Shown here: in pieces, positions 1 to 5,954 of the stretch | How positions within the stretch are numbered: position 1 is the first letter of the stretch | How the letters are laid out: every line of letters begins with the position of its first letter | Source: a virus | Taxonomy: Duplodnaviria; Heunggongvirae; Uroviricota; Caudoviricetes | Length of the DNA stretch: 5,954 nucleotides | Strand: one strand, 5' to 3' | IMG/VR virus record: IMGVR_UViG_2684622669_000017 | The notes under the pieces: model-generated | What the model was told of the DNA's origin: nothing | Database searches by the model: none | The model's input: only the letters and a program-made list of their open reading frames with translations | Position numbers and translations under genes: made by a program

Positions 1-108
1 CGGCAGGGGAACCGCCATACTCGCCGTTGCCATTTGTGTCCCCTTGCTGGTGGTCTTTAACTGCGGGTCAGTCGCCAGCCGCCCGTAAGCTGCTATCTGT
101 GCTGTCAT
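1..108 (-). CDS. Partial CDS (5' end only, continues past the left window edge): probable single-stranded-DNA-binding (SSB-like, OB-fold) protein
   Basis: Minus-strand ATG at 108..106 overlaps the TGA stop of the upstream ORF (ATGA). Translation MTAQIAAYGRLATDPQLKTTSKGTQMATASMAVPLP stays open to position 1. The G-R-L-x-x-D-P-x-L...G...A-x-x-S-x-A-V pattern resembles the N-terminus of bacterial/phage SSB. Absent from the ORF track because it is truncated. Confidence 0.4.
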   Translation of the reverse strand, partial: MTAQIAAYGRLATDPQLKTTSKGTQMATASMAVPLP

Positions 109-356
109 GTTGTCTGCTCTCCGGTTTTAACGTTGATGGTTGTCACCTGTTCCGCTTCGGCAATCTCCCGTTCTGTCAGCGTGGCAAAGTTTGCCGCCGC
201 CGTGGTCATGAATGCGCTTATCAGTTCGGGATGTGCTTTCGCGTATCCTTCCCCGGCATGGCGGTCTATCGTTCTGATTGCCACCTTTAAGGCGTGCTCT
301 GTCATGTCTAATGCGCGATATTTTGGTGCTGTCTTATCTCTGGTTTTTCTGGTCAT
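105..356 (-). CDS. Hypothetical protein (83 aa), function unknown; translationally coupled to the downstream SSB-like gene
   Basis: ORF track; ATG at 356..354 preceded on the minus strand by AGAGGTGAGGA (SD-like, itself part of an iteron); protein-like composition; stop TGA overlaps the next start. Alternative in-frame ATG at 305..303 (MTEHALK...) has no SD. Confidence 0.5.
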   Translation of the reverse strand: MTRKTRDKTAPKYRALDMTEHALKVAIRTIDRHAGEGYAKAHPELISAFMTTAAANFATLTEREIAEAEQVTTINVKTGEQTT

Positions 357-560
357 TCCTCACCTCTACTCACTTTTATTCCTCACTTTTTGTTATTCCC
401 GTCCTGCTCCTCACCTGTTTTTTTTGCTTCTGTAATGCGTTGTTTTGCAATGTATTTTTTATTCCTCACTTTTTGACCTATATACAGGTGAGAAAGTGAG
501 GAATAGCGCTGATTTTTTGTTAAATTACCCGCTATCCTCACTTTTGCTCCTCACTTTTTA
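355..560. repeat. Iteron array with AT-rich core: putative origin of replication of the element
   Basis: Direct copies of (A)TTCCTCAC(T)TTTT(G) at 355-363, 369-377 (partial CTCACTTTT), 378-392, 409-414 (followed by T8 at 418-425), 461-475, 533-546 and 547-559. One inverted copy AAAGTGAGGAAT at 493-504. CACCTG (412-417) and CAGGTG (485-490) form an inverted pair flanking an AT-rich stretch 418-484. Lies immediately 3' of the helicase gene; the last iteron overlaps its stop codon. Confidence 0.7.
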
Positions 561-1973
561 CAGTGGGCGCACATAATCACCGTCAATAGCGATTACGCCG
601 TCGCTTTCCAGCTTGTACAGCCAGCGCCGGAAGTTTTTCATTTCATACCCCAGCTTTTTCATATCGTCGCGGAGAAGGGCGATAGTGCACGCCTCCCCGT
701 GTGCTGTTCGCGTTCTGATGCACTGCCATAGCGCGGCATGATTCTCCGTCTTGTTCCCGGCCTCCTCGATGCGCTCCAGTTCAACAGGTGGGCGCGGCTT
801 ATCCACAACCACCAGCGACGTGATTAACTCCCCGTCAGTGTCGGTAAAAAGCTCCACCACGCGTAAATCGTATGCAGCCTCTTTCAGTTCCTCCGCGTCC
901 TTCATTTTGGTGCAGGAGATAACCAGGGCTTCACTGTCTGCACCTTCACGGCGAATACGGTATTCAGCGTCCAGAGATGCACGAAATGCACTGGAACCAC
1001 GCGCCCCCTTTGTTTCATCCTTGCCGGAATGGTGAACCACCAGCACCGTGGCCCCTGTGCGTCGTTTCAGTTCGTCACATCCACGGATAAACGCCCCCAT
1101 ATCCCGCGCGTCATTTTCATCATTACCGCCAAAACACCGCGCCAGCGTATCCAGAATAATCATGCGTACCGGTTTACCCGTTTCCCTTTCAACCTGGCGG
1201 GAAGCGATGACCATTTCATCAACATCAAACTGGGCTGCCGGAAAAATCGGGCGGTTTACCAGGTACAGATTTTCCACCCGTTTATCATTAACGATTTCCC
1301 ATGCCTTGATACGGCGGGGGACACCAATGCCACCTTCACCGACGACATACATCACCGAACCATGCGCCACCCTGCGGCCTCCCCAGTGACGGCCAGTGGC
1401 AACATGACACGCCCAGGAACACGCGAGGAACGATTTATAGGAACCGCTCGCGCCGTATGTGCTGCACAATGAATTAGCCGGAATCACGCCCTTAACGACA
1501 TAATCAAGCTGTGTGTCGTACCCTGCAGATCCAATGCTCATTGGTAGCGTGGTTTTTCGCTGGCTGTATTGCTCGTCAGTAAGTATTTCCCCGCGCTCTG
1601 CCTGTTCGCGGATCCGTTGCAGGTAGTCGTGCCAGTTCTCCAGCTTCTGGCTGTGCATTCCATCAGGGTAATAATTCGCATCCCGTACACCTGCCGCCGC
1701 CAGCTTTTGCCCGATAGCATTAATATTTGACGGCTTGATGTGGCCTGCCTTGTACAGCCGGACACAATAGCGACCATCGTCGATGATTTTCAGGTCTGCC
1801 AGTTCGTCAAGCTGGCTGTCTCCAAGCCATACGGGTGGCACGTTGTCGCCAGCAAGTCGCCCGTCCTGTTCCTGCCATTGTTTCGCGTGCGCCCAGGCAT
1901 CACTACCCGCAAAAATAATGACTTCGGTCATTTTGTCGTGTGGCTGTTTTTTTAAGTTCGGTGCCAGTTTCAT
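558..1973 (-). CDS. RepA-like replicative helicase / replication initiator, AAA_25 (RecA-fold) ATPase family, with C-terminal putative winged-helix DNA-binding region
   Basis: 471-aa ORF, ATG at 1973..1971 with AGGGT SD-like 5 nt upstream, ATGA overlap with the upstream ORF stop. Motifs: P-loop-like VIPANSLCSTYGASGSYKSFLA (Walker A variant with Y in place of the second Gly, verified on the DNA as TAT), Walker B MIILDTL, and VLVVHHSGKD characteristic of RepA/AAA_25 helicases. Iterons lie immediately downstream. Confidence 0.8.
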   Translation of the reverse strand: MKLAPNLKKQPHDKMTEVIIFAGSDAWAHAKQWQEQDGRLAGDNVPPVWLGDSQLDELADLKIIDDGRYCVRLYKAGHIKPSNINAIGQKLAAAGVRDANYYPDGMHSQKLENWHDYLQRIREQAERGEILTDEQYSQRKTTLPMSIGSAGYDTQLDYVVKGVIPANSLCSTYGASGSYKSFLACSWACHVATGRHWGGRRVAHGSVMYVVGEGGIGVPRRIKAWEIVNDKRVENLYLVNRPIFPAAQFDVDEMVIASRQVERETGKPVRMIILDTLARCFGGNDENDARDMGAFIRGCDELKRRTGATVLVVHHSGKDETKGARGSSAFRASLDAEYRIRREGADSEALVISCTKMKDAEELKEAAYDLRVVELFTDTDGELITSLVVVDKPRPPVELERIEEAGNKTENHAALWQCIRTRTAHGEACTIALLRDDMKKLGYEMKNFRRWLYKLESDGVIAIDGDYVRPL

Positions 1974-2269
1974 TTTTTACCCCTGAATGCGTTAATCATG
2001 TTTTTCATTTTCTGAATATTTGCCCGTGCCTTTGCGTTGCTGGTGGGCTGTTTGCGTGGTGTGGCCTGTATCAGTGAAAAATCACGCCGGAACTGATAAA
2101 CAGGCATCACGCAGTCATAACCGTACCCATCACGGCGGTAAGTAACGCACCGTCCCGCCACGCTTTTAATCGTTACCGTGCCGCCGTAGTTATCCCGGAA
2201 AATATCGCCGGGGCGGATTTCAGGCCGAGCGGGGCCGCTGGCAGTAAAGCCAGAATTTTTCTTTTTCAT
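1970..2269 (-). CDS. Hypothetical protein (99 aa), function unknown; translationally coupled to the helicase gene
   Basis: ORF track; ATG at 2269..2267 preceded by GAGGAA 7 nt upstream; TGA stop overlaps the helicase ATG (ATGA). No recognisable motif. Confidence 0.6.
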   Translation of the reverse strand: MKKKNSGFTASGPARPEIRPGDIFRDNYGGTVTIKSVAGRCVTYRRDGYGYDCVMPVYQFRRDFSLIQATPRKQPTSNAKARANIQKMKNMINAFRGKK

Positions 2270-2339
2270 GGTTTTTATTCCTCTGCGCGGGTCTTGTCGT
2301 GTATTTCCATAACCGCGTTTAATTCATCAATAACCGGGG

Positions 2340-2483
2340 TTAACAGAGTGCTGAAAGCAGAAAGTAAATACCCCCCCGCTCGGTGTTATTTTCGGTTAAT
2401 TCATCCAGTACCGTTTTTAATTCAAGCGCCCTGATTAATGCATTCTCAGAATGAATAAGAACATCGAAAGGGATTTTATCCAT
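2340..2483 (-). CDS. Small hypothetical ORF (47 aa as sequenced); would be 69 aa ending at 2275 if the G7 tract were G8
   Basis: ATG at 2483..2481 with GGAGGA 8 nt upstream, overlapping the stop of the upstream ORF (ATGGATAA). Translation MDKIPFDVLIHSENALIRALELKTVLDELTENNTERGGIYFLLSALC. A +1 change in the homopolymer at 2371-2377 extends the reading frame to a TAA at 2275-2277, directly in front of the RBS of the next gene. Below the ORF-track length cutoff. Confidence 0.4.
   Translation of the reverse strand: MDKIPFDVLIHSENALIRALELKTVLDELTENNTERGGIYFLLSALC
2371..2377. repeat. C7 (plus) / G7 (mRNA) homopolymer inside a coding region; candidate frameshift site
   Basis: cccccccg at 2371-2378; read directly from the sequence. 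Confidence 0.9.
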
Positions 2484-2709
2484 GGCTTACATCCTCCGGG
2501 AATTTTCTTCTGTAACGCGCCTCTGCCACATATTCAGCATAGTCCGACGCAATAACGAGAATATCGCTGCCTGTTCCTGAATGCTCAGTGGTTCCAATTA
2601 AAAAACATGCGGCCTTTATCAGGTCATTAACAACCAGCAACGCATCACCCGCATCATCCGATACGCCATCAAATTCCTGTTTCAGGGCATTAAAACGATC
2701 ATCACGCAT
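2476..2709 (-). CDS. Hypothetical protein (77 aa); possibly the C-terminal part of a gene split by the G9 tract
   Basis: ORF track; ATG at 2709..2707 lies 2 nt after the G9 run (the run could act as an SD but the spacing is short); overlaps the 3' end of the upstream ORF by 28 nt in another frame. Confidence 0.5.
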   Translation of the reverse strand: MRDDRFNALKQEFDGVSDDAGDALLVVNDLIKAACFLIGTTEHSGTGSDILVIASDYAEYVAEARYRRKFPEDVSHG

Positions 2710-2942
2710 AACCCCCCCCCATTTTCACAATCAGCAATCAGGATGGCTTTGGCCTCATTCAGTGCCATATCAGCGGTAAGCTGTGCGTAGGCCAGCGAAT
2801 GGGGGATTATTGCCCCTGTATACTCCGGCTCTCTGGTAATGTGTTTTTCTGCGGTTGCTGCCGTGCATGAAATATCAATCAGCGCGCGCATTAGCGTTCT
2901 GATAGCTTCGTCGGCTGCGTCCGGACGGGTGTTATTGCACAT
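2682..2942 (-). CDS. Hypothetical protein (86 aa); possibly the N-terminal part of a gene split by the G9 tract
   Basis: ORF track; ATG at 2942..2940 with GGAGG 6 nt upstream; start overlaps the stop of the Icd-like gene (ATGTGCAATAA). The final 9 codons after the G9 tract (LCVMIVLMP) look like out-of-frame read-through. Confidence 0.55.
   Translation of the reverse strand: MCNNTRPDAADEAIRTLMRALIDISCTAATAEKHITREPEYTGAIIPHSLAYAQLTADMALNEAKAILIADCENGGGLCVMIVLMP
2712..2720. repeat. C9 (plus) / G9 (mRNA) homopolymer at the junction of two overlapping ORFs; candidate frameshift, slippage or sequencing-error site
   Basis: accccccccc at 2711-2720; read directly from the sequence. One extra G would fuse ORF 2682..2942 to ORF 2476..2709 (...DCENGGG-VMRDDRFNALK...), giving about 151 aa. 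Confidence 0.9.
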
Positions 2943-3138
2943 GGTGCACCTCCTGACGAATACGGGCGGCGAATACCATCACGCAGCCAGCCGGTGATTG
3001 TTGACGGGCTTCCTGTTCGCTGGTGGCCACGATGTGAATCACGCGCGGTTGTGCCGTGCTCAGGGCGATAAAACGCCAGATGTATTTATTCAGGTTGTGC
3101 GAGTCCCGCCCTTGCGGGTGTGTGGTATGATTTCTCAT
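2932..3138 (-). CDS. Small protein (68 aa) resembling Icd-like (host cell-division inhibitor-like) proteins of P4-type elements; first gene of the leftward operon
   Basis: ATG at 3138..3136 with GAGGT 4 nt upstream. Translation MRNHTTHPQGRDSHNLNKYIWRFIALSTAQPRVIHIVATSEQEARQQSPAGCVMVFAARIRQEVHHVQ. The W-R-F-x-A...ATSEQEAR...FAAR pattern matches, from memory, the Icd-like small-protein family. It is the 3' end of a 356-aa ORF-track entry whose upstream part I consider non-coding. Confidence 0.55.
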   Translation of the reverse strand: MRNHTTHPQGRDSHNLNKYIWRFIALSTAQPRVIHIVATSEQEARQQSPAGCVMVFAARIRQEVHHVQ

Positions 3139-3175
3139 AGCTACCTCGATACTTCTGCTATCGTTGGTGGTTAGA

Positions 3176-3209
3176 AGCCCTGCGAGTGGTAACGACACTT
3201 GCGGGGCTT
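3176..3209 (-). promoter_or_regulatory. 13-bp imperfect inverted repeat (AGCCCTGCGAGTG-N8-CACTTGCGGGGCT) in the predicted 5' leader of the leftward operon
   Basis: Read from sequence; 11/13 Watson-Crick matches, and both mismatches become G.U pairs in RNA; lies between the predicted leftward promoter and the Icd-like RBS. Confidence 0.45.
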
Positions 3210-3230
3210 TGCATTTATGCGCCTTGATAA

Positions 3231-3271
3231 TTTTAAGGTGTGGCCCACTATATGTTTTAGGTGTGGTCCAC
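3231..3271. promoter_or_regulatory. Tandem operator-like repeats TTTTA(A)GGTGTGG(C/T)CCAC, each containing a GTGG-N-CCAC palindrome
   Basis: Repeat 1 at 3231-3248 (palindrome GTGGCCCAC 3240-3248), repeat 2 at 3255-3271 (GTGGTCCAC 3263-3271), period about 24 bp. They overlap the -10 and spacer of the predicted leftward promoter and lie upstream of the RHH gene. Confidence 0.55.
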
Positions 3272-3276
3272 GTCAA
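3247..3276 (-). promoter_or_regulatory. Predicted sigma70 promoter for the leftward Icd-like/helicase operon (TTGACG-N18-TATAGT)
   Basis: Minus-strand -35 TTGACG (3276..3271) and -10 TATAGT (3252..3247) with an 18-nt spacer; predicted TSS near 3240; both operator repeats overlap it. Confidence 0.5.
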
Positions 3277-3337
3277 GAGTTTTATTTGTGCTTTTTCTGT
3301 GTATACTGTCCCCCACCAATCCACCAGAGGAATAGAA

Positions 3338-3517
3338 ATGGCAACGGGTACAACAAACGCAAAATCACAAGCTCTAAAGGCTCGTGTACCACACGAAATA
3401 GTAAACGCCATGGAATCAGTGAAAGAATCAGGCGAAAGCACATCACAATTCATCATTACGTCAATGCAAGGCGAGATCAAACGCCGCCAGCGGCGCAAGG
3501 CCAAAGAGCAGGAGTAA
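3338..3517 (+). CDS. Ribbon-helix-helix (Arc/MetJ/CopG-like) DNA-binding protein, 59 aa; candidate repressor of the divergent promoter
   Basis: ATG at 3338 with GAGG 7 nt upstream. Translation MATGTTNAKSQALKARVPHEIVNAMESVKESGESTSQFIITSMQGEIKRRQRRKAKEQE. Beta-strand (LKARVP) - helix A (HEIVNAMESVKES) - G-x-S turn - helix B matches the RHH signature (compare Arc NLRWPREVLDLVRKVAEENGRSVNSEIYQRVME). Palindromic repeats lie upstream. Confidence 0.65.
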   Translation: MATGTTNAKSQALKARVPHEIVNAMESVKESGESTSQFIITSMQGEIKRRQRRKAKEQE

Positions 3518-3574
3518 CCATCACCAGCGCCGTGGTGTGAGTAACTACGGCGCATTGCTATGCAGGACAACACA

Positions 3575-3748
3575 ATGACCGATAAAGAATTGACCAAAAC
3601 ATTATCACCGGCACGGAAAAGACGGCGCAGAAAGATAGAACATGAATCAGAAAGATTCGCACCTTGTTCGTTTGCTCTTGAGAAATTCCTTAAAGAGCAC
3701 AGGAAAAAGCTCTCGTTGCAAACCTTGGAACGAACCAAATCTGACTGA
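3575..3748 (+). CDS. Small basic protein (57 aa; 62 aa if translation starts at the upstream ATG 3560), function unknown
   Basis: ATG at 3575 preceded by AGGA (3564-3567) with 7-nt spacing; the ORF-track start at 3560 lacks an SD. Translation MTDKELTKTLSPARKRRRRKIEHESERFAPCSFALEKFLKEHRKKLSLQTLERTKSD; same frame as the RHH gene but separated by two stop codons. Confidence 0.45.
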   Translation: MTDKELTKTLSPARKRRRRKIEHESERFAPCSFALEKFLKEHRKKLSLQTLERTKSD

Positions 3749-3827
3749 TCACATTGCCCACCAGCCGCAAATGTGGCATTGTTGGTGATGCTCATACGTT
3801 GGGGATAACGTGTAGCTTGTGTCGAGG

Positions 3828-3855
3828 GGCCACCGTAGCGGTTGGCCTTTGTTTT
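3828..3855 (+). terminator. Probable intrinsic terminator of the RHH/small-protein operon
   Basis: Hairpin GGCCACCG-tag-CGGTTGGCC (8 bp with one bulge) followed by TTTGTTTT (3848-3855). Confidence 0.45.
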
Positions 3856-3872
3856 GCCTGTTATCCGGCAAT

Positions 3873-3902
3873 TGTGGCGCTTCGCCACACGGTTGATATA
3901 AT
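3873..3902 (+). promoter_or_regulatory. Extended -10 promoter (TGaTATAAT at 3894-3902) overlapped by a perfect 7-bp-arm palindrome TGTGGCG-CTT-CGCCACA (3873-3889)
   Basis: Perfect TATAAT at 3897-3902 preceded by TG at 3894-3895; -35 is weak (TTGTGG 3872-3877, 19-nt spacer); the palindrome occupies the -35/spacer region like an operator. Confidence 0.4.
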
Positions 3903-3908
3903 TCCCCT

Positions 3909-3979
3909 GCACTGATCCATTTTTTTCGCAGCAGGTTAATTGTTCGCAAGGGCGCTCCGGTAACGGGGCGCTTTTTGTT
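3909..3979 (+). ncRNA. Candidate small RNA (about 70 nt) between its own promoter and an intrinsic terminator
   Basis: Predicted TSS about 7 nt after the TATAAT; transcript ends at the 3952-3979 terminator; no ORF with an RBS in between; contains a possible 5' hairpin CCTGC...GCAGG. Entirely inferential. Confidence 0.3.
3952..3979 (+). terminator. Intrinsic terminator (plus strand): GC-rich 8-bp stem with GUAA tetraloop and U-tract
   Basis: GCGCTCCG-gtaa-CGGGGCGC (one U.G pair) followed by TTTTTGTT (3972-3979). On the minus strand the hairpin is not followed by a T-run, so it is unidirectional. Confidence 0.55.
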
Positions 3980-4006
3980 ATGTTCATCGCGTTACGCCTC
4001 ACACCA

Positions 4007-4213
4007 TTACGCAGCCGTTCCGCGCGCTTCTTCCTCGCGCTCTTTCAGCCAGGCCAGCACTTCATCTTCATACCAGCCAACACGACGCAGACCGATTTTG
4101 AATCCTTTCGGGAATTTTCCGGCGTTGATCATGTCCTGTAGCGAACTGTCTGCCTTGATGCGCAGAATATTTTTTACTTCCTGACGGGTAAGTATTTTTC
4201 TGATTGTTTCCAC
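4007..4213 (-). CDS. alpA: AlpA-family phage regulatory protein (transcriptional activator / excisionase-like, winged HTH)
   Basis: 68-aa ORF starting at GTG 4213..4211 with GAGGT 8 nt upstream. Translation ...ILTRQEVKNILRIKADSSLQDMINAGKFPKGFKIGLRRVGWYEDEVLAWLKER aligns with E. coli AlpA motifs (FPK, VGW, E-x-E-[IV]-x-x-W-L). Confidence 0.8.
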   Translation of the reverse strand: METIRKILTRQEVKNILRIKADSSLQDMINAGKFPKGFKIGLRRVGWYEDEVLAWLKEREEEARGTAA

Positions 4214-4280
4214 TATGTTTTACCTCGTTAATCCGGCGTATTCCGGTGATAAATACGGTAAAACAGGGCAGGGCGGGAAA

Positions 4281-4318
4281 AACAGTACCCACCGTTTTAA
4301 AACGGTACCCACTGTTTT
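4281..4318. promoter_or_regulatory. Composite repeat upstream of alpA: two direct GTACCCAC copies 20 bp apart around a perfect palindrome CCGTTTTAAAACGG, with inverted outer flanks AAAAACAG / CTGTTTTT
   Basis: GTACCCAC at 4285-4292 and 4305-4312; palindrome at 4292-4305; lies between the int-operon terminator and the alpA RBS. Confidence 0.4.
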
Positions 4319-4348
4319 TTATCTCATTGATTACGCTTTTCTTTCTGC

Positions 4349-4377
4349 AAAAAAATAGCGACCGCAAAGGGCCGCTA
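4349..4377 (-). terminator. Intrinsic terminator downstream of the int / 76-aa ORF transcription unit
   Basis: Minus-strand hairpin TAGCGGCC-ctttgc-GGTCGCTA (one mismatch) followed by TTTTTTT (plus-strand A7 at 4349-4355), 7 nt after the ORF stop. Confidence 0.55.
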
Positions 4378-4383
4378 TTGTGA

Positions 4384-4614
4384 TTACCGTTTCCACTTCT
4401 TAGGTCGCCCACCGCATTTAAGGCTGGTGGGCCTCAGCACCTTGTCGATGCTTTCAGCCAGATTTTTCGATGCACCACGCGAGCGCAAAAAACTGACTAC
4501 CTCGTGTTTTGTGGGGGCTGTTGATTTGTCTTCCGGATCGTATGTTGACCAGAATTCACGATTTGCCATTAACGCCAGTTGCAGCCCTTCGCCGTAGGCG
4601 GTGGTATTTTGCAT
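4384..4614 (-). CDS. Hypothetical small protein (76 aa; 61 aa if translation starts at the internal ATG 4569), basic C-terminus, function unknown
   Basis: ORF track; ATG at 4614..4612 lacks an SD. An out-of-frame 19-codon upstream ORF (ATG 4628..4626, GGAG 3 nt upstream) ends in TAATG, overlapping the internal ATG at 4569. Protein-like composition; followed by an intrinsic terminator. Confidence 0.5.
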   Translation of the reverse strand: MQNTTAYGEGLQLALMANREFWSTYDPEDKSTAPTKHEVVSFLRSRGASKNLAESIDKVLRPTSLKCGGRPKKWKR

Positions 4615-4659
4615 AATAGAATTTTCATATACTCCGGCCTTGTCGTTAAATTTGTGGCA

Positions 4660-4665
4660 ATTATA
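4660..4665 (-). promoter_or_regulatory. Possible -10 element (perfect TATAAT on the minus strand) between the integrase stop and the 76-aa ORF
   Basis: Plus-strand attata at 4660-4665; -35 is weak (ATGCAA); position suggests an internal promoter for the small downstream ORF. Confidence 0.25.
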
Positions 4666-4712
4666 CGATGGTTTGGCATGGTTTGCATCGCTTTTACTGG
4701 CTTTTTGTACAG

Positions 4713-5954
4713 TTACACGGCACGGATACCCCTTTTACCACTGGCTATGGTCACTCCGGTAGCTGCGGCCTCTACAAATTCCCCCCACCAGCGCATAAGC
4801 ACCACGCGCTTTTCCAGGTAGTTACTTCGGTTATATGCTCGCCTTACCTCGTTCGTGTCCACGTGTGCGAGTGCGGCCTCGATTACGTCCGGCTCGAATC
4901 CTTCCTCGTTCGCTGCTGTACTGAATATGGCGCGTAATCCGTGAGACACCAGCACACCAGCGTAACCCATCCGGCGTAATGCAGCGTTAGCGGTCTGGCT
5001 GCTCATTGGTAGCATTGGATTTTTAAGGCTGGGAAAAACATGTTCCCTGTGTGCGCTGATTGGCTTCATGGTTTCCAGTACAGCCATAGCCTGACCGCAA
5101 AGGGGGATCACATGGTCACGGCGCATCTTCATGCGTCCGGCTGGAATCGTCCAGGTTTCGGCATCGAGATCTATTTCTTCCCAGCGTGCGGCGGCTGCTT
5201 CGGCTGGGCGTGCTACGGTCAACAGTTGCCACTCGATCAGCAATCTGGTTTGCCGTTCTATGCTGGCGACCGATAAATCGTGCATTAGCTGCGGTAGCTG
5301 TTCCGGTCGGATGGTTGGCATGTGCTTTTTGGTGGGTGAGGGAAATGCCTTGCGGACGTTAGCAGCGGTGTTGATGTCAATCAGCCCACTGTTGGCGGCA
5401 AAATCCATCACTTCATTGATGCGCTGCAAAACGCGTTTCAGAGTTTCCAGGTTGCCGCGTGCTTTAATGGGTGTGAGTATCTCAACAAAGCGGCGAGCGG
5501 TGAGGGTATCTATTGGCGTTTTTCCGATGTACGGGAATACGTATTTTTCCATGGATCGCCAGATATCCTTAATCGTGTTGTAAGCGAGATTCTGGCCTTT
5601 TTTCATCTCGTACCAGTCAGAGGCAACTTTTTCGAACGTGTTGCCCTTTTTCCGACTCTCTGCTTCACGTTTCCGGCGTTCGTGGTCCTGTGGGTCAACT
5701 CCCTTCGCTATGAGTGACCTGTATTCATTCCGTCGTTCTCTGGCATCGGACAGGGAAACATCATTCAGCGATCCGAGGCTGATGATAGTCCGTTTTTTAT
5801 CTGCCGGGCGGTAGTACGTAAAACGCCAGATTTTTGATCCGGAGGGTTTCACCAGAAGAAATAATCCTCCGCCATCCTGCAGGGTGTATTCCTTTTCCCC
5901 TGGTCGTGCGTTTTTGATCTCCGTAATAGTTAGTGGGGTGGTTTTTCGTGCCAT
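4713..5954 (-). CDS. int: Site-specific tyrosine recombinase/integrase, P4 family (N-terminal arm-binding DUF4102-type domain plus catalytic domain)
   Basis: 413-aa ORF; ATG is the last three nucleotides of the window (5954..5952); TAA at 4715..4713. N-terminus MARKTTPLTITEIKNARPGEKEYTLQDGGGLFLLVKPSGSKIWRFTYY is typical of P4-type integrases (compare E. coli IntA). Catalytic motifs are present: R in TVARPAE, HGLRAIF (H-x-x-R), and tyrosine in RRAYNRSNY. Confidence 0.92.
   Translation of the reverse strand: MARKTTPLTITEIKNARPGEKEYTLQDGGGLFLLVKPSGSKIWRFTYYRPADKKRTIISLGSLNDVSLSDARERRNEYRSLIAKGVDPQDHERRKREAESRKKGNTFEKVASDWYEMKKGQNLAYNTIKDIWRSMEKYVFPYIGKTPIDTLTARRFVEILTPIKARGNLETLKRVLQRINEVMDFAANSGLIDINTAANVRKAFPSPTKKHMPTIRPEQLPQLMHDLSVASIERQTRLLIEWQLLTVARPAEAAAARWEEIDLDAETWTIPAGRMKMRRDHVIPLCGQAMAVLETMKPISAHREHVFPSLKNPMLPMSSQTANAALRRMGYAGVLVSHGLRAIFSTAANEEGFEPDVIEAALAHVDTNEVRRAYNRSNYLEKRVVLMRWWGEFVEAAATGVTIASGKRGIRAV

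Follow-up and report, generated by a model that had tools for sequence, protein, structure and literature searches.

The integrase-proximal half of a probable EcCICFT073-type PICI on an Escherichia albertii-like chromosome

The stretch of DNA analysed here (the window, 5,954 nt) is very probably the int-proximal half, with the genes for integration, regulation and replication, of a Gram-negative phage-inducible chromosomal island (PICI) of the same kind as E. coli EcCICFT073, inserted at tRNA-Pro (proL) beside yejM on a chromosome like that of Escherichia albertii and truncated at the end of the contig. EcCICFT073 serves as the prototype of Gram-negative PICIs (Fillol-Salom et al. 2018 ISME J, PMC6092414; 2019 Mol Cell, PMC6739421). 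Because the window combines the EcCICFT073 gene order with a site common to three named PICIs and with their replicase and integrase, it is, judged by its sequence, an ordinary member of this known and well-described family of phage satellites. Four of the features used as criteria for Gram-negative PICIs are present in it, namely an integrase, AlpA, a replicase with its origin and a PICI-specific att site. A preliminary description of the same DNA had called the element an uncharacterised small satellite-like island; it is indeed a small phage-satellite island, but its layout is that of a Gram-negative PICI and 'uncharacterised' does not hold. The components listed in that description (integrase, AlpA, the YlcI/YnfO gene, an Icd-like gene, an AAA_25 replicase with iterons and the start of an SSB gene) were all recovered (Table 1).

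Integration site and int-proximal genes

Positions 6020-11973 of the source contig, reverse-complemented, give the window, and the contig ends exactly at window position 1. As had been proposed, the island runs on past this left edge, where the SSB gene is cut. The integrase is the outermost gene at one island end and adjoins the tRNA; the target tRNA had been expected to the right of int, and in the source contig tRNA-Pro(GGG) does lie there, 209 bp from the integrase ATG. This tRNA-Pro/yejM site is empty in K-12 and is listed for seven PICIs (Table S1, PMC6092414); the named islands EcCI11368.1, EcCI11128 and EcCIATCC25922 occupy it in the same table, and the repeats beside att are homologous to those of the named PICIs at this site. 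The integrase is 82% identical to that of EcCIATCC25922 and only 25% identical to that of EcCICFT073. Similarly, the AlpA protein encoded just downstream of int is 76% identical to AlpA of EcCIATCC25922 and only distantly related to that of EcCICFT073. The motifs upstream of alpA, where a terminator-like hairpin closes the preceding gene, are kept in EcCIATCC25922, EcCI11368.1 and EcCI11128. No Pfam, PHROG, NCBIfam or PADLOC match was obtained for the 76-aa ORF between int and alpA.

Table 1. Features of the window, from the contig end to the integrase (- denotes leftward).
Feature	Position	Strand	Evidence and remarks
SSB gene, first 36 codons, cut by contig end	1..108	-	translation MTAQIAAYGRLATDPQLKTTSKGTQMATASMAVPLP
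83-aa conserved PICI protein, between ori and SSB	105..356	-	phrog_1231, E = 1.2e-50
Origin	357..557	.	two iteron sets (core TCCTCACTT) around an AT-rich stretch; one inverted pair 460-505
RepA-type (AAA_25) helicase replicase, 471 aa	558..1973	-	PF13481, E = 1.6e-44; phrog_2850, E = 1e-247
DUF4222 protein, 99 aa	1970..2269	-	PF13973, E = 2e-24
Three small overlapping ORFs, 47, 77 and 86 aa	2340..2942	-	77-aa/86-aa match phrog_24341/2512 and phrog_5146
Icd-like gene, 69 aa	2932..3141	-	NF033153, 71 bits; phrog_6196, E = 7e-45
Long stop-free ORF, 351 aa from ATG 3987, ending as the Icd-like gene	2932..3987	-	crosses the YlcI/YnfO cassette in antisense
Two-hairpin leader ahead of the short Icd-like start	3145..3209	-	MFE -24.6 kcal/mol, z = -3.15
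Promoter-like site TTGACG-18-TATAGT, leftward	3240..3276	-	overlapped by two palindromic GTGGNCCAC boxes, 3240-3248 and 3263-3271
YlcI/YnfO-family protein, 59 aa, probable RHH DNA-binding	3338..3517	+	NF041551, 68 bits; phrog_949
62-aa ORF, following YlcI/YnfO in the same orientation	3560..3748	+	phrog_21027, E = 1e-13; CFT073 has an annotated gene at the corresponding position
Terminator-like hairpin at the end of the opposite-strand cassette, a short way into the long ORF	3948..3975	+	12-pair stem, then T run; kept across islands
AlpA-family regulator, 68 aa	4007..4213	-	PF05930, E = 4.5e-8
alpA upstream region	4215..4383	-	tandem and inverted AAAACNGT...ACNGTTTT repeats 4278-4319; CACCGGAATACRCCGG motif; terminator-like hairpin 4354-4379
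76-aa ORF, between int and alpA	4384..4614	-	68% identical to the same-position gene of EcCIATCC25922
Tyrosine integrase, 413 aa, tRNA-Pro (proL)/yejM-specific	4713..5954	-	Arm-DNA-bind_3, Phage_int_M, Phage_integrase; NCBIfam PRK09692, 558 bits

Switch region and replication module

The published account has Gram-negative PICIs transcribed one way and does not mention an opposite-strand cassette such as the one that carries the YlcI/YnfO gene. This gene, described earlier as an RHH switch, is clearly present, and its product is probably an RHH DNA-binding protein. The single-sequence AlphaFold model, which is all-helical with a pLDDT of 87, lends that fold weak support: its best PDB matches are nearly all RHH proteins (Arc, CopG, VapB, AtaR and AmrZ), yet their E-values are 1.3 or worse. 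The GTGGNCCAC boxes may act as an operator; the YlcI/Icd switch region, in which they lie with the promoter, closely matches that of EcCICFT073, at about 95%, a figure judged by eye in the alignment rather than computed as a per-pair identity. The second hairpin of the leader pairs with the GAGG ribosome-binding site, and the two-hairpin leader is kept in nine of ten islands, with one compensatory pair. Small genes equivalent to the three overlapping ORFs beyond the Icd-like gene are annotated in relatives.

The long ORF has no Pfam domain; its counterpart in EcCICFT073 is c1487 ('icd-like', 428 aa). In 12 of 16 islands, the reading frame that runs from alpA to the stop of the Icd-like gene stays open for 355-586 codons, the other five frames having 6-45 stops each, and its nesting with the Icd-like gene resembles the eta/kil arrangement of P4.

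Profile searches of the replicase found AAA_25 only and no primase domain. The protein is 88% identical to the replicase of EcCI11368.1. With EcCICFT073 Pri-Rep it shares 63% identity over the N-terminal 134 aa, the remainder being unrelated. The DUF4222 protein is 70% and the 83-aa protein 75% identical to the EcCICFT073 genes at the same positions. Directly 3' of the replicase gene lies the origin, in a position and layout as in published Gram-negative PICI origins (Fig. 2a, PMC6092414). The motif YYCTCACYT occurs eight times, all within 357-556, against an expectation of 0.19, and none of 200 shuffles reached eight copies; in related islands the iteron copies all change A to G together. The SSB start is identical in DNA to the start of 140-aa PF00436 SSB genes in relatives (L010-L017).

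Full-length relatives and the missing left half

As stated in the preliminary description, the window holds no capsid-redirecting genes: Pfam, PHROG and other profile searches gave no capsid or packaging match within it. Nor were tail, lysis or other virion genes found in these 5.95 kb, and the relatives (8.5-11.4 kb; PICIs in general are ~8-15 kb) likewise have none. PADLOC returned no defence match on the window.

The probable nature of the missing half is indicated by E. coli copies of the island, which are 93-97% identical and ~11 kb long. Past the point that matches the left edge of the window they carry genes for SSB, a homologue of capsid protein, a head-decoration protein and either a Nu1-type small terminase or Rpp, the latter 84% identical to RppA. 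Every proL-site relative in which the late zone was examined has a capsid homologue together with a small terminase or Rpp. With these genes the E. coli copies have the standard five-component set of a 'Type A' PICI as used by SatelliteFinder, 97% of Type A being in E. coli (PMC10085698). A PICI gene set in the flanks had been named beforehand as the finding that would count against an uncharacterised element, and every full-length close relative examined has one.

The left half lies beyond the contig end and these islands vary in their late zone, which would leave room for a new satellite variant whose missing part holds a hijack or defence module not described before. Among relatives whose 83-aa gene is identical, there are at least two different late modules. 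However, the proL-site relatives whose late zone was examined all have one of the known late-module types, these being lambda E/D-like, a protease-capsid fusion (a 638-aa ClpP-protease/capsid protein with a small terminase) or TerS plus capsid in the order seen in EcCI11368.1 and EcCI11128, and islands of the protease-capsid type match the last 160 nt of the window exactly. We therefore regard such a variant as very unlikely.

The same capsid-protein genes, and in particular the fusion module with its small terminase, might instead suggest a cf-PICI, an island that makes its own capsids and steals tails only. The cf-PICIs (Alqurainy et al. 2023) resemble the present element in combining an integrase, AlpA and a replicase, and in the capsid and small-terminase genes of its relatives. 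Against this, the relatives examined lack portal, large terminase, HNH and head-tail connector genes and are smaller than cf-PICIs (~9-11 kb; the islands span only 8.5-11 kb between tRNA-Pro and yejO). This identity is extremely improbable. The half that the window covers has no portal, protease, capsid, connector, terminase or HNH gene.

Hardly any weight can be given, either, to a P4-like satellite that uses a P2-type helper via Sid, Psu and Delta. The window does share with P4 a broad integrase type (P4-family, Arm-DNA-bind_3), an AlpA/Vis-like regulator and, after alpA, a long ORF with a short toxic-peptide-like gene, the Icd-like one, in a nested order that recalls eta/kil. However, no window protein matched Sid, Psu, Delta or Epsilon, and sid, psu and delta are absent from the annotation of the full-length relatives examined, as is epsilon. 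The replicase, having no primase domain, is not alpha-like, and the Icd-like protein gave no tblastn match to P4 in the phage collection. A cmscan of the whole window against Rfam (E <= 0.1) detected neither C4 nor isrK (CI RNA), only spurious microRNA and scaRNA matches. The hijack genes of the relatives are lambda-type and not P2-type (E- and D-like capsid genes and Nu1-type TerS or Rpp), and two of the full-length relatives have the lambda cosN sequence. The earlier observation that the layout departs from canonical P4 is thus upheld.

It is also very doubtful that the element is the decayed remnant of a prophage and lacks a satellite life cycle, as might be supposed of a small phage-related island beside a tRNA, some relatives of which have pseudogenes (the ETEC1732 replicase has an internal stop). 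The ORFs of the window are all intact, the same compact architecture recurs across many genomes and several att sites, and comparison with 50,697 phage records gave no near DNA match. In addition, the window is 96% identical to the E. coli copies whereas the chromosomal flank is only ~91% identical, which argues for recent horizontal transfer of the island.

Proposed cycle and comparison with named PICIs

EcCICFT073 and EcCIMP1 are the only PICIs in which helper-dependent induction, packaging and high-frequency transfer have been demonstrated, and it is for these two that the activator role of AlpA and the dependence on a helper are published. The PICI described here may be held at rest by the YlcI/YnfO gene, which, with the two boxes over the leftward promoter, probably silences the operon from the Icd-like gene to the replicase. 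By homology with EcCICFT073, a lambdoid helper phage would turn on alpA, and the integrase would cut the island out. The RepA-type helicase would then fire the iteron origin 3' of its gene with help from the island SSB; since the island lacks its own primase, host priming is presumably needed. Genes past the left edge, in relatives the capsid homologue and the small terminase or Rpp, would turn the helper packaging machinery to the island.

The likeness to EcCICFT073 lies in the gene order, which is int, alpA, opposite-strand YlcI/YnfO, Icd-like, small ORFs, DUF4222, replicase, iteron origin, 83/85-aa gene and SSB in both. The two differ in site (ycfD-phoQ in EcCICFT073), in the iterons (TGTCTACC against TCCTCACTT in the window) and in the ATPase of the replicase, which in EcCICFT073 is a D5-type primase-helicase (D5_N/DUF5906/Pox_D5) rather than RepA/AAA_25; both replicase types occur among named PICIs. 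EcCI11368.1 and EcCI11128 (E. coli O26 and O111) share with the window the DUF4222 and RepA-type replicase genes, the origin layout and the tRNA-Pro/yejM site. They differ from it in their iterons (GTGGGGA, against GTGAGGA in the window), in having another regulatory cassette, with an Ash-domain long ORF in EcCI11368.1, and in a late zone where TerS stands ahead of a different capsid gene. EcCIATCC25922, although its replicase is of the D5 primase type and its YlcI/YnfO variant has 101 aa, matches the window in its site, integrase, AlpA, 76-aa ORF, alpA upstream motifs and att-side repeats.

Gene content, source contig and integration site

The sizeable genes of the window all lie on the minus strand, with the exception of one small cassette. 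The preliminary description had listed a P4-type integrase, AlpA, an RHH switch, an Icd-like protein, an AAA_25 helicase with an iteron origin and an SSB-like gene, and this list was borne out item by item by gene, domain and iteron evidence. The RHH fold carries a caveat: the best PDB matches of a single-sequence model of the YlcI/YnfO protein were RHH proteins, at non-significant E-values. A PDB sequence search with the YlcI/YnfO protein and the replicase as queries returned no match, and a literature search on YlcI/YnfO function gave nothing relevant. No tRNA was found inside the window, and PADLOC matched no defence-system model to the ten window proteins submitted.

Features of the window
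Feature	Coordinates	Strand	Family or domain match
Tyrosine integrase, 413 aa	4713-5954	-	Arm-DNA-bind_3, Phage_int_M, Phage_integrase; NCBIfam PRK09692, 558 bits
76-aa ORF	4384-4614	-	without family match
AlpA	4007-4213	-	
62-aa ORF	3560-3748	+	
YlcI/YnfO-family protein, 59 aa	3338-3517	+	
Icd-like gene	2932-3141	-	
Three small ORFs	2340-2942	-	
DUF4222	1970-2269	-	
AAA_25/RepA-type helicase (replicase), 471 aa	558-1973	-	
Non-coding stretch	357-557		
83-aa conserved gene	105-356	-	
SSB gene, first 36 codons	1-108	-	

An exact-protein look-up found the window replicase on a single public contig, BBWB01000012.1 (assembly GCA_001515025.1), and the window proved to be the reverse complement of the first 5,954 bases of this contig. 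The element is therefore cut by the contig end, and not merely by the window edge. To the right of int, where the target tRNA had been expected, the source contig carries tRNA-Pro(GGG) 209 bp beyond the integrase ATG, with yejM, yejL and yejK coming next. Genes for a NapC/NirT cytochrome and an FAD-oxidoreductase adjoin yejK in this contig and are shared by only one of 5,426 E. coli genomes.

The chromosome of K-12 represents an empty site, and the far end of the TUM1881 island retains the tRNA-Pro 3' end in degenerate form, joined straight to K-12 downstream sequence; together these indicate integration into the tRNA 3' end. The published 'att core' of the yejM site (TTTGTAGTTATACG...) aligns with GTAGCTA repeats that the source contig has between the tRNA and int. 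Such GTAGCTA/GTAGTTA repeats occur inside the element on both sides (5812-6019 in L002, the source contig locus; 13320-13430 and 24236-24444 in L001 and 300-500 in L007, two further loci compared), and, being internal, they look like arm-type sites of the integrase. The real junction is the tRNA-Pro 3' end, not the published core. Reference PICIs were later remapped to tRNA genes, and the arm-type reading of the repeats agrees with this.

The chromosomal flank (L002 1-5900) shares only about 91% identity with E. coli. When 185,579 species genomes were searched with a 25-mer containing flank-specific variants, the Escherichia albertii representative was the sole match. Copies in E. coli share 93-97% identity with the island, which is far closer to E. 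coli than its flank is. On these sequence comparisons, this argues for a recent movement of the island between E. albertii and E. coli.

Full-length relatives and family membership

Some of the window was matched by 1,942 of 5,426 complete E. coli genomes, and at least 80% of it by 66. In TUM1881, E2 and ETEC1732 the island occupies about 11 kb from tRNA-Pro to yejO. To the left of the window edge these three islands carry the SSB gene, a small ORF, and genes for a lambda gpE-like major capsid protein and a gpD-like head-decoration protein, followed by a small ORF or an HTH protein and then by a packaging gene. The latter is of one of two kinds and encodes a small terminase of the Nu1 type (PF07471, E = 1e-67) or else a 146-aa product with 84% identity to RppA. 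On contigs encoding exactly the window's 83-aa protein, this site holds a second module, which consists of a 638-aa ClpP-protease/capsid fusion and a DUF1441 small terminase. No tail, lysis, portal or large-terminase genes were found in these relative islands. The relatives match exactly the SatelliteFinder 'Type A' (full) PICI, defined by an integrase, an AlpA-type regulator, a primase-replicase, a capsid-morphogenesis gene and a small terminase, a type of which 97% are in E. coli (PMC10085698). A cf-PICI would in addition need a portal, a large terminase and connectors; these are wanting in the relatives, where that assignment fails.

The experimentally characterised Gram-negative PICI EcCICFT073, located in the CFT073 chromosome, has the same gene order as the window. 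Identities to EcCICFT073 are 70% for DUF4222 and 75% for the 83-aa protein, its capsid homologue is 64% identical to that of a close relative, and the YlcI/Icd intergenic switches are roughly 95% alike, as judged by eye in an alignment, whereas the integrases are just 25% identical and AlpA gave a short, weak match. Seven PICIs are placed at the 'yejM-luxR/aidA' site (Fillol-Salom et al., 2018, Table S1; PMC6092414). Of these, EcCIATCC25922 is closer in the integrase and AlpA region (integrase 82%, AlpA 76% and 76-aa ORF 68% identical), and EcCI11368.1 and EcCI11128 share DUF4222, the origin layout and a 'helicase RepA family protein' 88% identical to the window replicase.

The window is thus a further member of a known family. 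The preliminary description had suggested an uncharacterised element; layout, site and proteins instead match named PICIs, and the full-length relatives carry a standard PICI gene set in the flank. Its observation that the canonical P4 layout is not matched held, and a P4-like satellite fails as an explanation on sid, psu, delta and the alpha primase. Intact window ORFs, a compact architecture that recurs and signs of recent transfer make a decayed prophage unlikely. The unseen half of this copy might hold something new, but nothing supports this.

No near DNA match to the window was present among 50,697 phage records. A tblastn search of the phage collection with the Icd-like protein gave one match, in the 16.5-kb LR881103.1 (9397-9546; match H32), and none in P4 or P1. 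This record is described as an 'induced prophage', Escherichia phage vB_KppS-Ant; judged by its size, it could be a satellite too, entered in the database as a phage.

The origin of the window is like that of islands with lambda E/D-like capsid genes, and over the last 160 nt the window is identical to islands that have the protease-capsid fusion (alignment A2, window 1-360 compared with the related loci L010-L017, L001, L008 and L009). As judged from this alignment, the window is a mosaic, and the two packaging-redirecting (hijack) modules alternate on one backbone at one site. Deducing the missing module from the close relatives was weak, since the origin and the last 160 nt point to different modules. 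EcCICFT073, EcCIATCC25922 and the E2 island contain lambda cosN (GGGCGGCGACCT), which was not found in the island late zone of TUM1881 or of L010 with up to two mismatches allowed; the helper cos type is therefore not uniform.

The known members of this family run into the thousands; as a finding, one further copy from an E. albertii-like genome matters little. Of minor value are the similarities of island and flank, which document exchange among Escherichia species, and the combination of one integration and replication backbone with differing hijack modules.

Origin and replicase

The motif YYCTCACYT occurs eight times in the non-coding stretch and nowhere else in the window (chance expectation 0.19; eight copies were reached in 0 of 200 shuffles), in two groups with an AT-rich segment between them. 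When origins were compared (window 357-557; L010-L017 9797-10000; L019 7300-7500), the iterons read GTGAGGA in every copy in the window, L013 and L008, and GTGGGGA in every copy in L009-L012, L015-L017 and EcCI11368.1, and the 83-aa gene beside the origin is about 99% identical across the two kinds of island. These all-copy sets next to a nearly identical gene support the iterons being functional, and the difference looks like a concerted change of origin specificity. The RepA-type helicase would act on the TCCTCACTT iterons, and the rest of the cycle would proceed as in EcCICFT073.

Residues 1-134 of the replicase (window 1572-1973) share 63% identity with the N-terminal part of the EcCICFT073 Pri-Rep, which is D5-type, whereas beyond residue 134 the two are unrelated (AAA_25 in the window; D5_N/DUF5906/Pox_D5 in EcCICFT073). 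It follows that one N-terminal domain has been joined to two different helicase modules. The replicase of E. coli ETEC1732 (L009 8559-9974), otherwise near-identical, is annotated with an internal stop, from which some copies of the island are probably no longer replication-competent.

The regulatory zone and its likeness to P4 eta/kil

The first annotation of CFT073, on which Fillol-Salom et al. relied, has a single 428-aa 'icd-like' gene, c1487, between alpA and the small ORFs; RefSeq has in its place a short Icd-like gene plus two genes on the opposite strand. For the regulatory zone of the prototype PICI there are thus two incompatible annotations, a long 'icd-like' ORF or an opposite-strand cassette with a short Icd-like gene. 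This conflict is a further point of minor value.

The window frame matching c1487 (2932-4002, minus strand) is open for 356 codons and has a GAGG-N9-ATG start 20 nt past the alpA stop. In 12 of 16 islands (the window, L005, L008-L012, L015, L016 and L018-L020) this frame, which begins shortly after alpA and ends at the Icd-like stop, is uninterrupted over 355-586 codons, and the remaining five frames of the zone have 6-45 stops each; in L001 and L013, which share one cassette type, the long frame is broken. The middle of the zone comprises at least four cassette types without relation to each other, and there the long frame runs antisense to genes for YlcI/YnfO or SWIM-domain proteins. Of the long ORFs scanned, that of EcCI11368.1 alone had an extra recognisable domain (Phage_ASH). 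Because the frame is stop-free although its middle is unrelated and antisense to family-supported genes, selection may act on translating the stretch and not on the product. Conservation over the YlcI gene (window compared with M7424) did not discriminate sense from antisense, with 37/59 identities in the YlcI frame and 36/61 in the long-ORF frame.

The short Icd-like start is closely preceded by a two-hairpin leader (3145-3209, minus strand; z = -3.15), which is conserved, has one compensatory pair and has a second stem that pairs with the GAGG ribosome-binding site. It matched no Rfam family, and a search of the window for Rfam C4/isrK gave only chance matches on the origin palindrome. Upstream of the leader is a promoter-like site, running from 3276 to 3247, overlain by two GTGGNCCAC palindromes, beside the divergent YlcI/YnfO gene. 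The region upstream of alpA (4215-4383) contains repeats of the form AAAACNGT...ACNGTTTT, both tandem and inverted, and a CACCGGAATACRCCGG motif, all kept in EcCIATCC25922, EcCI11368.1 and EcCI11128. They are candidates for the sites at which AlpA activates its own gene or a helper signal acts.

A joint reading of the zone, which we put forward tentatively and consider rather doubtful as a whole, is that of an eta-like long frame selected for its translation. As with P4 eta, ribosomes on this frame would shield transcripts of the alpA promoter against termination by Rho. The short Icd-like gene nested in the frame would correspond to kil, and the divergent RHH-like YlcI/YnfO protein would bind the GTGGNCCAC boxes and act as repressor in the resting state. 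Gram-negative PICIs have been said to be without such a repressor. The likeness to eta/kil is a lead and not a result. The eta mechanism was summarised, and extended in outline to PICI 'Bro zones', by Mageeney et al. (2023; PMC10111431), and what would be new here is limited to the statistics on the stop-free frame and the proposed repressor. In P4, translation of a long nested gene from an upstream activated promoter blocks termination, and it is this arrangement that the PICI zone resembles.

Follow-up and report, generated by a model that had tools for sequence, protein, structure and literature searches.

Does the non-coding stretch that follows the helicase gene of this viral element serve as its replication origin, and, if it does, which part of which protein reads it? 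We examined a window of 5,954 nucleotides, by which we mean the whole stretch of DNA that was analyzed, in which a cluster of short repeats lies between the helicase gene and a small ORF. The original prediction had read this cluster as an iteron-type origin, and both the comparative sequence evidence and the structural models support that interpretation by inference. We put the probability at roughly 85% that positions 358-560 are the cognate replication origin of a Gram-negative phage-inducible chromosomal island (PICI), and we infer that the region is active in replication.

The island and its repeat cluster

By ORF calls and Pfam, the window is a single unidirectional minus-strand operon apart from two small plus-strand ORFs (Table 1). 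The order read in the window is integrase, AlpA, DUF4222, RepA-type helicase, repeats, and small ORF, and close relatives add a gene for SSB. The closest E. coli relatives are 91-96% identical over the window and occupy tRNA-Pro/yejM, where the single closest relative is found, or other island sites. In close relatives the 83-aa ORF is followed by genes for SSB, the major capsid protein, a decoration protein of the head, and the small terminase (TerS). Integrase, AlpA, a unidirectional operon, a replication gene, late/packaging genes, a size of ~10-20 kb, and a dedicated attachment site are all found in these islands. The gene set matches that of the Gram-negative PICIs of Fillol-Salom et al. 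2018 (PMC6092414), and yejM-luxR islands, EcCIED1a.1 among them, appear in Table S1 of the same paper. Judged by its gene content, the element is a Gram-negative PICI of E. coli.

Table 1. Coordinates of genes, predicted domains, and repeats in the window (5,954 nt; position 1 is its first letter)
Feature	Positions	Strand	Remarks
Tyrosine integrase	4713-5954	-	ORF calls and Pfam
AlpA-type regulator	4007-4213	-	ORF calls and Pfam
Several small ORFs			Within the window operon
DUF4222 protein	1970-2269	-	ORF calls and Pfam
AAA_25 "RepA family" helicase, 471 aa	558-1973	-	ORF call; ATPase core at residues 152-320
Predicted C-terminal winged-helix domain, residues 405-471	561-761	-	Helices 410-424, 431-440, and 448-457; beta hairpin 461-470
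Asn447 codon	633-635	-	Just before helix 3; putative determinant of core base 5
Non-coding stretch			~200 bp, between helicase and 83-aa ORF
Iteron 1	549-558	-	Exact core; overlaps helicase stop codon 558-560
Iteron 2	536-545	-	Exact core
Iteron 3	492-501	+	Sole inverted copy; right arm of 460-505 palindrome
Palindrome centre	479-486	.	Non-repeat, TGTATATA on helicase strand; candidate melting nucleation point
Iteron 4	464-473	-	Exact core; left arm of palindrome
A/T-rich spacer, ~45 bp	419-463	.	Between the two repeat sets; candidate DNA-unwinding element
Iteron 5	409-418	-	CCTCACCTGT, 2 mismatches; kept as A(G/A)GTG-N-GG across genera
Iteron 6	381-390	-	Exact core
Iteron 7	368-377	-	ACTCACTTTT, 1 mismatch; follows residue 447 loosely only
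Repeat-like copy 8	358-367	-	2 mismatches; doubles as Shine-Dalgarno region of 83-aa ORF; without the specificity switch
83-aa ORF, phrog_1231 (E=1e-50)	105-356	-	Distal boundary of the putative origin

Some features of the operon outside the repeat region deserve mention. Two poly-C runs differ in length between the window and the 96%-identical locus L001 (C7 and C8, respectively, at 2371-2377; C9 and C7 at 2711-2719), and through the second difference a 154-aa ORF of L001 corresponds to 77-aa and 86-aa ORFs in the window. These differences could be homopolymer sequencing errors, or could mark a pseudogene or slippage-prone tracts. The plus-strand ORFs at 3338-3517 and 3560-3748, which oppose the island's direction between the AlpA region and the replication genes, gave no Pfam match; in the same region of L001, two plus-strand hypothetical ORFs are flanked by Icd-like pseudogene fragments.

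The non-coding stretch holds copies of a 10-nt core, CCTCACTTTT (AAAAGTGAGG on the helicase strand), seven of them direct and one inverted, between 358 and 558, and the original count of at least seven direct copies plus one inverted copy in about 200 bp was correct. At up to one mismatch, all six matches in the window fall in this region. At up to two mismatches the window contains 11 matches, eight of them inside 358-558 and the other three, weak ones, in the remaining 5.7 kb. The binomial probability that at least 8 of 11 matches fall within 206 of 5954 bp is 3e-10, a value calculated after the pattern had been chosen, and an unsupervised 9-mer scan recovered eight copies in the region as against a maximum of five and a mean of 3.2 in control windows. 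Copy spacings are irregular (10-55 bp). A 14-mer, ATTCCTCACTTTTT, is exact at two places only (378-391 and 461-474), and the conserved unit is the ~10-nt core. At either end the cluster overlaps a gene signal, as had been noticed from the sequence: the copy nearest the helicase shares a base with its stop codon, and copy 8 takes in the Shine-Dalgarno sequence (AGAGG) of the 83-aa ORF, at a distance of 6 nt from the ATG.

Iterons 1-4 and copies 5-8 flank an A/T-rich spacer. GC content is 0.30 at 421-480, compared with ~0.53 in the flanks, and this minimum bears out the AT-rich core first placed at 418-484, inside which one exact repeat, iteron 4, falls. The CACCTG/CAGGTG inverted repeats reported to flank that core also exist, with arms at 410-418 and 484-492 that are 100% complementary; their sequence is itself repeat sequence, and relatives do not keep them as such. 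Symmetry is stronger in a 46-bp palindrome (460-505; 23-nt arms, 87% complementary), formed by two opposed repeats around CCTATATACAGG, whose single-stranded fold has a predicted energy of -13.7 kcal/mol (z = -8). On the side of the spacer nearer rep, the inverted copy faces iteron 4 with TGTATATA between them, and the distal set is all direct. While its flanking repeats change, the TGTATATA centre is kept in loci of E. coli, Xenorhabdus, Serratia, Pectobacterium, Morganella, Kosakonia, and Pantoea.

No promoter-like or terminator-like site was detected in 60-760. The region has no DnaA box, no GATC, no lambda-type cos, no Rfam match, and no exact IHF site, with a single 1-mismatch IHF match at 433. 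A region without a DnaA box, GATC, or an exact IHF site fits a self-contained initiator.

Across whole elements the motif occurs in one cluster, plus one or two isolated 1-mismatch matches, and no second, crr-like repeat cluster was found. This distribution bears on the proposal that the repeats serve solely in copy control or incompatibility (through titration or "handcuffing") or as a partition-like site, with initiation requiring a cis element outside 355-560. Iteron arrays outside minimal origins do play a copy-control and incompatibility role in P1, F, and RK2 plasmids, and these provide a precedent. P4, moreover, requires a second repeat region, crr (PMC6092414). The complete elements, however, contain one cluster only, with both the AT-rich spacer and the conserved TGTATATA inside it, and PICIs are reported to have neither a plasmid state nor copy-control genes (PMC6092414). 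We consider a role restricted to copy control or partition very unlikely, and an origin remains the preferred reading of the cluster.

Repeat position and sequence in related islands

Our scan, which covered one genome per species, yielded 80 loci with helicase homologues that are 49-73% identical over residues ~136-471 and belong to Xenorhabdus, Pectobacterium, Serratia, Morganella, Pantoea, Kosakonia, Kluyvera, Citrobacter, and other genera. In about 70 of the 80, the 350 bp past the helicase stop codon contain 5-12 copies of a 9-mer, compared with 3-5 copies in controls from the same locus. Loss of repeat position among homologous elements had been named as an observation that would speak against an origin; instead, in these ~70 loci, positions are kept across genera. 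Offsets from the stop codon are nearly constant, with direct copies at about -14, -2, and +9, an inverted copy at about +52, and further copies at +81, +141, +168, and +180; the inverted copy is found in nearly all relatives. Multiple alignment revealed a shared plan, which begins with two to three direct repeats at the stop codon, a spacer of ~25 bp, the inverted repeat, TGTATATA, and a direct repeat, and continues distally with an A-rich spacer of 45-50 bp followed by three to four direct repeats. As in the window, the first repeat in ~70 of the 80 relatives overlaps the stop codon, which places the putative origin directly 3' of its initiator gene.

The repeat sequence, by contrast with its position, varies by lineage (GTGAGGA, GTGGGGGA, GTGCGGC, or ATATGGGGG). 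Repeats of the form AAGTGAGGA are shared by the window and Xenorhabdus, AAGTGGGGGA by Pectobacterium, Serratia, and Morganella, (A/G)(A/G)TGCGGC by Kosakonia, Enterobacter, and Kluyvera, and ATATGGGGG by Citrobacter sedlakii and Kluyvera ascorbata. Conservation of position but not of sequence is what would be expected of binding sites that evolve together with their binding protein.

Several Xenorhabdus genomes contain two islands each that agree in repeat type and in the residue at helicase position 447 (L006/L017, L007/L012, L014/L020, and L018/L019). To judge from these genomes, a common initiator specificity is evidently no bar to the co-residence of islands. We considered avoidance of incompatibility as the force behind repeat divergence and found it unsupported, given the same-type island pairs that share one genome (L006/L017, L007/L012, and L018/L019).

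Of 5426 complete genomes, 667 contain the C-terminal part of rep together with the origin region. The match to the window begins only at position 359 in some relatives, and in both E. coli island types, that of the window and that of EcCICFT073, the cassette lies between DUF4222 and a phrog_1231 ORF; initiator and putative origin are therefore exchanged as one unit. The module of rep, putative origin, and small ORF is shared by L084, L087, L088, L089, L090, L091, and L092, and is followed by SSB in all seven but L089, and yet the late regions joined to it are very different: their products include capsid and decoration proteins, a ProQ/FinO protein, the regulators PerC and Mor, and a fusion of ClpP protease and capsid of the kind seen in capsid-forming islands. 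A further locus, L093 (E. coli SRY206, beside smrA), holds a decayed copy; its helicase gene is frameshifted and truncated inside the winged-helix domain, and no repeat cluster follows.

This variety of late regions can be set against another possible function, in which the island would use the region for packaging, as a cos/pac site, or for site-specific recombination. Satellites bear helper cos/pac sites, and terminase binding regions hold repeated short motifs, so that a cluster of this kind would have a precedent there. The same cassette, however, also occurs in islands with quite different late and packaging modules, its repeats track the helicase (see below), and no lambda-type cos was matched. 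Published E. coli PICI cos sites, in addition, lie past the origin (PMC6092414). A packaging or recombination site is, in our estimation, extremely unlikely, and we return to the reading of the region as an origin.

The helicase and its C-terminal domain

The only Pfam match of the helicase is AAA_25 (E=1.6e-44), and the only relative by sequence in the PDB is RSF1010 RepA (1g8y), at a marginal E of 0.026. Foldseek searches with the whole model returned RAD51, RadA, and DnaB-type helicases, all matches to the RecA fold only. The full-length AlphaFold model is poor in the core, with pLDDT below 50 at residues 151-177 and 316-399, and confident at the C terminus. The Walker A motif (residues 174-181, window 1431-1454) reads GASGSYKS, with Tyr in place of the usual Gly of GK[ST]. 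Residues S176-G177-S178-Y179-K180-S181 are invariant in 30 homologues, and one Citrobacter relative has Phe at the Tyr position. Going by the motif, a tyrosine at this place is unusual for an active P-loop ATPase.

The N terminus of the family is modular. Proteins of ~350, 455, 470, and 700 aa (e.g., L006, L028, L046, and L074) have a common core and winged helix, and the 700-aa forms place Zn_Ribbon_Prim and Toprim_3 domains ahead of the shared helicase and winged helix. Residues 1-136 of the window helicase (1565-1973) form a well-modelled alpha/beta domain whose only match is phrog_864, "DNA primase". No Pfam Toprim model matched this N-terminal domain, and the idea that residues 1-135 are a decayed Toprim was not upheld, since BLAST against the Toprim region of a Xenorhabdus homologue was not significant (E=1.1).

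The whole-protein fold search was silent on the C terminus, and the domain was therefore modelled alone. An AF2 model of the C-terminal 77 residues reached a pLDDT of 85.7 and a pTM of 0.74, and the same elements appear in the full-length model. The top 50 Foldseek matches of this domain are mostly winged-helix DNA-binding domains, led by DtxR/IdeR, PcaR, histone H1, LexA, Fur, and the MCM winged helix (probability 0.9-0.98, TM 0.57-0.66); taken one by one, their E-values are weak (0.07-0.35) because the domain is small. The suggestion that the C-terminal region could be a winged-helix iteron binder is thereby strengthened by the predicted fold and, in addition, by covariation between the protein and its repeats.

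Comparison of the repeats with variation in the helicase C terminus, which had been proposed together with the origin, revealed that the two covary, and that they do so at residue 447 alone. Among 13 E. coli loci, only 1 of the 207 variable helicase columns (471 in total) partitions the loci by repeat type, and this column is residue 447; no column of ORF83 or of the DUF4222 protein tracks the repeats in the same 13 loci. Asn at this position goes with GTGAGG repeats (the window, L001, L003, L085-L089, and L092) and His with GTGGGG or GTGGGC repeats (L002, L084, L090, and L091), in each case on either patch background, and the switch between Asn and His recurs on three different E. coli helicase backgrounds. 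The patch in question, 417-432, had appeared from the pair formed by the window and L002 to be a candidate specificity determinant, and it was rejected when further E. coli loci proved to shuffle patch and residue 447 independently, with only 447 tracking the repeats. Over the 80 scorable loci, column 447 explains 100% of the base class at the fifth core position (Asn with A, 31 loci; His with G, 11; Lys with G, 32; Ser with C, 6), although these counts are inflated by shared ancestry and the independent support amounts to about three Asn/His switches in E. coli plus the Lys and Ser clades. Winged-helix proteins usually read bases near helix 3, and Asn is commonly paired with A, as His or Lys is with G. 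We suggest from this pattern that Asn447 specifies the A at core position 5, and that the repeats are most likely bound by the helicase's own C-terminal domain.

The individual copies do not follow the switch equally. Iterons 1, 2, 3, 4, and 6 agree with residue 447 in every E. coli locus (13 of 13 for iteron 1), and iteron 7 is discordant with it in L001 and L085. The copy at 358-367 reads GTGAGG in the His447 loci L002 and L084 and GTGGGG in the Asn447 locus L085; since it stands outside the switch, it is more aptly regarded as the region where ORF83 translation starts.

That distal copy matters for a different account of the cluster, in which the repeats are operators for the downstream ORF83-SSB-capsid genes, bound by the helicase winged helix or by another island protein, and the origin lies elsewhere. 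Iteron plasmids autorepress through inverted repeats, the 46-bp palindrome resembles a dimer operator, and the distal copy overlaps both the ribosome-binding site and the start of ORF83, all of which would suit an operator. Yet it is precisely the ribosome-binding-site copy that is off the specificity switch, no promoter-like site was seen in 60-760, and whole elements contain no other repeat cluster or candidate origin. Published PICI origins, moreover, have this arrangement, in which an AT-rich spacer after rep has a repeat set on either side (PMC6092414, PMC9371898). Operator function in place of an origin is quite unlikely on this evidence.

The covariation also weighs on the notion that the repeats act at the level of RNA, as GAGG standby sites that boost ORF83 translation, or have arisen by chance in an intergenic spacer rich in T and C. 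The mRNA strand of each copy reads AAAGUGAGGA, with a Shine-Dalgarno core, and the region is apparently transcribed through, with no terminator. Relatives, on the other hand, keep the architecture with GTGCGGC or ATATGGGGG, which are not Shine-Dalgarno-like, nearly all loci have the inverted copy, and the repeats covary with a protein residue, by which an action on RNA is already largely refuted; chance is excluded by the 9-mer controls and the binomial value given above. Taken together, these two explanations are extremely unlikely, and binding of the repeats as DNA at an origin is the reading that we carry forward.

Relation to known replicons

The origin of PICIs has been placed immediately 3' of rep, with two iteron sets that flank an AT-rich region, and the pri-rep-ori of EcCICFT073 drives plasmid maintenance (PMC6092414); an origin downstream of pri has also been described (PMC10111431). 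The helicases of SaPIs, their Reps, load themselves and use a C-terminal winged helix to bind iterons that lie downstream of rep (PMC9371898). The likeness to SaPI and PICI origins that was first drawn from the placement of the repeats 3' of rep agrees with both accounts (PMC9371898, PMC6092414). Nothing relevant on iteron sequences for this rep type was found in the supplements of PMC6092414, and the literature we searched contains no experiments on an AAA_25-type rep-ori. EcCIEDL933, which has been mobilized experimentally, was considered as a carrier of this rep type, and no confirmation was obtained.

EcCICFT073 (E. coli CFT073, L094:2242-4542) is alike in island type and gene order, with DUF4222 upstream and the phrog_1231 ORF and SSB downstream. 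Its origin, too, directly follows the initiator gene on the 3' side and has an AT-rich region between repeat sets. Its initiator, in contrast, is an unrelated protein of 584 aa with D5_N, DUF5906, and Pox_D5 domains (SF3-type), where the window has an AAA_25/RecA-fold helicase, and its repeats are of the TGTCTACC type and not AAAGTGAGG. Of these two replicons only EcCICFT073 has been tested experimentally. With SaPI Rep/ori systems the window has in common short iterons just downstream and an AT-rich centre, a predicted C-terminal winged helix, and a helicase that would itself be the initiator and need no separate loader. SaPI Reps, however, are SF3 or SF6 (AAA+) helicases and not RecA-fold AAA_25 proteins, and their iterons are five or six nucleotides long and stand opposed on both sides (PMC9371898), compared with seven direct copies and one inverted copy of a ~10-nt core here.

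Other replicons share single features with the window. RSF1010 (IncQ) also has an iteron origin, and its RepA is the nearest solved relative of the ATPase core, at the marginal E of 0.026, but its iteron binder RepC and its primase RepB' are separate proteins, whereas here the helicase and the predicted DNA-binding domain are one polypeptide in place of the three IncQ proteins. P4 alpha, too, is a satellite-encoded multidomain protein, with primase, helicase, and a C-terminal origin-binding domain for short repeats, and that domain has a winged-helix fold. It is, however, a D5-type SF3 helicase that needs both ori and crr; the window has a single cluster and another helicase fold, and Pfam found no D5_N domain in its helicase. 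Rep_3 iteron plasmids (F, pPS10, R6K, and RK2) use a non-helicase Rep with tandem winged helices, phased iterons of 17-22 bp, and DnaA boxes, in contrast to the AAA_25-only match, the absence of a DnaA box, and the irregular 10-55 bp spacings observed here. By fold prediction and covariation, the window protein is instead a helicase with a C-terminal winged helix that would be specific for its own iterons.

We propose the following mechanism. After induction, the unidirectional operon would produce the 471-aa RepA-type helicase, with the repeat region transcribed through. The C-terminal winged-helix domain would read the 10-bp iterons AAAAGTGAGG through helix 3, with Asn447 setting the A at position 5. 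The two mostly direct iteron sets would bracket a centre made up of the inverted pair around TGTATATA and the adjoining 45-bp A/T-rich spacer, and helicase molecules assembled at this centre may open the DNA and self-load their RecA-fold ring, without a separate initiator or DnaA. With the short form of the protein, host primase and polymerase would carry out synthesis, while long relatives would bring their own Zn-ribbon/Toprim primase; because the N terminus of the window protein has no Zn-ribbon or Toprim Pfam match, priming is presumably by the host. An island-encoded SSB would be supplied from just downstream in close relatives.

A broader proposal follows on this mechanism, namely that these proteins are a distinct class of self-loading initiator-helicase, in which a RecA-fold, RepA/DnaB-like SF4-type motor is joined to a winged helix that reads the origin (with a Zn-ribbon/Toprim primase added in the long relatives) without DnaA or a loader, and in which specificity is set largely by residue 447 (Asn with A, His or Lys with G, Ser with C). 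We offer this proposal tentatively, at slightly less than even odds. Iterons directly 3' of the initiator gene are already published for PICIs, and in this respect the window is an ordinary example that leaves the accepted picture of PICI replication unchanged. What may go beyond the published accounts of PICIs is an initiator of a different helicase fold and a single residue that sets iteron specificity.

For the biology of these islands, the analysis fixes the position and anatomy of the putative origin of a very common E. coli satellite replicon. It also provides a candidate specificity rule, residue 447 against iteron base 5, which could help to predict which co-resident islands have a common initiator. 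Delivery vectors based on PICIs could likewise be designed with its help so that each replicates without interference from the others. If the rule is true, one-residue specificity would work as a simple code that can be re-programmed to keep satellite replicons independent of one another.

Follow-up and report, generated by a model that had tools for sequence, protein, structure and literature searches.

The window analyzed here, a 5,954-nucleotide stretch of viral DNA, holds int, alpA, a DUF4222 gene, rep, ori, a small ORF, and an SSB gene, in the same order as in EcCICFT073. [quoted passage not shown] 2018, PMC6092414). A preliminary description of the window singled out a 471-aa RecA-fold, AAA_25-like ORF as its only visible replication enzyme, with a Walker A motif reading GASGSYKS, in which the tyrosine is encoded by TAT, and with the motifs MIILDTL and VVHHSGK. 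All of these are present. A Pfam scan places AAA_25 at aa 152–320 (E 1.6e-44; 152 bits, above the curated threshold of 27), phrog_2850 covers the protein over its full length (E 1e-247), and Pfam and further profile searches found no second replication enzyme encoded in the window. The features of the window are as follows.

1–108, minus strand: 5′ end of an SSB gene that runs off the window (annotation of a relative; PF00436 at the homologous position of L009; ATGA overlap)
105–356, minus strand: conserved 83-aa ORF between ori and the SSB gene (phrog_1231, E 1e-50)
357–555, no strand assigned: putative replication origin directly 3′ of rep, 8 AGTGAGGA repeats (1 mismatch allowed)
558–1973, minus strand: rep gene, stop included, encoding a probable 471-aa initiator-helicase with N-domain, SF4 RepA-like core, and C-terminal domain (ORF list, AAA_25, phrog_2850)
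561–776, minus strand: C-terminal domain, aa 400–471, three helices and a beta hairpin (AF2), a putative winged-helix iteron reader
789–1526, minus strand: RecA-fold SF4 helicase core, aa about 150–395 (Pfam AAA_25 and invariant residues)
1029–1034, minus strand: HH of VVHHSGK (within VLVVHHSGK), H314-H315, motif H3, aligning with the HH of RSF1010 RepA
1143–1163, minus strand: Walker B MIILDTL, within VRMIILDTL, with D275 (translation)
1431–1454, minus strand: Walker A GASGSYKS, aa 174–181, with the Tyr179 codon TAT at 1437–1439
1584–1973, minus strand: N-domain, aa 1–130, alpha/beta with a putative Toprim-like fold, common to other PICI replicases
1970–2269, minus strand: DUF4222 gene (Pfam E 2e-24), whose stop overlaps the rep start (ATGA)
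4007–4213, minus strand: alpA-type regulator/excisionase gene (Pfam Phage_AlpA, E 4.5e-8)
4713–5954, minus strand: tyrosine integrase gene (Arm-DNA-bind_3, Phage_int_M, Phage_integrase; PRK09692, E 1e-167)

The island and its Rep protein

The element is an EcCICFT073-type PICI of E. coli, which is a common type. A 96%-identical E. coli island (L001) covers roughly 10.5 kb, from yejO to tRNA-Pro, with its integrase gene adjoining tRNA-Pro and yejM, and continues into genes for SSB, a lambda-E-type capsid, head decoration, and terS. Together, the window and this island show the unidirectional order int-alpA-pri/rep-ori, followed by capsid-related genes and terS, that defines PICIs, taken here as elements of about 10 kb with no tail or lysis genes. 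Homologues are located in classical PICIs, in a capsid-forming PICI, and in a helper-embedded PICI. The SSB-like gene that had been described as adjacent to rep is real, but the 83-aa ORF, also found in L001, L005, L009, and L012, intervenes between the two.

Rep itself falls within a common, already annotated family and is an ordinary representative of it. Its relatives bear the RefSeq name "helicase RepA family protein," and its helicase part was found in 660 (about 12%) of the 5426 complete E. coli genomes. The module is not a rare one. A literature search found no biochemistry on Rep or its close homologues and, within a limited collection, no description of an SF4 PICI Rep. In effect, Rep belongs to an ordinary, widespread but uncharacterized SF4-type PICI Rep-ori module. 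A reading of Rep as a defense ATPase was dropped; PADLOC run on nine ORFs returned no defense-system match.

By sequence, the nearest solved structure to Rep is RSF1010 RepA (1g8y), although the similarity is weak (E 0.026). The two proteins share a RecA-fold SF4 core, the Walker A Lys, the motif 1a Glu, the Walker B Asp, and the HH pair. RSF1010 RepA, in contrast, has 279 aa, carries neither N- nor C-terminal domain, and has a canonical GAGKS, which aligns with GSYKS of Rep. It is a hexameric 5′–3′ helicase that relies on other proteins for initiation (RepC) and priming (RepB′). When the full-length AF2 model of Rep was compared with the PDB by Foldseek, the RecA-like matches (T7 gp4, Rad51/RadA) were weak, with E above 1e-3. 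The cause lies in the helicase core, for which a shallow alignment yielded a model of low confidence, with pLDDT below 50 near the P-loop.

The putative iteron origin and its exchange with the helicase

All eight matches to AGTGAGGA lie inside the 199 bases at 357–555, against an expectation of 2.66 for the whole window, and they form two iteron groups around an A+T-rich center that holds an inverted pair. The layout is kept 3′ of the homologous gene in six relatives (L001, L005, L009, L010, L011, and L012), with the single-base iteron variants AAAGTGAGG, AAAGTGGGG, and AAAGTGCGG; L010 carries a GTGGGG variant and L011 a GTGCGG variant. It is also the layout of self-loading PICI Reps. The SaPI proteins Rep1, PriRep5, and Rep2, which are self-loading helicases, recognize their iterons through a winged helix at the C terminus; these iterons follow rep immediately on its 3′ side and are split into two groups by an AT-rich center (PMC9371898). 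Like Rep, the SaPI proteins serve phage-inducible island replicons and combine an N-terminal domain, an ATPase, and a C-terminal DNA-reading domain, the last being putative in Rep. Unlike Rep, they are SF3 or SF6 AAA+ enzymes of 3′–5′ polarity, and they have no sequence relationship to it; Rep lacks an SF3 or SF6 AAA+ ATPase, its core being an SF4 RecA-fold AAA_25 of expected 5′–3′ polarity.

The comparison with the EcCICFT073 Pri-Rep is more direct. The two islands share their gene order, with the DUF4222 gene upstream and an N-domain that is 63% identical. In both, the 3′ end of the replication gene is succeeded at once by an iteron ori, after which come a small ORF and the SSB gene. After aa about 130, however, the EcCICFT073 protein continues with D5_N, DUF5906 (SF3), and Pox_D5, whereas Rep continues with SF4 AAA_25 and an unrelated C terminus; the Pfam scan that finds D5_N, Pox_D5, and DUF5906 in the EcCICFT073 protein finds none of them in Rep. 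EcCICFT073 also has another integrase and attachment site, and its iterons, GGTAGACA, are unrelated to AAAGTGAGG. In a blastn comparison of the window with EcCICFT073, homology extends over 11–317 and 1620–2280, with none at 318–1619. Judged from this alignment, the swap is confined to a single cassette (318–1619) made up of helicase core, C-terminal domain, and iteron origin; the DUF4222 gene beside it and the N-domain of 130 aa were kept. Two CFT073 regions considered as the island site, L002 and L003, hold a lambdoid prophage and unrelated genes and were rejected.

The C-terminal domain was exchanged together with the iterons. It is modeled by AF2 at a pLDDT of about 90 with the topology H-H-H-E-E, and this predicted topology suggests a possible winged-helix fold. 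Searches with the domain gave no fold match and no sequence match in Pfam or the PDB.

Element type, Walker A tyrosine, and N-domain

The element had been introduced as a P4-type satellite, and a P4 satellite or P4/PICI hybrid with its alpha primase-helicase replaced would account for the P4-family-like integrase with Arm-DNA-bind_3, the AlpA regulator, and the Icd-like and Ash-like genes annotated in relatives. P4 alpha, which combines an SF3 D5-type helicase with a Toprim primase domain of the EGYATA kind, does resemble Rep in being the replication protein of an integrase- and AlpA-bearing satellite; it also unites helicase and origin-binding functions in a single polypeptide, as Rep probably does. 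However, the SatelliteFinder authors caution that int, AlpA, and primase alone cannot separate P4 from PICI, the gene order here is that of the prototype Gram-negative PICI, and the N-domain has no P4 match among phage records. The 96%-identical island, with its capsid, decoration, and terS genes, contains no P4 alpha primase and no Psu, Delta, or Sid, so that the lack of an alpha-type primase extends beyond the window's edge. An Rfam scan of the window found no family, P4-type C4/isrK RNAs included. A P4 affiliation is extremely improbable. Only slightly better placed, and still very unlikely, is the idea that Tyr179 disables nucleotide binding or hydrolysis, leaving Rep as a pseudo-helicase that marks the origin and recruits host DnaB/DnaC. 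To our knowledge, the Gly preceding the Walker A Lys is almost universal among P-loop NTPases. The canonical GxxxxGK[ST] is absent from Rep, in which Lys and Ser are kept and the second Gly is replaced by Tyr, and the closest solved relative, RSF1010 RepA, keeps the Gly. The substitution that led to the P-loop being called atypical is real, but it is family-wide. Position 179 is Y or F in all 120 close homologues of Rep and in 84 of 139 cluster representatives (Y48/F36/G43/L6/C3/A2/R1), reaching down to about 35% identity; the second Gly is replaced by Y, F, L, C, A, or R in 96 of these 139 nearest representatives and is therefore a sub-clade marker, not a mark of this copy. With Y/F as the clade norm, the P-loop largely ceases to be an oddity, and on the sequences compared, replacement of the second Gly of Walker A by Tyr is a trait of the whole Rep helicase clade. 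The wider AAA_25 family counts 31,740 representatives at E up to 1e-3. Moreover, K180, S/T181, E213, D275, H314/H315, and R325-G326 are kept in the 139 representatives whether position 179 is Y, F, or G, a pattern not expected of an inactivated ATPase. Residues E213, D275, H314/H315, and R325 are invariant in 138–139 of the 139, D275 and T276 in all 139, and K180, R221, E286, N287, and G326 likewise across the set. The motif 1a Glu, Walker B Asp, motif 3 His, and conserved Arg are all present in Rep (the roles of SF4 helicase motifs are summarized in PMC8965321). The Tyr/Phe variant also spans Toprim-, Prim-Pol-, and DnaB_N-fused architectures, and a cultured Vibrio phage carries it as GPGGSYKS in a homologous gene annotated as a DnaB-like helicase. 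Our literature search, again of a limited collection, found no account of RepA/AAA_25 helicases whose Walker A motif contains an aromatic residue.

A third possibility is that Rep is a true primase-helicase whose N-domain is a Toprim-type primase, pared down and divergent yet still active, making the island self-priming. The closest folds to the N-domain are the Toprim domains of DnaG, T7 gp4, and Twinkle; it is highly conserved; it occupies the slot of the Zn-ribbon + Toprim_3 or Prim-Pol primase domains of close helicase homologues; and the island encodes no other primase. In T7 gp4/Twinkle-type and Zn-ribbon + Toprim_3 + AAA_25 proteins, a Toprim fold precedes the SF4 helicase, a position held in Rep by the putatively Toprim-like N-domain. 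P0233, a protein of the Zn-ribbon group, matches Rep over aa 127–466 at 69% (phmmer) or 62% (BLASTP) and shares GASGSYKS. Rep nevertheless lacks the zinc ribbon (no zinc-binding domain is present), the N-terminal subdomain of the DnaG polymerase domain, and the conserved Glu/DxD of such proteins. In the loop FAGSDAW, Ala22 stands where EGYATA-type Toprim domains have their Glu, and A76-G77 follow strand 3 at the place of the Toprim DxD. The strings from which an E...DxD Toprim-like arrangement had been suggested, TEVIIFAGSD (aa 16–25) and KIIDDGR (aa 62–68), do occur in the N-domain, but the arrangement is not conserved: when divergent N-domains are aligned, no acidic residue is invariant, with E17 changing to D, D25 to S or G, and the DD at 65–66 varying. 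Profile searches agree. Neither Pfam Toprim models (E up to 10) nor an hmmsearch in which an N-domain profile was run against primase regions taken from 42 related proteins gave anything significant, hhalign against the Toprim_3 alignment of related proteins returned a probability of 1.2%, and the N-domain has no detectable sequence similarity to the Toprim domains of T7 gp4/Twinkle-type and P0233-type proteins. Twinkle, although among the best structural matches, is in human generally regarded as having lost primase activity. An active primase is therefore unlikely, and the likeliest reading of the N-domain is a collar or adaptor that derives from a primase. This domain, with its putative Toprim-like fold devoid of catalytic acidic residues, is common to most Gram-negative PICI replicases. 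As the "pri" part of their Pri-Rep proteins, it is found in about 1/3 of E. coli genomes, and a DUF4222 gene lies ahead of it in 39 of 40 sampled E. coli matches, the exception being a partial match of 35% coverage. A role as the origin-binding domain was rejected, because EcCICFT073 has the N-domain too, yet its iterons are unrelated.

Proposed replication mechanism and its implications

We consider it probable that the ORF encodes the replication initiator-helicase, Rep, of an EcCICFT073-type PICI and that it is built from three modules. After helper-phage induction and AlpA/Int-mediated excision of the island, Rep would bind the AAAGTGAGG iterons directly 3′ of its own gene, probably via the C-terminal domain, and would melt the A+T-rich center of the origin. 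It would then load itself as a hexamer and unwind in the 5′ to 3′ direction. The single strands would be coated by the island SSB, and priming and synthesis would come from host DnaG and Pol III. In the SF4 helicases characterized so far, RSF1010 RepA and DnaB among them, initiation or loading is the task of other proteins; the idea that an SF4 Rep loads itself is therefore extrapolated from the SF3/SF6 PICI Reps.

A broader and more tentative suggestion is that GxSGS[YF]KS marks a large, unrecognized SF4 helicase clade with altered nucleotide binding and that "pri" is a degenerate Toprim adaptor, not a primase. If so, such a clade would be found in phages and satellites alike, and the aromatic side chain might, for example, provide base stacking, alter NTP preference, or gate the P-loop. 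The N-domain adaptor, for its part, would link helicases of three unrelated classes to one and the same partner, which may be the DUF4222 protein, host DnaG, or SSB.

These findings correct the annotations "DNA primase" and "P4-like." They show an entire helicase clade tolerating Tyr/Phe at the Walker A Gly, and a "primase" N-domain of PICI replicases that carries no primase catalytic residues. More broadly, PICIs are widespread phage satellites that mobilize virulence and defense genes, and their replication has so far been studied only for SF3/SF6 Reps and the D5-type EcCICFT073 protein. To these, our work adds an SF4 RepA-type alternative that is exchanged together with its origin and that is carried by the 12% or so of complete E. 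coli genomes noted above.

Identity of the element

An island of E. coli TUM1881, situated between yejO and tRNA-Pro/yejM, covers 91% of the window at 96% identity. This island is ∼10.5 kb long and carries, in order, an integrase, a small ORF, an AlpA-type HTH regulator, Icd-like remnants, DUF4222, a "helicase RepA family protein", a small ORF, SSB, major capsid, head decoration and terS; it has no tail, lysis or P4-alpha-type gene. Its layout is that of EcCICFT073, the prototype Gram-negative PICI, which we located in NC_004431 (L004). There, the capsid and decoration genes are c1499/c1500, and the pri-rep-ori segment drives plasmid replication (PMC6092414). Five components make up the PICI core (integrase, AlpA-type regulator, primase-replicase, a capsid-related gene and terS), and P4 elements and PICIs are not distinguishable from int, AlpA and primase alone (PMC10085698). 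Given the EcCICFT073-like layout without a P4-alpha-type gene, the element is therefore a PICI. The preliminary description had framed it as a P4-type satellite and counted an alpha-type primase just outside the window as evidence against its reading; the first is contradicted by the gene order and by the capsid, decoration and terS genes of the 96%-identical relative, and the TUM1881 island holds no such primase.

Features of the replication module
105..356: conserved 83-aa ORF, between SSB and the helicase gene
∼108, − strand: start of the SSB gene, which runs out of the window
558..1973, − strand: rep, a 471-aa ORF (ORF list)
1437-1439: TAT codon of Tyr179, within Walker A GASGSYKS (aa 174-181; translation)
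Rep translation: Walker B string VRMIILDTL, containing D275
Rep translation: VLVVHHSGK string
Rep translation: N-terminal strings TEVIIFAGSD and KIIDDGR

The ORF and motif strings reported earlier are all present in the translation, and that sequence observation is confirmed. So is the assignment to RepA-like helicases: aa 152-320 match Pfam AAA_25 (E 1.6e-44), and by sequence the nearest solved structure is that of RSF1010 RepA (1g8y, E 0.026). The neighboring SSB gene is also real, although it does not directly adjoin the helicase gene, as had been thought, since the 83-aa ORF intervenes. ATGA stop/start overlaps join DUF4222 to rep (1970-1973) and the 83-aa ORF to SSB (105-108), which suggests translational coupling inside the module.

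Elsewhere in the window, overlapping ORFs at 2682..2942 and 2476..2709 (−) match two halves of phrog_2512 (1-77 and 78-153), where the 96%-identical relative has a single 154-aa gene. A poly-G run at 2712-2720 is G9 in the window versus G7 in the relative, a +2 frameshift in a homopolymer, for which phase-variation-like slippage, a pseudogene or a sequencing error are possible explanations. A mechanically found 356-aa ORF at 2932-4002 (−) is probably not a gene. It overlies DNA that shares 94% identity with the accessory region of EcCICFT073; in EcCICFT073 and in the 96%-identical island, this stretch is annotated with short Icd-like genes (partly pseudogenized) and a YlcI/YnfO gene in the opposite orientation, and NCBIfam YlcI_YnfO_N matches ORF 3164..3517 on the + strand at aa 67-108. 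Strong terminator-like hairpins flank alpA at 3948-3975 (+) and 4354-4379 (−), with stems of 12 and 10 pairs ahead of T runs; terminator-like sites number 19 in all, versus 8.0 expected. Neither an Rfam scan of the window nor PADLOC on nine ORFs gave a match.

The aromatic P-loop and the N-domain

Where RSF1010 RepA has GAGKS, the window Rep has GSYKS. The motif G[AP]SGSYKS occurs in 120/120 best homologues (≥60% identity), which come from E. coli, Salmonella, E. albertii, Citrobacter and Enterobacter. Searched exhaustively, 1.84 billion cluster representatives yielded 31,740 matching proteins at E ≤1e-3; among the best 150, the 139 sequences covering the motif have at position 179 Y (48), G (43), F (36), L (6), C (3), A (2) or R (1), and above ∼40% identity an aromatic residue predominates. 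A cultured Vibrio phage has GPGGSYKS in a homologue annotated as DnaB-like helicase, and a Caulobacter phage homologue has GASGSGKT. Tyr179 is thus atypical for P-loop NTPases generally but normal within its own clade. The glycine-to-tyrosine deviation first noted is genuine, but it is no peculiarity of one protein. A literature search for an aromatic Walker A variant found no paper describing one, and around the P-loop the structure model has low confidence.

The same 139 representatives keep K180, S/T181, F182, E213, R221, D275-T276, E286-N287, H314-H315 and R325-G326 (near-)invariant. Conserved residues of Rep correspond to the RepA-type Walker A Lys, motif 1a Glu, Walker B Asp and motif 3 His (PMC8965321). 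This pattern argues for an active enzyme. Ahead of aromatic-179 helicases, the N-termini are Zn-ribbon plus Toprim_3, Prim-Pol plus PriCT_2, DnaB_N, or none.

Modeled alone, the N-domain is a four-stranded β/α domain (pLDDT 91, pTM 0.86). The Toprim-like N-terminus proposed earlier is weakly supported as a fold and fails as a catalytic motif. No sequence method applied linked the domain to Toprim. Once divergent members (Pasteurella Pmp7 at 28% identity, plus satellite-like records from Klebsiella and E. coli) are added to the alignment, the residues that stay invariant are A4, P5, K8, I19, A22, G23, A26, P47, V48, L50, Q54, L55, I63 and G77. None is acidic, and Ala22 and Ala76-Gly77 occupy the Toprim Glu and DxD positions. 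We read the N-domain as a collar or adaptor module derived from a primase. At the extreme N-terminus, M-K-x-A-P-N-[LV]-K (aa 1-10, nt 1944-1973) is nearly invariant, including in Pasteurella homologues; no known motif was recognized in it, and it may be a short docking motif. Pasteurella phage Pmp7 (L013, 10.7 kb) and Escherichia phage vB_KppS-Ant (L014, 16.5 kb), deposited as "phages", are satellite-sized and carry replicases of the N-domain plus D5 type, beside a gene for integrase, excisionase or capsid; both resemble PICI-type satellites recovered from induced lysates.

Cassette exchange and the putative origin

The first 131 aa of Rep are 63% identical to aa 1-134 of EcCICFT073 Pri-Rep, beyond which the two proteins are unrelated; Pri-Rep instead continues with D5_N, DUF5906 (SF3 helicase P-loop) and Pox_D5. 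A third replicase type, DUF927, follows the N-domain in P0274 and a Klebsiella record (L015). DNA matches between the window and EcCICFT073 lie at 11-317 (SSB start and 83-aa ORF), 1620-2280 (N-domain and DUF4222) and 2641-3979, and 318-1619 has no match in that island. Thus, helicase core, C-terminal domain and intergenic repeats have been swapped as a single cassette between conserved flanks, which bears out the earlier suspicion of a distinct replication module.

N-domain DNA occurs in 1897/5426 complete E. coli genomes and the RepA-type helicase part in 660/5426. DUF4222 is annotated before the N-domain in 39/40 sampled E. coli hits, the sole exception being a partial match (35% coverage). 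That the N-domain is constantly paired with DUF4222 and is fused to three helicase classes hints that it may have one shared partner. The fusion genes are annotated "helicase RepA family", "DNA primase family", "phage/plasmid primase, P4 family", "DUF5906" or "DUF927". Four kinds of element carry Rep homologues of 60-75% identity: L009 is a classical PICI, L010 a capsid-forming one (HK97 capsid, protease and portal genes), L012 a Salmonella PICI, and L011 an Enterobacter element set in a prophage, between portal and ClpP-protease genes. In this Enterobacter cloacae record (1-3225 and 9062-10978), the island contains int, AlpA, DUF4222 and an AAA_25 rep and lies between the prophage Phage_portal_2 and CLP_protease genes, the "helper-embedded PICI" configuration of PMC10111431.

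Directly 3′ of the rep stop codon at 558, the window has 8 matches to AGTGAGGA (≤1 mismatch), all within 357-555, versus 2.66 expected in the whole 5954 bases. These iterons form two direct groups flanking an A+T-rich center, with an inverted pair inside it. This arrangement recurs 3′ of the homologous gene in L001 (the TUM1881 island), L005 and L009-L012, where the core varies by single bases (AAAGTGAGG, AAAGTGGGG or AAAGTGCGG). By comparison, EcCICFT073 has unrelated GGTAGACA/TGTCTACC iterons at the corresponding place although the N-domain is shared; iteron identity therefore tracks the exchanged cassette, and this rules out the N-domain as origin reader. The cores GTGAGG, GTGGGG and GTGCGG differ by one base among L009-L012 and the window, the array layout being unchanged. 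The core change in L010 accompanies N447H, seven residues ahead of the conserved RRWL motif at the start of the third predicted C-terminal helix (H448-457), a possible specificity pair.

An SF4 variant of the Rep-ori design

The C-terminal 72 aa of Rep are predicted to form three helices and then a hairpin (pLDDT ∼90), a modeled topology that is that of a winged helix; Pfam and PDB sequence searches did not recognize the domain. In SaPIs, Rep is a helicase that loads itself and that reads, through a C-terminal winged helix, iterons located just 3′ of rep, around an AT-rich center (PMC9371898). The window shares this rep-iteron anatomy, whereas its motor is SF4 and those of SaPI Reps are SF3 or SF6. 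We infer that, after induction and excision, Rep would bind the iterons 3′ of its own gene through its C-terminal domain, melt the AT-rich center, self-load as a hexamer and unwind 5′ to 3′. The island SSB would coat the single strands, with priming and synthesis left to host DnaG and Pol III. Rival readings, each of them unlikely, are an active minimal primase, an inactivated ATPase and a P4 hybrid.

Overall, the window holds a PICI replication module that is common and already annotated, with odd features that are family-wide rather than specific to the window locus; the description that suits it best is an SF4 variant of the known PICI Rep-ori design.

Follow-up and report, generated by a model that had tools for sequence, protein, structure and literature searches.

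Is a small gene broken at a run of guanines in a phage satellite a product of sequencing error, a deliberately slippery switch, or a natural allele that happens to be out of frame? The question is raised by positions 2275-2483 of the window, i.e. the whole 5,954-nt stretch of DNA analysed here (IMG/VR record IMGVR_UViG_2684622669_000017), in which a preliminary description noticed two consecutive ORFs interrupted at poly-G tracts and suggested either systematic homopolymer under-calling or deliberate slippage-controlled expression. Our analysis leads to another answer. We propose, with a probability of about 80%, that the G7 tract of the second of these genes is a genuine heritable OFF allele of a hypermutable mononucleotide repeat, made by replication slippage.

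Judging by its gene content, the element that holds the window looks like an integrative satellite of E. coli of the capsid-forming PICI (cf-PICI) type. The window contains a tyrosine integrase, AlpA and a replicase module, a combination that serves as one of the marks of cf-PICIs, and in relatives with an identical DUF4222 protein an SSB gene and a Phage_cap_E capsid gene are found downstream, the latter at about 3 kb; the window itself ends before any capsid module. This content, together with the gene order in the relatives, matches the capsid-forming PICIs described for EcCIEDL933. Members of the EcCIEDL933 family (bioRxiv 10.1101/2022.09.08.507074) resemble the window in int, alpA and the replicase module, and the small genes and G tracts of the present operon are absent from the text of that paper. 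Over positions 1900-3200 of the window, no match in 5,426 complete E. coli genomes exceeds 95.9%, and an Rfam scan of the whole window returned no family. The genes discussed below belong to a tightly packed leftward operon that runs from the Icd-like gene to the 83-aa gene (Table 1).

Table 1. Features of the window around the two poly-G tracts and in the rest of the satellite module
Feature	Position	Strand	Remarks
Integrase ORF, 413 aa	4713..5954	-	counterpart of the relatives' integrase with Phage_integrase domains
AlpA-family regulator	4007..4213	-	PF05930
Candidate sigma-70-like promoter of the operon, TTGACG-18-TATAGT	3247..3276	-	consensus match only
Icd-like gene, first in the leftward operon	2932..3141	-	phrog_6196; RefSeq annotation of relatives
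86-aa ORF, N-terminal half of the 154-aa protein with a frameshifted tail	2682..2942	-	phrog_5146
Poly-G tract 2 (C9 on the + strand)	2712..2720	-	2 nt upstream of the ATG of the 77-aa ORF
77-aa ORF, C-terminal half of the 154-aa protein	2476..2709	-	phrog_24341; stand-alone gene in other elements
Truncated 47-aa ORF, OFF allele	2340..2483	-	36-37 native residues, then the frameshifted tail IYFLLSALC
Poly-G tract 1 (C7 on the + strand)	2371..2377	-	frameshift site; ON for this allele type is G8
Full extent of the 68-70 aa gene	2275..2483	-	phrog_2196; frame past the tract open and 100% identical to ON alleles
GAGGAA and TAA stop	2275..2283	-	Shine-Dalgarno site of the DUF4222 gene; TAA 5 nt before its ATG
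DUF4222 gene, 99 aa, intact, next in the operon	1970..2269	-	PF13973, E = 2e-24
RepA-type helicase/replicase, 471 aa, AAA_25	558..1973	-	start overlaps the DUF4222 stop (ATGA)
83-aa gene	105..356		listed with the leftward operon

The geometry of the lesion was described correctly in the main. A run of seven C's on the + strand, G7 in the sense of the gene, does lie inside the 47-aa ORF, and when one G is added in silico the resulting run of eight opens a 69-aa ORF that ends at the TAA of positions 2275-2277. The placement of this TAA directly before the GAGGAA ribosome-binding site has to be amended: it stands between GAGGAA and the ATG (in sense, GAG GAA TAA AAACC ATG), and the restored ORF has GAGGAA as its final two sense codons, a junction with the DUF4222 gene that is conserved in all relatives. 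The reading frame is set by the length of tract 1, with G5, G8 and G11 in frame and other lengths out of it. Cut in silico to 5, the run opens an ORF of 68 aa; set to 6 or 9, it leads into the second wrong frame, with ORFs of 51 or 52 aa. Past tract 1, no internal in-frame restart codon can be read from the sequence until the last 11 codons, so that the frameshift truly truncates the protein, unlike at tract 2. The preceding gene is likewise split at a poly-G run (C9 on the + strand) and repaired by one additional G (G10), as had been stated, and removal of two (G7) repairs it as well. These are the only G/C runs of 7 nt or more in the window. When the dinucleotides of the window are shuffled, the expectation for CCCCCCC is 0.67, against four overlapping matches in the two tracts, a count that 1 of 200 shuffles reached. 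A single C7 in the window is unremarkable by chance, and the non-random features of tract 1 are its position in a coding loop and its polymorphism in the population.

The protein restored by the eighth G matches phrog_2196, a PHROGs family of no assigned function, over its entire length. In a search of 5.8 billion proteins its homologues of 68, 69 and 70 aa differed solely in having one, two or three Gly at the tract, and the same search gave more distant homologues of 75 aa with an acidic loop and without the G tract. For the 68-aa form, which is 99% identical, a confident AlphaFold2 model (pLDDT 89) predicts a helical hairpin with helix 6-32, loop 33-36 and helix 37-67, in which the tract codons CGG GGG GGG would provide Arg36 and one to three Gly in the loop and in the cap at the N-terminus of helix 2. 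Such a position would explain why in-frame length changes are tolerated. The 47-aa product is left without helix 2, and from this loss we infer that it is presumably non-functional. Pfam has no family for either the 69-aa or the 154-aa protein, PHROGs offers for them only families with no assigned function, and a Foldseek comparison of the model with the PDB returned generic helical hairpins, the best at E = 1.9, from which no function can be inferred.

The slot of the 69-aa gene behaves as a cassette. In L008 and L011 (2762-2995) it is occupied by a 77-aa gene with no G tract and little sequence similarity, and in L101-L109, L136-L138 and L153 by the 75-aa homologue, which is 53-58% identical, has the acidic loop in place of Gly and is intact in 13 of 13 cases.

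Comparison with relatives shows how variable tract 1 is in nature. Its length ranges from G4 to G13, and truncated forms of 46-52 aa arise in both wrong frames, from G4, G6, G7, G9, G10 and G13. We took a census of 40 distinct contigs from complete RefSeq genomes, NCBI and ENA (by exact look-up of the DUF4222 protein), IMG/VR and metagenomes. Tract 1 is in frame (ON) in 19 of the 40 and out of frame (OFF), in both wrong frames, in 21, proportions which are rough, because the contigs lack phylogenetic independence and too few of the short ORFs are called. Gene length in these contigs is distributed unimodally around the in-frame 210 nt: 207 (3 contigs), 208 (5), 209 (9), 210 (16), 211 (6) and 212 (1). 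All 21 OFF alleles keep the frame past the tract open and identical to that of ON alleles, with no second lesion. Disruption is tied to the tract itself, being seen in 21 of 40 tract-bearing genes versus 0 of 13 tract-less 75-aa homologues (p = 6e-4). Moreover, contigs with zero substitutions in about 921 flanking nucleotides nevertheless differ in tract 1 (L001 versus L005, L009 and L010; L133 versus L135) or in tract 2 (L005 versus L009; L006 versus L014 and L016), which implies that tract length changes at a rate at least ~1000 times that of per-site substitution. The tract is uninterrupted in two diverged allele classes, and interrupted alleles are found in L140/L145, P0003 and P0024.

Two further observations concern individual genomes. 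The assembly NZ_CP128979.1 (strain TUM1881) carries two related elements in differing states, one (L002) with tract 1 ON (G8) and tract 2 at G7, the other (L161) with tract 1 OFF (G7) and tract 2 at G11. In NZ_CP122620.1 (strain ETEC4090; L157, positions 1-389), which holds a 47-aa OFF allele, RefSeq marks the downstream gene at the replicase position as 'frameshifted' with the product 'hypothetical protein', and its siblings L155 and L156 have a DUF927 gene at that position.

Tract 2 follows another pattern. Its lengths in 78 contigs are G7 (15), G8 (31 and 1 interrupted), G9 (21), G10 (4), G11 (1) and G4 (3), with a few variants, and 23 of the 78 (29.5%) are in frame, near the 1/3 that is expected if frame is immaterial. 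A run of G7, G10 or G4 yields a fused protein of 154-155 aa, G8 yields ORFs of 79 and 77 aa, and G9, the state of the window, yields 86 and 77 aa. In PHROGs the fused protein and its two halves each have a family of their own, and the 77-aa homologue stands alone in more than 20 other elements, where it is preceded by CA-G6/7/10-TAAAC-ATG. Taken together, the length states and the separate families indicate that tract 2 toggles the gene between two ORFs and one fused product of 154-155 aa. Translation of the 77-aa ORF may plausibly persist through coupling, in which the G run would serve as a Shine-Dalgarno-like element.

About 110 nt around tract 2 (flanks 2660-2790) are invariant or show few differences in 15 aligned sequences, within adjoining sequence that is mosaic and has diverged. 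A third variable G run, CA-Gn-TAAAC-ATG, occurs at about 1480-1500 of the loci L031, L036-L038, L047, L052, L057, L073 and L080-L094, with n = 6 at 17 loci, 7 at one and 10 at two, and as G7-AAAC at 3 loci; it overlaps the last codons and the stop of a different upstream gene and a likely Shine-Dalgarno region.

Of the two explanations offered by the preliminary description, under-calling supposes that the true copy is G8 and that G7 is a homopolymer error of long-read or 454 data. It can appeal to the fact that both frameshifts of the window fall at its two longest G/C runs, each formally repaired by one G, and to the higher share of OFF copies in complete, often long-read, genomes (11 of 16) than in other sources. 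Against it stands the wide recurrence of the allele. The exact 47-aa product of the window, recorded as 'MULTISPECIES: hypothetical protein [Escherichia]', is present on 88 contigs across NCBI drafts, Logan and ENA, and the index of the collection lists it in 179 blocks. The G7 allele itself was found, with 0-1 mismatch per 209 nt, at nine of ten places examined (L167-L176 except L172), in assemblies that are mostly draft WGS when platform is judged by the style of accession and contig name; the tenth (L172, ETEC4090) makes the same 47-aa product from a G8-ATTTAC variant. The nine copies lie next to a DUF927 primase or a RepA helicase, a DUF4222 gene of 96-105 aa and a tract 2 of G7, G8 or G9, and the same allele recurs in the IMG/VR contig L019 and the SPAdes metagenome contig L134. 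Such recurrence in varied backgrounds makes a long-read artefact very unlikely. OFF alleles are also held by SPAdes-style metagenome contigs at about 16-20x coverage, and RefSeq complete genomes annotate the 47-, 51- and 52-aa frame variants. The G9 state of tract 2 in the window is the second commonest (21 of 78) and is shared with L005 and L010, whose accessions look like short-read drafts. Elsewhere in the window, 35 homopolymers of 5-7 nt lie within ORFs open from start to stop codon and are free of error by this measure. A platform that under-calls homopolymers would, besides, tend to break both tracts together, whereas their frame states are independent across contigs (Fisher, odds ratio 1.17, p = 1.0). 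The preliminary description had named a different C-terminus in 47-aa relatives, or high-accuracy reads with a G7 free of length variation, as findings that would tell against its interpretation; the 47-aa relatives share the C-terminal tail of the window, and tract length varies widely. Systematic under-calling thus finds no support in these data, an artefact at this position is very improbable, and the G7 of the window is, by these comparisons, almost certainly a real, inherited variant. An equally slim chance, if not a slightly slimmer one, may be given to recoding, by which a full-length protein would be made from the OFF allele and the DNA frame would be immaterial, either through -1 ribosomal frameshifting on G_GGG_GGT or through slippage of RNA polymerase along the C7 template. 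Formally, the run can be read as an X_XXY_YYZ heptamer in the zero frame, and near-neutral frame frequencies with no other lesions in OFF alleles would be explained if every frame gave some product. Natural alleles in both wrong frames would, however, need both -1 and +1 shifts, which no single programmed signal can serve, and homologues exist in all three frames. G-only heptamers are poor -1 sites in E. coli. RNA structure that could stimulate frameshifting, or sequester the DUF4222 ribosome-binding site upon an early stop, was sought downstream of the tract, and the folds were no better than shuffled ones (z = -0.26; z = 0.73), with no Rfam match. Rescue by transcriptional slippage is characteristic of A/T runs of about 9 nt or more, and the tract is a G/C run of 7 nt; in the E. 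coli transcriptome the homopolymer insertions were all in A/T runs and none in G/C (PMC5574713). In IS elements and in the poly-A slippage rescue of Buchnera/Blochmannia (PMC1088944, PMC5574713) the homopolymer is similarly within coding sequence and OFF alleles are otherwise intact, but the runs are A/T of about 9 nt or more, versus the G/C run of the satellite.

The other explanation, deliberate slippage-controlled expression, holds in part: DNA-level slippage does appear to make ON and OFF alleles at both tracts, while slippage of RNA polymerase or ribosome is unsupported and nothing among our results shows selection or regulation. Its stronger form would be adaptive phase variation, in which replication slippage is the same and selection for mutability is added, the poly-G tracts being kept as stochastic reversible ON/OFF switches of two accessory genes for bet-hedging in the conflict of satellite, helper phage and host. 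As in simple-sequence-repeat phase-variable loci, a repeat inside the ORF sets the frame, and length polymorphism gives ON and OFF states among close relatives. Two long G tracts separated by about 340 nt, in genes that follow each other within a single operon, would suit such a role, and so would the presence of ON and OFF alleles in near-identical backgrounds, the lack of secondary lesions in OFF alleles, a tract unbroken in two diverged allele classes, and lengths up to G11-G13 versus a maximum of 9 nt in the E. coli coding transcriptome (Traverse and Ochman, PMC5574713). The frequencies speak against it: tract 2 is in frame near the neutral third, and the 47.5% ON of tract 1 exceeds the neutral 33% weakly (p = 0.04, with non-independent samples). 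The states of tracts 1 and 2 are uncorrelated, interrupted alleles do occur, and the G7 OFF allele is widespread over mosaic backgrounds, which resembles the stable inheritance of an allele and not its rapid switching. Neutrality, too, would leave OFF alleles without secondary lesions, provided that the mutation rate of the tract exceeds that of other sites more than 1000-fold. E. coli has efficient mismatch repair, and to our knowledge simple-sequence-repeat switching is not among the well-known phase-variation mechanisms of this species; we also know of no report of repeat-driven phase variation of this kind in E. coli or phage satellites. Our literature search for phase variation or poly-G tracts, in E. 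coli prophages or in cf-PICIs, yielded nothing relevant and no support for an adaptive role. The contingency genes of Neisseria, Haemophilus, Campylobacter and Bordetella are the closest parallel, having the same poly-G/C within the coding sequence, frame switching by slipped-strand mispairing, and ON and OFF states among near-identical strains with the OFF allele otherwise intact, as at tract 1. They differ in that the tract 1 gene encodes a small cytoplasmic satellite protein and not a surface or restriction-modification one, in that the frame frequencies of the satellite tracts are near neutral, and in the host, which is E. coli. On balance we consider selected switching unlikely. It is similarly doubtful that the early operon of E. 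coli cf-PICIs carries two or more adjacent poly-G contingency tracts acting as independent reversible switches, one turning the hairpin protein ON or OFF and the other making a fused or a split protein; if it did, clonal lysogens would hold mixed satellite 'phenotypes', a form of bet-hedging against helper phages or host defences.

The preferred reading, a heritable OFF allele made by replication slippage, may be described as follows. A small accessory gene in the early/replication operon of the satellite would normally encode a 68-70 aa helix-loop-helix protein, and slipped-strand mispairing during DNA replication would add or remove G's in it at the high relative rate estimated above. The E. 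coli population would then contain a cloud of tract lengths around the in-frame mode, in which the window carries the -1 allele (G7), giving the 47-aa product. In the OFF state, translation would end at 2340-2342, some 70 nt short of the DUF4222 start; this gene retains a GAGGA site of its own, and translation of the remaining operon probably continues. With that site and no sequestering structure, strong polarity on DUF4222 or RepA is not to be expected. We infer that replication slippage is the cause, that polarity on downstream genes is small and that the change is reversible.

What is known of E. coli mutation agrees with this mechanism. The indel rate in E. coli rises exponentially with run length (PMC8510543), and the hypervariability of the tracts fits this dependence. 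The polymorphic, or 'reversible', pseudogenes at homopolymer hotspots of E. coli, described in mutation accumulation work of the Foster laboratory (PMC8510543), represent the same slippage at a long G:C run, with indels confined to the run, as at tract 1. The runs of the satellite are as long as, or longer than, the 8-bp G:C genome outliers of that study, and the satellite differs from the hotspot pseudogenes in that it recombines as cassettes, so that one OFF allele spans many mosaic backgrounds. Frameshift polymorphism at hypermutable homopolymers is a known kind of feature, and we found no report of it for cf-PICI-type satellites of E. coli.

For annotation this means that the frameshift at tract 1, an allele common in nature, should be left as it stands and not be 'corrected' like a sequencing error. 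Only two genes, in different frame variants, underlie the 'hypothetical proteins' of 47 aa, 51/52 aa and 77/79/86 aa that RefSeq and PHROGs list. The long G:C runs of E. coli satellites would produce ON/OFF diversity at an appreciable rate and, if these small proteins act in the interplay of satellite and helper phage, they would be a simple source of heterogeneous satellite behaviour. Public strains already hold G7, G8 and G9 alleles in otherwise identical backgrounds.

Two other features of the window deserve mention. A 356-aa GTG-initiated ORF (2932-4002, - strand) runs antisense to the + strand genes at 3338-3517 and 3560-3748 and into the Icd-like gene, and some gene callers report it in relatives (L005, L011) as a 351-aa protein. 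It is probably spurious, because similarity to the Icd-like/repressor PHROG is confined to its last 69 codons and there is a promoter-like site at 3276-3247. Positions 345-560, in the stretch from the 83-aa gene to the RepA helicase gene, contain iteron-like direct and inverted repeats of TCCTCAC(T/C)TTT, including three copies of TTTTATTCCTCACTTTTTG at a spacing of 83-85 nt, and a 23-nt palindrome at 460-505; owing to the location of the repeats between these two genes, this region is probably the replication origin of the satellite.

Follow-up and report, generated by a model that had tools for sequence, protein, structure and literature searches.

Long coding poly-G tracts whose length differs among close relatives are known from SSR phase variation of the 'C-terminal' type (Helicobacter canadensis, PMC2823697; poly-G tracts of Neisseria and Campylobacter), in which a change of one nucleotide in either direction alters the C-terminus of a protein and does not abolish it. 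Coupled gene pairs meet in ATGNNTGA-type overlaps, with the Shine-Dalgarno (SD) sequence located inside the upstream gene. Fusion/fission ('Rosetta stone') pairs comprise two domains encoded by adjacent genes or joined in one polypeptide by a flexible linker, and programmed frameshift or slippage sites (dnaX, the A-runs of IS elements, Shigella mxiE) have a homopolymer at the junction of overlapping frames, where a shift of one nucleotide yields a fusion. Finally, Gram-negative PICIs (EcCICFT073-like; 11capE-type, PMC10111431) display the order int, alpA, small-gene operon and replication helicase/primase. These features recur in the element described here, which carries a poly-G run (run 1) at the junction of two small genes, ORF-N and ORF-C, and departs from each of these systems in ways set out below.

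The DNA analysed (5,954 nucleotides, hereafter the window) has all features located below on the (-) strand. It codes for a tyrosine integrase (4713..5954; Pfam Arm-DNA-bind_3, Phage_int_M and Phage_integrase on the source contig) and an AlpA-family regulator or excisionase (4007..4213; Pfam PF05930, with matches to PHROG excisionase/transcriptional regulator families), both lying ahead of an operon on the same strand whose last gene serves replication of the element. This gene encodes a RepA-like replicative helicase (AAA_25; 558..1973; Pfam PF13481, E = 2e-44) that matches phrog_2850 as well as primase/helicase families. The first recognisable gene in the operon is Icd-like (2932..3138, 68 aa; NCBIfam NF033153, E = 5e-20) and is annotated by PGAP in the related loci L001-L004. 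Upstream of it, the sigma-70-like sequence TTGACG-18-TATAGT (3247..3276; a consensus match only) is a candidate for the operon promoter. Given the tyrosine integrase at 4713..5954, the window represents the left arm of an integrative element, and the early operon, with the order icd-like, ORF-N, ORF-C, ORF3, DUF4222 (1970..2269; Pfam PF13973, E = 2e-24) and helicase, is best read as that of a Gram-negative PICI-type E. coli satellite. As in such PICIs, capsid, decoration and Nu1-like genes are present in a related locus of about 12.7 kb (L010, which has lambda E-like capsid, D-like decoration, Nu1-like, SSB and D5 primase genes), and the element sits in the E. coli chromosome and does not occur in phage records. 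By contrast with complete PICIs, the window spans the left arm only and the likeness is known here from genes; N and C themselves are without a described role in PICI biology.

Run 1 (2712..2720; G9 in the mRNA, C9 on the plus strand) encodes the Gly-Gly-Gly end of ORF-N (2682..2942; 86 aa in the G9 state) and ends 2 nt 5' of the ATG (2707-2709) of ORF-C (2476..2709; 77 aa). An initial annotation of this DNA had rightly located the run at 2712-2720, where the two ORFs meet. It had also placed the run within the ORF overlap, but run 1 lies directly 5' of this overlap, which measures 28 nt here (2682-2709). The tract is unusually long, as had been noted. The only other G/C run of at least 7 nt in the window is a G7 at 2371-2377; both runs are G on the mRNA strand. 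Judged from the window alone this is marginal (0.07 such runs expected; at least one such run in 9 of 200 shuffles). As the orthologous position carries a G run in all related loci examined, run 1 is not a chance feature.

The layout of ORF-N comprises a 74-codon N domain (2721-2942), GGG, a tail of nine out-of-frame codons (LCVMIVLMP) and a stop. Its start is overlapped by the stop of the Icd-like gene by 11 nt, with an AGGAGG inside the Icd-like 3' end. The length of run 1 determines which of three outcomes is obtained: (i) with G8 or G11, two separate genes share a canonical 8-nt stop/start overlap (ATGCGTGA), ORF-N ending in ...ENGGGYA and its TGA overlapping the ORF-C ATG; (ii) with G7 or G10, N and C are fused via a GG(G)V linker into a protein of 154 or 155 aa; (iii) with G9 or G12, N receives the 9-residue hydrophobic tail and stops 25 nt past the ORF-C ATG. 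The window is in the G9 state, in which ORF-C retains its own start codon, and ORF-C is intact whatever the length of the run. The nine additional upstream codons with G9 had been recognised at the outset (the frame reads GGG-LCVMIVLMP-stop), as had the clean joining of the frames with G10, whose product reads ...CENGGGVMRDDRF...; the fusion had been put at about 151 aa and is in fact 155 aa (G10) or 154 aa (G7) long. Precisely these lengths, 154/155 aa, are found in more than 100 natural protein clusters.

Run 1 is the sole SD-like element before the ORF-C ATG. Its predicted pairing with the anti-SD of 16S rRNA amounts to -11.1 kcal/mol, compared with -11.6 kcal/mol for the AGGAGG upstream of ORF-N, and at the remaining operon junctions SD-like sequences likewise lie within the upstream gene. 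Position and pairing of run 1 thus resemble those of the SD in coupled gene pairs. Two recoded stand-ins for run 1 were written out, one SD-like (GGAGGTGGC) and one non-SD (GGCGGTGGC).

Variation of run length was assessed in more than 200 related loci from IMG/VR, Illumina metagenomes and complete E. coli genomes, in which the orthologous run ranged from G7 to G11 with a single peak at G8. A pattern-scan set of 90 loci (85 from IMG/VR, four from complete genomes, and the window) comprised 24 G7, 34 G8, 21 G9, five G10 and two G11 alleles and four interrupted ones. Among 52 contigs of Illumina metagenomes, ten had G7, 27 G8, 12 G9 and one G10, while two were interrupted; pure runs pooled from 188 loci numbered 33 (G7), 61 (G8), 30 (G9), five (G10) and two (G11). 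Exact-flank matches in complete genomes (n = 55, from 78 matching records) yielded 23 G7, 19 G8, nine G9 and four G10 alleles. The distribution has its mode at G8, none of the reading frames being marked by a dip, and the G9 allele of the window accounts for 16-23% of loci. Comparison with homologous islands had been proposed as a way to learn whether the fused form is the norm: it exists, but as a frequent minority (G7/G10), with a share of about 21-33% in data sets of the Illumina type and 27 cases among the 55 exact-flank complete-genome matches. Complete genomes were richer in G7 than Illumina-type sets, and some of the variation among long-read assemblies could stem from base-calling error.

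The proposal that slipped-strand events alter the run found support in its hypervariability among near-identical elements. Run length differed in 38% of pairs with identical 458-nt flanks, a shared length was no commoner in pairs with one to five flank differences than in random pairs, and run length was already randomised after one or two substitutions in these flanks. In the clone series 2020S05-013, G7 was present in 6/6 genomes, the longer G9 not being represented in it. Indel rates in E. coli rise exponentially with homopolymer length (PMC8510543). A search with the whole window detected related DNA in 1942 of 5426 complete E. coli genomes and no element at 99% or above, the best match being 96% over 91% of the window. 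Since an alignment-based locus search of a one-genome-per-species collection returned two loci only, one in E. ruysiae and one in S. flexneri, at such similarity the family hardly extends beyond Escherichia/Shigella. In the literature searched on PICIs or satellites with homopolymers, poly-G or phase variation, no paper describing run 1 was found.

A near-invariant nucleotide island (2680..2738, about -18 to +32 nt) surrounds run 1, and the N and C alleles on either side of this island are highly diverse. Nucleotide diversity was 0.00-0.03 in the island, as opposed to 0.3-0.47 in the body of ORF-N, third codon positions included. The search anchor had preset about 20 nt on the downstream side; upstream, only the 6 nt immediately before the run were constrained, by a filter. 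Probably, the island serves ORF-C as its region of translation initiation, acts as a joint at which mosaic alleles recombine, or does both. Folding of the RNA of 2630-2760 (-) disclosed no significant structure in this region or downstream of run 1 (z = -0.28 versus shuffles), and an Rfam search of the window gave no matches.

The initial annotation had regarded the two ORFs as one gene split in two. This view is unsupported: in the commonest allele, G8, they are separate genes with the ATGCGTGA overlap, and in distant relatives, which lack a long G run, N-like and C-like genes are separate and show the same 8-nt overlap. Among representative proteins clustered at 50% identity, the relatives were mostly free-standing, being either N-like (72-93 aa) or C-like (71-78 aa), and distant free-standing C homologues begin at the Met of ORF-C. 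Distant N-like genes in the loci L202 and L203 end in ...HA* with an 8-nt overlap of the form ATGCNTAR and have a G5 Shine-Dalgarno-like run 7 nt before the next ATG. Where a different gene precedes ORF-C ('...TCAG-Gn-TAAAC-ATG'; 42 loci plus E. ruysiae), a run of G6-G10 persists, and its mode, G6, again yields a coupled overlap; the run thus travels with the start of ORF-C. The junction of ORF-C and ORF3 (2340..2483; 47 aa here) is of the same design, with an 8-nt overlap at the ORF-C stop (ATGGATAA). From these comparisons of sequence, the ancestral arrangement appears to be two separate coupled genes, and a single gene as the ancestral state was rejected in view of modal G8 and the separate genes of distant relatives. 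The G8 and G11 alleles, L202, L203 and the C/ORF3 junction all have the overlap of coupled pairs, whereas in the window the stop lies 25 nt past the ATG and SD-like pairing is kept. What sets run 1 apart from described coupled pairs is that the putative SD of C has grown to a homopolymer of 7-11 nt adjoining the start codon. Due to this expansion the coupling geometry of N and C is unstable, as reflected by an overlap of 28 nt rather than 8 nt here.

Matches to PHROG families, all labelled 'unknown function', were obtained for the fused protein (2512), N (5146) and C (24341): ORF-N hits phrog_5146, ORF-C hits phrog_24341, and each of them also hits its own half, N or C, of phrog_2512. Searches of Pfam, NCBIfam and PADLOC assigned none of N, C, the fusion and ORF3 to a family, and in tblastn not one of 50,697 GenBank phage records matched the fused protein. 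In AF2 models, N is a predicted helical hairpin (residues 9-73, pLDDT about 90) and the fusion consists of two helical domains separated by a linker at residues 76-82, the Gly run, with pLDDT below 50; the domains were not packed confidently (pTM 0.45). When the AF2 model was compared with the PDB by Foldseek, generic helical hairpins alone were retrieved (E of at least 0.87), which is uninformative on function. ORF-N of 67-74 codons was recovered in 134/134 loci and full-length ORF-C (73-79 aa) in 126/134. Whichever of the three states is considered, N and C are both intact and purifying selection on them is equal, pN/pS being about 0.5 for N (0.47-0.52 per frame class) and about 0.42 for C (0.41-0.45). 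The occurrence of the same domains as separate proteins and fused via a flexible linker suggests that N and C are partners that may act together.

Probably, then, run 1 is an expanded SD/glycine-codon G tract which constitutes a slippage hotspot at the frame-tolerant junction of the coupled genes N and C. Replication slippage, the presumed mutational mechanism, would alter the length of the run faster than point substitutions accumulate nearby. The coupled arrangement of G8/G11, in which the N stop overlaps the C start, is the commonest and would be ancestral; G7/G10 join N and C through a disordered linker; and in G9/G12, C would be translated from its own ATG with run 1 serving as ribosome-binding site. 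Because the run follows the folded part of N and precedes the ATG of C, both domains would be made in every frame, and for this reason the window is considered to be in one of three common natural states and not to hold a disrupted gene. The three states may be nearly neutral, a view drawn from allele frequencies alone. Even so, G9 could have real consequences, be it through its hydrophobic tail of nine residues or through lost termination-reinitiation coupling. The N/C junction is a clean natural case of reversible gene fusion/fission by one nucleotide in which any frame is tolerated. Unlike the rare, fixed events of described fusion/fission pairs, these changes are repeated, reversible and of a single nucleotide within one species.

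Adaptive phase variation at run 1 is possible. According to this explanation, to which we give a minor share of credence, run 1 is a contingency locus whose mutability, together with that of a second run in ORF3, is useful and therefore maintained; stochastic switching of N/C (fused, separate, tail-extended) and of ORF3 (long, short) would diversify an interaction with helper phage or host. As in contingency loci, the repeat lies in or next to a coding region and changes in length faster than its flanks, being randomised even between near-identical elements, and run 1 is uninterrupted in about 88% of alleles despite a synonymous diversity of about 0.38 elsewhere. However, conservation spans the whole junction island and not the run alone. 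Run 2 (2371..2377; G7 in the mRNA), located inside ORF3 340 nt downstream of the N/C junction, varies between G5 and G10 in related loci without an SD explanation. It truncates ORF3 in the window, where the full-length frame (69 aa with G8) is open to 2275. Among 19 scored loci, ORF3 was of full length (68-69 aa) in seven and truncated (47-52 aa) in 12, the window belonging to the latter. G runs in these elements lie on the sense strand in 188 cases versus four, with more recurrent variable runs downstream, a bias that may instead reflect avoidance of poly-proline (CCC) runs. Moreover, switching of a C-terminus by a homopolymer is a described mode of phase variation (PMC2823697). At run 1, no frame is enriched, and the frequencies resemble a mutational spread around ancestral G8 with its single peak rather than selection for switching. 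There is also no ON/OFF contrast, since both ORFs are kept in all states: each is open with its own start, purifying selection is equal, and the outcome is three-way (separate, fused, tail-extended). In further contrast to described SSR phase variation, run 1 resides on a phage satellite in mismatch-repair-proficient E. coli, and the six genomes of the clone series, all G7, gave no sign of switching. The broader proposal that E. coli PICI satellites carry several contingency loci (run 1, run 2 and other G runs on the sense strand) as a bet-hedging device is doubtful. If the variation is adaptive, simple-sequence contingency loci would join the toolkit of phage satellites. They would provide combinatorial variants of early-operon proteins for bet-hedging in the conflict of satellite, helper and host, and phage satellites would thereby gain their first described SSR phase-variation system, an unusual one for a mismatch-repair-proficient E. 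coli.

It is improbable that the G9 of the window is an artefact of sequencing or assembly and that the true source run is G8 or G10. Homopolymers of at least 8 nt are error-prone on several platforms, the window stems from the end of a contig in a draft WGS assembly (GCA_001515025.1, contig BBWB01000012.1), and the exact 86-aa tail-bearing protein occurs on one contig record only. Yet G9 was present in 21/90 pattern-scan loci (18 of these being among the 85 from IMG/VR) and in 12/52 Illumina metagenome and 9/55 exact-flank complete-genome loci, and two independent complete genomes (L002 and L004) have G9 annotated as two CDSs by PGAP. As G9 is a natural allele in independent data sets, an error is not required to account for it here.

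Programmed recoding, that is, frameshifting on G GGG GGG or slippage of RNA polymerase on C9 that sets a fixed ratio of short N to fused product, is quite improbable. A -1 shift on the G9 run would allow perfect re-pairing of tRNA-Gly and entry into the C frame, short and fused products are both natural, and homopolymers of nine nucleotides are able to support transcriptional slippage. G:C homopolymers, however, are not known as classical slippery or slippage motifs in E. coli, and run 1 differs from described sites in consisting of G instead of A or T. Whereas recoding sites keep a fixed frame relationship, all three frames are common here (G9 would need a -1 and G8 a +1 shift) and in-frame fusions occur naturally as common alleles; nor was there a significant downstream RNA structure that might be stimulatory (z = -0.28). 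With an ATG and a putative SD of its own, ORF-C has no need of recoding. The programmed form of the transcriptional or translational slippage initially considered is thus unsupported by conservation or RNA structure. A conserved recoding site was rejected on the grounds that the frame relationship is not fixed and a stimulatory structure is lacking; low-level slippage at run 1 is possible.

A decaying pseudogene, also envisaged initially, in which a once-single 155-aa gene was frameshifted and now drifts, accords with the existence of the fused form and with truncation of the next gene, ORF3, in the window, but is effectively refuted, and hence very improbable, given that both halves are intact and selected with pN/pS of 0.4-0.5 in all frame classes alike, that distant relatives have separate genes, and that modal G8 is a canonical coupled gene pair. 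Recognising G7-G11 as natural alleles guards against false pseudogene calls and false 'corrections' of the run. Across thousands of E. coli genomes, the N/C junction and run 2 will variously be called one gene, two genes or 'frameshifted'; in L003 and L004, a full-length ORF3 of 68-69 aa is annotated.

Nine consecutive G residues (poly-G run 1, positions 2712-2720, minus strand) stand at the junction of two ORFs in the window, as the initial annotation had recognised. The coding strand reads ...GATTGTGAAAAT-GGGGGGGGG-TTATGCGTGATGAT... in this region. ORF-N (2682..2942, minus strand; 86 aa) passes through the run and, in agreement with that annotation, stops nine codons on (GGG-LCVMIVLMP-stop). 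ORF-C (2476..2709, minus strand; 77 aa) has its own ATG two bases 3' of the run. The run had been placed inside the ORF overlap; in the sequence it directly adjoins this 28-nt overlap and lies outside it. One additional G (...CENGGGVMRDDRF...) fuses both frames as proposed, the product having 155 aa and not about 151 aa. From the window alone, the case against a chance occurrence is marginal: 0.07 homopolymers of nine are expected at its composition, and at least one was present in 9 of 200 shuffles. All related loci nevertheless carry the run at the orthologous site.

The window represents an integrative element's left arm. All eight listed genes are on the minus strand. Besides ORF-N and ORF-C these are a tyrosine integrase gene (4713-5954), AlpA (4007-4213), an Icd-like gene (2932-3138), ORF3 (2340-2483), DUF4222 (1970-2269) and a RepA-like helicase gene (558-1973). 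The small genes are linked by stop/start overlaps, with a Shine-Dalgarno (SD)-like sequence within each upstream gene (AGGAGG...ATGTGCAATAA at the Icd/ORF-N junction; GGAGGA...ATGGATAA at the ORF-C/ORF3 junction). A mechanically called 356-aa ORF (2932-4002, minus strand) was rejected as a gene; the Icd-like protein takes up just the final 68 codons (2932-3138). A sigma-70-like promoter match is predicted at 3276-3247 (minus strand). ORF 3164-3517, on the plus strand, matches phrog_949 through its C-terminal 59 aa, and a YlcI/YnfO-family protein is annotated at this site in relatives.

The run is predicted to be part of the ORF-C start. No SD-like element besides the run is present 5' of the ORF-C ATG. 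The run is predicted to pair with the 16S rRNA 3' end at -11.1 kcal/mol, a value equal to that of the AGGAGG preceding ORF-N (-11.6), with weaker values (-6 to -9.5) at the other starts of the operon. ORF-C also occurs behind a different upstream gene, which ends ...GYRVIQGG(G)KHA*, in 42 IMG/VR loci (e.g. L150, L171, L152 and L176; also L148, 2440-2520) and in E. ruysiae. This alternative junction keeps a G run (...TCAG-Gn-TAAAC-ATGCGTGA) whose mode, G6, again yields a coupled overlap, with G7-G10 as minorities. Protein P0127 appears to be a fusion that arose via deletion between repeated CGTGATGAT motifs. A nearly invariant island of about 50 nt surrounds the run (approximately -18 to +32; window 2680-2738); its nucleotide diversity is near zero, third codon positions included, while the ORF-N and ORF-C alleles on either side are highly diverse and apparently reshuffled. 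Constraint on an initiation region, a joint at which mosaic alleles recombine, or the two together could account for the island.

Only 51 relatives emerged when 1.84 billion representatives were searched in full with HMMER, most of them free-standing N-like (72-93 aa) or C-like (71-78 aa) proteins. The first Met of the latter aligns to residue 79 of the fusion, and fusions such as P0124 and P0170 are few. In the DNA of distant N-like genes, which end in ...GAHHA* or ...GVDHA*, an 8-nt overlap with the next gene (ATGCCTAA or ATGCGTAG) was seen, together with a G5 run 7 nt 5' of that gene's ATG. PHROGs contains separate N, C and fused families. Together, the free-standing relatives, the 8-nt overlaps and the PHROGs families point to two overlapping genes as the ancestral state. 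The long run would then be an expanded SD-like G5. The initial observation is confirmed and its interpretation partly supported: the run is a genuine hypervariable homopolymer but breaks no gene, the ancestral form of the junction being two coupled genes.

Run length was scanned with exact flanks and a free gap between them in 85 IMG/VR loci, four complete-genome loci and the window (G7 24, G8 34, G9 21, G10 5, G11 2, interrupted 4). The 52 metagenome contigs, mostly SPAdes/Illumina assemblies, gave G7 10, G8 27, G9 12, G10 1, G11 0 and two interrupted runs. Pure runs of G7-G10 with exact flanks in complete genomes numbered 23, 19, 9 and 4, respectively. A second IMG/VR scan was unbiased as to the run because it was anchored on the ORF-C start alone; 91 of its 133 loci had the window's type of upstream gene, 42 with the frame of G8, 30 with a fusion (through G7, G10 or a stable G4) and 19 with the frame of G9. 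Pooled over 188 loci, pure runs were G7 in 33 cases, G8 in 61, G9 in 30, G10 in five and G11 in two, a distribution with a single peak at 8 that favours no reading frame. The length variation expected of a slipped-strand candidate is therefore borne out, with G7-G11 in relatives.

With G8 or G11 (GAA AAT GGG GGG GGT TAT GCG TGA), ORF-N ends in ...ENGGGYA and its stop overlaps the ORF-C ATG (ATGCGTGA). G7 and G10 join the two frames into one product of 154 or 155 aa, a size found in more than 100 protein clusters (90% identity), with CENGGV and CENGGGV about equally frequent. G9 and G12 give the frame state of the window, which is the third-commonest of three natural junction states; all three are apparently tolerated. 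PGAP annotates one CDS at G7 and G10 and two at G8 and G9. Each of 134 loci yielded an ORF-N of 67-74 codons, and ORF-C was of full length (73-79 aa) in 126 of them. From codon alignments, pS, pN and pN/pS were 0.38, 0.19 and 0.51 for ORF-N (pN/pS 0.47-0.52 over the three frame classes) and 0.37, 0.16 and 0.42 for ORF-C (0.41-0.45). Both halves are thus under moderate purifying selection at any run length, which excludes the pseudogene once considered. In an AF2 model of the fusion (71-sequence alignment), N forms a confident helical hairpin (residues 9-73, pLDDT ~90), the Gly run a linker (residues 76-82, pLDDT <50) and C three helices (pLDDT ~72). No confident inter-domain packing was obtained (pTM 0.45), and Foldseek with this model returned nothing significant. 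Repeated fusion and fission suggest that N and C may act as partners.

The 85 loci whose flanks are complete comprise 68 distinct 458-nt flank haplotypes. Run length differed in 38% of identical-flank pairs, and pairs with 1-5 flank differences shared it no more often than random pairs; the run's rate of change thus equals or exceeds that of the 458 flanking sites combined. This speed fits the exponential climb of the E. coli indel rate with homopolymer length (PMC8510543), where 8-bp G·C runs in K-12 tRNA genes were described as outliers. A six-genome clone series was G7 throughout and thus gave no sign of rapid switching in the shortest run. That the G runs act as contingency loci, their variation being exploited, appears unlikely; the idea deserves weight, since the run in ORF3 cannot be accounted for by an SD role. 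There, G7 (2371-2377, minus strand) cuts the product to 47 aa in the window, G8 would open the frame to 2275 (69 aa), and products of 68-69 aa result from alleles with G8 or G5, as annotated in L003 and L004. This run was G5-G10 in 19 scored loci, seven full length and 12 truncated. On the operon strand of 188 related loci (L005-L200), G/C runs of at least 7 comprised 188 G and four C, and several more G runs that recur and vary in length are located ~2.7-5.4 kb downstream of ORF-C (e.g. GATGGGTAGA-G7/8-AGGCACAA; CGATAATTAC-G8/10-ATATGCCA). The ORF3 run, the sense-strand G excess and these further runs form the main argument for contingency loci. Programmed frameshifting or slippage, translational or transcriptional, is not supported, as RNA structure near the run is not significant (z = -0.28), no frame relationship at the run is conserved among relatives and ORF-C is provided with a start codon. 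Slippage at a low level may occur on G8 or G9 and would only blur the states further.

The ORF-N/ORF-C run belongs to a known class, homopolymer length polymorphism with C-terminal switching (PMC2823697), but in a previously undescribed setting, the early operon of a probable E. coli phage-inducible chromosomal island (PICI); literature searches brought up no publication that connects PICIs with such runs. The Gram-negative PICI layout (PMC10111431) is matched by a related 12.7-kb locus with genes for lambda E-like capsid, D-like decoration, Nu1-like, SSB and D5-primase proteins. The fused protein had no match among 50,697 phage records. Of 5426 complete E. coli genomes, 1942 contain DNA related to the window, none as a near-identical copy (best 96% over 91% of the window), and the elements are strongly mosaic. 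On GCA_001515025.1 contig BBWB01000012.1 (1-5942), a contig end in a draft assembly, every left-arm gene has a counterpart of matching position and length, a match at the level of gene calls. In strain ETEC6335 (L001, 1700-2400), alignment to the window breaks into two pieces; an extra segment of ~200 bp, in which a 70-aa CDS is annotated separately, precedes a G10 fused gene and shows further indel mosaicism upstream of ORF-N.

Follow-up and report, generated by a model that had tools for sequence, protein, structure and literature searches.

Genes and regulatory features of the locus

The window analysed here, i.e. the whole stretch of 5954 nt, is part of an integrated phage-satellite/PICI-like island. 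It carries a tyrosine integrase (4713-5954, - strand), an AlpA-type regulator (4007-4213, - strand), a YlcI/YnfO-family gene (3338-3517, + strand) and, divergent from the last of these, a leftward operon. The first gene of this operon encodes an Icd-like protein of 68 amino acids (2932-3138, - strand; NF033153, 71 bits), and the last one a RepA-family helicase (558-1973, - strand; AAA_25) having 23% identity over 201 amino acids to IncQ RepA (E 1e-6). Overlaps between open reading frames are found along the operon at 2942/2932, 2709/2682, 2483/2476 and 1973/1970, and Pfam gives no family for its small ORFs. An iteron cluster at about 345-560 marks the likely origin, 2.6 kb from the hairpin discussed below. 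The island of E. coli SA53-3 (locus L001), located at tRNA-Pro/yejM, has an intergenic region 99.5% identical to that of the window, and also encodes SSB, a ProQ/FinO-family protein, PerC regulators and a small terminase.

For the leftward operon, the promoter scan predicts a sigma-70 promoter, TTGACG-18-TATAGT, at 3247-3276 on the - strand, with a transcription start site (TSS) near 3240. Two 22-nt direct repeats, ATAATTTTAAGGTGTGGCCCAC and ATATGTTTTAGGTGTGGTCCAC (3227-3271), overlap its -10 and -35 elements and are probably operator sites for an island regulator. The stretch 3227-3271 is mosaic between islands, and so is the divergent YlcI/YnfO gene. The Shine-Dalgarno sequence GAGG of the Icd-like gene is at 3144-3147 (- strand), in a block, UAUCGAGGUAGCUAUG, which is nearly invariant in close relatives. 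The block CTTCTAACCACCAACGATAG-N6-TATCGAGGTAGCTATG upstream of icd is likewise almost invariant among them.

The inverted repeat at 3176-3209

Because the leftward TSS is predicted near 3240, the inverted repeat at 3176-3209 falls within the DNA that would encode the leader, shortly before the Icd-like Shine-Dalgarno, which agrees with where the preliminary description had placed it. The repeat is real and strong: on the + strand RNAfold gives -24.2 kcal/mol with z = -7.2, and none of 200 shuffles is equally stable. The description spoke of a 13-bp stem with an 8-nt loop; the 13 pairs are there (3176-3188/3196-3208), while the loop has 7 nt. Two more pairs extend the + strand hairpin to 15 bp (3174-3188/3196-3210, loop 3189-3195). 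That all pairs are Watson-Crick or G.U is true for the + strand only. In the leader orientation (- strand) the two G.U pairs turn into C.A mismatches, so that the hairpin at 3176-3209 is weaker there, with a stem split into 5+2+4 pairs, -15.0 kcal/mol and z = -3.9.

Strand preference and covariation among homologues

We then consider the hairpin in 89 loci encoding Icd-like relatives, 80 from IMG/VR and 9 from species-representative genomes (Escherichia ruysiae, Cedecea, Edwardsiella, Citrobacter, Enterobacter, Superficieibacter, Rosenbergiella, Intestinirhabdus and Rahnella). Among relatives it keeps a constant position just before the invariant block upstream of icd, with an extensively changed sequence. 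On the whole, the strand preference is uniform. All 30 distinct hairpin variants are more stable antisense to icd (mean -23.8 vs -16.0 kcal/mol), and the same holds for 52 of 52 distinct 80-nt segments (mean -36.2 vs -22.2 kcal/mol). In these segments the structures contain on average 4.9 G.U pairs on the antisense strand against 0.44 on the sense strand; A.C 1x1 mismatches number about one per structure on the sense strand, and there are none on the antisense strand. For example, single substitutions in three loci (L047, L018 and L082) keep a G.U pair on the + strand and would be mismatches on the leader strand.

The pairing itself is conserved with compensatory changes in the related elements, as the preliminary description had suggested looking for, and this makes the hairpin much more than a product of chance. 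RNAalifold on a plain, unguided MAFFT alignment gives 16 consensus pairs, 10 of them with compensatory changes. We also built a covariance model, R1, with which 54 sequences were re-aligned under guidance of the structure. Standard pairs make up 97.7% of the 1414 cells on the + strand and 83.1% on the - strand, with 211 G.U cells against 4 A.C; 14 of the 27 pairs are changed on both sides, and none of 500 shuffles reaches any of the measures. As a control, pairing falls to 32-53% when the partner is slid by 1-3 columns. This alignment, being fitted to a + strand model, favours the structure and is taken as support rather than as basis; the strand result is independent of it, since the tests on 30 hairpins and 52 segments use no alignment. 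By folding and covariation, a stable and conserved structure is located opposite the translation-initiation region of a target gene, as is expected for an antisense control RNA. From its position in the predicted leader, the repeat very probably regulates the Icd-like operon.

These data bear directly on the role first proposed for the hairpin, in which it acts by itself in the sense leader of the Icd-like/replication operon as a stabiliser of the mRNA, a processing site or an attenuator. It is true that the repeat is downstream of the predicted leftward promoter and thus inside the leader RNA, and that the leader RNA still folds (-15 to -16 kcal/mol, z about -3.8). However, every one of the 52 homologous segments folds worse on the leader strand, where the 211 G.U cells become C.A mismatches against 4 cells of the opposite kind, and the architecture and model matches shared with SymR and RepX (see below) are in the antisense orientation. 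In addition, only UUCUAACC follows the stem in the leader orientation, which is not an intrinsic terminator; the C.A mismatches and the missing U-run led us to reject a sense-strand attenuator or terminator. A self-acting leader hairpin is on these grounds unlikely. Most likely, the hairpin is a structure of an antisense RNA, and the leader holds only its weaker complement, the presumed target.

A predicted two-hairpin antisense RNA

We take the hairpin, with good confidence, to be stem-loop II in a two-hairpin antisense RNA encoded in cis. This RNA would be about 75 nt long and extend from about 3139 to 3213 on the + strand, across the Icd-like ribosome binding site (RBS). Structure, strand, conservation, covariation, RBS complementarity and reciprocal similarity to SymR and RepX are all computational observations. 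Folding of 3137-3220 on the + strand gives two adjacent stem-loops with -40.8 kcal/mol and z -6.6; the sense leader 3240-3136 gives -25.1 kcal/mol and z -2.2. Stem-loop II (3174-3210, + strand) has the 15 bp, G.U included, and the loop found above by the folding, strand and covariation tests, and 10 of its 14 pairs in the model-guided alignment have compensatory changes. Stem-loop I (3139-3173, + strand) consists of an outer stem at 3139-3145/3166-3172, UAGCUACC/GGUGGUUA, which includes two G.U pairs, an inner stem CGAUA/UAUCG at 3147-3151/3159-3163 and an apical loop at 3152-3158; a fold starting at 3137 adds the pair U3138-A3173. In the model-guided alignment the helix of stem-loop I is 98.8% paired, and at the third inner pair distant relatives exchange A-U for U-A.

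Stem-loop I is fully complementary to the Icd-like Shine-Dalgarno, the presumed antisense target: an anti-Shine-Dalgarno CCUC is inside it at 3144-3147 (+ strand), and in a distant icd subfamily the anti-Shine-Dalgarno is in the apical loop of stem-loop I. In the window and in L079 and L061, the loci with predicted promoters, the predicted sense TSS is 100-110 nt upstream of the icd ATG, and the leader would therefore contain the full complement of the antisense RNA. Variation is concentrated in particular parts of the module. Stem-loop I has 13 versions of its 7-nt loop in 46 close relatives, and stem-loop II 16 versions of its upper stem plus loop, compared with only 4-6 versions of the 16-17-nt flanking blocks.

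A putative promoter for the antisense RNA is the extended -10 element TGgTATGAT (3123-3131, + strand; hexamer 3126-3131), which is embedded in codons 3-6 of the Icd-like gene and would give a +1 at A3139. The hexamer occurs among relatives as TATGAT, TATAAT, TATAGT, TATGCT and TAGACT, with T1, A2 and T6 always kept. In the distant icd subfamily, in symE and in IncQ repA it is found at ORF positions 14-19; the N-terminus of the window subfamily is two codons shorter, which puts the predicted +1 at A3139, and the base equivalent to A3139 is where the SymR-model alignment starts in L079. The -10 hexamer of symR is TAGAAT, followed by 7 nt to the annotated +1, and that of RepX is TAGGCT. TGgTATGAT has no -35 and is not among the calls of the promoter scan, whose scoring leaves out extended -10 elements. 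Conservation of the element could also stem from the protein, for it is located inside conserved His-Thr codons. As judged from sequence, TGgTATGAT is a candidate promoter.

By comparison with SymR and RepX, we predict that the RNA ends near 3213. A short U-rich tail, UGCAUUUAUG, follows stem-loop II at 3211-3220 (+ strand), and the tails of homologues are also U-rich, e.g. GUUGCGUUUUUU and UUUGCUUUUUU. With respect to an intrinsic terminator, the window has a suitable stem and an interrupted U-tract, UUUGCAUUU, and the terminator scan of the window makes no call at stem-loop II. Among relatives, a terminator-like call is made on the antisense strand in L009, and U6-U8 runs occur 3-5 nt past the stem in several others. 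A U-run is absent after the stems of SymR and RepX too (symR sequence; PMC8136791).

Similarity to RepX, SymR and other control RNAs

An Rfam search over the whole window at E <= 1 gives nothing at the site, with chance-level microRNA and snoRNA matches elsewhere only; the weak but informative matches arose only in searches of short stretches. In a 181-nt search, the R1162 RNA family (RF00043) matches 3137-3209 on the - strand over its full length with 23.1 bits (E 0.035), which, like the 12.6 bits in L079, is below the gathering threshold of 55 bits. When mapped on IncQ1 plasmids, with AP011959 as comparison sequence, the RF00043 consensus is found on the sense strand of repA, ending in the repA start ATGGCTAC, and RepX itself thus corresponds to the + strand of the window. 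Conversely, R1 applied to an IncQ1 plasmid matches at the RepX position (459-371, - strand; 24.7 bits, E 1e-6). SymR (RF01809) gives full-model matches in seven relatives, on the strand antisense to icd, with 24-37 bits (24.2-36.7) and E values of 6e-6 and 3e-5 in 131-nt searches; all relatives stay below the gathering threshold of 61 bits, and the window's own variant has no SymR match at E <= 10. In 14 kb of K-12, the best match of R1 is the annotated symR (7839-7923, + strand, which is that of the annotated gene; 22.1 bits, E 9e-5). BLASTP finds no similarity between the Icd-like protein and K-12 SymE (E 14), i.e. the target differs from the symE expected for RF01809.

RepX has been described as a FinP-like, very stable RNA of 75 nt with two stem-loops and a short tail, antisense to the RBS and start codon of repA-repC, which sets the copy number of IncQ plasmids and is a ligand of FinO (PMC8136791, citing Kim and Meyer 1986). 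The predicted RNA resembles RepX of R1162/RSF1010 in many respects. Both are cis-antisense RNAs of about 75 nt having two stem-loops and a short 3' tail, which is U-poor in RepX; both are complementary to an RBS heading a replication operon with a RepA-family helicase; and in both cases the antisense promoter, putative in ours, is placed within the opening codons of the gene targeted. The two RNAs have the same linker, GUUGGUGGUUAG, each matches the covariance model of the other, and RepX is a ligand of a FinO-domain protein, a type of protein which islands of the window type often encode. The features of the RF00043 type, i.e. antisense to the RBS of the first operon gene, two stem-loops and about 75 nt, are present together, with length and ends being inferred. 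There are also differences. The first gene of the target operon is Icd-like instead of repA, and the helicase follows five ORFs later; the RNA resides in an integrated phage satellite or PICI-like island, where RepX is encoded by a plasmid; the stem-loop sequences are otherwise unrelated, and hypervariable between islands; and the predicted RNA of the window subfamily ends one base short of the AUG.

As for SymR (77 nt), its promoter is inside symE, and synthesis of SymE is repressed independently of Hfq and RNase III (PMC1891008). The likeness lies in a two-tier stem-loop I, a UUAG junction, a long stem-loop II and then about 3 nt, in a promoter, again putative in our case, located in the target ORF with the -10 at the ORF positions seen in the distant icd subfamily, in the reciprocal model matches (RF01809 on relatives, R1 on symR), and in the apex of stem-loop II, which in many relatives is GUGUUAGCGCAC, close to the GUGUUGGCGCAC of SymR. 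The linker of SymR is GAUUGUGAUUAG, versus GUUGGUGGUUAG in RepX and the window RNA. The targets differ, since SymE has an AbrB fold and the Icd-like protein is unrelated to it; so do the settings, an SOS-induced gene in a restriction cluster in one case and the replication operon of a satellite in the other.

Two further systems are comparable in part. FinP is an antisense RNA of about 79 nt with two stem-loops, which covers the RBS of traJ, the first regulatory gene, and is served by a dedicated FinO-domain chaperone; its allele specificity resides in the loops. At the site in the window, however, the FinP model has no match at E <= 10, and only some islands have a chaperone gene. In the immI region of P1, the C4 RNA blocks the icd RBS and thereby controls the downstream genes (icd-ant). 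The C4 RNA of P1/P7 (RF01695) is alike in being an RNA which acts at an icd RBS and controls genes downstream, but it is processed from its target's own transcript and acts via short loop complementarity. RF01695 has no match in the window (E <= 1) or at the site (E <= 10). An RNA of the P1-type C4 or P4 CI type, which the Icd-like gene brings to mind, was rejected for the site: C4 does not match here, and an RNA cut out of the leader would have its structure on the other strand. Locus L087 also has a genuine C4 RNA elsewhere, downstream of icd; the different place shows that C4 and the antisense RNA of the icd RBS are distinct. Taken together, the antisense RNA is probably a distant relative of RepX and SymR, falling below both Rfam thresholds and having a different target.

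Linkage and distribution of the module

The homology between islands ends 10-15 nt past the stem, and YlcI/YnfO proteins adjoining near-identical icd genes are only 44-64% identical; one hairpin type is found alongside YlcI proteins just 55% identical. In strain G6/7 (L171), where icd belongs to an int-alpA-...-icd operon, the match of R1 (42.6 bits) separates icd from the ORF before it, so that the module is between two leftward genes with no rightward gene close by. Locus L035 is the single one with two copies of the module, in very different versions. By such comparisons of sequence, the RNA module travels together with icd, independently of the promoter and of the regulator next to it.

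The linkage is also relevant to the possibility that the + strand structure belongs to a longer rightward transcript, as the 5' UTR or attenuator of the YlcI/YnfO gene or as a terminator insulating that gene. The weak U-tract makes read-through toward 3338 plausible, and 70 of 87 loci have a divergent YlcI/YnfO, with almost constant spacing. But the remaining 17 loci carry the RNA with no detectable YlcI, the module of L171 has no rightward partner, the same hairpin accompanies YlcI proteins as different as noted above, the homology stops shortly past the stem rather than continuing toward YlcI/YnfO, and the extent of the module coincides with the 75-77-nt models of SymR and RepX. Given the linkage data, we regard a longer rightward transcript as less likely than a discrete antisense RNA, and as quite unlikely in itself.

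The preliminary description also offered the inverted repeat as a double-stranded DNA operator for a second regulator, and a repeat adjoining a regulated promoter region would be well placed for this; however, the half-sites vary widely with the pairing kept by compensatory changes, as in a folded single strand, departures from symmetry are almost all G.T on one strand, and the hairpin type is independent of the type of neighbouring regulator. By this covariation and strand asymmetry we reject the operator, which has a very small chance of being right. IncQ replicons use hairpin ssi sites, and with an IncQ-type RepA helicase in the island and DNA hairpins tolerating G.T pairs too, the + hairpin might act in single-stranded DNA, e.g. 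as a priming signal, but this is highly improbable with the iteron cluster so far off, the element tied to the icd RBS in every context, and a full-length match to the SymR and RepX RNA models that includes the anti-Shine-Dalgarno of stem-loop I.

As to the antisense RNA module, it is detected in 1405 of 5426 complete E. coli genomes with up to six copies each; at the places listed, the annotation that overlaps the match includes no ncRNA. E. coli OkiPb01701 has a copy 100% identical over 3120-3216. In the other collections searched by us, blastn of 3090-3260 against 50,697 phage records gives no match, tblastn of the Icd-like protein gives one match in the phage records (LR881103, where the RNA module is also present), and plasmid records give just five matches. 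The literature searched (Icd-like/PICI antisense RNA, FinO with island or satellite, Esr41, Pas sRNAs) has nothing describing this RNA. The antisense RNA of icd is thus most likely an addition to the known cis-antisense control RNAs, with no earlier description or annotation found. In addition, a ProQ/FinO gene belongs to the near-identical island L001 (at 5191-5727) and is carried by at least 21 of the 80 icd-bearing IMG/VR contigs, most module-bearing contigs being without it. An island ProQ/FinO protein is a plausible partner of the antisense RNA; since the link is partial, we keep it as a possibility outside the core claim.

Proposed mechanism

From the features above we infer transcription of the antisense RNA, its 5' and 3' ends, repression and a possible involvement of a chaperone, as follows. 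Rightward transcription would start at the extended -10 embedded in the first codons of the Icd-like gene, and the RNA would fold as the two adjacent stem-loops and end just past stem-loop II. It would match the leader of the leftward mRNA as a perfect complement, Shine-Dalgarno included, and pairing, probably beginning via the variable loops, would occlude the Icd-like Shine-Dalgarno and block ribosome binding. In the leader of this antisense model the weaker complement also forms, and would be the target structure. The downstream ORFs overlap as far as the RepA helicase, and for this reason the replication operon would also be held down, with repression spreading to the replication genes by translational coupling or polarity, in parallel to RepX on repA-repC and SymR on symE. 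Stem-loop II with the short tail would supply the stability and the 3' end of the RNA, and, as suggested by co-occurrence in islands, may be bound by a chaperone of the ProQ/FinO type. The specificity of each island could come from the hypervariable loops.

Beyond this, we put forward tentatively, as an idea with a rather low chance of holding as a whole, that RepX, SymR and the icd antisense RNA may be one portable counter-transcript cassette, composed of promoter-bearing first codons, an RBS and a two-hairpin RNA, and placed on the unrelated first genes repA, symE and icd-like. In satellites it might be a lock, similar to type I toxin-antitoxin systems, on an Icd-like cell-division inhibitor and on replication, where hypervariable loops could give each co-resident satellite its specificity, immunity or incompatibility, and the satellite ProQ/FinO proteins might be dedicated chaperones.

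Implications

For annotation, the present case shows that a strand-blind reading of a 'leader' hairpin can put a structure on the wrong transcript. About a quarter of complete E. coli genomes carry the element, and PICI/P4-like satellites have a formative influence on phage resistance and on the transfer of genes. Provided that the RNA is made, it would be a widespread brake, overlooked so far, which acts after transcription on the replication operon of such satellites, and a natural candidate ligand for the ProQ/FinO proteins which satellites encode. It would also tie SymR, a chromosomal antitoxin, and RepX, which controls IncQ copy number, to one common kind of cassette, and would provide a simple test system for how co-resident satellites avoid cross-talk.

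Extra and partial copies of the predicted antisense RNA module

Besides the copies from which it was built, model R1, the covariance model of the predicted antisense RNA and its relatives, matches two sites outside its training set, L035 672-753 (-) and L091 3890-3970 (-). The former is a second, divergent copy of the module within L035, one of the loci carrying an Icd-like relative, and adjoins a second YlcI-like gene together with an icd-like start that is apparently degenerate. The latter lies in the 'phage' record LR881103 (vB_KppS-Ant), within an ORF labelled as a hypothetical protein. Among the E. coli genomes (hits H30, H55 and H56), some show a match to the stem-loop II half alone, corresponding to window 3162-3216 with 94-96% identity. 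In strain G6/7 the entire RNA module is placed at an intercistronic junction, where the 3' end of the preceding ORF reaches into stem-loop II.

Relation to known RNA families and a ProQ/FinO-family gene

A C4 antisense RNA (RF01695) is detected over threshold in L087, another locus with an Icd-like relative, with a score of 72.7 bits, and is accompanied by its a1/b1 target element (45.5 bits); it is a bona fide member of that family. Both are located at L087 1735-1939 (+), immediately downstream of the Icd-like gene, while the RepX/SymR-like RNA is also present upstream of it. As for RF00043 ('R1162-like plasmid antisense RNA'), its consensus falls on the repA sense strand of the IncQ1 plasmid AP011959 (L169/L170 384-458) and terminates within the repA start codon ATGGCTAC; judged from this placement, the model appears to depict the target strand rather than the antisense RNA.

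In addition, L001, the near-identical island in E. coli SA53-3, has a ProQ/FinO-family protein gene (L001 5191-5727) that is outside the window, about 1 kb to the left of its start, and whose product is possibly a dedicated chaperone. Of the 80 IMG/VR contigs bearing the icd/antisense module, at least 21 also encode close relatives of this protein.

Sequence features of the leftward operon

A small G+C-rich inverted repeat, CCCGC-CCTT-GCGGG (window 3105-3118), occupies codons 7-11 of the Icd-like gene directly upstream of the putative antisense -10, and is unchanged among close relatives. Further along the operon, homopolymer C runs are found on the + strand within the small ORFs (C9 at 2712-2720 and C7 at 2371-2377). 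The ORF lengths around them differ from the annotation of L001, and therefore frameshifts or sequencing errors are possible there.

The iteron-like cluster at window 345-560 is probably the replication origin of the island. It contains TTTTATTCCTCACTTTTTG copies at 374-392, 457-475 and 542-560; CCTCAC recurs elsewhere in it, and there is an inverted pair of 23 nt at 460-505. The position of this cluster is directly downstream of the RepA helicase gene.

Leftward promoter and the divergent YlcI/YnfO-family gene

Two 22-nt direct repeats with the core AGGTGTGGnCCAC (window 3227-3271) overlap the predicted leftward promoter at its -10 and -35 and are operator-like in character, and the sequence here is mosaic from island to island. 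The divergent YlcI/YnfO-family gene (window 3338-3517, +) is found in 70 of 87 loci among L002-L090, with an almost fixed spacing of 187-205 nt from icd. The YlcI/YnfO-family identity is just 44-64% where that of Icd is 92-98%, a pattern characteristic of an exchangeable repressor/operator specificity module.

Follow-up and report, generated by a model that had tools for sequence, protein, structure and literature searches.

Between alpA and the replication operon of this E. coli phage-inducible chromosomal island (PICI), we find a module that probably acts as an immunity switch, in which a small ribbon-helix-helix (RHH) protein and an antisense RNA would lock the replication operon and AlpA-driven, translated read-through would bypass both. 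We put the probability of this reading at roughly 60%. The window, i.e. the whole stretch of 5,954 nucleotides that was analysed, belongs to a PICI of the EcCICFT073 type as judged by its integrase, AlpA, RepA-family helicase and iterons, and its gene order is int, alpA, the RHH and P57 genes, an Icd-like gene, DUF4222, the RepA helicase gene and iterons. Relatives adjoin tRNA-Pro and carry capsid genes. Gram-negative PICIs are widespread carriers of virulence and anti-phage genes. In their founding paper, a global repressor is stated as 'unclear', and AlpA is the activator (PMC6092414). Here, a candidate PICI repressor, three putative operators, an RNA lock and an AlpA override route are named together. 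Moreover, the RHH/P57 module is 94% identical to that of the experimental model island EcCICFT073 (the similarity extends to query position 840 of 867), so that the proposed steps are directly testable with existing strains. The genes involved are:

4007..4213, minus strand: alpA, activator gene (Pfam Phage_AlpA, E = 4.5e-8)
3338..3517, plus strand: RHH gene, 59 aa, YlcI/YnfO family, candidate immunity repressor (Shine-Dalgarno AGAGGA at 3326-3331)
3575..3748, plus strand: P57 gene, 57 aa (CAGGAC with core AGGA at 3563-3568)
2932..3138, minus strand: Icd-like gene, 68 aa; the nested short product, which opens the leftward replication operon (NF033153, phrog_6196)

The RHH and P57 genes had been singled out in a first-pass annotation as the only credible plus-strand genes in the window, which the list of open reading frames and family searches confirmed. 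The Icd-like protein matches the NCBIfam model NF033153 (phage_ICD_like) with 71 bits, as well as phrog_6196.

The 59-aa protein, already recognised as RHH in the first-pass annotation, is indeed encoded by an open reading frame and belongs to the NCBIfam family YlcI/YnfO (NF041551; 68 bits at a curated cut-off of 30), which is an uncharacterised family. Its predicted structure consists of an N-terminal strand, helix A, a turn and helix B, the fold of the RHH/MetJ-Arc superfamily. The strand alternates between hydrophobic residues for the core and polar or basic ones for the DNA side, as is typical of RHH proteins: positions 13, 15 and 17 are hydrophobic, S10 and R16 never vary, and positions 12 and 14 do. 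The turn G32-E33-S34-T35 is conserved before helix B, another hallmark of the superfamily. An hhalign comparison placed residues 12, 14 and 16 opposite Gln9, Asn11 and Arg13 of Arc, at a low probability of 19.5%. The C-terminus is a short, nearly invariant basic tail, with no toxin-binding C-terminal domain. A search of PDB chains with the RHH sequence profile returned chance matches only, tblastn against GenBank phage records gave no match, and the Pfam model DUF3950 (PF13132) did not match the window's protein at E <= 1.

Control elements surrounding the RHH start are predicted as follows:

3247..3276, minus strand: P_left, putative promoter TTGACG-18-TATAGT, internal to a long open reading frame and placed before the operon that begins with the Icd-like gene and extends to the RepA helicase
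3302..3307, plus strand: predicted -10 (TATACT) of P_right, the putative rightward promoter serving RHH and P57, with a poor -35 and T-rich upstream sequence
3238..3248, no strand assigned: putative operator O1, GTGTGGCCCAC, which overlaps the P_left -10
3261..3271, no strand assigned: putative operator O2, GTGTGGTCCAC, within the P_left spacer and directly adjoining the -35
3306..3316, no strand assigned: putative operator O3, CTGTCCCCCAC, directly after the rightward -10 and covering the predicted RHH transcript start

The leftward promoter TTGACG-N18-TATAGT, previously proposed from the letters of the sequence, is present as a consensus prediction at 3276..3247. It scored 10/12 and is the single consensus match in 2900-4300, where shuffled sequence is expected to give 1.5 +/- 1.1. 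The TTGA of its -35 is conserved in 52 loci, and GTATACT at the rightward -10 in at least 80% of 52 upstream regions. Two direct repeats of 22 nt that are 82% identical (3227-3248 and 3250-3271) lie over the -10 and the spacer of P_left, as had been described. The two GTGG-N-CCAC operators claimed within them exist as well, but there are three sites, and what they conserve is GTG-N5-CAC. The palindrome GTGG-N-CCAC arises only because this allele happens to have TGGCC as its core, and it was discarded as operator definition. O3 is degenerate in this allele (core TCCCC versus TGGCC). Sequences with up to two mismatches to GTGTGGCCCAC occur four times in the window versus 1.95 expected, which might be chance when judged from the window alone. 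The operators are considered a real feature because 52 distinct related upstream regions show this arrangement at constant distances from the RHH ATG, namely at -100, -77 and -32. In the consensus of these regions, A-GTG-N5-CAC-x-TCAA is invariant at -77 (O2) and GTATACTG-N5-CAC at -32 (O3), and the orientation of O1 differs between elements (direct at -100, inverted at about -99 to -113).

All three sites within a locus share the same 5-bp core, which falls into about 20 classes between loci (approximately 70 related loci). Each core class pairs with one beta-strand signature, and the same pairs recur across genera and inside E. coli, e.g. KSKR(I/F)D(A/V)RVP with TCGGA and KSQSVTARIA with TCTTA. 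Residue 14 of the RHH protein is the column most informative on the core, followed by residues 12 and 5; at residues 12 and 14, for instance, A/K goes with TGGCC and K/E with TCAGC. The core changes jointly with those beta-strand residues that align to the base-contacting residues of Arc; being covariation among related sequences, this is not independent evidence that the RHH protein contacts the operators, and with operator and RHH N-terminus less than 100 bp apart the association could be inherited by linkage. AlpA, the integrase and the Icd-like protein were rejected as operator binders because each varies independently of operator class: among loci sharing the window's operator, AlpA is 34-60% identical, the integrase 25-35%, and the Icd-like gene is undetectable. 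In the closest relative, an unrelated RHH gene occupies the same slot and is accompanied by its own three GTGTACAC sites. A possible fourth operator inside the RHH gene (GTGTGGTACAC, 3384-3394, minus strand) was dismissed as being at chance level and mirroring the conserved R-V-P-H codons. Geometry and covariation together support the earlier proposal that the repeats serve as putative RHH operators over the promoter heading the replication operon. A more far-reaching reading, which we hold tentatively and regard as possible rather than probable, would make the RHH protein the master repressor of a large class of Gram-negative PICIs, with co-diversification of beta-strand and operator core, and with the repressor and cargo genes being true overlapping genes that lie antisense in a frame that needs translation for induction. 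A single stretch of DNA would then carry the lock on one strand and its translated bypass on the other. Immunity specificity would then be set by two or three beta-strand residues across some twenty operator-core classes. Independently of this reading, the roughly twenty beta-strand/core pairs amount to a natural table of specificities: small candidate repressors that are orthogonal to one another and on which the rules of RHH recognition can be tested.

A second potential lock lies at the start of the Icd-like gene:

3123..3218, plus strand: candidate cis-antisense small RNA of ~80 nt, complementary to the Icd-like leader with its Shine-Dalgarno sequence and to the start ATG
3123-3131, plus strand: predicted extended -10 of the small RNA, TGGTATGAT, with a start near 3137
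3147-3163, plus strand: hairpin 1 of the small RNA
3166-3174, plus strand: single-stranded stretch of the small RNA, GGUGGUUAG
3174-3210, plus strand: terminator hairpin of the small RNA with a U-rich tail

Both the structure and its strand are shown computationally. Compensatory changes were found in 11 of 13 pairs of the hairpin (matched by 0 of 500 shuffles), the minimum free energy of the small RNA is -40.8 kcal/mol (z = -7.3), and its -10 (TATGAT), opposite Icd-like codons 3-4, is conserved in position. In the minus sense, the hairpin has 45 A.C mismatches versus 2 G.U, and the structure belongs to the plus strand because the wobble pairs form only in that sense. The same numbers rule out the conserved hairpin as a 5' leader of the leftward mRNA, and the wobble asymmetry also contradicts the strand of a weak minus-strand match to the R1162 antisense RNA model (23 bits, threshold 55). 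Plus-strand matches to SymR (RF01809), aligned over the full length of the model, were obtained in six of eight relatives, all of them sub-threshold (28.7-40.4 bits; gathering threshold 61), and the SymR model did not match the window's small RNA at E <= 10. The candidate would work like SymR but is no SymR member by the Rfam criterion. It shares with SymR the layout of a ~77-nt antisense RNA that starts a few bases from the complement of the target start codon, and of two hairpins separated by a UGUGAUUAG-like single-stranded sequence. Unlike in SymR/SymE, the presumed target is not SymE but the Icd-like gene heading the replication operon. Rfam models for C4, CI and isrK gave no match in the window (E <= 1) or in 3080-3260 (E <= 10). 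The first-pass annotation had omitted the SymR-like RNA, as well as the third operator and the conserved open leftward frame.

This leftward frame spans the entire module, together with several hairpins on the opposite strand:

2932..4002, minus strand: long open reading frame (356 codons) that ends in frame as the Icd-like gene; GTG at 4002, 4 nt after the alpA stop
3526..3554, plus strand: GC-rich hairpin after the RHH stop and before the P57 start, no U tract
3824..3856, plus strand: T1, terminator-like hairpin predicted by folding, with a UUUGUUUUG tail, downstream of P57
3948..3979, plus strand: T2, intrinsic terminator whose 12-bp stem precedes TTTTTGTT; it faces the alpA 3' end

In antisense, the long frame traverses P57, the RHH gene, the operators and the leader, and it reproduces the nested layout of P4, i.e. 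a long frame from the end of alpA, a short in-frame product and a putative internal promoter. No clear Shine-Dalgarno sequence precedes its GTG. Of 71 loci, 55 have no stop in this frame, and the other two minus frames average 9.4 and 8.1 stops. Opposite the RHH gene, the frame is open in 68 of 69 cases versus 29 +/- 4 expected from synonymous-codon resampling, it is also open across the unrelated RHH gene of L001, and in all six E. coli alleles it stays open through P57 up to alpA. The remaining 16 of the 71 loci contain a stop. L068, the most frequent allele in E. coli, has one stop, located in the leader 22 codons before the Icd-like ATG, and continuous translation into the Icd-like domain is therefore not universal. 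An antisense frame kept stop-free across a functional gene via synonymous-codon choice ranks among the cleaner statistical cases of selected bacterial antisense overlap, and here a mechanism can be offered for it. Read in the minus sense, the plus-strand terminators lack a U tail, and leftward read-through should consequently not stop at T1. T2 coincides with the right edge of the similarity to EcCICFT073. The PGAP annotation of a relative had suggested a duplicated Icd-like remnant on the minus strand of 3749-4006; this was rejected, as the translations are without similarity, and the annotation is explained by the long frame. Transcription of this region is documented in EcCICFT073, where the published 'ORF3' reporter pJP1290 requires alpA and responds to helper phage by induction. 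Primer mapping placed it inside the long frame, 466 nt past alpA, and others have thereby shown experimentally that AlpA-dependent, helper-induced transcription enters this frame.

We propose that RHH dimers bind the three GTG-N5-CAC operators. At O1 and O2, they would cover the -10 and the spacer of P_left and switch off the replication operon, and at O3 they would cover the start of their own transcript and limit their own synthesis. The SymR-like antisense RNA made from the plus strand would act as a translational lock on the Icd-like cistron, with P57 riding the repressor transcript as a lineage-restricted passenger. Induction, we infer, would need no antirepressor: helper-induced, AlpA-activated transcription from P_alpA would run leftward past alpA into the long frame, whose translation would shield the transcript against termination and against the antisense RNA. 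This read-through would collide with transcription of the RHH gene and bring RNA polymerase to the replication operon by a route that avoids P_left. Satellite phage P4 offers a parallel in its nested kil/eta genes. On the other hand, the RHH protein on its three operators could block the read-through rather than be bypassed.

Several known systems resemble parts of this switch. The likeness to Arc/Mnt suggested in the first-pass annotation holds insofar as the beta-strand aligns with that of Arc and an antisense RNA is present, and P22 immI likewise combines an RHH repressor with an antisense RNA (sar in P22). However, there is one RHH protein here instead of two, the sites are three 11-bp units instead of 21-bp operators, and the window's protein shows no sequence-level family membership with Arc/Mnt. 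Further, the controlled operon serves satellite replication and not an antirepressor as in P22, and the repressor gene lies antisense inside a frame for which translated read-through is proposed. The immunity RNA of P4 (CI, C4 type) is made from the same strand. No protein repressor is known to us from P4, nor any gene encoded antisense to eta, whereas a candidate protein repressor gene and a cargo gene are embedded on the opposite strand here. Both systems have an alpA/vis homologue followed by a long frame with a short product (Kil in P4, Icd-like here), and the window has the same nesting, with a 4-nt junction between alpA and the frame. In P4, whose immunity region comprises vis, kil/eta, P_LE/P_LL and the CI RNA, the long frame begins at the vis stop and contains the nested in-frame Kil and an internal promoter, and immunity is RNA-based. 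Translation from an upstream activated promoter lets P4 transcription escape the block (PMC10111431, citing Forti et al. 1999). As in the Stl/Str module of SaPIs, the candidate repressor gene lies beside int and points away from the replication operon, and accessory genes are tolerated beside the repressor in Gram-positive PICIs (PMC6092414). Stl, however, is a large helix-turn-helix protein that is inactivated by helper-phage proteins, while the repressor candidate of the window is a 59-aa RHH protein without homology to it, and induction would proceed via AlpA-driven read-through. The omega repressor of pSM19035 has no sequence homology either, and it uses contiguous 7-bp heptads, in contrast to the 11-bp units spaced 23 and 45 bp in the window.

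P57 has an arginine-rich N-terminus and a conserved helical, amphipathic core (ERFAPCxFALEKFLKE). Its ATG and the upstream AGG(A/C/T) motif keep a constant position in the four allele types read, and another ATG at 3560 is not kept in other P57 alleles. The hairpin at 3526-3554 occurs in all four P57-type alleles with G.U-compatible changes and may be an attenuator or a processing site. Protein searches recovered 45 clusters, all from Escherichia or Shigella, and the range of P57 comprises Escherichia and a few unplaced relatives. Within E. coli, 1419 of 5426 complete genomes (about a quarter) carry the gene. None of the 65 loci from other Enterobacterales species has a homologue: in many of them, the RHH gene is directly followed by a terminator, and elsewhere the slot is filled with unrelated, defence-type cargo such as kinase/phosphatase, AbiD-like or RES-domain genes. 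This distribution speaks against P57 as an obligatory partner or co-regulator, one of the roles first suggested for it. The alternative suggestion of a toxin-like partner found no backing in toxin or defence families. That P57 lacks a recognisable family is correct for Pfam, NCBIfam, PADLOC and PDB, and Pfam searches with all 33 alleles gave chance-level matches only, but phrog_21027 does match, as its only family. A Foldseek comparison of the P57 model with the PDB, a fold search having been proposed in the first-pass annotation, yielded no match. Judging from its sequence and distribution, P57 is likely a lineage-restricted passenger cargo on the repressor transcript, not a conserved partner or toxin, and can be seen as a candidate small effector.

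It might be argued that the P57 frame is a by-product of constraint on the opposite strand and encodes no functional protein, which we consider unlikely. The family is tiny (nine representatives, including one spurious repeat protein, came out of an exhaustive profile search of 1.84 billion proteins) and the structure model has only moderate confidence (pLDDT 69), both of which favour a by-product. Moreover, third codon positions coincide on both strands, so that an ordinary dN/dS (0.26-0.49 for P57) cannot separate P57 from the antisense frame, and a shared-wobble test was used as coding test in its place. Changes silent in P57 that alter the antisense product were seen at 8 of 104 opportunities versus 3 of 146 for the reverse, the same asymmetry as in the bona fide RHH gene, which points to amino-acid selection on the plus frame. 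The fixed start and AGG(A/C/T) motif, indels that are all in frame, the conserved amphipathic core and a plus frame that is open in six of six E. coli loci examined likewise argue that the 57-aa frame is real, as the first-pass annotation had assumed. A type II toxin-antitoxin or addiction module, with the RHH protein as autoregulating antitoxin and P57 as small toxin, appears highly improbable. A conserved cognate toxin gene is missing, given that P57 is confined as described and the RHH gene often stands alone before a terminator, the RHH protein has no toxin-binding extension, and P57 resembles neither a toxin or defence model nor a solved fold. In addition, two of the three operators sit on the divergent promoter and not on the module's own.

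The openness of the long frame could also reflect selection on a protein, if it encoded a functional full-length Eta/Bro-type regulator ending in the Icd-like domain. The extra N-terminal stretch of the EcCICFT073 frame resembles the end of a Bro-N domain by eye, one allele has a Phage_ASH domain, and PGAP sometimes annotates the long form as an Icd-like protein. However, in nine of ten long frames the extension contains no Pfam domain, and its sequence, rich in Cys, Ser and Arg, is largely a mirror of the RHH and P57 genes. The antisense frame further tolerates amino-acid changes 3.4 to 3.7 times more than the plus-strand genes (shared-wobble test), and the upstream parts cannot be aligned between genera, which makes a full-length regulator quite doubtful. 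Another explanation confines the RHH protein to regulating its own operon and cargo, with P_left inactive and the replication operon transcribed solely from P_alpA; O1 and O2 would then serve cooperative autoregulation or form a roadblock to read-through. P_left is indeed a consensus match of a kind expected in shuffled sequence, alpA is required for induction according to published work and transcription from P_alpA runs into the region, and the open frame implies expression from upstream. Against this stand the TTGA of the -35 beside O2 and the spacer position of O2, which are invariant in 52 diverged regions. The Icd-like gene also keeps its own Shine-Dalgarno sequence, ATG and dedicated antisense RNA, which make sense only if a transcript starts nearby, and the homologous P4 layout has a real internal promoter (PMC10111431). 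We therefore regard pure autoregulation as improbable and favour the switch in which the RHH protein also represses P_left.

The E. coli K-12 namesakes of the repressor family, YlcI (prophage DLP12) and YnfO (prophage Qin), belong to the same NCBIfam family as the RHH protein of the window. By eye, the 200 nt upstream of YlcI show no comparable repeat, and unlike the window's gene YlcI adjoins nohD and the cos region of a lambdoid prophage. DUF3950 was recorded for the 65-aa RHH relative in L068-L070, and this DUF3950-type protein in L068 resembles YlcI.

The window is, on sequence comparison, a phage-inducible chromosomal island (PICI). This follows from its gene content (listed below), from E. 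coli chromosomes that match its entire length at 93-97% identity, and from the setting of its close relatives, which have an adjoining tRNA-Pro and capsid, decoration, and small-terminase genes further on.

Features of the island, by window position
4713-5954, minus: tyrosine integrase
between integrase and alpA, minus: 76-aa ORF
4007-4213, minus: alpA
3575-3748, plus: 57-aa basic protein (P57)
3338-3517, plus: 59-aa ribbon-helix-helix protein (RHH)
3306-3316, 3261-3271, 3238-3248: candidate operators O3, O2, O1
2932-3138, minus: Icd-like gene
left of the Icd-like gene, minus: several small ORFs, then a DUF4222 gene
558-1973, minus: RepA-family AAA_25 helicase gene
360-560, 3' of the helicase gene: array of TCCTCACTTTT-type direct and inverted repeats

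The array presumably represents the iterons of the replication origin, and the hairpin potential of its repeats explains spurious microRNA matches in Rfam. Over 3140-3979, the segment containing the RHH/P57 module, the window is 94% identical to EcCICFT073, the prototype PICI of E. coli CFT073, but the alpA, integrase, and replication genes flanking the module there are alleles unlike those of the window. This marks the module as an exchangeable cassette.

The first-pass annotation had described a genetic switch in this segment, and its elements were found in place: both ORFs with their ribosome-binding sites, two direct repeats (22 nt, 82% identical), and the leftward promoter-like site TTGACG-18-TATAGT (P_left, 3247-3276, minus strand). 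The operator motif count inside the window alone is not above chance, and the feature is counted as real because of the comparison with relatives. Scanning one genome per species yielded 65 loci encoding RHH relatives. In nearly all of them int and alpA follow downstream, encoded on the other strand, and the divergent upstream neighbour is an Icd-like or related gene. Aligned on the RHH start codon, their upstream regions share three sites at fixed positions relative to it: O3 at -32, directly 3' of an invariant GTATACT; O2 at -77, abutting an invariant TCAA (the TTGA of the leftward -35); and O1 at -100, or about -99 to -113 if inverted. In the consensus of 52 distinct upstream regions only an A-GTG-N5-CAC frame and the promoter elements are kept. 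Within a locus the 5-bp core is identical or one base off at all three sites, while between loci it falls into about 20 classes, each paired with one beta-strand signature; pairings known from other genera recur in the E. coli alleles found via P57.

RHH residues 9-18 and the paired operator core
KSQALKARVP: TGGCC
KSKKLEARVP: TCAGC
KSQMTTVRIP: AAATA / ACATA
KSQQLNARFP: AATCG
KSQKMSARVP: GCACC
K/RSLQVSVRLP: AACAC

Operator class is independent of AlpA, integrase, replication module, and Icd-like gene. In L001, the closest relative of the window's flanks, the same slot (9134-10007) holds a cassette with an unrelated 64-aa RHH-like gene (weak HicB match) and its own three GTGTACAC sites; a 158-aa cargo gene lies there as well. 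Given the tight linkage between the operators and the RHH N-terminus, the covariation of core and beta strand is partly co-inheritance, and the stronger arguments for recognition are the concerted identity of the three sites in each locus and specificity columns that match Arc contact positions. Of the protein columns, residue 14 carries the most information on the core, followed by residues 12 and 5, and a profile alignment places, with low probability, residues 12, 14, and 16 opposite Gln9, Asn11, and Arg13 of Arc, the base-contacting residues in the Arc-operator complex. S10 and R16 are invariant and positions 13, 15, and 17 hydrophobic; a natural reading would have Arg16, one from each subunit, recognise the symmetric GTG/CAC flanks, with the core read by residues 12 and 14, which vary. 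We put the probability that RHH binds O1, O2, and O3 at about 0.85. An operator-like GTGTGGTACAC inside the RHH gene (3384-3394, minus strand) mirrors the conserved R16-V17-P18-H19 codons and was set aside as probably coincidental.

RHH passes the NCBIfam YlcI/YnfO model (68 bits vs a cut-off of 30) and its predicted structure (pLDDT 90) consists of an extended stretch at the N-terminus and, after it, two helices, so that the fold first proposed for it is well supported as a prediction; a sequence search detected no solved-structure relatives. Our literature search found no paper giving the YlcI/YnfO family a function or tying it to PICI regulation. Unlike the variable DNA-reading strand, the motif E-I-K-R-R-Q-R in the C-terminal helix (residues 46-52; 3473-3493) is the same or almost the same in every operator class, which suggests a conserved contact (dimer-dimer, DNA backbone, or inducer). 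The family also exists outside a satellite switch setting: the namesake ylcI of E. coli K-12 DLP12 (L077, 8252-8446) diverges from nohD near cos of a lambdoid prophage, and by eye the 200 nt upstream of it contain no comparable three-site repeat.

P57 belongs to a small family essentially confined to Escherichia. A first search returned 45 clusters from Escherichia or Shigella only, an exhaustive profile search found only nine representatives among 1.84 billion proteins, and 1419 of 5426 complete E. coli genomes carry the gene. It had been considered as a possible partner of RHH, but a conserved partner it is not: the gene is missing from all 65 RHH-relative loci of other species, where an intrinsic terminator directly follows the RHH gene in many cases and unrelated cargo in others, which makes P57 cargo in the variable slot behind the repressor gene. 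Defence-type cargo occupies this position in four loci from other genera.

Defence-type cargo behind the RHH gene in other genera
L017, 4495-5283: RES-domain protein
L027, 4681-5949: helix-turn-helix protein and AbiD/PD-T4-5-like protein
L030, 4595-6075: PD-T4-6-type Ser/Thr kinase and PP2C phosphatase
L054, 4744-5187: DUF7832 protein

With cargo so varied, accessory genes appear to have a hotspot in the repressor transcript. P57 itself looks like a real gene when its alleles are compared. Its ATG and upstream AGG(A/C/T) motif are unchanged in position in the four allele types read, indels are in frame, the core ERFAPCxFALEKFLKE is conserved, and dN/dS is 0.26-0.49, third codon positions coinciding with those of the antisense frame. 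Its structure model has two helices at moderate confidence, and the suggestion of a toxin-like protein found no counterpart, with no match among solved structures or in family, toxin, and defence libraries; the arginine-rich N-terminus suggests that it might bind nucleic acid. The interval from RHH stop to P57 start holds, in all P57-type alleles, a GC-rich hairpin without a U tract (3526-3554, plus strand), which may attenuate or process the bicistronic transcript.

On the opposite strand, the Icd-like frame has no stop in the 288 codons preceding its ATG, up to a GTG at 4002, four bases past the alpA stop, giving a long frame of 356 codons (2932-4002, minus strand) antisense to P57, the RHH gene, all three operators, and the leader. 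From Icd-like start to RHH stop it contains zero in-frame stops in 55 of 71 distinct loci, whereas stops average 9.4 and 8.1 in the remaining two minus frames, neither of which is free of them in any locus. All six E. coli alleles examined have it open over RHH, spacer, and P57 on to alpA; their only in-frame stop, in CFT073, marks the upstream end of the ORF, leaving 37 nt between it and alpA there. One stop lies in the leader of the commonest E. coli allele (L068), Pectobacterium loci with large cargo have one or two, and in L001 the frame is open across the unrelated RHH and broken only within the 158-aa cargo gene. PGAP labels that broken frame as two partial Icd-like pseudogenes. An open antisense frame occurs in 68 of 69 RHH genes against 29.2 +/- 3.9 expected (maximum 41 in 300 trials) from synonymous resampling with every protein sequence preserved; codon choice is therefore under a constraint that keeps stops out of the opposite frame. 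The overlap is phased such that third codon positions coincide on both strands, and changes silent for the plus gene but not for the antisense frame are 3.4x more frequent than the reverse in RHH and 3.7x more frequent in P57 (8/104 opportunities vs 3/146), the compared pairs not being independent. This asymmetry indicates amino-acid selection on the plus-strand proteins, with the antisense frame merely kept open. No Pfam domain was found in the extension in nine of ten long ORFs.

A small antisense RNA probably exists at the Icd-like 5' end, to judge from a hairpin conserved between the Icd-like start codon and O1. Compensatory changes affect 11 of its 13 pairs, and over 33 sequences 88.5% of cells are paired, compared with 32-48% when partners are slid; none of 500 shuffles reached the observed value. 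Read leftward, the non-Watson-Crick cells comprise 45 A.C and 2 G.U, so that wobble pairs form in the rightward sense only, which places the structure on the plus strand, where a U-rich tail lies 3' of it. Upstream come another small hairpin, GGUGGUUAG, which is conserved and single-stranded, and a -10 conserved in position, TGGTATGAT (3123-3131, plus strand), within Icd-like codons 3-4. The RNA, predicted to measure about 80 nt (3137-3218; -40.8 kcal/mol, z = -7.3), is complementary to the Icd-like leader, Shine-Dalgarno sequence, and start codon. The Rfam SymR model aligns at full length on the plus strand in six of eight relatives at 28.7-40.4 bits, below its threshold of 61 bits, and the window's own copy goes undetected by it; the candidate would therefore act in the manner of SymR yet falls outside Rfam's SymR family. 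After P57 come two tandem terminator-like hairpins, T1 and T2 (3824-3979, plus strand); an extended -10-like TGATATAAT (3894-3902) lies between them and could drive an RNA of about 70 nt ending at T2, antisense to alpA read-through.

Published reporter work bears on the long frame. With the primers of Fillol-Salom et al. (2018) mapped onto CFT073, the fusion in pJP1290, described as 'to ORF3', ends 466 nt past the alpA stop, at a point within the long frame that is 43 nt away from the stop of P57. Its expression is alpA-dependent and raised in induced lambda and phi80 lysogens (Fillol-Salom et al. 2018). AlpA-dependent, helper-induced transcription therefore enters the frame leftward and converges on P57 and RHH; the plus-strand terminators at 3824-3856 (T1) and 3948-3979 (T2) have no U tail in this direction.

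In the model we propose, RHH at O1 and O2 would close P_left during quiescence and at O3 restrain synthesis of RHH and P57, while the antisense RNA would stop translation of escaping Icd-like mRNA. Upon helper infection, AlpA would switch on the alpA promoter, and the transcript would be translated from alpA into the long frame, shielding it from Rho and the antisense RNA; convergent transcription would lower RHH synthesis, and RNA polymerase would reach the replication operon independently of P_left. Repression of P_left by RHH seems likely, whereas translation of the long frame and its necessity for induction is an even bet; the model as a whole, loosely taken, stands somewhat better than even and lower if every step must hold. 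P4, as summarised in PMC10111431, shares this logic in its nested kil/eta read-through, but here the strand opposite the read-through frame encodes a protein repressor together with a cargo gene. The element is a known PICI type, and its components are likewise of known kinds: cis-antisense RNAs, translated read-through, and RHH repressors that act at divergent promoters. New are the proposal that the uncharacterised YlcI/YnfO family fills the vacant repressor role in Gram-negative PICIs, a three-site operator whose recognition code co-diversifies, a SymR-like RNA at this position, and the conserved antisense nesting of a repressor gene inside a bypass frame, which should interest specialists in phage satellites and gene regulation.

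Elsewhere in the island, an 86-aa and a 77-aa ORF (2476-2942, minus strand) match the first and second halves of phrog_2512 (154 aa), and the closest relative has them joined in one 154-aa CDS; a frameshift at a C9 tract (2712-2720) splits them and could reflect sequencing error, decay, or phase variation. The Rfam int-alpA RNA (RF02996) scores above threshold in two related loci (L027, 1847-1913; L043, 6910-6975) but not in the window. Upstream of alpA, at 4285-4312, the palindrome CCGTTTTAAAACGG lies between two GTACCCAC repeats, candidate sites for AlpA or promoter control.

Follow-up and report, generated by a model that had tools for sequence, protein, structure and literature searches.

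A predicted promoter-to-terminator RNA unit antisense to an eta-like reading frame in an EcCICFT073-type island

In the window, the 5,954-nt stretch of DNA analysed here, two plus-strand terminators with a promoter-like sequence between them lie upstream of the 3´ end of the convergent gene alpA. Does this interval give rise to an RNA of its own and, if so, what might that RNA do? The initial annotation had proposed a separate short transcript of ~70 nt governed by a palindromic operator. We compared the 253-nt conserved block that holds the interval across more than 100 related islands and related its features (Table 1) to those of known immunity systems.

Table 1. Coordinates of features in and around the conserved block
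Feature	Position	Strand	Remarks
Eta-like ORF, 351 codons	2932-3987	-	ATG 3987-3985, stop 2932-2934
SD of eta-like ORF (GAGG)	4000-3997	-	upstream of the ATG
GGTGTGG(C/T)CCAC repeats (two)	3237-3248, 3260-3271		over the internal minus promoter
Internal promoter TTGACG-18-TATAGT	3276-3247	-	for the icd-like/replication operon
Two-gene module	3338-3748	+	antisense, inside the eta-like ORF
YlcI/YnfO family gene	3338-3517	+	NCBIfam NF041551 at 5e-19
ORF2	3575-3748	+	second gene of the module
Conserved 38-nt motif (TTGCCCACCAGCC...)	3754-3791	+	opens the conserved block, 5 nt past the ORF2 stop codon
T1, intrinsic terminator of the YlcI/YnfO operon	3828-3862	+	hairpin 3828-3855, then TTTGTTTT
Palindrome TGTGGCG-CTT-CGCCACA	3873-3889		over the -35 position; weakly conserved
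Perfect extended -10 TGATATAAT	3894-3902	+	direct reading and motif scan
Predicted non-coding RNA, ~68-71 nt	3909-3979	+	start 7-9 nt past the -10 (inferred); 3´ end in the T2 U-tract
Conserved core (TCGCAGCAGGTTAATTGTTCGC)	3926-3947	+	13 nt at 3933-3945 least variable of the block
T2, predicted intrinsic terminator of the RNA	3948-3979	+	stem 3948-3975, loop GTAA 3960-3963, U-tract 3972-3979
alpA (AlpA family activator)	4007-4213	-	Pfam PF05930 at 4.5e-8; PGAP agrees; convergent with the predicted RNA

Island context and distribution of the block

Judged by its sequence, the window is an E. coli PICI of the EcCICFT073 type. It has the layout of int, alpA and replication module seen in Gram-negative PICIs, with an Icd-like gene, DUF4222, a RepA helicase and iterons, and islands near-identical to it sit at the tRNA-Pro beside yejM. 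The block lies between alpA and the replication operon. EcCICFT073 of strain CFT073 carries it at 92% identity, T1, -10, core and T2 included, with the homology stopping exactly at the T2 U-tract. Among 5426 complete E. coli genomes, at least 472 have the module, including CFT073 and O104:H4, and it carried no RNA-gene annotation in any sequence record inspected; the papers searched do not mention this RNA or the plus-strand module. Published PICI work treats AlpA as the activator and states that the repressor is unknown (PMC6092414).

The 38-nt motif that opens the block is shared at 100% identity by hundreds of E. coli genomes in which the block downstream of it differs, and it is where homology begins in islands with different plus-strand cargo. 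The protein-coding module just upstream belongs to PHROG 949 and PHROG 21027, and its plus-strand gene frame has the highest synonymous fraction across the module; a PDB sequence search with the YlcI/YnfO protein, a putative RHH fold, returned no match. Among 70 islands picked by icd alone, 52 have the core and T2, and the remaining 18 end at T1. An AlpA-anchored scan with one genome per species returned only unrelated, distant AlpA homologues. The RNA would be dispensable: roughly one in four related islands lacks the module, one island (L044) has lost it by deletion between TCCGGCAA repeats, and islands of the L016/L181 type have a spoiled -10 (TATAAC, with the TG lost).

Conservation of the promoter, core and terminators

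Direct reading and a motif scan both confirmed the perfect extended -10 described in the initial annotation, and TGATATAAT is the sole match to TGNTATAAT in the window. By itself this is not significant: chance alone would give ~0.19 matches, and at least one was present in 35 of 200 shuffled windows. The promoter-terminator pair exceeds chance because it is conserved, not because it is present in one window. The -10 averages 0.22 minor alleles per site, compared to ~1.5 for the block, and ranks 8th among 244 nine-nt windows; together with the 13-nt core it is the best-conserved part of the block. The two strands of 2.49 Mb of fetched loci together contained 88 perfect TGNTATAAT sites, and 70 of these are this -10, standing 23-24 nt upstream of the core. 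A -10 was at the expected place in all 39 icd-anchored loci with a strict core, and the perfect element was kept in three loci (L045, L048 and L025) despite rewritten flanking sequence.

Not all islands use this promoter. The sequence-diverged class B islands (L033, and L043 from O104:H4) have another sigma-70 promoter, TTCACT-17-TATAAT, ending 49 nt before T2, while the -10 of the window ends 46 nt before it. A third promoter class has TTGCCC-17-TATCAT, which may be just part of a palindrome in the 3´ UTR of the operon. The core is kept in all three classes, and the 5´ parts of the RNA differ between them. OOP- and sar-type antisense sRNAs have a promoter of their own; the candidate for one here would be the highly conserved -10, in whose place class B islands have a different promoter.

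The strong terminator that had been noticed downstream of the -10 also held up, as a 12-pair stem with a T run to 3979. A covariance model (R1) recovered T2 in 97 loci, and the 23 distinct T2 sequences were 100% paired, with compensatory change at two pairs, compared to 46-61% pairing for slid controls; further compensatory variants were also found. The covariation score was 0.317 versus 0.156 for shuffles and was reached by none of 500. Pairing was measured on the covariance-model alignment: the two stem types differ in loop length by a single base, so their 3´ arms are out of register, and RNAalifold missed T2 when the three classes had been aligned with MAFFT. The description of T2 as a GNRA-loop terminator applies to the window and to one T2 type (GTAA, GCAA or GGAA) but not to the other, which has a 5-nt loop (ATATC or TTATC). 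The G.U pairs of T2 are valid on the plus strand only, and the block as a whole folds with z = -2.9 on the plus strand versus -1.3 on the minus strand. Poor conservation of the -10 and terminator, or an RNA structure that is not conserved, had been named in advance as grounds for abandoning the RNA; neither was found.

T1, likewise confirmed as the terminator of the upstream operon, is in the window a bulged hairpin of -14.7 kcal/mol (RNAfold). A simple terminator scan missed it there and detected it in homologues, where it shows compensatory changes (GGCCACC/GGTGGCC versus GGCGACC/GGTCGCC) and the T run is kept. Because T1 is weakened and bulged in the window, some read-through to T2 is likely. 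T2 could then be the final or back-up terminator that stops YlcI/YnfO transcription running antisense into alpA and int, with no separate gene and with a -10-like sequence that is weak, occluded or kept for another reason, for example as a DNA-binding site. Class C islands (L040 type), in which T2 is the sole terminator after the plus-strand operon, and the islands that manage with T1 only would fit this explanation. We nevertheless consider it unlikely, given that a perfect TGnTATAAT normally needs no -35 for activity, that the -10 is among the best-conserved elements of the block, that class B substitutes another good promoter and not random sequence, and that the module boundaries fit a promoter-to-terminator cassette.

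An independent plus-strand RNA of ~70 nt is thus likely to be produced from the block, as predicted from the conservation of the -10 and core, the compensatory pairing of T2 on the plus strand, and the class B promoter at the same distance from T2; a separate short unit between T1 and alpA, as the initial annotation had it, accounts best for the comparative data. The predicted RNA folds at -23.9 kcal/mol (z = -2.7). It has no ATG, only a 7-codon TTG frame that lacks an SD, and T2 would end it ~70 nt from the predicted start, within the 50-150 nt typical of antisense sRNAs with a Rho-independent terminator of their own. The earlier statement that there is no coding potential between the -10 and the terminator thus stands for the plus strand but not for the minus strand, which holds codons 3-26 of the eta-like ORF.

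The palindrome upstream of the -10 is present as first described, but the two do not overlap: 4 nt separate its end from the TG, and it spans the -35 position. The window has 11 inverted repeats of similar size, so this one is not unusual, and several lineages have it broken or replaced. Its proposed role as an operator co-regulated with those of the RHH operon was dropped for want of co-variation with either the repressor alleles or the operators. In other islands, a different YlcI/YnfO allele goes with different GGTGTGG(C/T)CCAC repeats, whereas the palindrome differs between two islands identical in YlcI/YnfO allele and operators (L013 and L029) and is identical between the window and L013, whose YlcI/YnfO alleles and operators differ. 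The half-sites are also spaced differently, GTGG-N7-CCAC in the palindrome versus GTGG-N1-CCAC in the operators. Nor does the palindrome follow alpA, as L025 has the alpA allele of the window yet a different palindrome.

This last observation also bears on a Q- or AlpA-type antitermination unit, in which a short terminated RNA would be made by default until a factor let polymerase pass T2. The order of promoter, ~70 nt and terminator resembles lambda PR´/tR´, and the Pseudomonas AlpA is a processive antiterminator. Read-through of T2 would, however, yield only RNA antisense to alpA and int, as there are no plus-strand genes downstream, and the palindrome does not vary with alpA alleles; we regard such a unit as highly improbable.

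A search of all 4227 Rfam families (E <= 10) gave only spurious miRNA and snoRNA matches and a terminator-only match at E = 7.6. Esr41/EcOnc14 was ruled out as the identity of the RNA, its locus being a different one, in SpLE1 near iha. We also weighed a mainly trans-acting RNA: an sRNA dependent on Hfq or ProQ that would use its core (AGGUUAAUUGUUC) as the seed for pairing with mRNAs of the host or a helper phage, for instance in helper interference or immunity between islands. The core would suit such a role, being the least variable part of the block, mostly single-stranded and directly 5´ of a U-tailed terminator, which is the usual layout of trans-acting sRNAs, and being common to three promoter classes with different 5´ parts. 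Its own antisense was, however, the only complement to it found across the window and ~1.2 Mb of related islands, and a phage collection had no match. The two records matched in a plasmid collection were merely parts of the same block and offered no separate target, and duplex energies against both window strands were no better for the RNA (-30.9) than for shuffled RNA (mean -32.4). A mainly trans-acting RNA seems rather improbable to us on this evidence, though it is compatible with the cis-antisense role proposed below, and both may hold; a cis-antisense role by itself leaves the strong conservation of the core unexplained.

The eta-like reading frame opposite the RNA

The most informative clue to the function of the RNA is its antisense overlap with an eta-like ORF that has been kept open. 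The ATG of this ORF lies 19 nt past the alpA stop codon. Its C-terminus is an Icd-like domain (2932-3138) with its own SD and an ATG at 3138, and NF033153 matches residues 307-350 when counted from an upstream GTG start at 4002. As the ORF starts at the end of alpA and finishes with an Icd-like domain, it is the positional counterpart of P4 eta. The predicted RNA is perfectly complementary to codons 3-26, and its 3´ end would fall at +9 to +12 from the ATG (8-11 nt downstream of it), leaving the SD uncovered. Across three independent start contexts, the end of a plus-strand terminator lies 9-23 nt past the eta-like ATG. The ORF of CFT073-type islands begins much further upstream, with a BRO-N-like segment, and its pairing with the RNA would fall in the middle of the ORF and not in the start region.

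In 27 of the 31 related loci compared, the frame has 0 stops, versus 8-48 for each other minus frame, and the median stop-free stretch upstream of icd was 879 nt in the sample of islands picked by icd alone. The strong open-frame signal is this whole-region stop count and not the per-gene shuffles: synonymous shuffling of the plus-strand genes gave P(0 stops) of 0.09-1.0, which weakly supports avoidance of antisense stops at the level of single genes. For an involvement of Rho, the minus-strand RNA is only modestly C-rich (GC skew +0.30 at 3780-3859).

Could the block instead be conserved as the N-terminal part of a real Bro-network or Eta-like protein, the hairpins and -10 being incidental? 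The open frame in almost all relatives is what such a protein would require; PGAP labels pieces of the ORF 'Icd-like', and ORFs of this kind have been treated as Bro-network genes (PMC10111431). The substitutions point the other way. Of the changes read in the minus ORF frame, a fraction of 0.21 is synonymous, or 0.11 over 3900-3987, with no enrichment; this fraction is the lowest of the six frames over 3856-3987 and over 3900-3987 and comes last over the whole block, and the core changes between classes are non-synonymous. A search of 5.8 billion proteins gave the peptide just 45 relatives, none with a Pfam domain and all organism-named ones from Escherichia, and neither the ORF of the window nor that of L043 has a Pfam match (PF10554 Phage_ASH included), whereas P4 Eta scores 82 bits. 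In addition, the compensatory changes in T1 and T2 and the G.U pairs point to selection on plus-strand RNA structure. Based on the low synonymous fraction and the few, Escherichia-only named relatives, we rejected a protein-coding explanation of the block, to which we give very little credence.

The proposal that the interval is a self-contained sRNA gene in a 'Bro/immunity' zone, its RNA antisense to the eta-like ORF and acting by a P4-like mechanism, is in our estimate evenly poised between right and wrong. We infer that such an RNA would be produced and would dampen read-through from alpA into the replication operon, in the manner of P4 CI or P1 c4 although non-homologous to either; the involvement of Rho and the read-through itself are assumed. 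The constitutive -10 would start a transcript near 3909, and T2 would end it near 3976-3979. With the alpA promoter weakly active, the RNA would base-pair to the read-through transcript a little past the start codon of the eta-like ORF and impede translation of that transcript or provoke its cleavage. The long untranslated RNA would then be exposed to Rho-dependent termination, leaving the replication genes off, and the facing promoter would add transcriptional interference. Strong induction of alpA by a helper phage would outrun the RNA, the eta-like ORF would be translated, and transcription would cross the repressor module into the replication operon. Translation coupled to alpA that suppresses termination has indirect support in a frame that stays free of stops while its amino acid sequence is not conserved.

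A further-reaching version, which we offer as speculative and doubtful, is that the RNA, the stop-free eta-like ORF and the YlcI/YnfO module embedded antisense within it together make up the long-sought 'off switch' of Gram-negative PICIs. A frame free to drift in amino acid sequence would be kept open solely so that ribosomes could shield transcription from the alpA promoter against Rho and escort it in reverse across the repressor operon to the replication genes. The constitutive antisense RNA at the first codons of the ORF would set the threshold of the switch and may give cross-immunity between islands with a common core. If true, a protein plus an antisense RNA would replace the RNA immunity of P4 CI and P1 c4.

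The block bears on how Gram-negative PICIs are silenced. If real, the RNA would provide a cheap, testable handle on induction, since one mutation in the -10 should be enough to shift the threshold; it would exemplify an RNA immunity function that has been rebuilt on the strand opposite to that of P4; and it would explain the odd 'Icd-like pseudogenes' that annotation pipelines report at the locus. It would also be relevant to engineered PICI 'drones', for which leaky induction is undesirable.

Likeness to known immunity systems

The immunity region of P4 comprises the eta and kil ORFs, a seqA/isrK-like leader and the CI RNA, which is Rfam C4 (RF01695). The analogy with P4 CI that had first been suggested holds in logic but not in homology: at E <= 10, the window gave no match to C4, isrK (RF01394) or c4-a1b1 (RF03163), models that P4 itself matches at 74.9, 60.8 and 44.1 bits. 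The likeness is one of position and domain. Both ORFs lie directly downstream of an AlpA homologue (Vis in P4) and end in an Icd-like domain (NF033153 at 161-208 of P4 Eta), and P4 Eta overlaps the end of vis and encloses the RNA immunity elements of P4 itself. The P4 elements, however, share the strand of eta and arise by processing of its leader, whereas the RNA of the window is on the opposite strand, with its own predicted promoter and terminator, and the ORF of the window lacks the Phage_ASH domain (PF10554) of Eta and overlaps a protein-coding module in antisense. According to PMC10111431 (citing Sabbattini 1995 and Forti 1999), transcription from upstream gets through to the P4 replication genes when eta is translated, the negative factor being a small RNA.

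The immI region of P1 and P7 (c4 - icd - ant) resembles the window in that an Icd reading frame is targeted, the putative target ORF of the window having an Icd-like C-terminus. The c4 RNA reportedly blocks translation of icd, after which Rho is said to halt transcription ahead of the downstream genes. It is encoded 5´ of icd on one transcript, from which RNase P frees it, and pairs with the icd ribosome-binding site, unlike the RNA of the window, to which the Rfam search showed no sequence or structural homology.

Two antisense RNAs are closer in layout. Lambda OOP, an RNA of ~77 nt with a constitutive promoter and an intrinsic terminator, is convergent with and antisense to the mRNA of a regulator, on which it acts in cis; it overlaps the 3´ coding end of cII and works via RNase III cleavage. 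The predicted RNA has no sequence similarity to OOP and would stop 28 nt short of alpA, overlapping the following ORF instead, but it too has a predicted promoter and terminator of its own and is convergent with a regulator gene. P22 sar, from an immI region that also encodes Arc and Mnt, is a 68-69-nt antisense RNA facing a strong regulated promoter; it covers the ant ribosome-binding site and lowers translation of the downstream gene. The RNA of the window is non-homologous to sar, and its 3´ end would lie past the ATG with the SD uncovered; the two are alike in their similar size, in facing a promoter and in their place in a small-repressor region.

Layout of the island and a minus-strand frame across the conserved block

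The tRNA-Pro beside yejM is the site of near-identical islands in many E. coli genomes. The YlcI/YnfO-family gene and a 57-aa ORF, located between alpA and the Icd-like gene, are transcribed in the direction opposite to the rest. Between these two genes and alpA lies a conserved block of 253 nt (3754-4006) that contains the candidate RNA, a predicted ~70-nt non-coding transcript, and that is present at 92% identity in EcCICFT073, the prototype Gram-negative PICI.

Features of the island in window coordinates
Feature	Coordinates	Strand	Remarks
Integrase	4713-5954	minus	
76-aa ORF		minus	between integrase and alpA
alpA	4007-4213	minus	PF05930
Eta-like ORF	3987-2932	minus	ATG 3987; 351 codons, to the Icd-like gene stop; SD GAGG 9 nt upstream of ATG
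Terminator T2	3948-3979	plus	
Predicted RNA	3909-3979	plus	
Extended -10	3894-3902	plus	
Palindrome	3873-3889		TGTGGCG-CTT-CGCCACA
Terminator T1	3828-3855	plus	
57-aa ORF	3575-3748	plus	PHROG 21027
YlcI/YnfO-family gene	3338-3517	plus	NF041551 at 5e-19; PHROG 949
YlcI/YnfO operators	3237-3276		two GGTGTGG(C/T)CCAC repeats over -35/-10 of the internal promoter
Internal promoter	3276-3247	minus	TTGACG-18-TATAGT; drives icd-like/replication operon
Icd-like gene	2932-3138	minus	NF033153
Several small ORFs, then DUF4222 gene		minus	left of Icd-like gene
RepA-type helicase	558-1973	minus	followed by iteron-like repeats

Several other elements were observed outside the block. Downstream of the RepA helicase gene, CCTCACTTTT repeat units and a long inverted repeat (360-560) are probably the island's replication origin, and account for spurious Rfam microRNA matches. 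Homopolymer runs at 2370-2376 (C7) and 2712-2720 (C9) on the plus strand, G runs on the coding strand, lie among the small ORFs of the minus-strand operon; the second is shorter in strain 135 (L016), where two ORFs are joined in a single frame, a difference that could reflect slippage or sequencing error. A 22-nt imperfect palindrome (AAAAACAGTACCCACCGTTTTA / TAAAACGGTACCCACTGTTTTT; 4278-4319), located upstream of alpA and beyond a minus-strand terminator (4379-4354), is likely a control site of the alpA promoter.

The initial annotation described the region of the candidate RNA as a separate short unit with no protein-coding potential. The unit is retained here, but a minus-strand ORF that had been missed, here termed eta-like, runs across it. 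Starting 19 nt after the alpA stop, the frame passes through T2, the RNA promoter, T1, both plus-strand genes and the divergent promoter region, and counterparts were found in strain 135 (1438-3225), O104:H4 (L043, 1325-2893) and strain PU-1 (L044, 1610-2800). The frame was open in 27 of 31 alpA-anchored relatives (no stops, against 8-48 in every other minus frame, across 570-2238 nt) despite differing intervening modules. In the icd-anchored sample, a median of 879 nt upstream of icd was free of stops, and the frame was likewise open in more distant islands whose upstream genes are different. In the eta-like frame the synonymous fraction of substitutions (0.21 in the block) was no higher than elsewhere, and the two plus-strand genes had their highest synonymous fractions in their own frames (0.41 and 0.47). 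Only 45 of 5.8 billion proteins were related to the N-terminal peptide, all from Escherichia wherever an organism was named, and no Pfam domain was found among them. With synonymous changes not enriched and peptide relatives few, the frame is under no amino-acid constraint, and is kept open while its sequence can change freely.

All well-supported plus-strand genes share one phase relative to the eta-like ORF, with third codon positions facing each other. Because this ORF spans the block, PGAP places odd 'Icd-like pseudogene' fragments there; in RefSeq/PGAP records (L002, L012-L014) it appears either as several pseudogene pieces named 'Icd-like protein, incomplete' or as single proteins with lengths up to 595 aa, an artefact of annotating the overlapping arrangement.

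Promoter, palindrome and operators

The extended -10, the palindrome, T1 and T2 all occur where the initial annotation had placed them. The extended -10 sequence TGNTATAAT has a single occurrence in the window, though one occurrence by chance would not be rare (~0.19 expected); the palindrome is one among eleven inverted repeats of comparable size. The palindrome had been described as overlapping the -10. It is present, but ends 4 nt before the TG, and thus covers the -35 position rather than the -10. In the fold of the predicted RNA (-23.9 kcal/mol, z = -2.7), an open 5´ portion is followed by a weak hairpin and the T2 stem-loop; over the block as a whole, folding is clearly stronger on the plus strand (z = -2.9) than on the minus strand (z = -1.3).

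Where the YlcI/YnfO allele differs, other palindromes (AGGTGTATTTCACCT, GGTGTTGAACACC, AGGTGGTCACCT; comparison with L029/L013, L048 and L025) take the place of the operator repeats. This co-variation suggests that the repressor of the island, given as unknown in the PICI literature, is the YlcI/YnfO protein. The proposal that the palindrome is co-regulated with these operators did not hold, as the palindrome, unlike the operators, does not change with the allele: L013 and L029 have a common allele and operators with different palindromes, the window and L013 have a common palindrome with different alleles and operators, and L025 carries alpA as in the window, yet a different palindrome (TGGTC-N5-GACCA). 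The GTGG/CCAC tetramers common to palindrome and operators are not evidence, given how short they are and how their spacing differs.

Conservation, loss and boundaries of the promoter-terminator unit

We compared ~200 related loci from four sources, namely complete E. coli genomes and IMG/VR searched by AlpA, by a core/T2 DNA pattern and by the Icd-like protein, the last sample being unbiased with respect to the RNA. In an alignment of 28 block sequences with identities of 80-99%, variation was lowest in two 9-mers, one in the -10 region (3892-3902) and one in the core, a 13-nt segment at 3933-3945, and was several-fold higher around T1 and the palindrome. The -10 is retained despite rewritten flanks in L045, L048 and L025. 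A covariance model of core plus T2 (R1) found 97 copies; in 23 distinct sequences all T2 cells were paired, two pairs showed double changes (C-G to G-C and G-C to C-G), and the observed covariation score was never reached by shuffles, with slid controls paired at only 46-61%, though an R1-fitted alignment favours the structure it models. Further compensatory T2 variants (GGTTCC/GGGACC and CTCAGG/CTGGG) were found independently. Two G.U pairs per T2 stem are A.C mismatches on the minus strand, which argues for selection of the structure on plus-strand RNA; T1 behaved in the same way, with compensatory changes and plus-strand structure.

Diverged islands of class B, present in hundreds of genomes including O104:H4, have ~175 nt of unrelated sequence past T1, then TTCACT-17-TATAAT (10/12 consensus matches), which ends 49 nt before T2 (46 nt in the window). 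A possible third promoter class, C (TTGCCC-17-TATCAT), carries less weight, since TATCAT falls within a small palindrome and the same sequence is found ahead of T1 in some T1-only islands. A 38-nt motif, TTGCCCACCAGCCGCAAATGTGGCATTGTTGGTGATGC (3754-3791), 5 nt past the stop codon of the 57-aa ORF, occurs at 100% identity in hundreds of E. coli genomes with differing downstream sequence; its first six bases are a possible -35 in class C islands.

Core and T2 were present in 52 of 70 icd-anchored islands, the other 18 ending at T1, and the -10 was at the expected place in all 39 that matched the strict core pattern. In one lineage the -10 is spoiled, and in CFT073 homology to the window stops at the T2 U-tract. 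Given this frequency, these losses and the matching boundaries, the unit behaves like a discrete cassette, usually intact but dispensable, whose ends coincide with promoter and terminator. Among 5426 complete E. coli genomes, at least 472 carry it, in up to six copies each, and no RNA gene was annotated for it in the records inspected.

In PU-1 (L044 2585-2615), promoter and core are deleted between TCCGGCAA/TCCGGTAA direct repeats (3864-3871 and 3956-3963 in the window), leaving a hybrid hairpin. About a quarter of icd-anchored islands are without the cassette (L185, L193, L197, L199, L214, L221 and others); many of them have T1 as their final plus-strand terminator, with the eta-like ATG 6-9 nt past its T run, so that the 3´ end of the operon mRNA would itself be antisense to the start of the ORF. 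Gene content between the alpA-type regulator and T2 is variable, with T2 always directly after the last gene (CFT073, L011 3227-3472; L043 2886-3686; L044 2640-4624): there is none in the window, the eta-like ORF of CFT073 has a BRO-N remnant fused to it in frame, and other islands have antA/antB, BRO-N and Rha genes.

Proposed role of the RNA and comparison with P4

In position and C-terminal domain, the window ORF is the counterpart of P4 eta (8812-8168), the ORF after the AlpA homologue Vis, whose C-terminus is an Icd-like domain (1.4e-20); the Phage_ASH domain of P4 Eta is absent from the window ORF. In the account of P4 given in PMC10111431 (citing Sabbattini 1995; Forti 1999), eta translation prevents termination, allowing the late promoter to read through to downstream genes, and CI RNA is the negative factor. 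As the window ORF is such a counterpart of eta, we offer a reasoned but unproven explanation for a frame held open without sequence constraint: ribosomes on it would shield alpA-promoter transcripts from Rho over ~850 nt of otherwise untranslated antisense RNA.

Complementarity of the RNA extends over codons 3-26 of the eta-like ORF, and its predicted 3´ end falls at +9 to +12 counted from the ATG. Two further start contexts, the L043 type and the T1-only type, also have a plus-strand terminator that ends 9-23 nt past the ATG; in the latter, the operon's own 3´ end serves as this terminator. Given this recurrence, we propose that the RNA may be a cis-antisense brake on read-through from alpA to eta to replication. 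It could block or slow early translation and so expose the RNA to Rho, lead to RNase III-type cleavage, or act through transcriptional interference by the facing promoter, and strong alpA induction would override the brake. Against this proposal, the cassette is dispensable, pairing would fall mid-ORF in CFT073-type islands, where a BRO-N-like segment is fused upstream, and a purely cis role leaves the strong conservation of the 13-nt core unexplained. The last point leaves room for an additional trans role, though no trans target was found in islands or the phage collection. Collectively, the sequence comparisons suggest that the RNA is probably made; that it works as such a brake is a tentative suggestion, and we regard the combined explanation as evenly poised. 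The underlying observation is solid and widespread, and bears on the negative control of Gram-negative PICIs.

No Rfam family matched the candidate RNA, the PICI and wider literature searched did not mention it, and Esr41 was rejected as its identity. P4 eta encloses a seqA/isrK-like leader and the CI (C4) RNA on its own strand, whereas the candidate RNA is on the opposite strand of the eta-like ORF; it is likened to P4 CI and P1 c4 in mode of working and is not a member of those families. OOP, sar, CI and c4 are antisense RNAs of phage immunity regions. The candidate fits this known kind of promoter-to-terminator antisense RNA, and what is new is the arrangement, in which the RNA of a PICI is encoded opposite an eta-like ORF.

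Follow-up and report, generated by a model that had tools for sequence, protein, structure and literature searches.

A conserved double dyad upstream of alpA as a candidate tandem operator in a family of Escherichia coli phage-inducible chromosomal islands

We analysed a stretch of viral DNA of 5,954 nucleotides (IMG/VR record IMGVR_UViG_2684622669_000017; hereafter the window), which is a phage-inducible chromosomal island (PICI) of E. coli at tRNA-Pro/yejM. The − strand carries, in this order, int, orf76, a terminator, the site that is the subject of this study and alpA, followed by a gene for an Icd-like protein, a DUF4222 gene and a gene for an AAA_25 RepA-type helicase; the + strand carries a YlcI/YnfO-like gene and one small open reading frame. 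Related islands are 9–13 kb long and adjoin tRNA-Pro between yejM and yejO; they have genes for capsid, head decoration and small terminase but none for tail or lysis. We call the window a Gram-negative PICI because its gene organisation (int, alpA, a replication module, capsid/terS, no tail/lysis genes and a dedicated att site) fits the definition of that class (PMC6092414, PMC10111431). The features of the int-orf76-alpA region are listed below in the direction of alpA transcription.

4713..5954, − strand: P4-type tyrosine integrase gene (Pfam Phage_integrase, Phage_int_M, Arm-DNA-bind_3), in the same module as the site
4384..4614, − strand: orf76, encoding a small protein (76 aa) with three helices and a basic GGRPKKWKR tail; candidate ligand
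4354..4379, − strand: intrinsic terminator of the int-orf76 unit, a 10-bp stem then a T7 run, directly upstream of the site
4321..4350, − strand: weak candidate promoter from a PWM scan, TTGCAG (4350–4345)-18-TGAGAT (4326–4321), conserved in position
4299..4318, − strand: unit 1 of the candidate operator, alpA-distal, AAAACAGT-GGGT-ACCGTTTT
4279..4298, − strand: unit 2 of the candidate operator, alpA-proximal, AAAACGGT-GGGT-ACTGTTTT
4263..4278, − strand: 16-bp spacer from the site to the leader, with 11/16 columns variable and constant length among two-unit haplotypes
4216..4265, − strand: conserved alpA leader, 50 near-invariant nt, with a Shine-Dalgarno (SD)-occluding helix and an inner CCGG hairpin (RNAalifold)
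4007..4213, − strand: alpA, 68 aa, GTG start (Phage_AlpA/HTH_17; Pfam PF05930, E=4.5e-8; PHROG 'excisionase and transcriptional regulator')

Several other elements of the island were apparent. A consensus-like sigma70 promoter on the − strand, TTGACG (3276–3271)-18-TATAGT (3252–3247), with a score of 10/12, reads into the operon of the Icd-like and replication genes and is divergent to the YlcI-like gene. It is overlapped by two 22-nt direct repeats at 3227–3276, ATAATTTTAAGGTGTGGCCCAC and ATATGTTTTAGGTGTGGTCCAC, each with a GTGGNCCAC dyad; this region is probably the early promoter of the island together with its operators, and its repeats are unrelated in sequence to the site upstream of alpA. 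Directly 3' of the AAA_25 RepA-type helicase gene, CCTCACTTTT iterons cluster at positions 345–560 in both direct and inverted orientation, with a 46-bp near-palindrome at 460–505 among them, and this cluster is probably the replication origin. Finally, a 90-aa database protein labelled 'AlpA family [Cooperia oncophora]' (P0014) is a chimera in which a deletion has joined orf76 and alpA of this island in frame, evidently derived from E. coli contamination in a nematode assembly.

The site is 40 bp long and occupies 4318–4279 on the − strand, which is the sense strand of alpA; the + strand from 4278 to 4319 reads AAAAACAGTACCCACCGTTTTAAAACGGTACCCACTGTTTTT. It consists of two head-to-tail 20-bp units, each of which is a dyad in its own right, AAAACNGT-N4-ACNGTTTT, whose 8-bp arms flank a 4-bp centre. 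A dyad-symmetric transcription-factor operator has inverted half-sites at a fixed spacing, the arrangement seen here. A repeat search returned 4279–4298 and 4299–4318 as a tandem 20-nt direct repeat with 18/20 (90%) identity, and the same 40 bp as a palindrome with 22-nt arms (82%). Unit 1 is a perfect 18-bp palindrome in another copy of the site (L038). The repeat and palindrome that had been flagged in this DNA are non-random: across 300 first-order Markov simulations of the window, the tandem identity reached at most 15, as against the 18/20 observed (0/300), and tandem repeat combined with palindrome at a single centre reached at most 13, as against 16/20 (0/300).

The original prediction had described this locus as two direct copies of GTACCCAC lying 20 bp apart, combined with a perfect 14-bp palindrome, about 70 bp upstream of the alpA start and between the int terminator and alpA. 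The two copies are there, at 4285–4292 and 4305–4312 on the + strand, and the alpA-proximal edge of the site is 66 bp from the GTG of alpA (4213). The palindrome CCGTTTTAAAACGG is likewise present at 4292–4305, although the perfect stretch is really 16 bp long (4291–4306); while real in the window, it is merely the junction of the two units and is imperfect in the commoner of the two clades described below (CCGTTTAAAAACGG). A terminator does lie upstream, but it follows orf76 and not int directly.

We found alpA together with its upstream block, through the distal edge of the site, in 373/5426 complete E. coli genomes at 75–100% identity; alignments to the more distant E. coli copies end at about 4319–4331, just past the site. 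Conservation in related elements, the check proposed with the original prediction, is borne out across E. coli genomes, IMG/VR islands and metagenome contigs: about 7% of complete E. coli genomes have the site family, O157:H7, O111 and Nissle 1917 among them, the two-unit pattern has 47 matches in IMG/VR, all of them islands of this family, and the same element occurs in about 30 metagenome contigs. The copies fall into two clades: W, which includes the window, and O, which includes O157, O111 and Nissle and is the commoner. Between W and O, dS is about 1.0 for alpA and 1.8–4.3 for orf76, with dN/dS of 0.05–0.20, and synonymous sites between the clades are saturated.

Against this divergence, we scored the variability of each column over 17 two-unit haplotypes. 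Only 3/32 arm columns were variable, as compared with 7/8 columns of the centres and 5/6 columns of the 5' flank. In unit 1 the arms varied at 2/8 and 1/8 columns and the centre at 4/4; in unit 2 the arms varied at 0/8 and 0/8 columns and the centre at 3/4. The centres found were GGGT, GAGT, GGAT, GTAT, TATA, TCTA, TGGT and GGGA. The arms are under sequence-level purifying selection, and half-sites conserved above the neutral level around a free centre are what an operator would display. As the recognition element, the direct GTACCCAC repeats fare poorly: no part of the site is more variable than their ACCC/GGGT core, which, because the centre columns vary most, is the unconstrained part.

One-unit variants occur on two backgrounds (L006 and L195), and unit 2 is the one that is kept; a further variant has a 12-bp deletion (L003). 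The two-unit site is single-copy, with no second copy within 2 mismatches in the 47 islands, in L007 or in the window. It is absent from islands with other alpA control regions, namely EcCICFT073, EcCIMP1 and the L040 type, which carry unrelated repeats, and when genome contigs of other species were scanned for AlpA relatives, the only matches were distant, unrelated HTH genes. The site is real, selected, family-specific and linked to the int-orf76-alpA module. One island of E. coli RM13745 (L239; NZ_CP044312.1), identified as H38, had seemed a recombinant that might part orf76 and the site from alpA; it proved uninformative junk sequence. At L239 2230–3000, some 750 bp of low-complexity, G/A/T-rich sequence with long homopolymers stand in place of the 3' part of alpA and the sequence downstream, which looks like an assembly artefact.

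A consensus scan detected no sigma70 promoter between the terminator and alpA, and a PWM scan gave weak candidates only. At the alignment position of the candidate at 4321–4350, the PWM scan of relatives gave TTGCAA-17-TGAGAT and TTTATA-17-CAATAT. This candidate, itself a weak one, would put the site at about +1 to +40. Downstream of the site, the leader helix pairs 4265–4257 with 4224–4216 and thereby occludes the SD sequence; it contains 1 compensatory pair between the W and O clades. The same leader architecture with other base pairs is also found in P4 vis (L245 9030–9090) and in a distant low-GC relative (L241 3044–3079): the helix pairs are UUUACC/GGUAAA and GAUUUACC/GGUAAAUC, with GUUACC/GGUAAC in the distant low-GC relative and GCUACC/GGUAGC in P4 vis. 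This suggests conserved translational control of AlpA/Vis genes through the leader helix. The conservation of the helix also argues that transcription starts upstream of 4265, and three geometries remain for the site: an upstream activator site, a promoter-overlapping site, or an operator or hairpin downstream of the start.

The invariant leader contains a 10-bp direct repeat, CACCGGAATA/CGCCGGATTA, at 4248–4229, of which L005, L039 and L125 have a third copy by exact 10-bp duplication. This repeat could be an AlpA site in its own right, because helically phased direct repeats are the usual Xis-like site. Also in the leader, TATCACCGG (4245–4253, − strand, W type) agrees at 8/9 positions with the consensus for a lambda operator half-site. 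A partner half-site is lacking and the O clade does not keep the first base, and the resemblance is probably due to chance.

As RNA, the site can fold into one long hairpin (−16.6 kcal/mol for the − strand and −16.4 kcal/mol for the + strand) with U5/U6 runs. The main rival to an operator builds on this fold: transcription would start just upstream of or in unit 1, and the two units would form a single leader hairpin followed by UUUUU, an attenuator or weak terminator, possibly bidirectional, that would limit alpA expression until overcome. We consider this unlikely, while it remains the first of the alternatives. The best position-conserved promoter candidate does lie directly upstream of the site, the inner hairpin is terminator-like, and the SD-occluding helix shared with P4 vis and L241 implies that the region from 4265 downstream is transcribed. 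However, the hairpin has modest z-scores, namely −1.7 and −2.2 for the window and −2.8 to −4.0 for relatives; neither strand is favoured, the stem is A/U-rich with five A-U pairs that use up the U-run, and only the inner 7-bp hairpin passes a terminator scan. A one-unit variant folds at only −6.4 kcal/mol, a strong terminator already stands 35 nt upstream, and the Rfam 15 covariance models gave only sub-threshold eukaryotic chance matches.

The pattern of substitution weighs more heavily against a leader hairpin. In a 12-sequence alignment, 13/16 putative stem pairs are invariant and one changes on one side only; the sole two-sided change sits in the variable centre, with 2 unpaired cells. The same alignment contains no compensatory changes between arm positions, although such changes would be expected of a terminator or attenuator. 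By contrast, the adjacent int-orf76 terminator has a wholly different sequence in the O clade and has kept its stem and T-run. It serves as the contrast case, because this structure-only element drifted in sequence and the arms of the site did not. A constraint on pairing alone is disfavoured, since divergence at saturation should have brought compensated drift, and a DNA operator is favoured, since invariant arms around a free centre are the signature of base-specific recognition by a dimeric protein.

We next consider which protein might bind the site. A ligand encoded in the module is favoured because only int-orf76-alpA co-segregates with the site in mosaic islands; the alternative would be a host or helper factor that is universal. 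Winged-helix proteins of the AlpA/Xis type usually act as monomers on phased direct repeats and not on dyads. Nonetheless, AlpA, acting by positive autoregulation, is our tentative first choice. AlpA has been shown experimentally to activate its own promoter region in EcCICFT073 and EcCIMP1 (PMC6092414, PMC11773190), although the AlpA proteins of those islands are only about 31–37% identical to that of the window and the upstream regions are unrelated. The AlpA of L040–L043 is 71–73% identical, yet these islands have an unrelated control region and no site, which counts against AlpA as the ligand. Because L040–L043 pair a similar AlpA with another upstream region, the alpA control region appears to be an exchangeable module. 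These islands, at the same att site, are also without orf76, and upstream of their alpA they have a consensus-like sigma70 promoter (TTGACT-N17/18-TATTCT), AATTGGTTCCTAATTGG-type palindromes and TGTCTCATTAC direct repeats.

ORF76 is a second choice that we regard as doubtful. The orf76 gene accompanies the site in every island examined and, with dN/dS of 0.05–0.15, is a real gene under strong purifying selection. Homologues of the protein occur almost only in E. coli among 5.8 billion proteins, and share the invariant motif EFWSTYDPED(K/R)(S/T)TAP. An AF2 model (pLDDT 79.5) is a three-helix bundle, for which there was no Foldseek match at E<=0.001 and no recognisable DNA-binding fold; sequence comparison with the PDB gave no meaningful match, and the family has no match in Pfam, PHROG or NCBIfam. 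Distant relatives of ORF76 are always found beside P4-type integrases, in one case without alpA (L244) and in another with alpA and no comparable dyad (L241), which suggests a role alongside the integrase. In PICMI satellites, an int-adjacent gene is needed for excision (PMC10803314), and by analogy ORF76 may be comparable. A helper-phage or host factor, which comes next in rank, seems equally doubtful.

Other candidates did not stand. The YlcI-like ribbon-helix-helix (RHH) protein is shared at 98% identity with EcCICFT073, an island without the site, whereas islands that have the site encode versions only 58–66% identical, so the RHH protein named as a binder in the original prediction is disfavoured. 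The integrase, named there as well, fares no better: sites for an integrase arm or a recombination directionality factor (RDF) would be expected as clusters of copies no more than about 200 bp from the att core at the ends of the island, whereas neither the 47 islands nor L007 contain a second copy, and half-sites are unclustered at the ends. LexA sites, NarL/P heptamers, GntR/HutC-type sites and lambda operators were compared by eye with the site, and the resembling bases fall in its variable positions. What stands of the predicted protein-binding site controlling alpA is a selected, alpA-linked cis element with a pattern of arms and centre that fits protein recognition; of the proposed binders, the integrase is unsupported, the RHH protein is disfavoured and AlpA is a candidate with evidence against it.

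Two further explanations keep a DNA-binding protein and give the site a different part. In the first, alpA would have a weak constitutive promoter and the site, at about +1 to +40, would be the operator of a repressor encoded in the module; the candidate would be ORF76, co-transcribed with int, and a helper phage would relieve the repression, by analogy with Stl-type control in Gram-positive islands. ORF76 and the site co-occur in all islands examined and are both missing from the control regions of the L040 type, EcCICFT073 and EcCIMP1; the selected orf76 product combines a helical core with a basic tail, and the site lies directly downstream of orf76, where the candidate promoter would set it over the transcription start. 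However, co-occurrence may be plain linkage of adjacent elements, ORF76 is without a detected DNA-binding fold, the promoter call is weak, and the distant relatives of ORF76 do without alpA or without a similar dyad. We judge this explanation less probable than the leader hairpin. Less probable again is a sensor site, at which a transcription factor of the helper phage or host, coming from outside the island, would bind the dyads and switch alpA on. Helper phages induce alpA in other PICIs through an undefined factor (PMC6092414, PMC11773190, PMC10803314). Dyads also suit a dimeric regulator better than an Xis-like monomer, and the pairing of similar AlpA proteins with other control regions suggests a separate, exchangeable sensing module. 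On the other hand, no phage contig contains the double site, the IMG/VR matches being islands in 47/47 cases, and a BLAST search of 50,697 phage records with the region gave no relevant match. Searches with single units were no more productive: the perfect-unit pattern gave 23 unrelated matches in IMG/VR, mostly low-GC and at about the chance rate, and the degenerate-unit pattern in viral contigs gave non-island matches that, among those listed, were coding sequence or unrelated, at roughly chance level. Because no phage carries the double site and the single-unit matches listed look like chance, a phage activator with targets of its own is unsupported. Nor do the dyads fit the consensus for TGT-N12-ACA (Ogr/Delta), LexA, NarL/P or GntR-type sites in a comparison by eye. 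Finally, the site might be without function, a small palindrome duplicated in tandem as a 20-bp unit, and exact 20-bp deletions are what slippage between direct repeats would give. We think this very improbable, since the arms are invariant at dS of 1 or more beside a free centre and spacer, and a single unit is itself conserved.

From the pattern of constraint, we favour with moderate confidence a tandem operator at which a DNA-binding protein would act as a dimer to control alpA. A sequence-specific protein dimer would sit on each unit and read the two 8-bp arms, not the central 4 bp. The two dimers would lie side by side, 20 bp (about two helical turns) apart and on the same face of the DNA, so that cooperative occupancy would be possible. 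Occupancy of the site would set alpA transcription on or off; AlpA is the master activator and excisionase, and its expression starts the cycle of the island. The ligand would most likely be encoded in the int-orf76-alpA module. We also count for an operator the constant 16-bp spacing from the site to the invariant leader in two-unit haplotypes, and the modular copy number seen in the one-unit variants and in the 12-bp deletion. Protein binding, the geometry of the dimer pair, the identity of the ligand and the sign of regulation are what we infer from these sequence comparisons.

Expression of alpA is the committed induction step in Gram-negative phage-inducible islands, and how a helper phage turns alpA on is stated to be unknown (PMC6092414, PMC11773190, PMC10803314). 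The present analysis provides a sharply defined 40-bp cis element and a mutational prediction, namely that the arms matter and the centre does not; together with the natural one-unit variants and a short list of candidate ligands, it makes the helper-to-alpA question testable for this family. The double dyad might even be the helper-sensing point itself, either as the operator of ORF76, an unrecognised master repressor of Gram-negative PICIs, or as the docking site of a helper inducer; we hold this to be unlikely, and if it were true, occupancy of the dyads would decide whether AlpA is made. Should the site serve only for autoregulation by AlpA, or only as a leader hairpin, it would amount to routine regulatory detail.

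Among the papers in the literature library searched, none describes this site or any defined cis element of a PICI alpA promoter. Its nearest analogue is the late-left region of P4 (P_LL upstream of vis), where, as here, a control region lies directly 5' of the AlpA/Vis gene, the first of the leftward operon. The P4 vis and alpA leaders have in common a ATTAACGAGGTA ribosome-binding region, the SD-occluding helix and the inner CCGG hairpin. In P4, too, there is a dyad upstream of the leader, although it is a single TGT-N12-ACA in place of the two tandem AAAACNGT-N4-ACNGTTTT dyads found here, and it lies about 55 bp upstream of the anti-SD segment as compared with 29–49 bp for the dyads here. 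The TGT-N12-ACA dyad, centred near −55, is the site of the helper and satellite zinc-finger activators Ogr and Delta. Both strands of the element give only ACA-N28-TGT, which does not fit an Ogr/Delta site; the TGT-N12-ACA motif is visible in P4 itself.

The alpA promoter regions of EcCICFT073 and EcCIMP1 occupy the equivalent position, and both AlpA autoactivation and helper induction have been described there, with no cis site defined for either region (PMC6092414, PMC11773190). The window and EcCICFT073 have the Icd-like, DUF4222 and YlcI-like (98% identical) modules in common; upstream of alpA in EcCICFT073 are 10-bp-phased ACAAC repeats, and neither that island nor EcCIMP1 contains a copy of the site. 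The EcCIMP1 reporter data are not directly applicable here, as they concern a different alpA allele and a different upstream region. The AlpA element of Pseudomonas aeruginosa, with its antitermination, is also set aside. That AlpA is larger, with a 21Q-like fold of 8 helices and DNA contacts R128–H142, and recognises GGGACG between −35 and −10 (PMC9371919), whereas the AlpA of the window is a 68-aa Phage_AlpA winged-helix protein; the two proteins are unrelated, and the site contains no GGGACG.

RDF sites of the Xis, Cox, Apl and TorI type offer another parallel, in that AlpA belongs to the same excisionase-like winged-helix family and the units here are also direct repeats in helical phase. 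RDF sites, however, are short direct repeats within att arms, whereas the present site is dyadic and lies 1.65 kb from the int-proximal end of the island. In architecture only, the site resembles lambda OR1–OR2, where adjacent dyads of about 17–20 bp with conserved arms and a freer centre are bound by cooperative dimers. Unlike OR1–OR2, its units abut without a spacer, and there is no sequence similarity between the two. Seen beside these systems, the double dyad adds a new example to a familiar kind of element and does not define a new one.

Follow-up and report, generated by a model that had tools for sequence, protein, structure and literature searches.

The window, meaning the whole stretch of 5,954 nucleotides that was analysed, is a portion of an E. 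coli chromosomal island and is read here on the minus strand. Between a P4-type integrase gene (int) and alpA lies a small gene that, together with its signals, occupies positions 4349-4712 of this strand (Table 1). Beyond alpA, the order of the genes continues with a YlcI/YnfO gene on the opposite strand, situated between alpA and the DUF4222 gene. In the island of strain 06-00048, the interval from int to alpA is 99.8% identical to the window and sits next to tRNA-Pro, downstream of yejM. Beyond this interval, the 06-00048 island carries genes for the major capsid protein, a decoration protein and the small terminase subunit, and is therefore a satellite of the PICI or capsid-forming PICI type. 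The features by which a PICI is recognized are found at the present locus as well: the window carries int, alpA and an AAA_25/RepA gene in one orientation, and tRNA-Pro adjoins in the related loci L001-L007 and L069, int being annotated as an integrase next to tRNA-Pro in L001. Major capsid, decoration and TerS genes are present in L001 (99.8% identical over int-alpA) and L069; the window stops short of this region and has a replication gene unlike the one in L001. The satellite is inserted at a tRNA-Pro gene of E. coli.

Table 1. Genes and sequence features of the window, with positions counted from its first letter.
Feature	Position	Strand	Description
int	4713..5954	minus	P4-type tyrosine integrase, 413 aa; Pfam Arm-DNA-bind_3, Phage_int_M, Phage_integrase; upstream neighbour of the small gene
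Conserved non-coding block	4666..4712	minus	int stop to -10 box; sequence, alignment of leader types
-10 hexamer	4660..4665	minus	TATAAT, perfect; sequence, conserved in related loci
Mini-ORF	4569..4628	minus	19-codon out-of-frame ORF, stop included; -1 relative to the main frame
76-aa ORF	4384..4614	minus	231 nt; RefSeq WP_001181702.1, 'hypothetical protein'
Intrinsic terminator	4349..4379	minus	stem 4379-4354, T-run to 4349; hairpin -13.1 kcal/mol
Tandem palindromes	4279..4318	.	two 20-nt units, each an imperfect palindrome; minus-strand AAAACAGTGGGTACCGTTTT / AAAACGGTGGGTACTGTTTT
alpA	4007..4213	minus	68 aa; Pfam Phage_AlpA 4.5e-08; downstream neighbour of the small gene
DUF4222 gene	1970-2269	minus	within the window
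RepA/AAA_25 helicase gene	558-1973	minus	within the window

The signals of the small gene were compared across 61 related loci, made up of 7 complete genomes, 53 IMG/VR records and the window itself, which together hold 26 unique 5ʹ variants. An earlier note, made from the letters of the window, had proposed that the gene possesses its own promoter and terminator. The minus-strand TATAAT is present at 4665-4660, and both it and the terminator are conserved; the gene is a genuine one and acts as a unit of its own. The hexamer is kept in 60 of the 61 loci, the remaining one reading TATAGT. By number alone it stands at chance level, with two occurrences of TATAAT in the window against 2.25 expected and hence no enrichment; its weight comes from its being conserved while the flanking leader has been reshuffled into several cassette types. 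The accompanying -35 element is weak (ATGCAA at 17-bp spacing, three of six matches), and for this reason no promoter passes a two-hexamer promoter scan. Transcription is expected to start near 4653-4651. Preceding the hexamer, the 47-nt block that begins at the int stop contains four A-tracts (ACAAAAAG, GTAAAAG, GCAAACC and CCAAACC) spaced 11, 11 and 10 bp apart, and many of its columns are invariant in an alignment of nine divergent leader types. This block may be an UP-element-like or bent-DNA region that offsets the weak -35. Additionally, the gap between int and the small gene has no terminator-like site on the minus strand from 4712 to 4620, so read-through from int is also likely.

At the other end of the gene, the terminator has a stem of 10 bp, one of them a G-U pair, that closes a 6-nt loop and is followed by a run of seven T residues. 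Terminator-like sites in the interval 3900-4900 are more frequent than chance would give (7 against 2.2 expected), and this one recurs in place in 34 of the 35 unique downstream variants, where it takes the form of two different hairpin sequences. In a second E. coli clade, a different hairpin of -12.1 kcal/mol replaces that of -13.1 kcal/mol; the occurrence of two different hairpins at one position argues for selection on terminator function within the E. coli clade. The terminator ends transcripts from int and the small gene ahead of the alpA control region. Insulation of this kind was also considered for the whole family and is not claimed, there being no intrinsic terminator after the gene in three distant relatives (L063, L065 and L066). 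Taken with the three contexts in which AlpA was not detected downstream (L062, L064 and L070), this makes the cassette architecture specific to the E. coli clade.

The position at which translation begins is complicated by the mini-ORF. According to the earlier note, a leader would be translated from ATG 4628, translation would stop at a TAATG junction, and ribosomes would reinitiate at ATG 4569 to produce a 61-aa basic protein. All of the sequence elements on which this model was built are in place. GGAG (4635-4632) sits 3 nt 5ʹ of ATG 4628, which opens 19 codons (MKILLCKIPPPTAKGCNWR) ending in TAA at 4571-4569, and this stop overlaps, in a TAATG junction at 4571-4567, the ATG (4569-4567) that encodes Met16 of the 76-aa ORF. 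The annotated ATG 4614 lacks an SD, as had been noted, its duplex with the anti-SD being calculated at -2.2 kcal/mol versus -6.1 kcal/mol for ATG 4628. Furthermore, a mini-ORF in the same frame and ending at the same place is found in 53 of the 61 loci, and PGAP annotates the 61-aa form in L002.

However, the coding sequence upstream of Met16 argues strongly against a 61-aa product. Over codons 9-15, pN/pS is 0.11 in the main frame versus 1.04 in the mini-ORF frame where the two overlap, and the substitutions in these codons are mostly synonymous in the main frame. The corresponding residues 9-15 (GEGLQLAL), 5ʹ of Met16, are conserved in the alignment of close homologues, a set of only about 15-36 clusters that are essentially all from E. 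coli. Moreover, residues 5-15 form part of helix 1 of a domain that is kept in hundreds of distant proteins (described below). Across the whole gene, pN/pS is 0.15-0.23 with pS of about 0.5-0.8, which is a sign of purifying selection. The proposed reinitiation codon is itself not conserved, since Met16 is replaced by Leu in L003 and P0006/P0007, and leader type E has Leu at this position. The leader peptide fares no better. Present in only five of the seven leader types (A, Aʹ, B, C and E), the mini-ORF is missing from type D, has TTG in place of its ATG in type Bʹ, and carries its PPP motif only in the leader type of the window. Even the TAATG junction, whose conservation in relatives had been suggested as a check, is nothing special: wherever ATG follows a Leu codon that ends in TA or TG, that frame necessarily reads TAATG or TGATG, and TGATG stands at the junction of type D in the absence of any mini-ORF. 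Relatives of the two kinds that the earlier note had named as contrary to its model thus both occur, namely type D, which has no out-of-frame mini-ORF, and long forms with a canonical SD. Types B and Bʹ have AAGGAG at a distance of 8 nt from an in-frame GTG (-7.7/-8.0 kcal/mol); type D (L007 and L049) has GAGG, likewise 8 nt ahead of an in-frame ATG (-7.2 kcal/mol). On these comparisons of sequence, the protein must start upstream of Met16, and the functional product would be the full 76 residues from ATG 4614 rather than the 61-residue form; translation of a leader followed by reinitiation at ATG 4569 is highly improbable. Start calls by PGAP are inconsistent for this gene, giving 76 aa here and 61 aa in islands of the L002 type.

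Rather than a conserved leader peptide, the mini-ORF most plausibly represents the remnant of a former start codon or an upstream start that competes with the main one. The leader that connects the -10 box to the conserved core occurs as several cassette types and has been replaced several times. These types trace to two or three independent origins, with A, Aʹ and E sharing an ATGAA block and B, Bʹ and C sharing ACCCGACTC, so that the 53 loci with a mini-ORF amount, in the leader alignment, to two or three origins. When the leader types are aligned, the SD-equipped in-frame start ATG of type D falls in the same columns as the mini-ORF ATG in types A, Aʹ and E. The history that this most simply suggests is one in which an indel within the variable N-terminus put an old start out of frame. 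In the lineage of the window, such an indel would have displaced the old start, and the downstream ATG 4614 would have taken over; the mini-ORF today probably only competes with ATG 4614 and so lowers initiation there. Two other mechanisms were considered and rejected. Fusion of the mini-ORF to the main frame by programmed -1 frameshifting would need a slippery heptamer, and none is conserved: the site reads TGC AAA ATA in the window, TGC AAA AAA in L004 and TGC AAA CAA in L005, and an in-frame ATG is conserved there. A conserved leader RNA structure that hides the SD was likewise set aside, the alignment fold giving a consensus of -5.2 kcal/mol with 0 compensatory pairs (single-sequence fold, z of -2.0).

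The same overlap could also be read as a translational attenuator that has been maintained. Ribosomes recruited by the better SD would start at 4628 and run across ATG 4614, so that the level of the 76-aa protein would be kept low or made dependent on conditions, and reinitiation at Met16 could add a small amount of a truncated isoform. Across types A, Aʹ, B, C and E, an out-of-frame ATG with a better SD spans the main start, and the SDs of the main starts are weak in types A, Aʹ, C and E (+0.4 to -4.2 kcal/mol). However, the small number of independent origins, the loss of the feature without replacement in types Bʹ and D, the lack of peptide conservation and the lack of a conserved leader RNA structure all weigh against maintenance. 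A regulatory role for so frequent a mini-ORF is conceivable, and its service as an attenuator is a possible if doubtful reading.

In the 76-aa protein, an undescribed three-helix domain of about 65 aa with a cationic GRPKK tail stands alone. For the protein of the window, AF2 predicts three helices (residues 5-22, 36-45 and 50-60) followed by a disordered tail, with a mean pLDDT of 79 that rises to about 91 for residues 11-20 and drops to about 50 for residues 71-76. When 1.84 billion cluster representatives were searched exhaustively with a profile, 613 matched at E<=1e-3. Nearly all of these are proteins of 150-370 aa that carry the domain at their extreme C-terminus, at a median of 1 residue from the end, and in the closer clade the match spans the query from about residues 5-8 onward. 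The consensus of this clade, HxSEGLELxxxAIxxFWSTYDPxDxxTAPTKxEVIxYLxxxGxSxNxAxAxDxxLRPxxLxxxGRPKK, takes in the segment 5ʹ of Met16. Its hallmarks are all found in the protein of the window, including helix 1 (xEGLxLxxxA), the FWSTYDPxDxxTAP loop, two further helices, LRP and the basic G-R/P tail. The AF2 model of a 234-aa long form from Providencia begins with an alpha/beta domain predicted with confidence, continues through a disordered linker and closes with the same three-helix domain, in which the equivalent of helix 1 (H160-173) has a pLDDT of 92-96. Members of the family that carry a name, from Providencia, Kluyvera, Salmonella, Oceanospirillaceae and Zoogloeaceae, are all annotated as 'hypothetical'.

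The most conserved surface of the domain is the loop between helices 1 and 2 (FWSTYDPxDxxTAP), not a recognition helix. The globular part is near neutral, with 7 K/R versus 8 D/E residues, and residues 61-76 carry a charge of +7 over 16 residues. The earlier note had drawn attention to a basic C-terminus, GGRPKKWKR, and this is indeed present and falls within the tail that AF2 predicts to be disordered. Among 167 family members, 140 have G[RKP][RKP] in the tail; by motif, GPR occurs in 64, GRP in 36 and GRR in 30, with none in 27. Searches of Pfam, NCBIfam, PHROGs and PADLOC with the 76-aa protein and the long forms found no family; in Pfam, none matched the 76-aa protein at E<=0.1, and none matched in 80 long-form relatives. 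A sequence profile search of the PDB gave nothing below E 0.48, and Foldseek against viral structures gave nothing below E 0.9. RecX (PF02631), a protein with a three-helix repeat (PDB 3e3v, 3dfg), was rejected as a relative because the 76-aa protein has neither an HMM match to it nor three tandem three-helix repeats. Literature searches by accession and by peptide motif found no paper on the 76-aa protein, and the small gene is not mentioned in the paper on capsid-forming PICIs (10.1101/2022.09.08.507074).

Across bacteria, the domain keeps close company with integrases. A P4-type integrase with Arm-DNA-bind_3, Phage_int_M and Phage_integrase domains lies upstream on the same strand in all eight contexts from outside E. 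coli for which the upstream flank is available. These come from Oxalobacteraceae (L062), Pseudomonadales (L063), Sedimenticola (L064), Kluyvera (L065), Salmonella (L074) and metagenomes (L068, L070 and L072). The proximity to int pointed out in the earlier note therefore extends across genera, from E. coli, Salmonella and Kluyvera to Pseudomonadales, Oxalobacteraceae and Sedimenticola. AlpA/HTH_17 is encoded by the next gene downstream in L063, L065, L066-L068, a contig of GCA_041447075, L071, L073 and L074, and the tie to int holds more constantly than that to alpA. Within E. coli, a gene for the domain is found between int and alpA in about 7% of complete genomes. The small gene, the intergenic region and alpA are co-inherited there, with the whole 706-nt block present in 372 of the 442 complete E. 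coli genomes that match any part of it. The domain was absent from 50,697 phage genomes searched by tblastn, and a plasmid collection gave a single match, within a 1.4-Mb record. A scan of GTDB genomes with the close-relative alignment found nothing, and a second scan gave 3 loci. The PICI EcCIMP1 has no homologue between int and alpA, nor does any ORF in that interval have the FWSTYD motif or likeness to the domain. Cargo genes, too, may occupy the slot after int: L066-L068 have an acetyltransferase there and L070 an SNase.

Downstream of the terminator, the two tandem palindromes lie 66-105 nt 5ʹ of alpA. Across clades, their half-sites are kept and the central 4 nt vary, and one of the two copies is deleted in L053 and L058. 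These palindromes are a candidate operator of the alpA promoter and belong to the context of the small gene rather than to the gene itself. In Gram-negative PICIs and capsid-forming PICIs, induction proceeds by way of alpA; they have no known repressor, and helper phages switch alpA on by a route still to be described (PMC6092414). AlpA is the activator needed for induction, and its overexpression alone induces EcCICFT073 (PMC6092414), so the 76-aa protein is not a universal requirement. AlpA also acts on its own promoter (PMC6092414, PMC11773190), and the palindromes may therefore be AlpA sites.

Together, these observations establish a small gene that is real, selected and independently signalled, and whose product, starting upstream of Met16, is one of a large family that shares an undescribed domain and is associated with P4-type integrases. 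The explanation that accounts best for them, to which we give a probability of roughly 60% as a whole, is that the segment is a compact monocistronic gene cassette in the integration and regulation module of a PICI-type phage satellite, that it encodes the 76-aa product as an accessory of integrase and AlpA, and that the mini-ORF is a relic. Transcription probably starts about 7-10 nt downstream of the conserved TATAAT, also reads through from int, and would stop at the conserved terminator that separates int and the small gene from the alpA control region. The protein is predicted to be a near-neutral three-helix bundle with a conserved loop and a short disordered tail of Gly, Pro, Arg and Lys. 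Because the gene adjoins P4-type integrases, usually directly upstream of alpA/HTH_17, its product is probably a DNA-associated accessory or regulatory factor of the integrase/AlpA switch, a role to which both position and composition point. Contact with DNA would be made through the tail, and the conserved loop would serve as the docking site for a conserved partner, which could be Int, AlpA or a host protein. The suggestion of the earlier note that the product is an accessory DNA-binding protein is made reasonable by the basic tail and, like the looser idea of an integrase-linked accessory protein, may be regarded as plausible. Counting against this explanation as a whole are the lack of an SD at ATG 4614, which is spanned by the better-equipped out-of-frame ATG 4628, the frequency of the mini-ORF among the related loci, a tail that is often GPRK and not the canonical RGRP AT-hook, the distant relatives that lack the terminator or a downstream AlpA, the induction of EcCICFT073 by AlpA alone (PMC6092414), and the absence of the gene from EcCIMP1.

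Other roles can be imagined for the same protein. As cargo or an accessory unrelated to the life cycle of the island, for instance a modulator of the host or of the helper phage, it would simply occupy a permissive slot after int; the acetyltransferase and SNase genes found in that slot in other loci fit this view, as does the absence of a functional annotation in any library searched. However, the domain keeps its position in islands of Gamma- and Betaproteobacteria that otherwise differ, PADLOC gives no match, and the gene is co-inherited with alpA in most matching E. coli genomes, whereas cargo normally varies between related islands. Cargo is thus an unlikely description. The protein might instead be the negative regulator or helper sensor of the island, expressed steadily, bound to the tandem 20-bp palindromes and keeping alpA off until a product of the helper phage removes it. 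Such a regulator would be well placed, since in many genera the gene directly borders the control region of alpA on the upstream side, and since it is equipped with a conserved -10 box and a conserved terminator, encodes a cationic tail and is separated from alpA by conserved tandem palindromes; it would also fill a gap, given that Gram-negative PICIs have no known repressor and that the helper must somehow switch on alpA (PMC6092414). Against it stand a neutral globular core, a most conserved surface that is a loop and not a recognition helix, the alternative assignment of the palindromes to AlpA itself (PMC6092414, PMC11773190), the absence of the gene from EcCIMP1 and a linkage to int that is steadier than that to alpA. 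Such a repressor is quite unlikely. More speculatively, the FWSTYDP-domain protein could be an unrecognised third component of the integrase/AlpA switch in P4-integrase islands, PICIs and capsid-forming PICIs among them. With steady expression from its own promoter, it would be tethered to island DNA by its tail, and its loop would hold Int or the alpA promoter quiescent until displaced by a helper product. This joint proposal is very unlikely to hold in full, yet if true, the protein would be the missing negative regulator or helper sensor of Gram-negative satellites.

The significance of the accessory reading, which is preferred here, is modest. Its main interest lies in an unannotated and widespread companion of P4-type integrases in satellites, and if the protein is a passive accessory, the finding is an ordinary one. 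For annotation, the FWSTYDP family is one that has neither a Pfam nor an NCBIfam model. For experiment, a conserved unannotated domain encoded exactly between int and alpA is an obvious deletion target in EcCIEDL933-like and Nissle 1917 islands.

Several known systems resemble parts of this arrangement. EcCIMP1_002 (PMC11773190) is likewise a small ORF between int and alpA of an E. coli PICI, its function is not known, and it is mis-annotated in databases. However, it differs from the 76-aa protein in having no sequence relationship to it, and identity of the two was rejected on the lack of sequence similarity. Systems of leader peptides and termination-reinitiation, such as the trp-type ATGA/TAATG junctions, are similar in that an SD-bearing short ORF ends in TAATG over an in-frame ATG. 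They differ in that here neither the downstream ATG nor the short ORF is conserved, the stretch that separates the two main-frame ATGs encodes protein and is selected, and the junction follows from Leu-Met codons.

AT-hooks and AT-hook-like minor-groove tails, of which the HMGA core is RGRP, invite a comparison, bacterial ones included. Like the tails of this kind, the protein of the window has a short disordered Gly-Arg-Pro-Lys-Lys segment, with a charge of +7, at its C-terminus. However, its GGRPKK lacks the first Arg of RGRP and occurs in one copy only, and the commonest form in the family is GPRK. Judged by its residues, the tail may be AT-hook-like but is not canonical. The excisionase-regulators AlpA, Vis and Xis (PF05930, PF12728), whose role the earlier note had in mind in suggesting a recombination directionality factor, are likewise small proteins encoded beside a P4-type integrase in the integration and induction module. 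The 76-aa protein has no HMM match to them at E<=0.1, and while they are winged-helix proteins, its predicted fold consists of three helices and a disordered tail with no beta wing. Moreover, a true AlpA is encoded immediately downstream, so the AlpA/Xis role is already filled. What the small gene shares with the genes for AlpA, Vis and Xis is its position beside the integrase, which is found both here and in the eight contexts from outside E. coli.

The island is a mosaic. From int to alpA, the window is 99.8% identical to the island of E. coli strain 06-00048 (L001), and the two elements carry different replication genes. The L001 gene (11432-13237) encodes a 601-aa protein of the "DNA primase family"; its counterpart in the window (558-1973) encodes a 471-aa RepA/AAA_25 helicase, a type also present in the related loci L003, L005, and L069. 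Between the replication gene and int, the long minus-strand ORF is probably spurious. It overlaps the region of a plus-strand YlcI/YnfO gene, and the equivalent region of relatives is occupied by Icd-like pseudogene fragments.

Features of the window and their coordinates
Feature	Position	Strand	Remarks
356-aa ORF	2932-4002	minus	overlaps region of the YlcI/YnfO gene
YlcI/YnfO gene	about 3338-3517	plus	
Two tandem 20-nt units	4279-4318		each an imperfect palindrome; minus-strand sequence AAAACAGTGGGTACCGTTTT / AAAACGGTGGGTACTGTTTT
Small ORF as called by PGAP	4384-4614	minus	76 aa
Four A-tracts	within 4666-4712		spacing 11, 11, and 10 bp; from sequence and alignment

The spacer separating the int stop codon from the -10 box (4666-4712) is more conserved than the leader 3ʹ of that box and contains, along with the four A-tracts, a repeated CAAACCAT motif. 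This spacer may be an UP-like element, a bent element, or a protein-binding site. On the far side of the small gene, the tandem palindromes lie 66-105 nt 5ʹ of alpA and are a likely candidate for an operator of the alpA promoter. Across E. coli clades their half-sites are kept and the central 4 nt vary; one of the two units has been lost from the related loci L053 and L058. In a second E. coli clade (L004, approximately 2855-2875; L005, L006, L034, and others), the T-run of the terminator leads directly into a further TATAAT (GCCGCTTTTTTTATAAT), which could serve as a promoter facing alpA. No TATAAT abuts the T-run at the corresponding spot in the window's clade.

PGAP start calls disagree within the small-protein family, giving 76 aa for the window type and 61 aa for islands of the L002 type. 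In L002 (2674-2859) and islands of its type, the call begins at Met16, although an AAGGAG with a GTG 8 nt further on yields an 80-aa form.

The 2552-aa protein P0016 gave 22 separate profile matches, every one limited to query positions 32-54; these are probably a repeat or low-complexity artefact, and the protein was left out of all counts. Three metagenomic islands (L066, 1463-2142; L067; and L068) have a 144-aa ORF without a Pfam match and, after a 54-nt gap, a 63-aa ORF with the C-terminal domain only. This pair, separated from int by an acetyltransferase cargo gene, represents a long form that has been split or else a version made of two genes. Finally, in P0014, a 90-aa protein labelled Cooperia oncophora, residues 1-41 come from the small protein and the remainder from the C-terminal portion of AlpA. 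It evidently arose by a deletion within the same E. coli island, here a contaminant of a nematode assembly.
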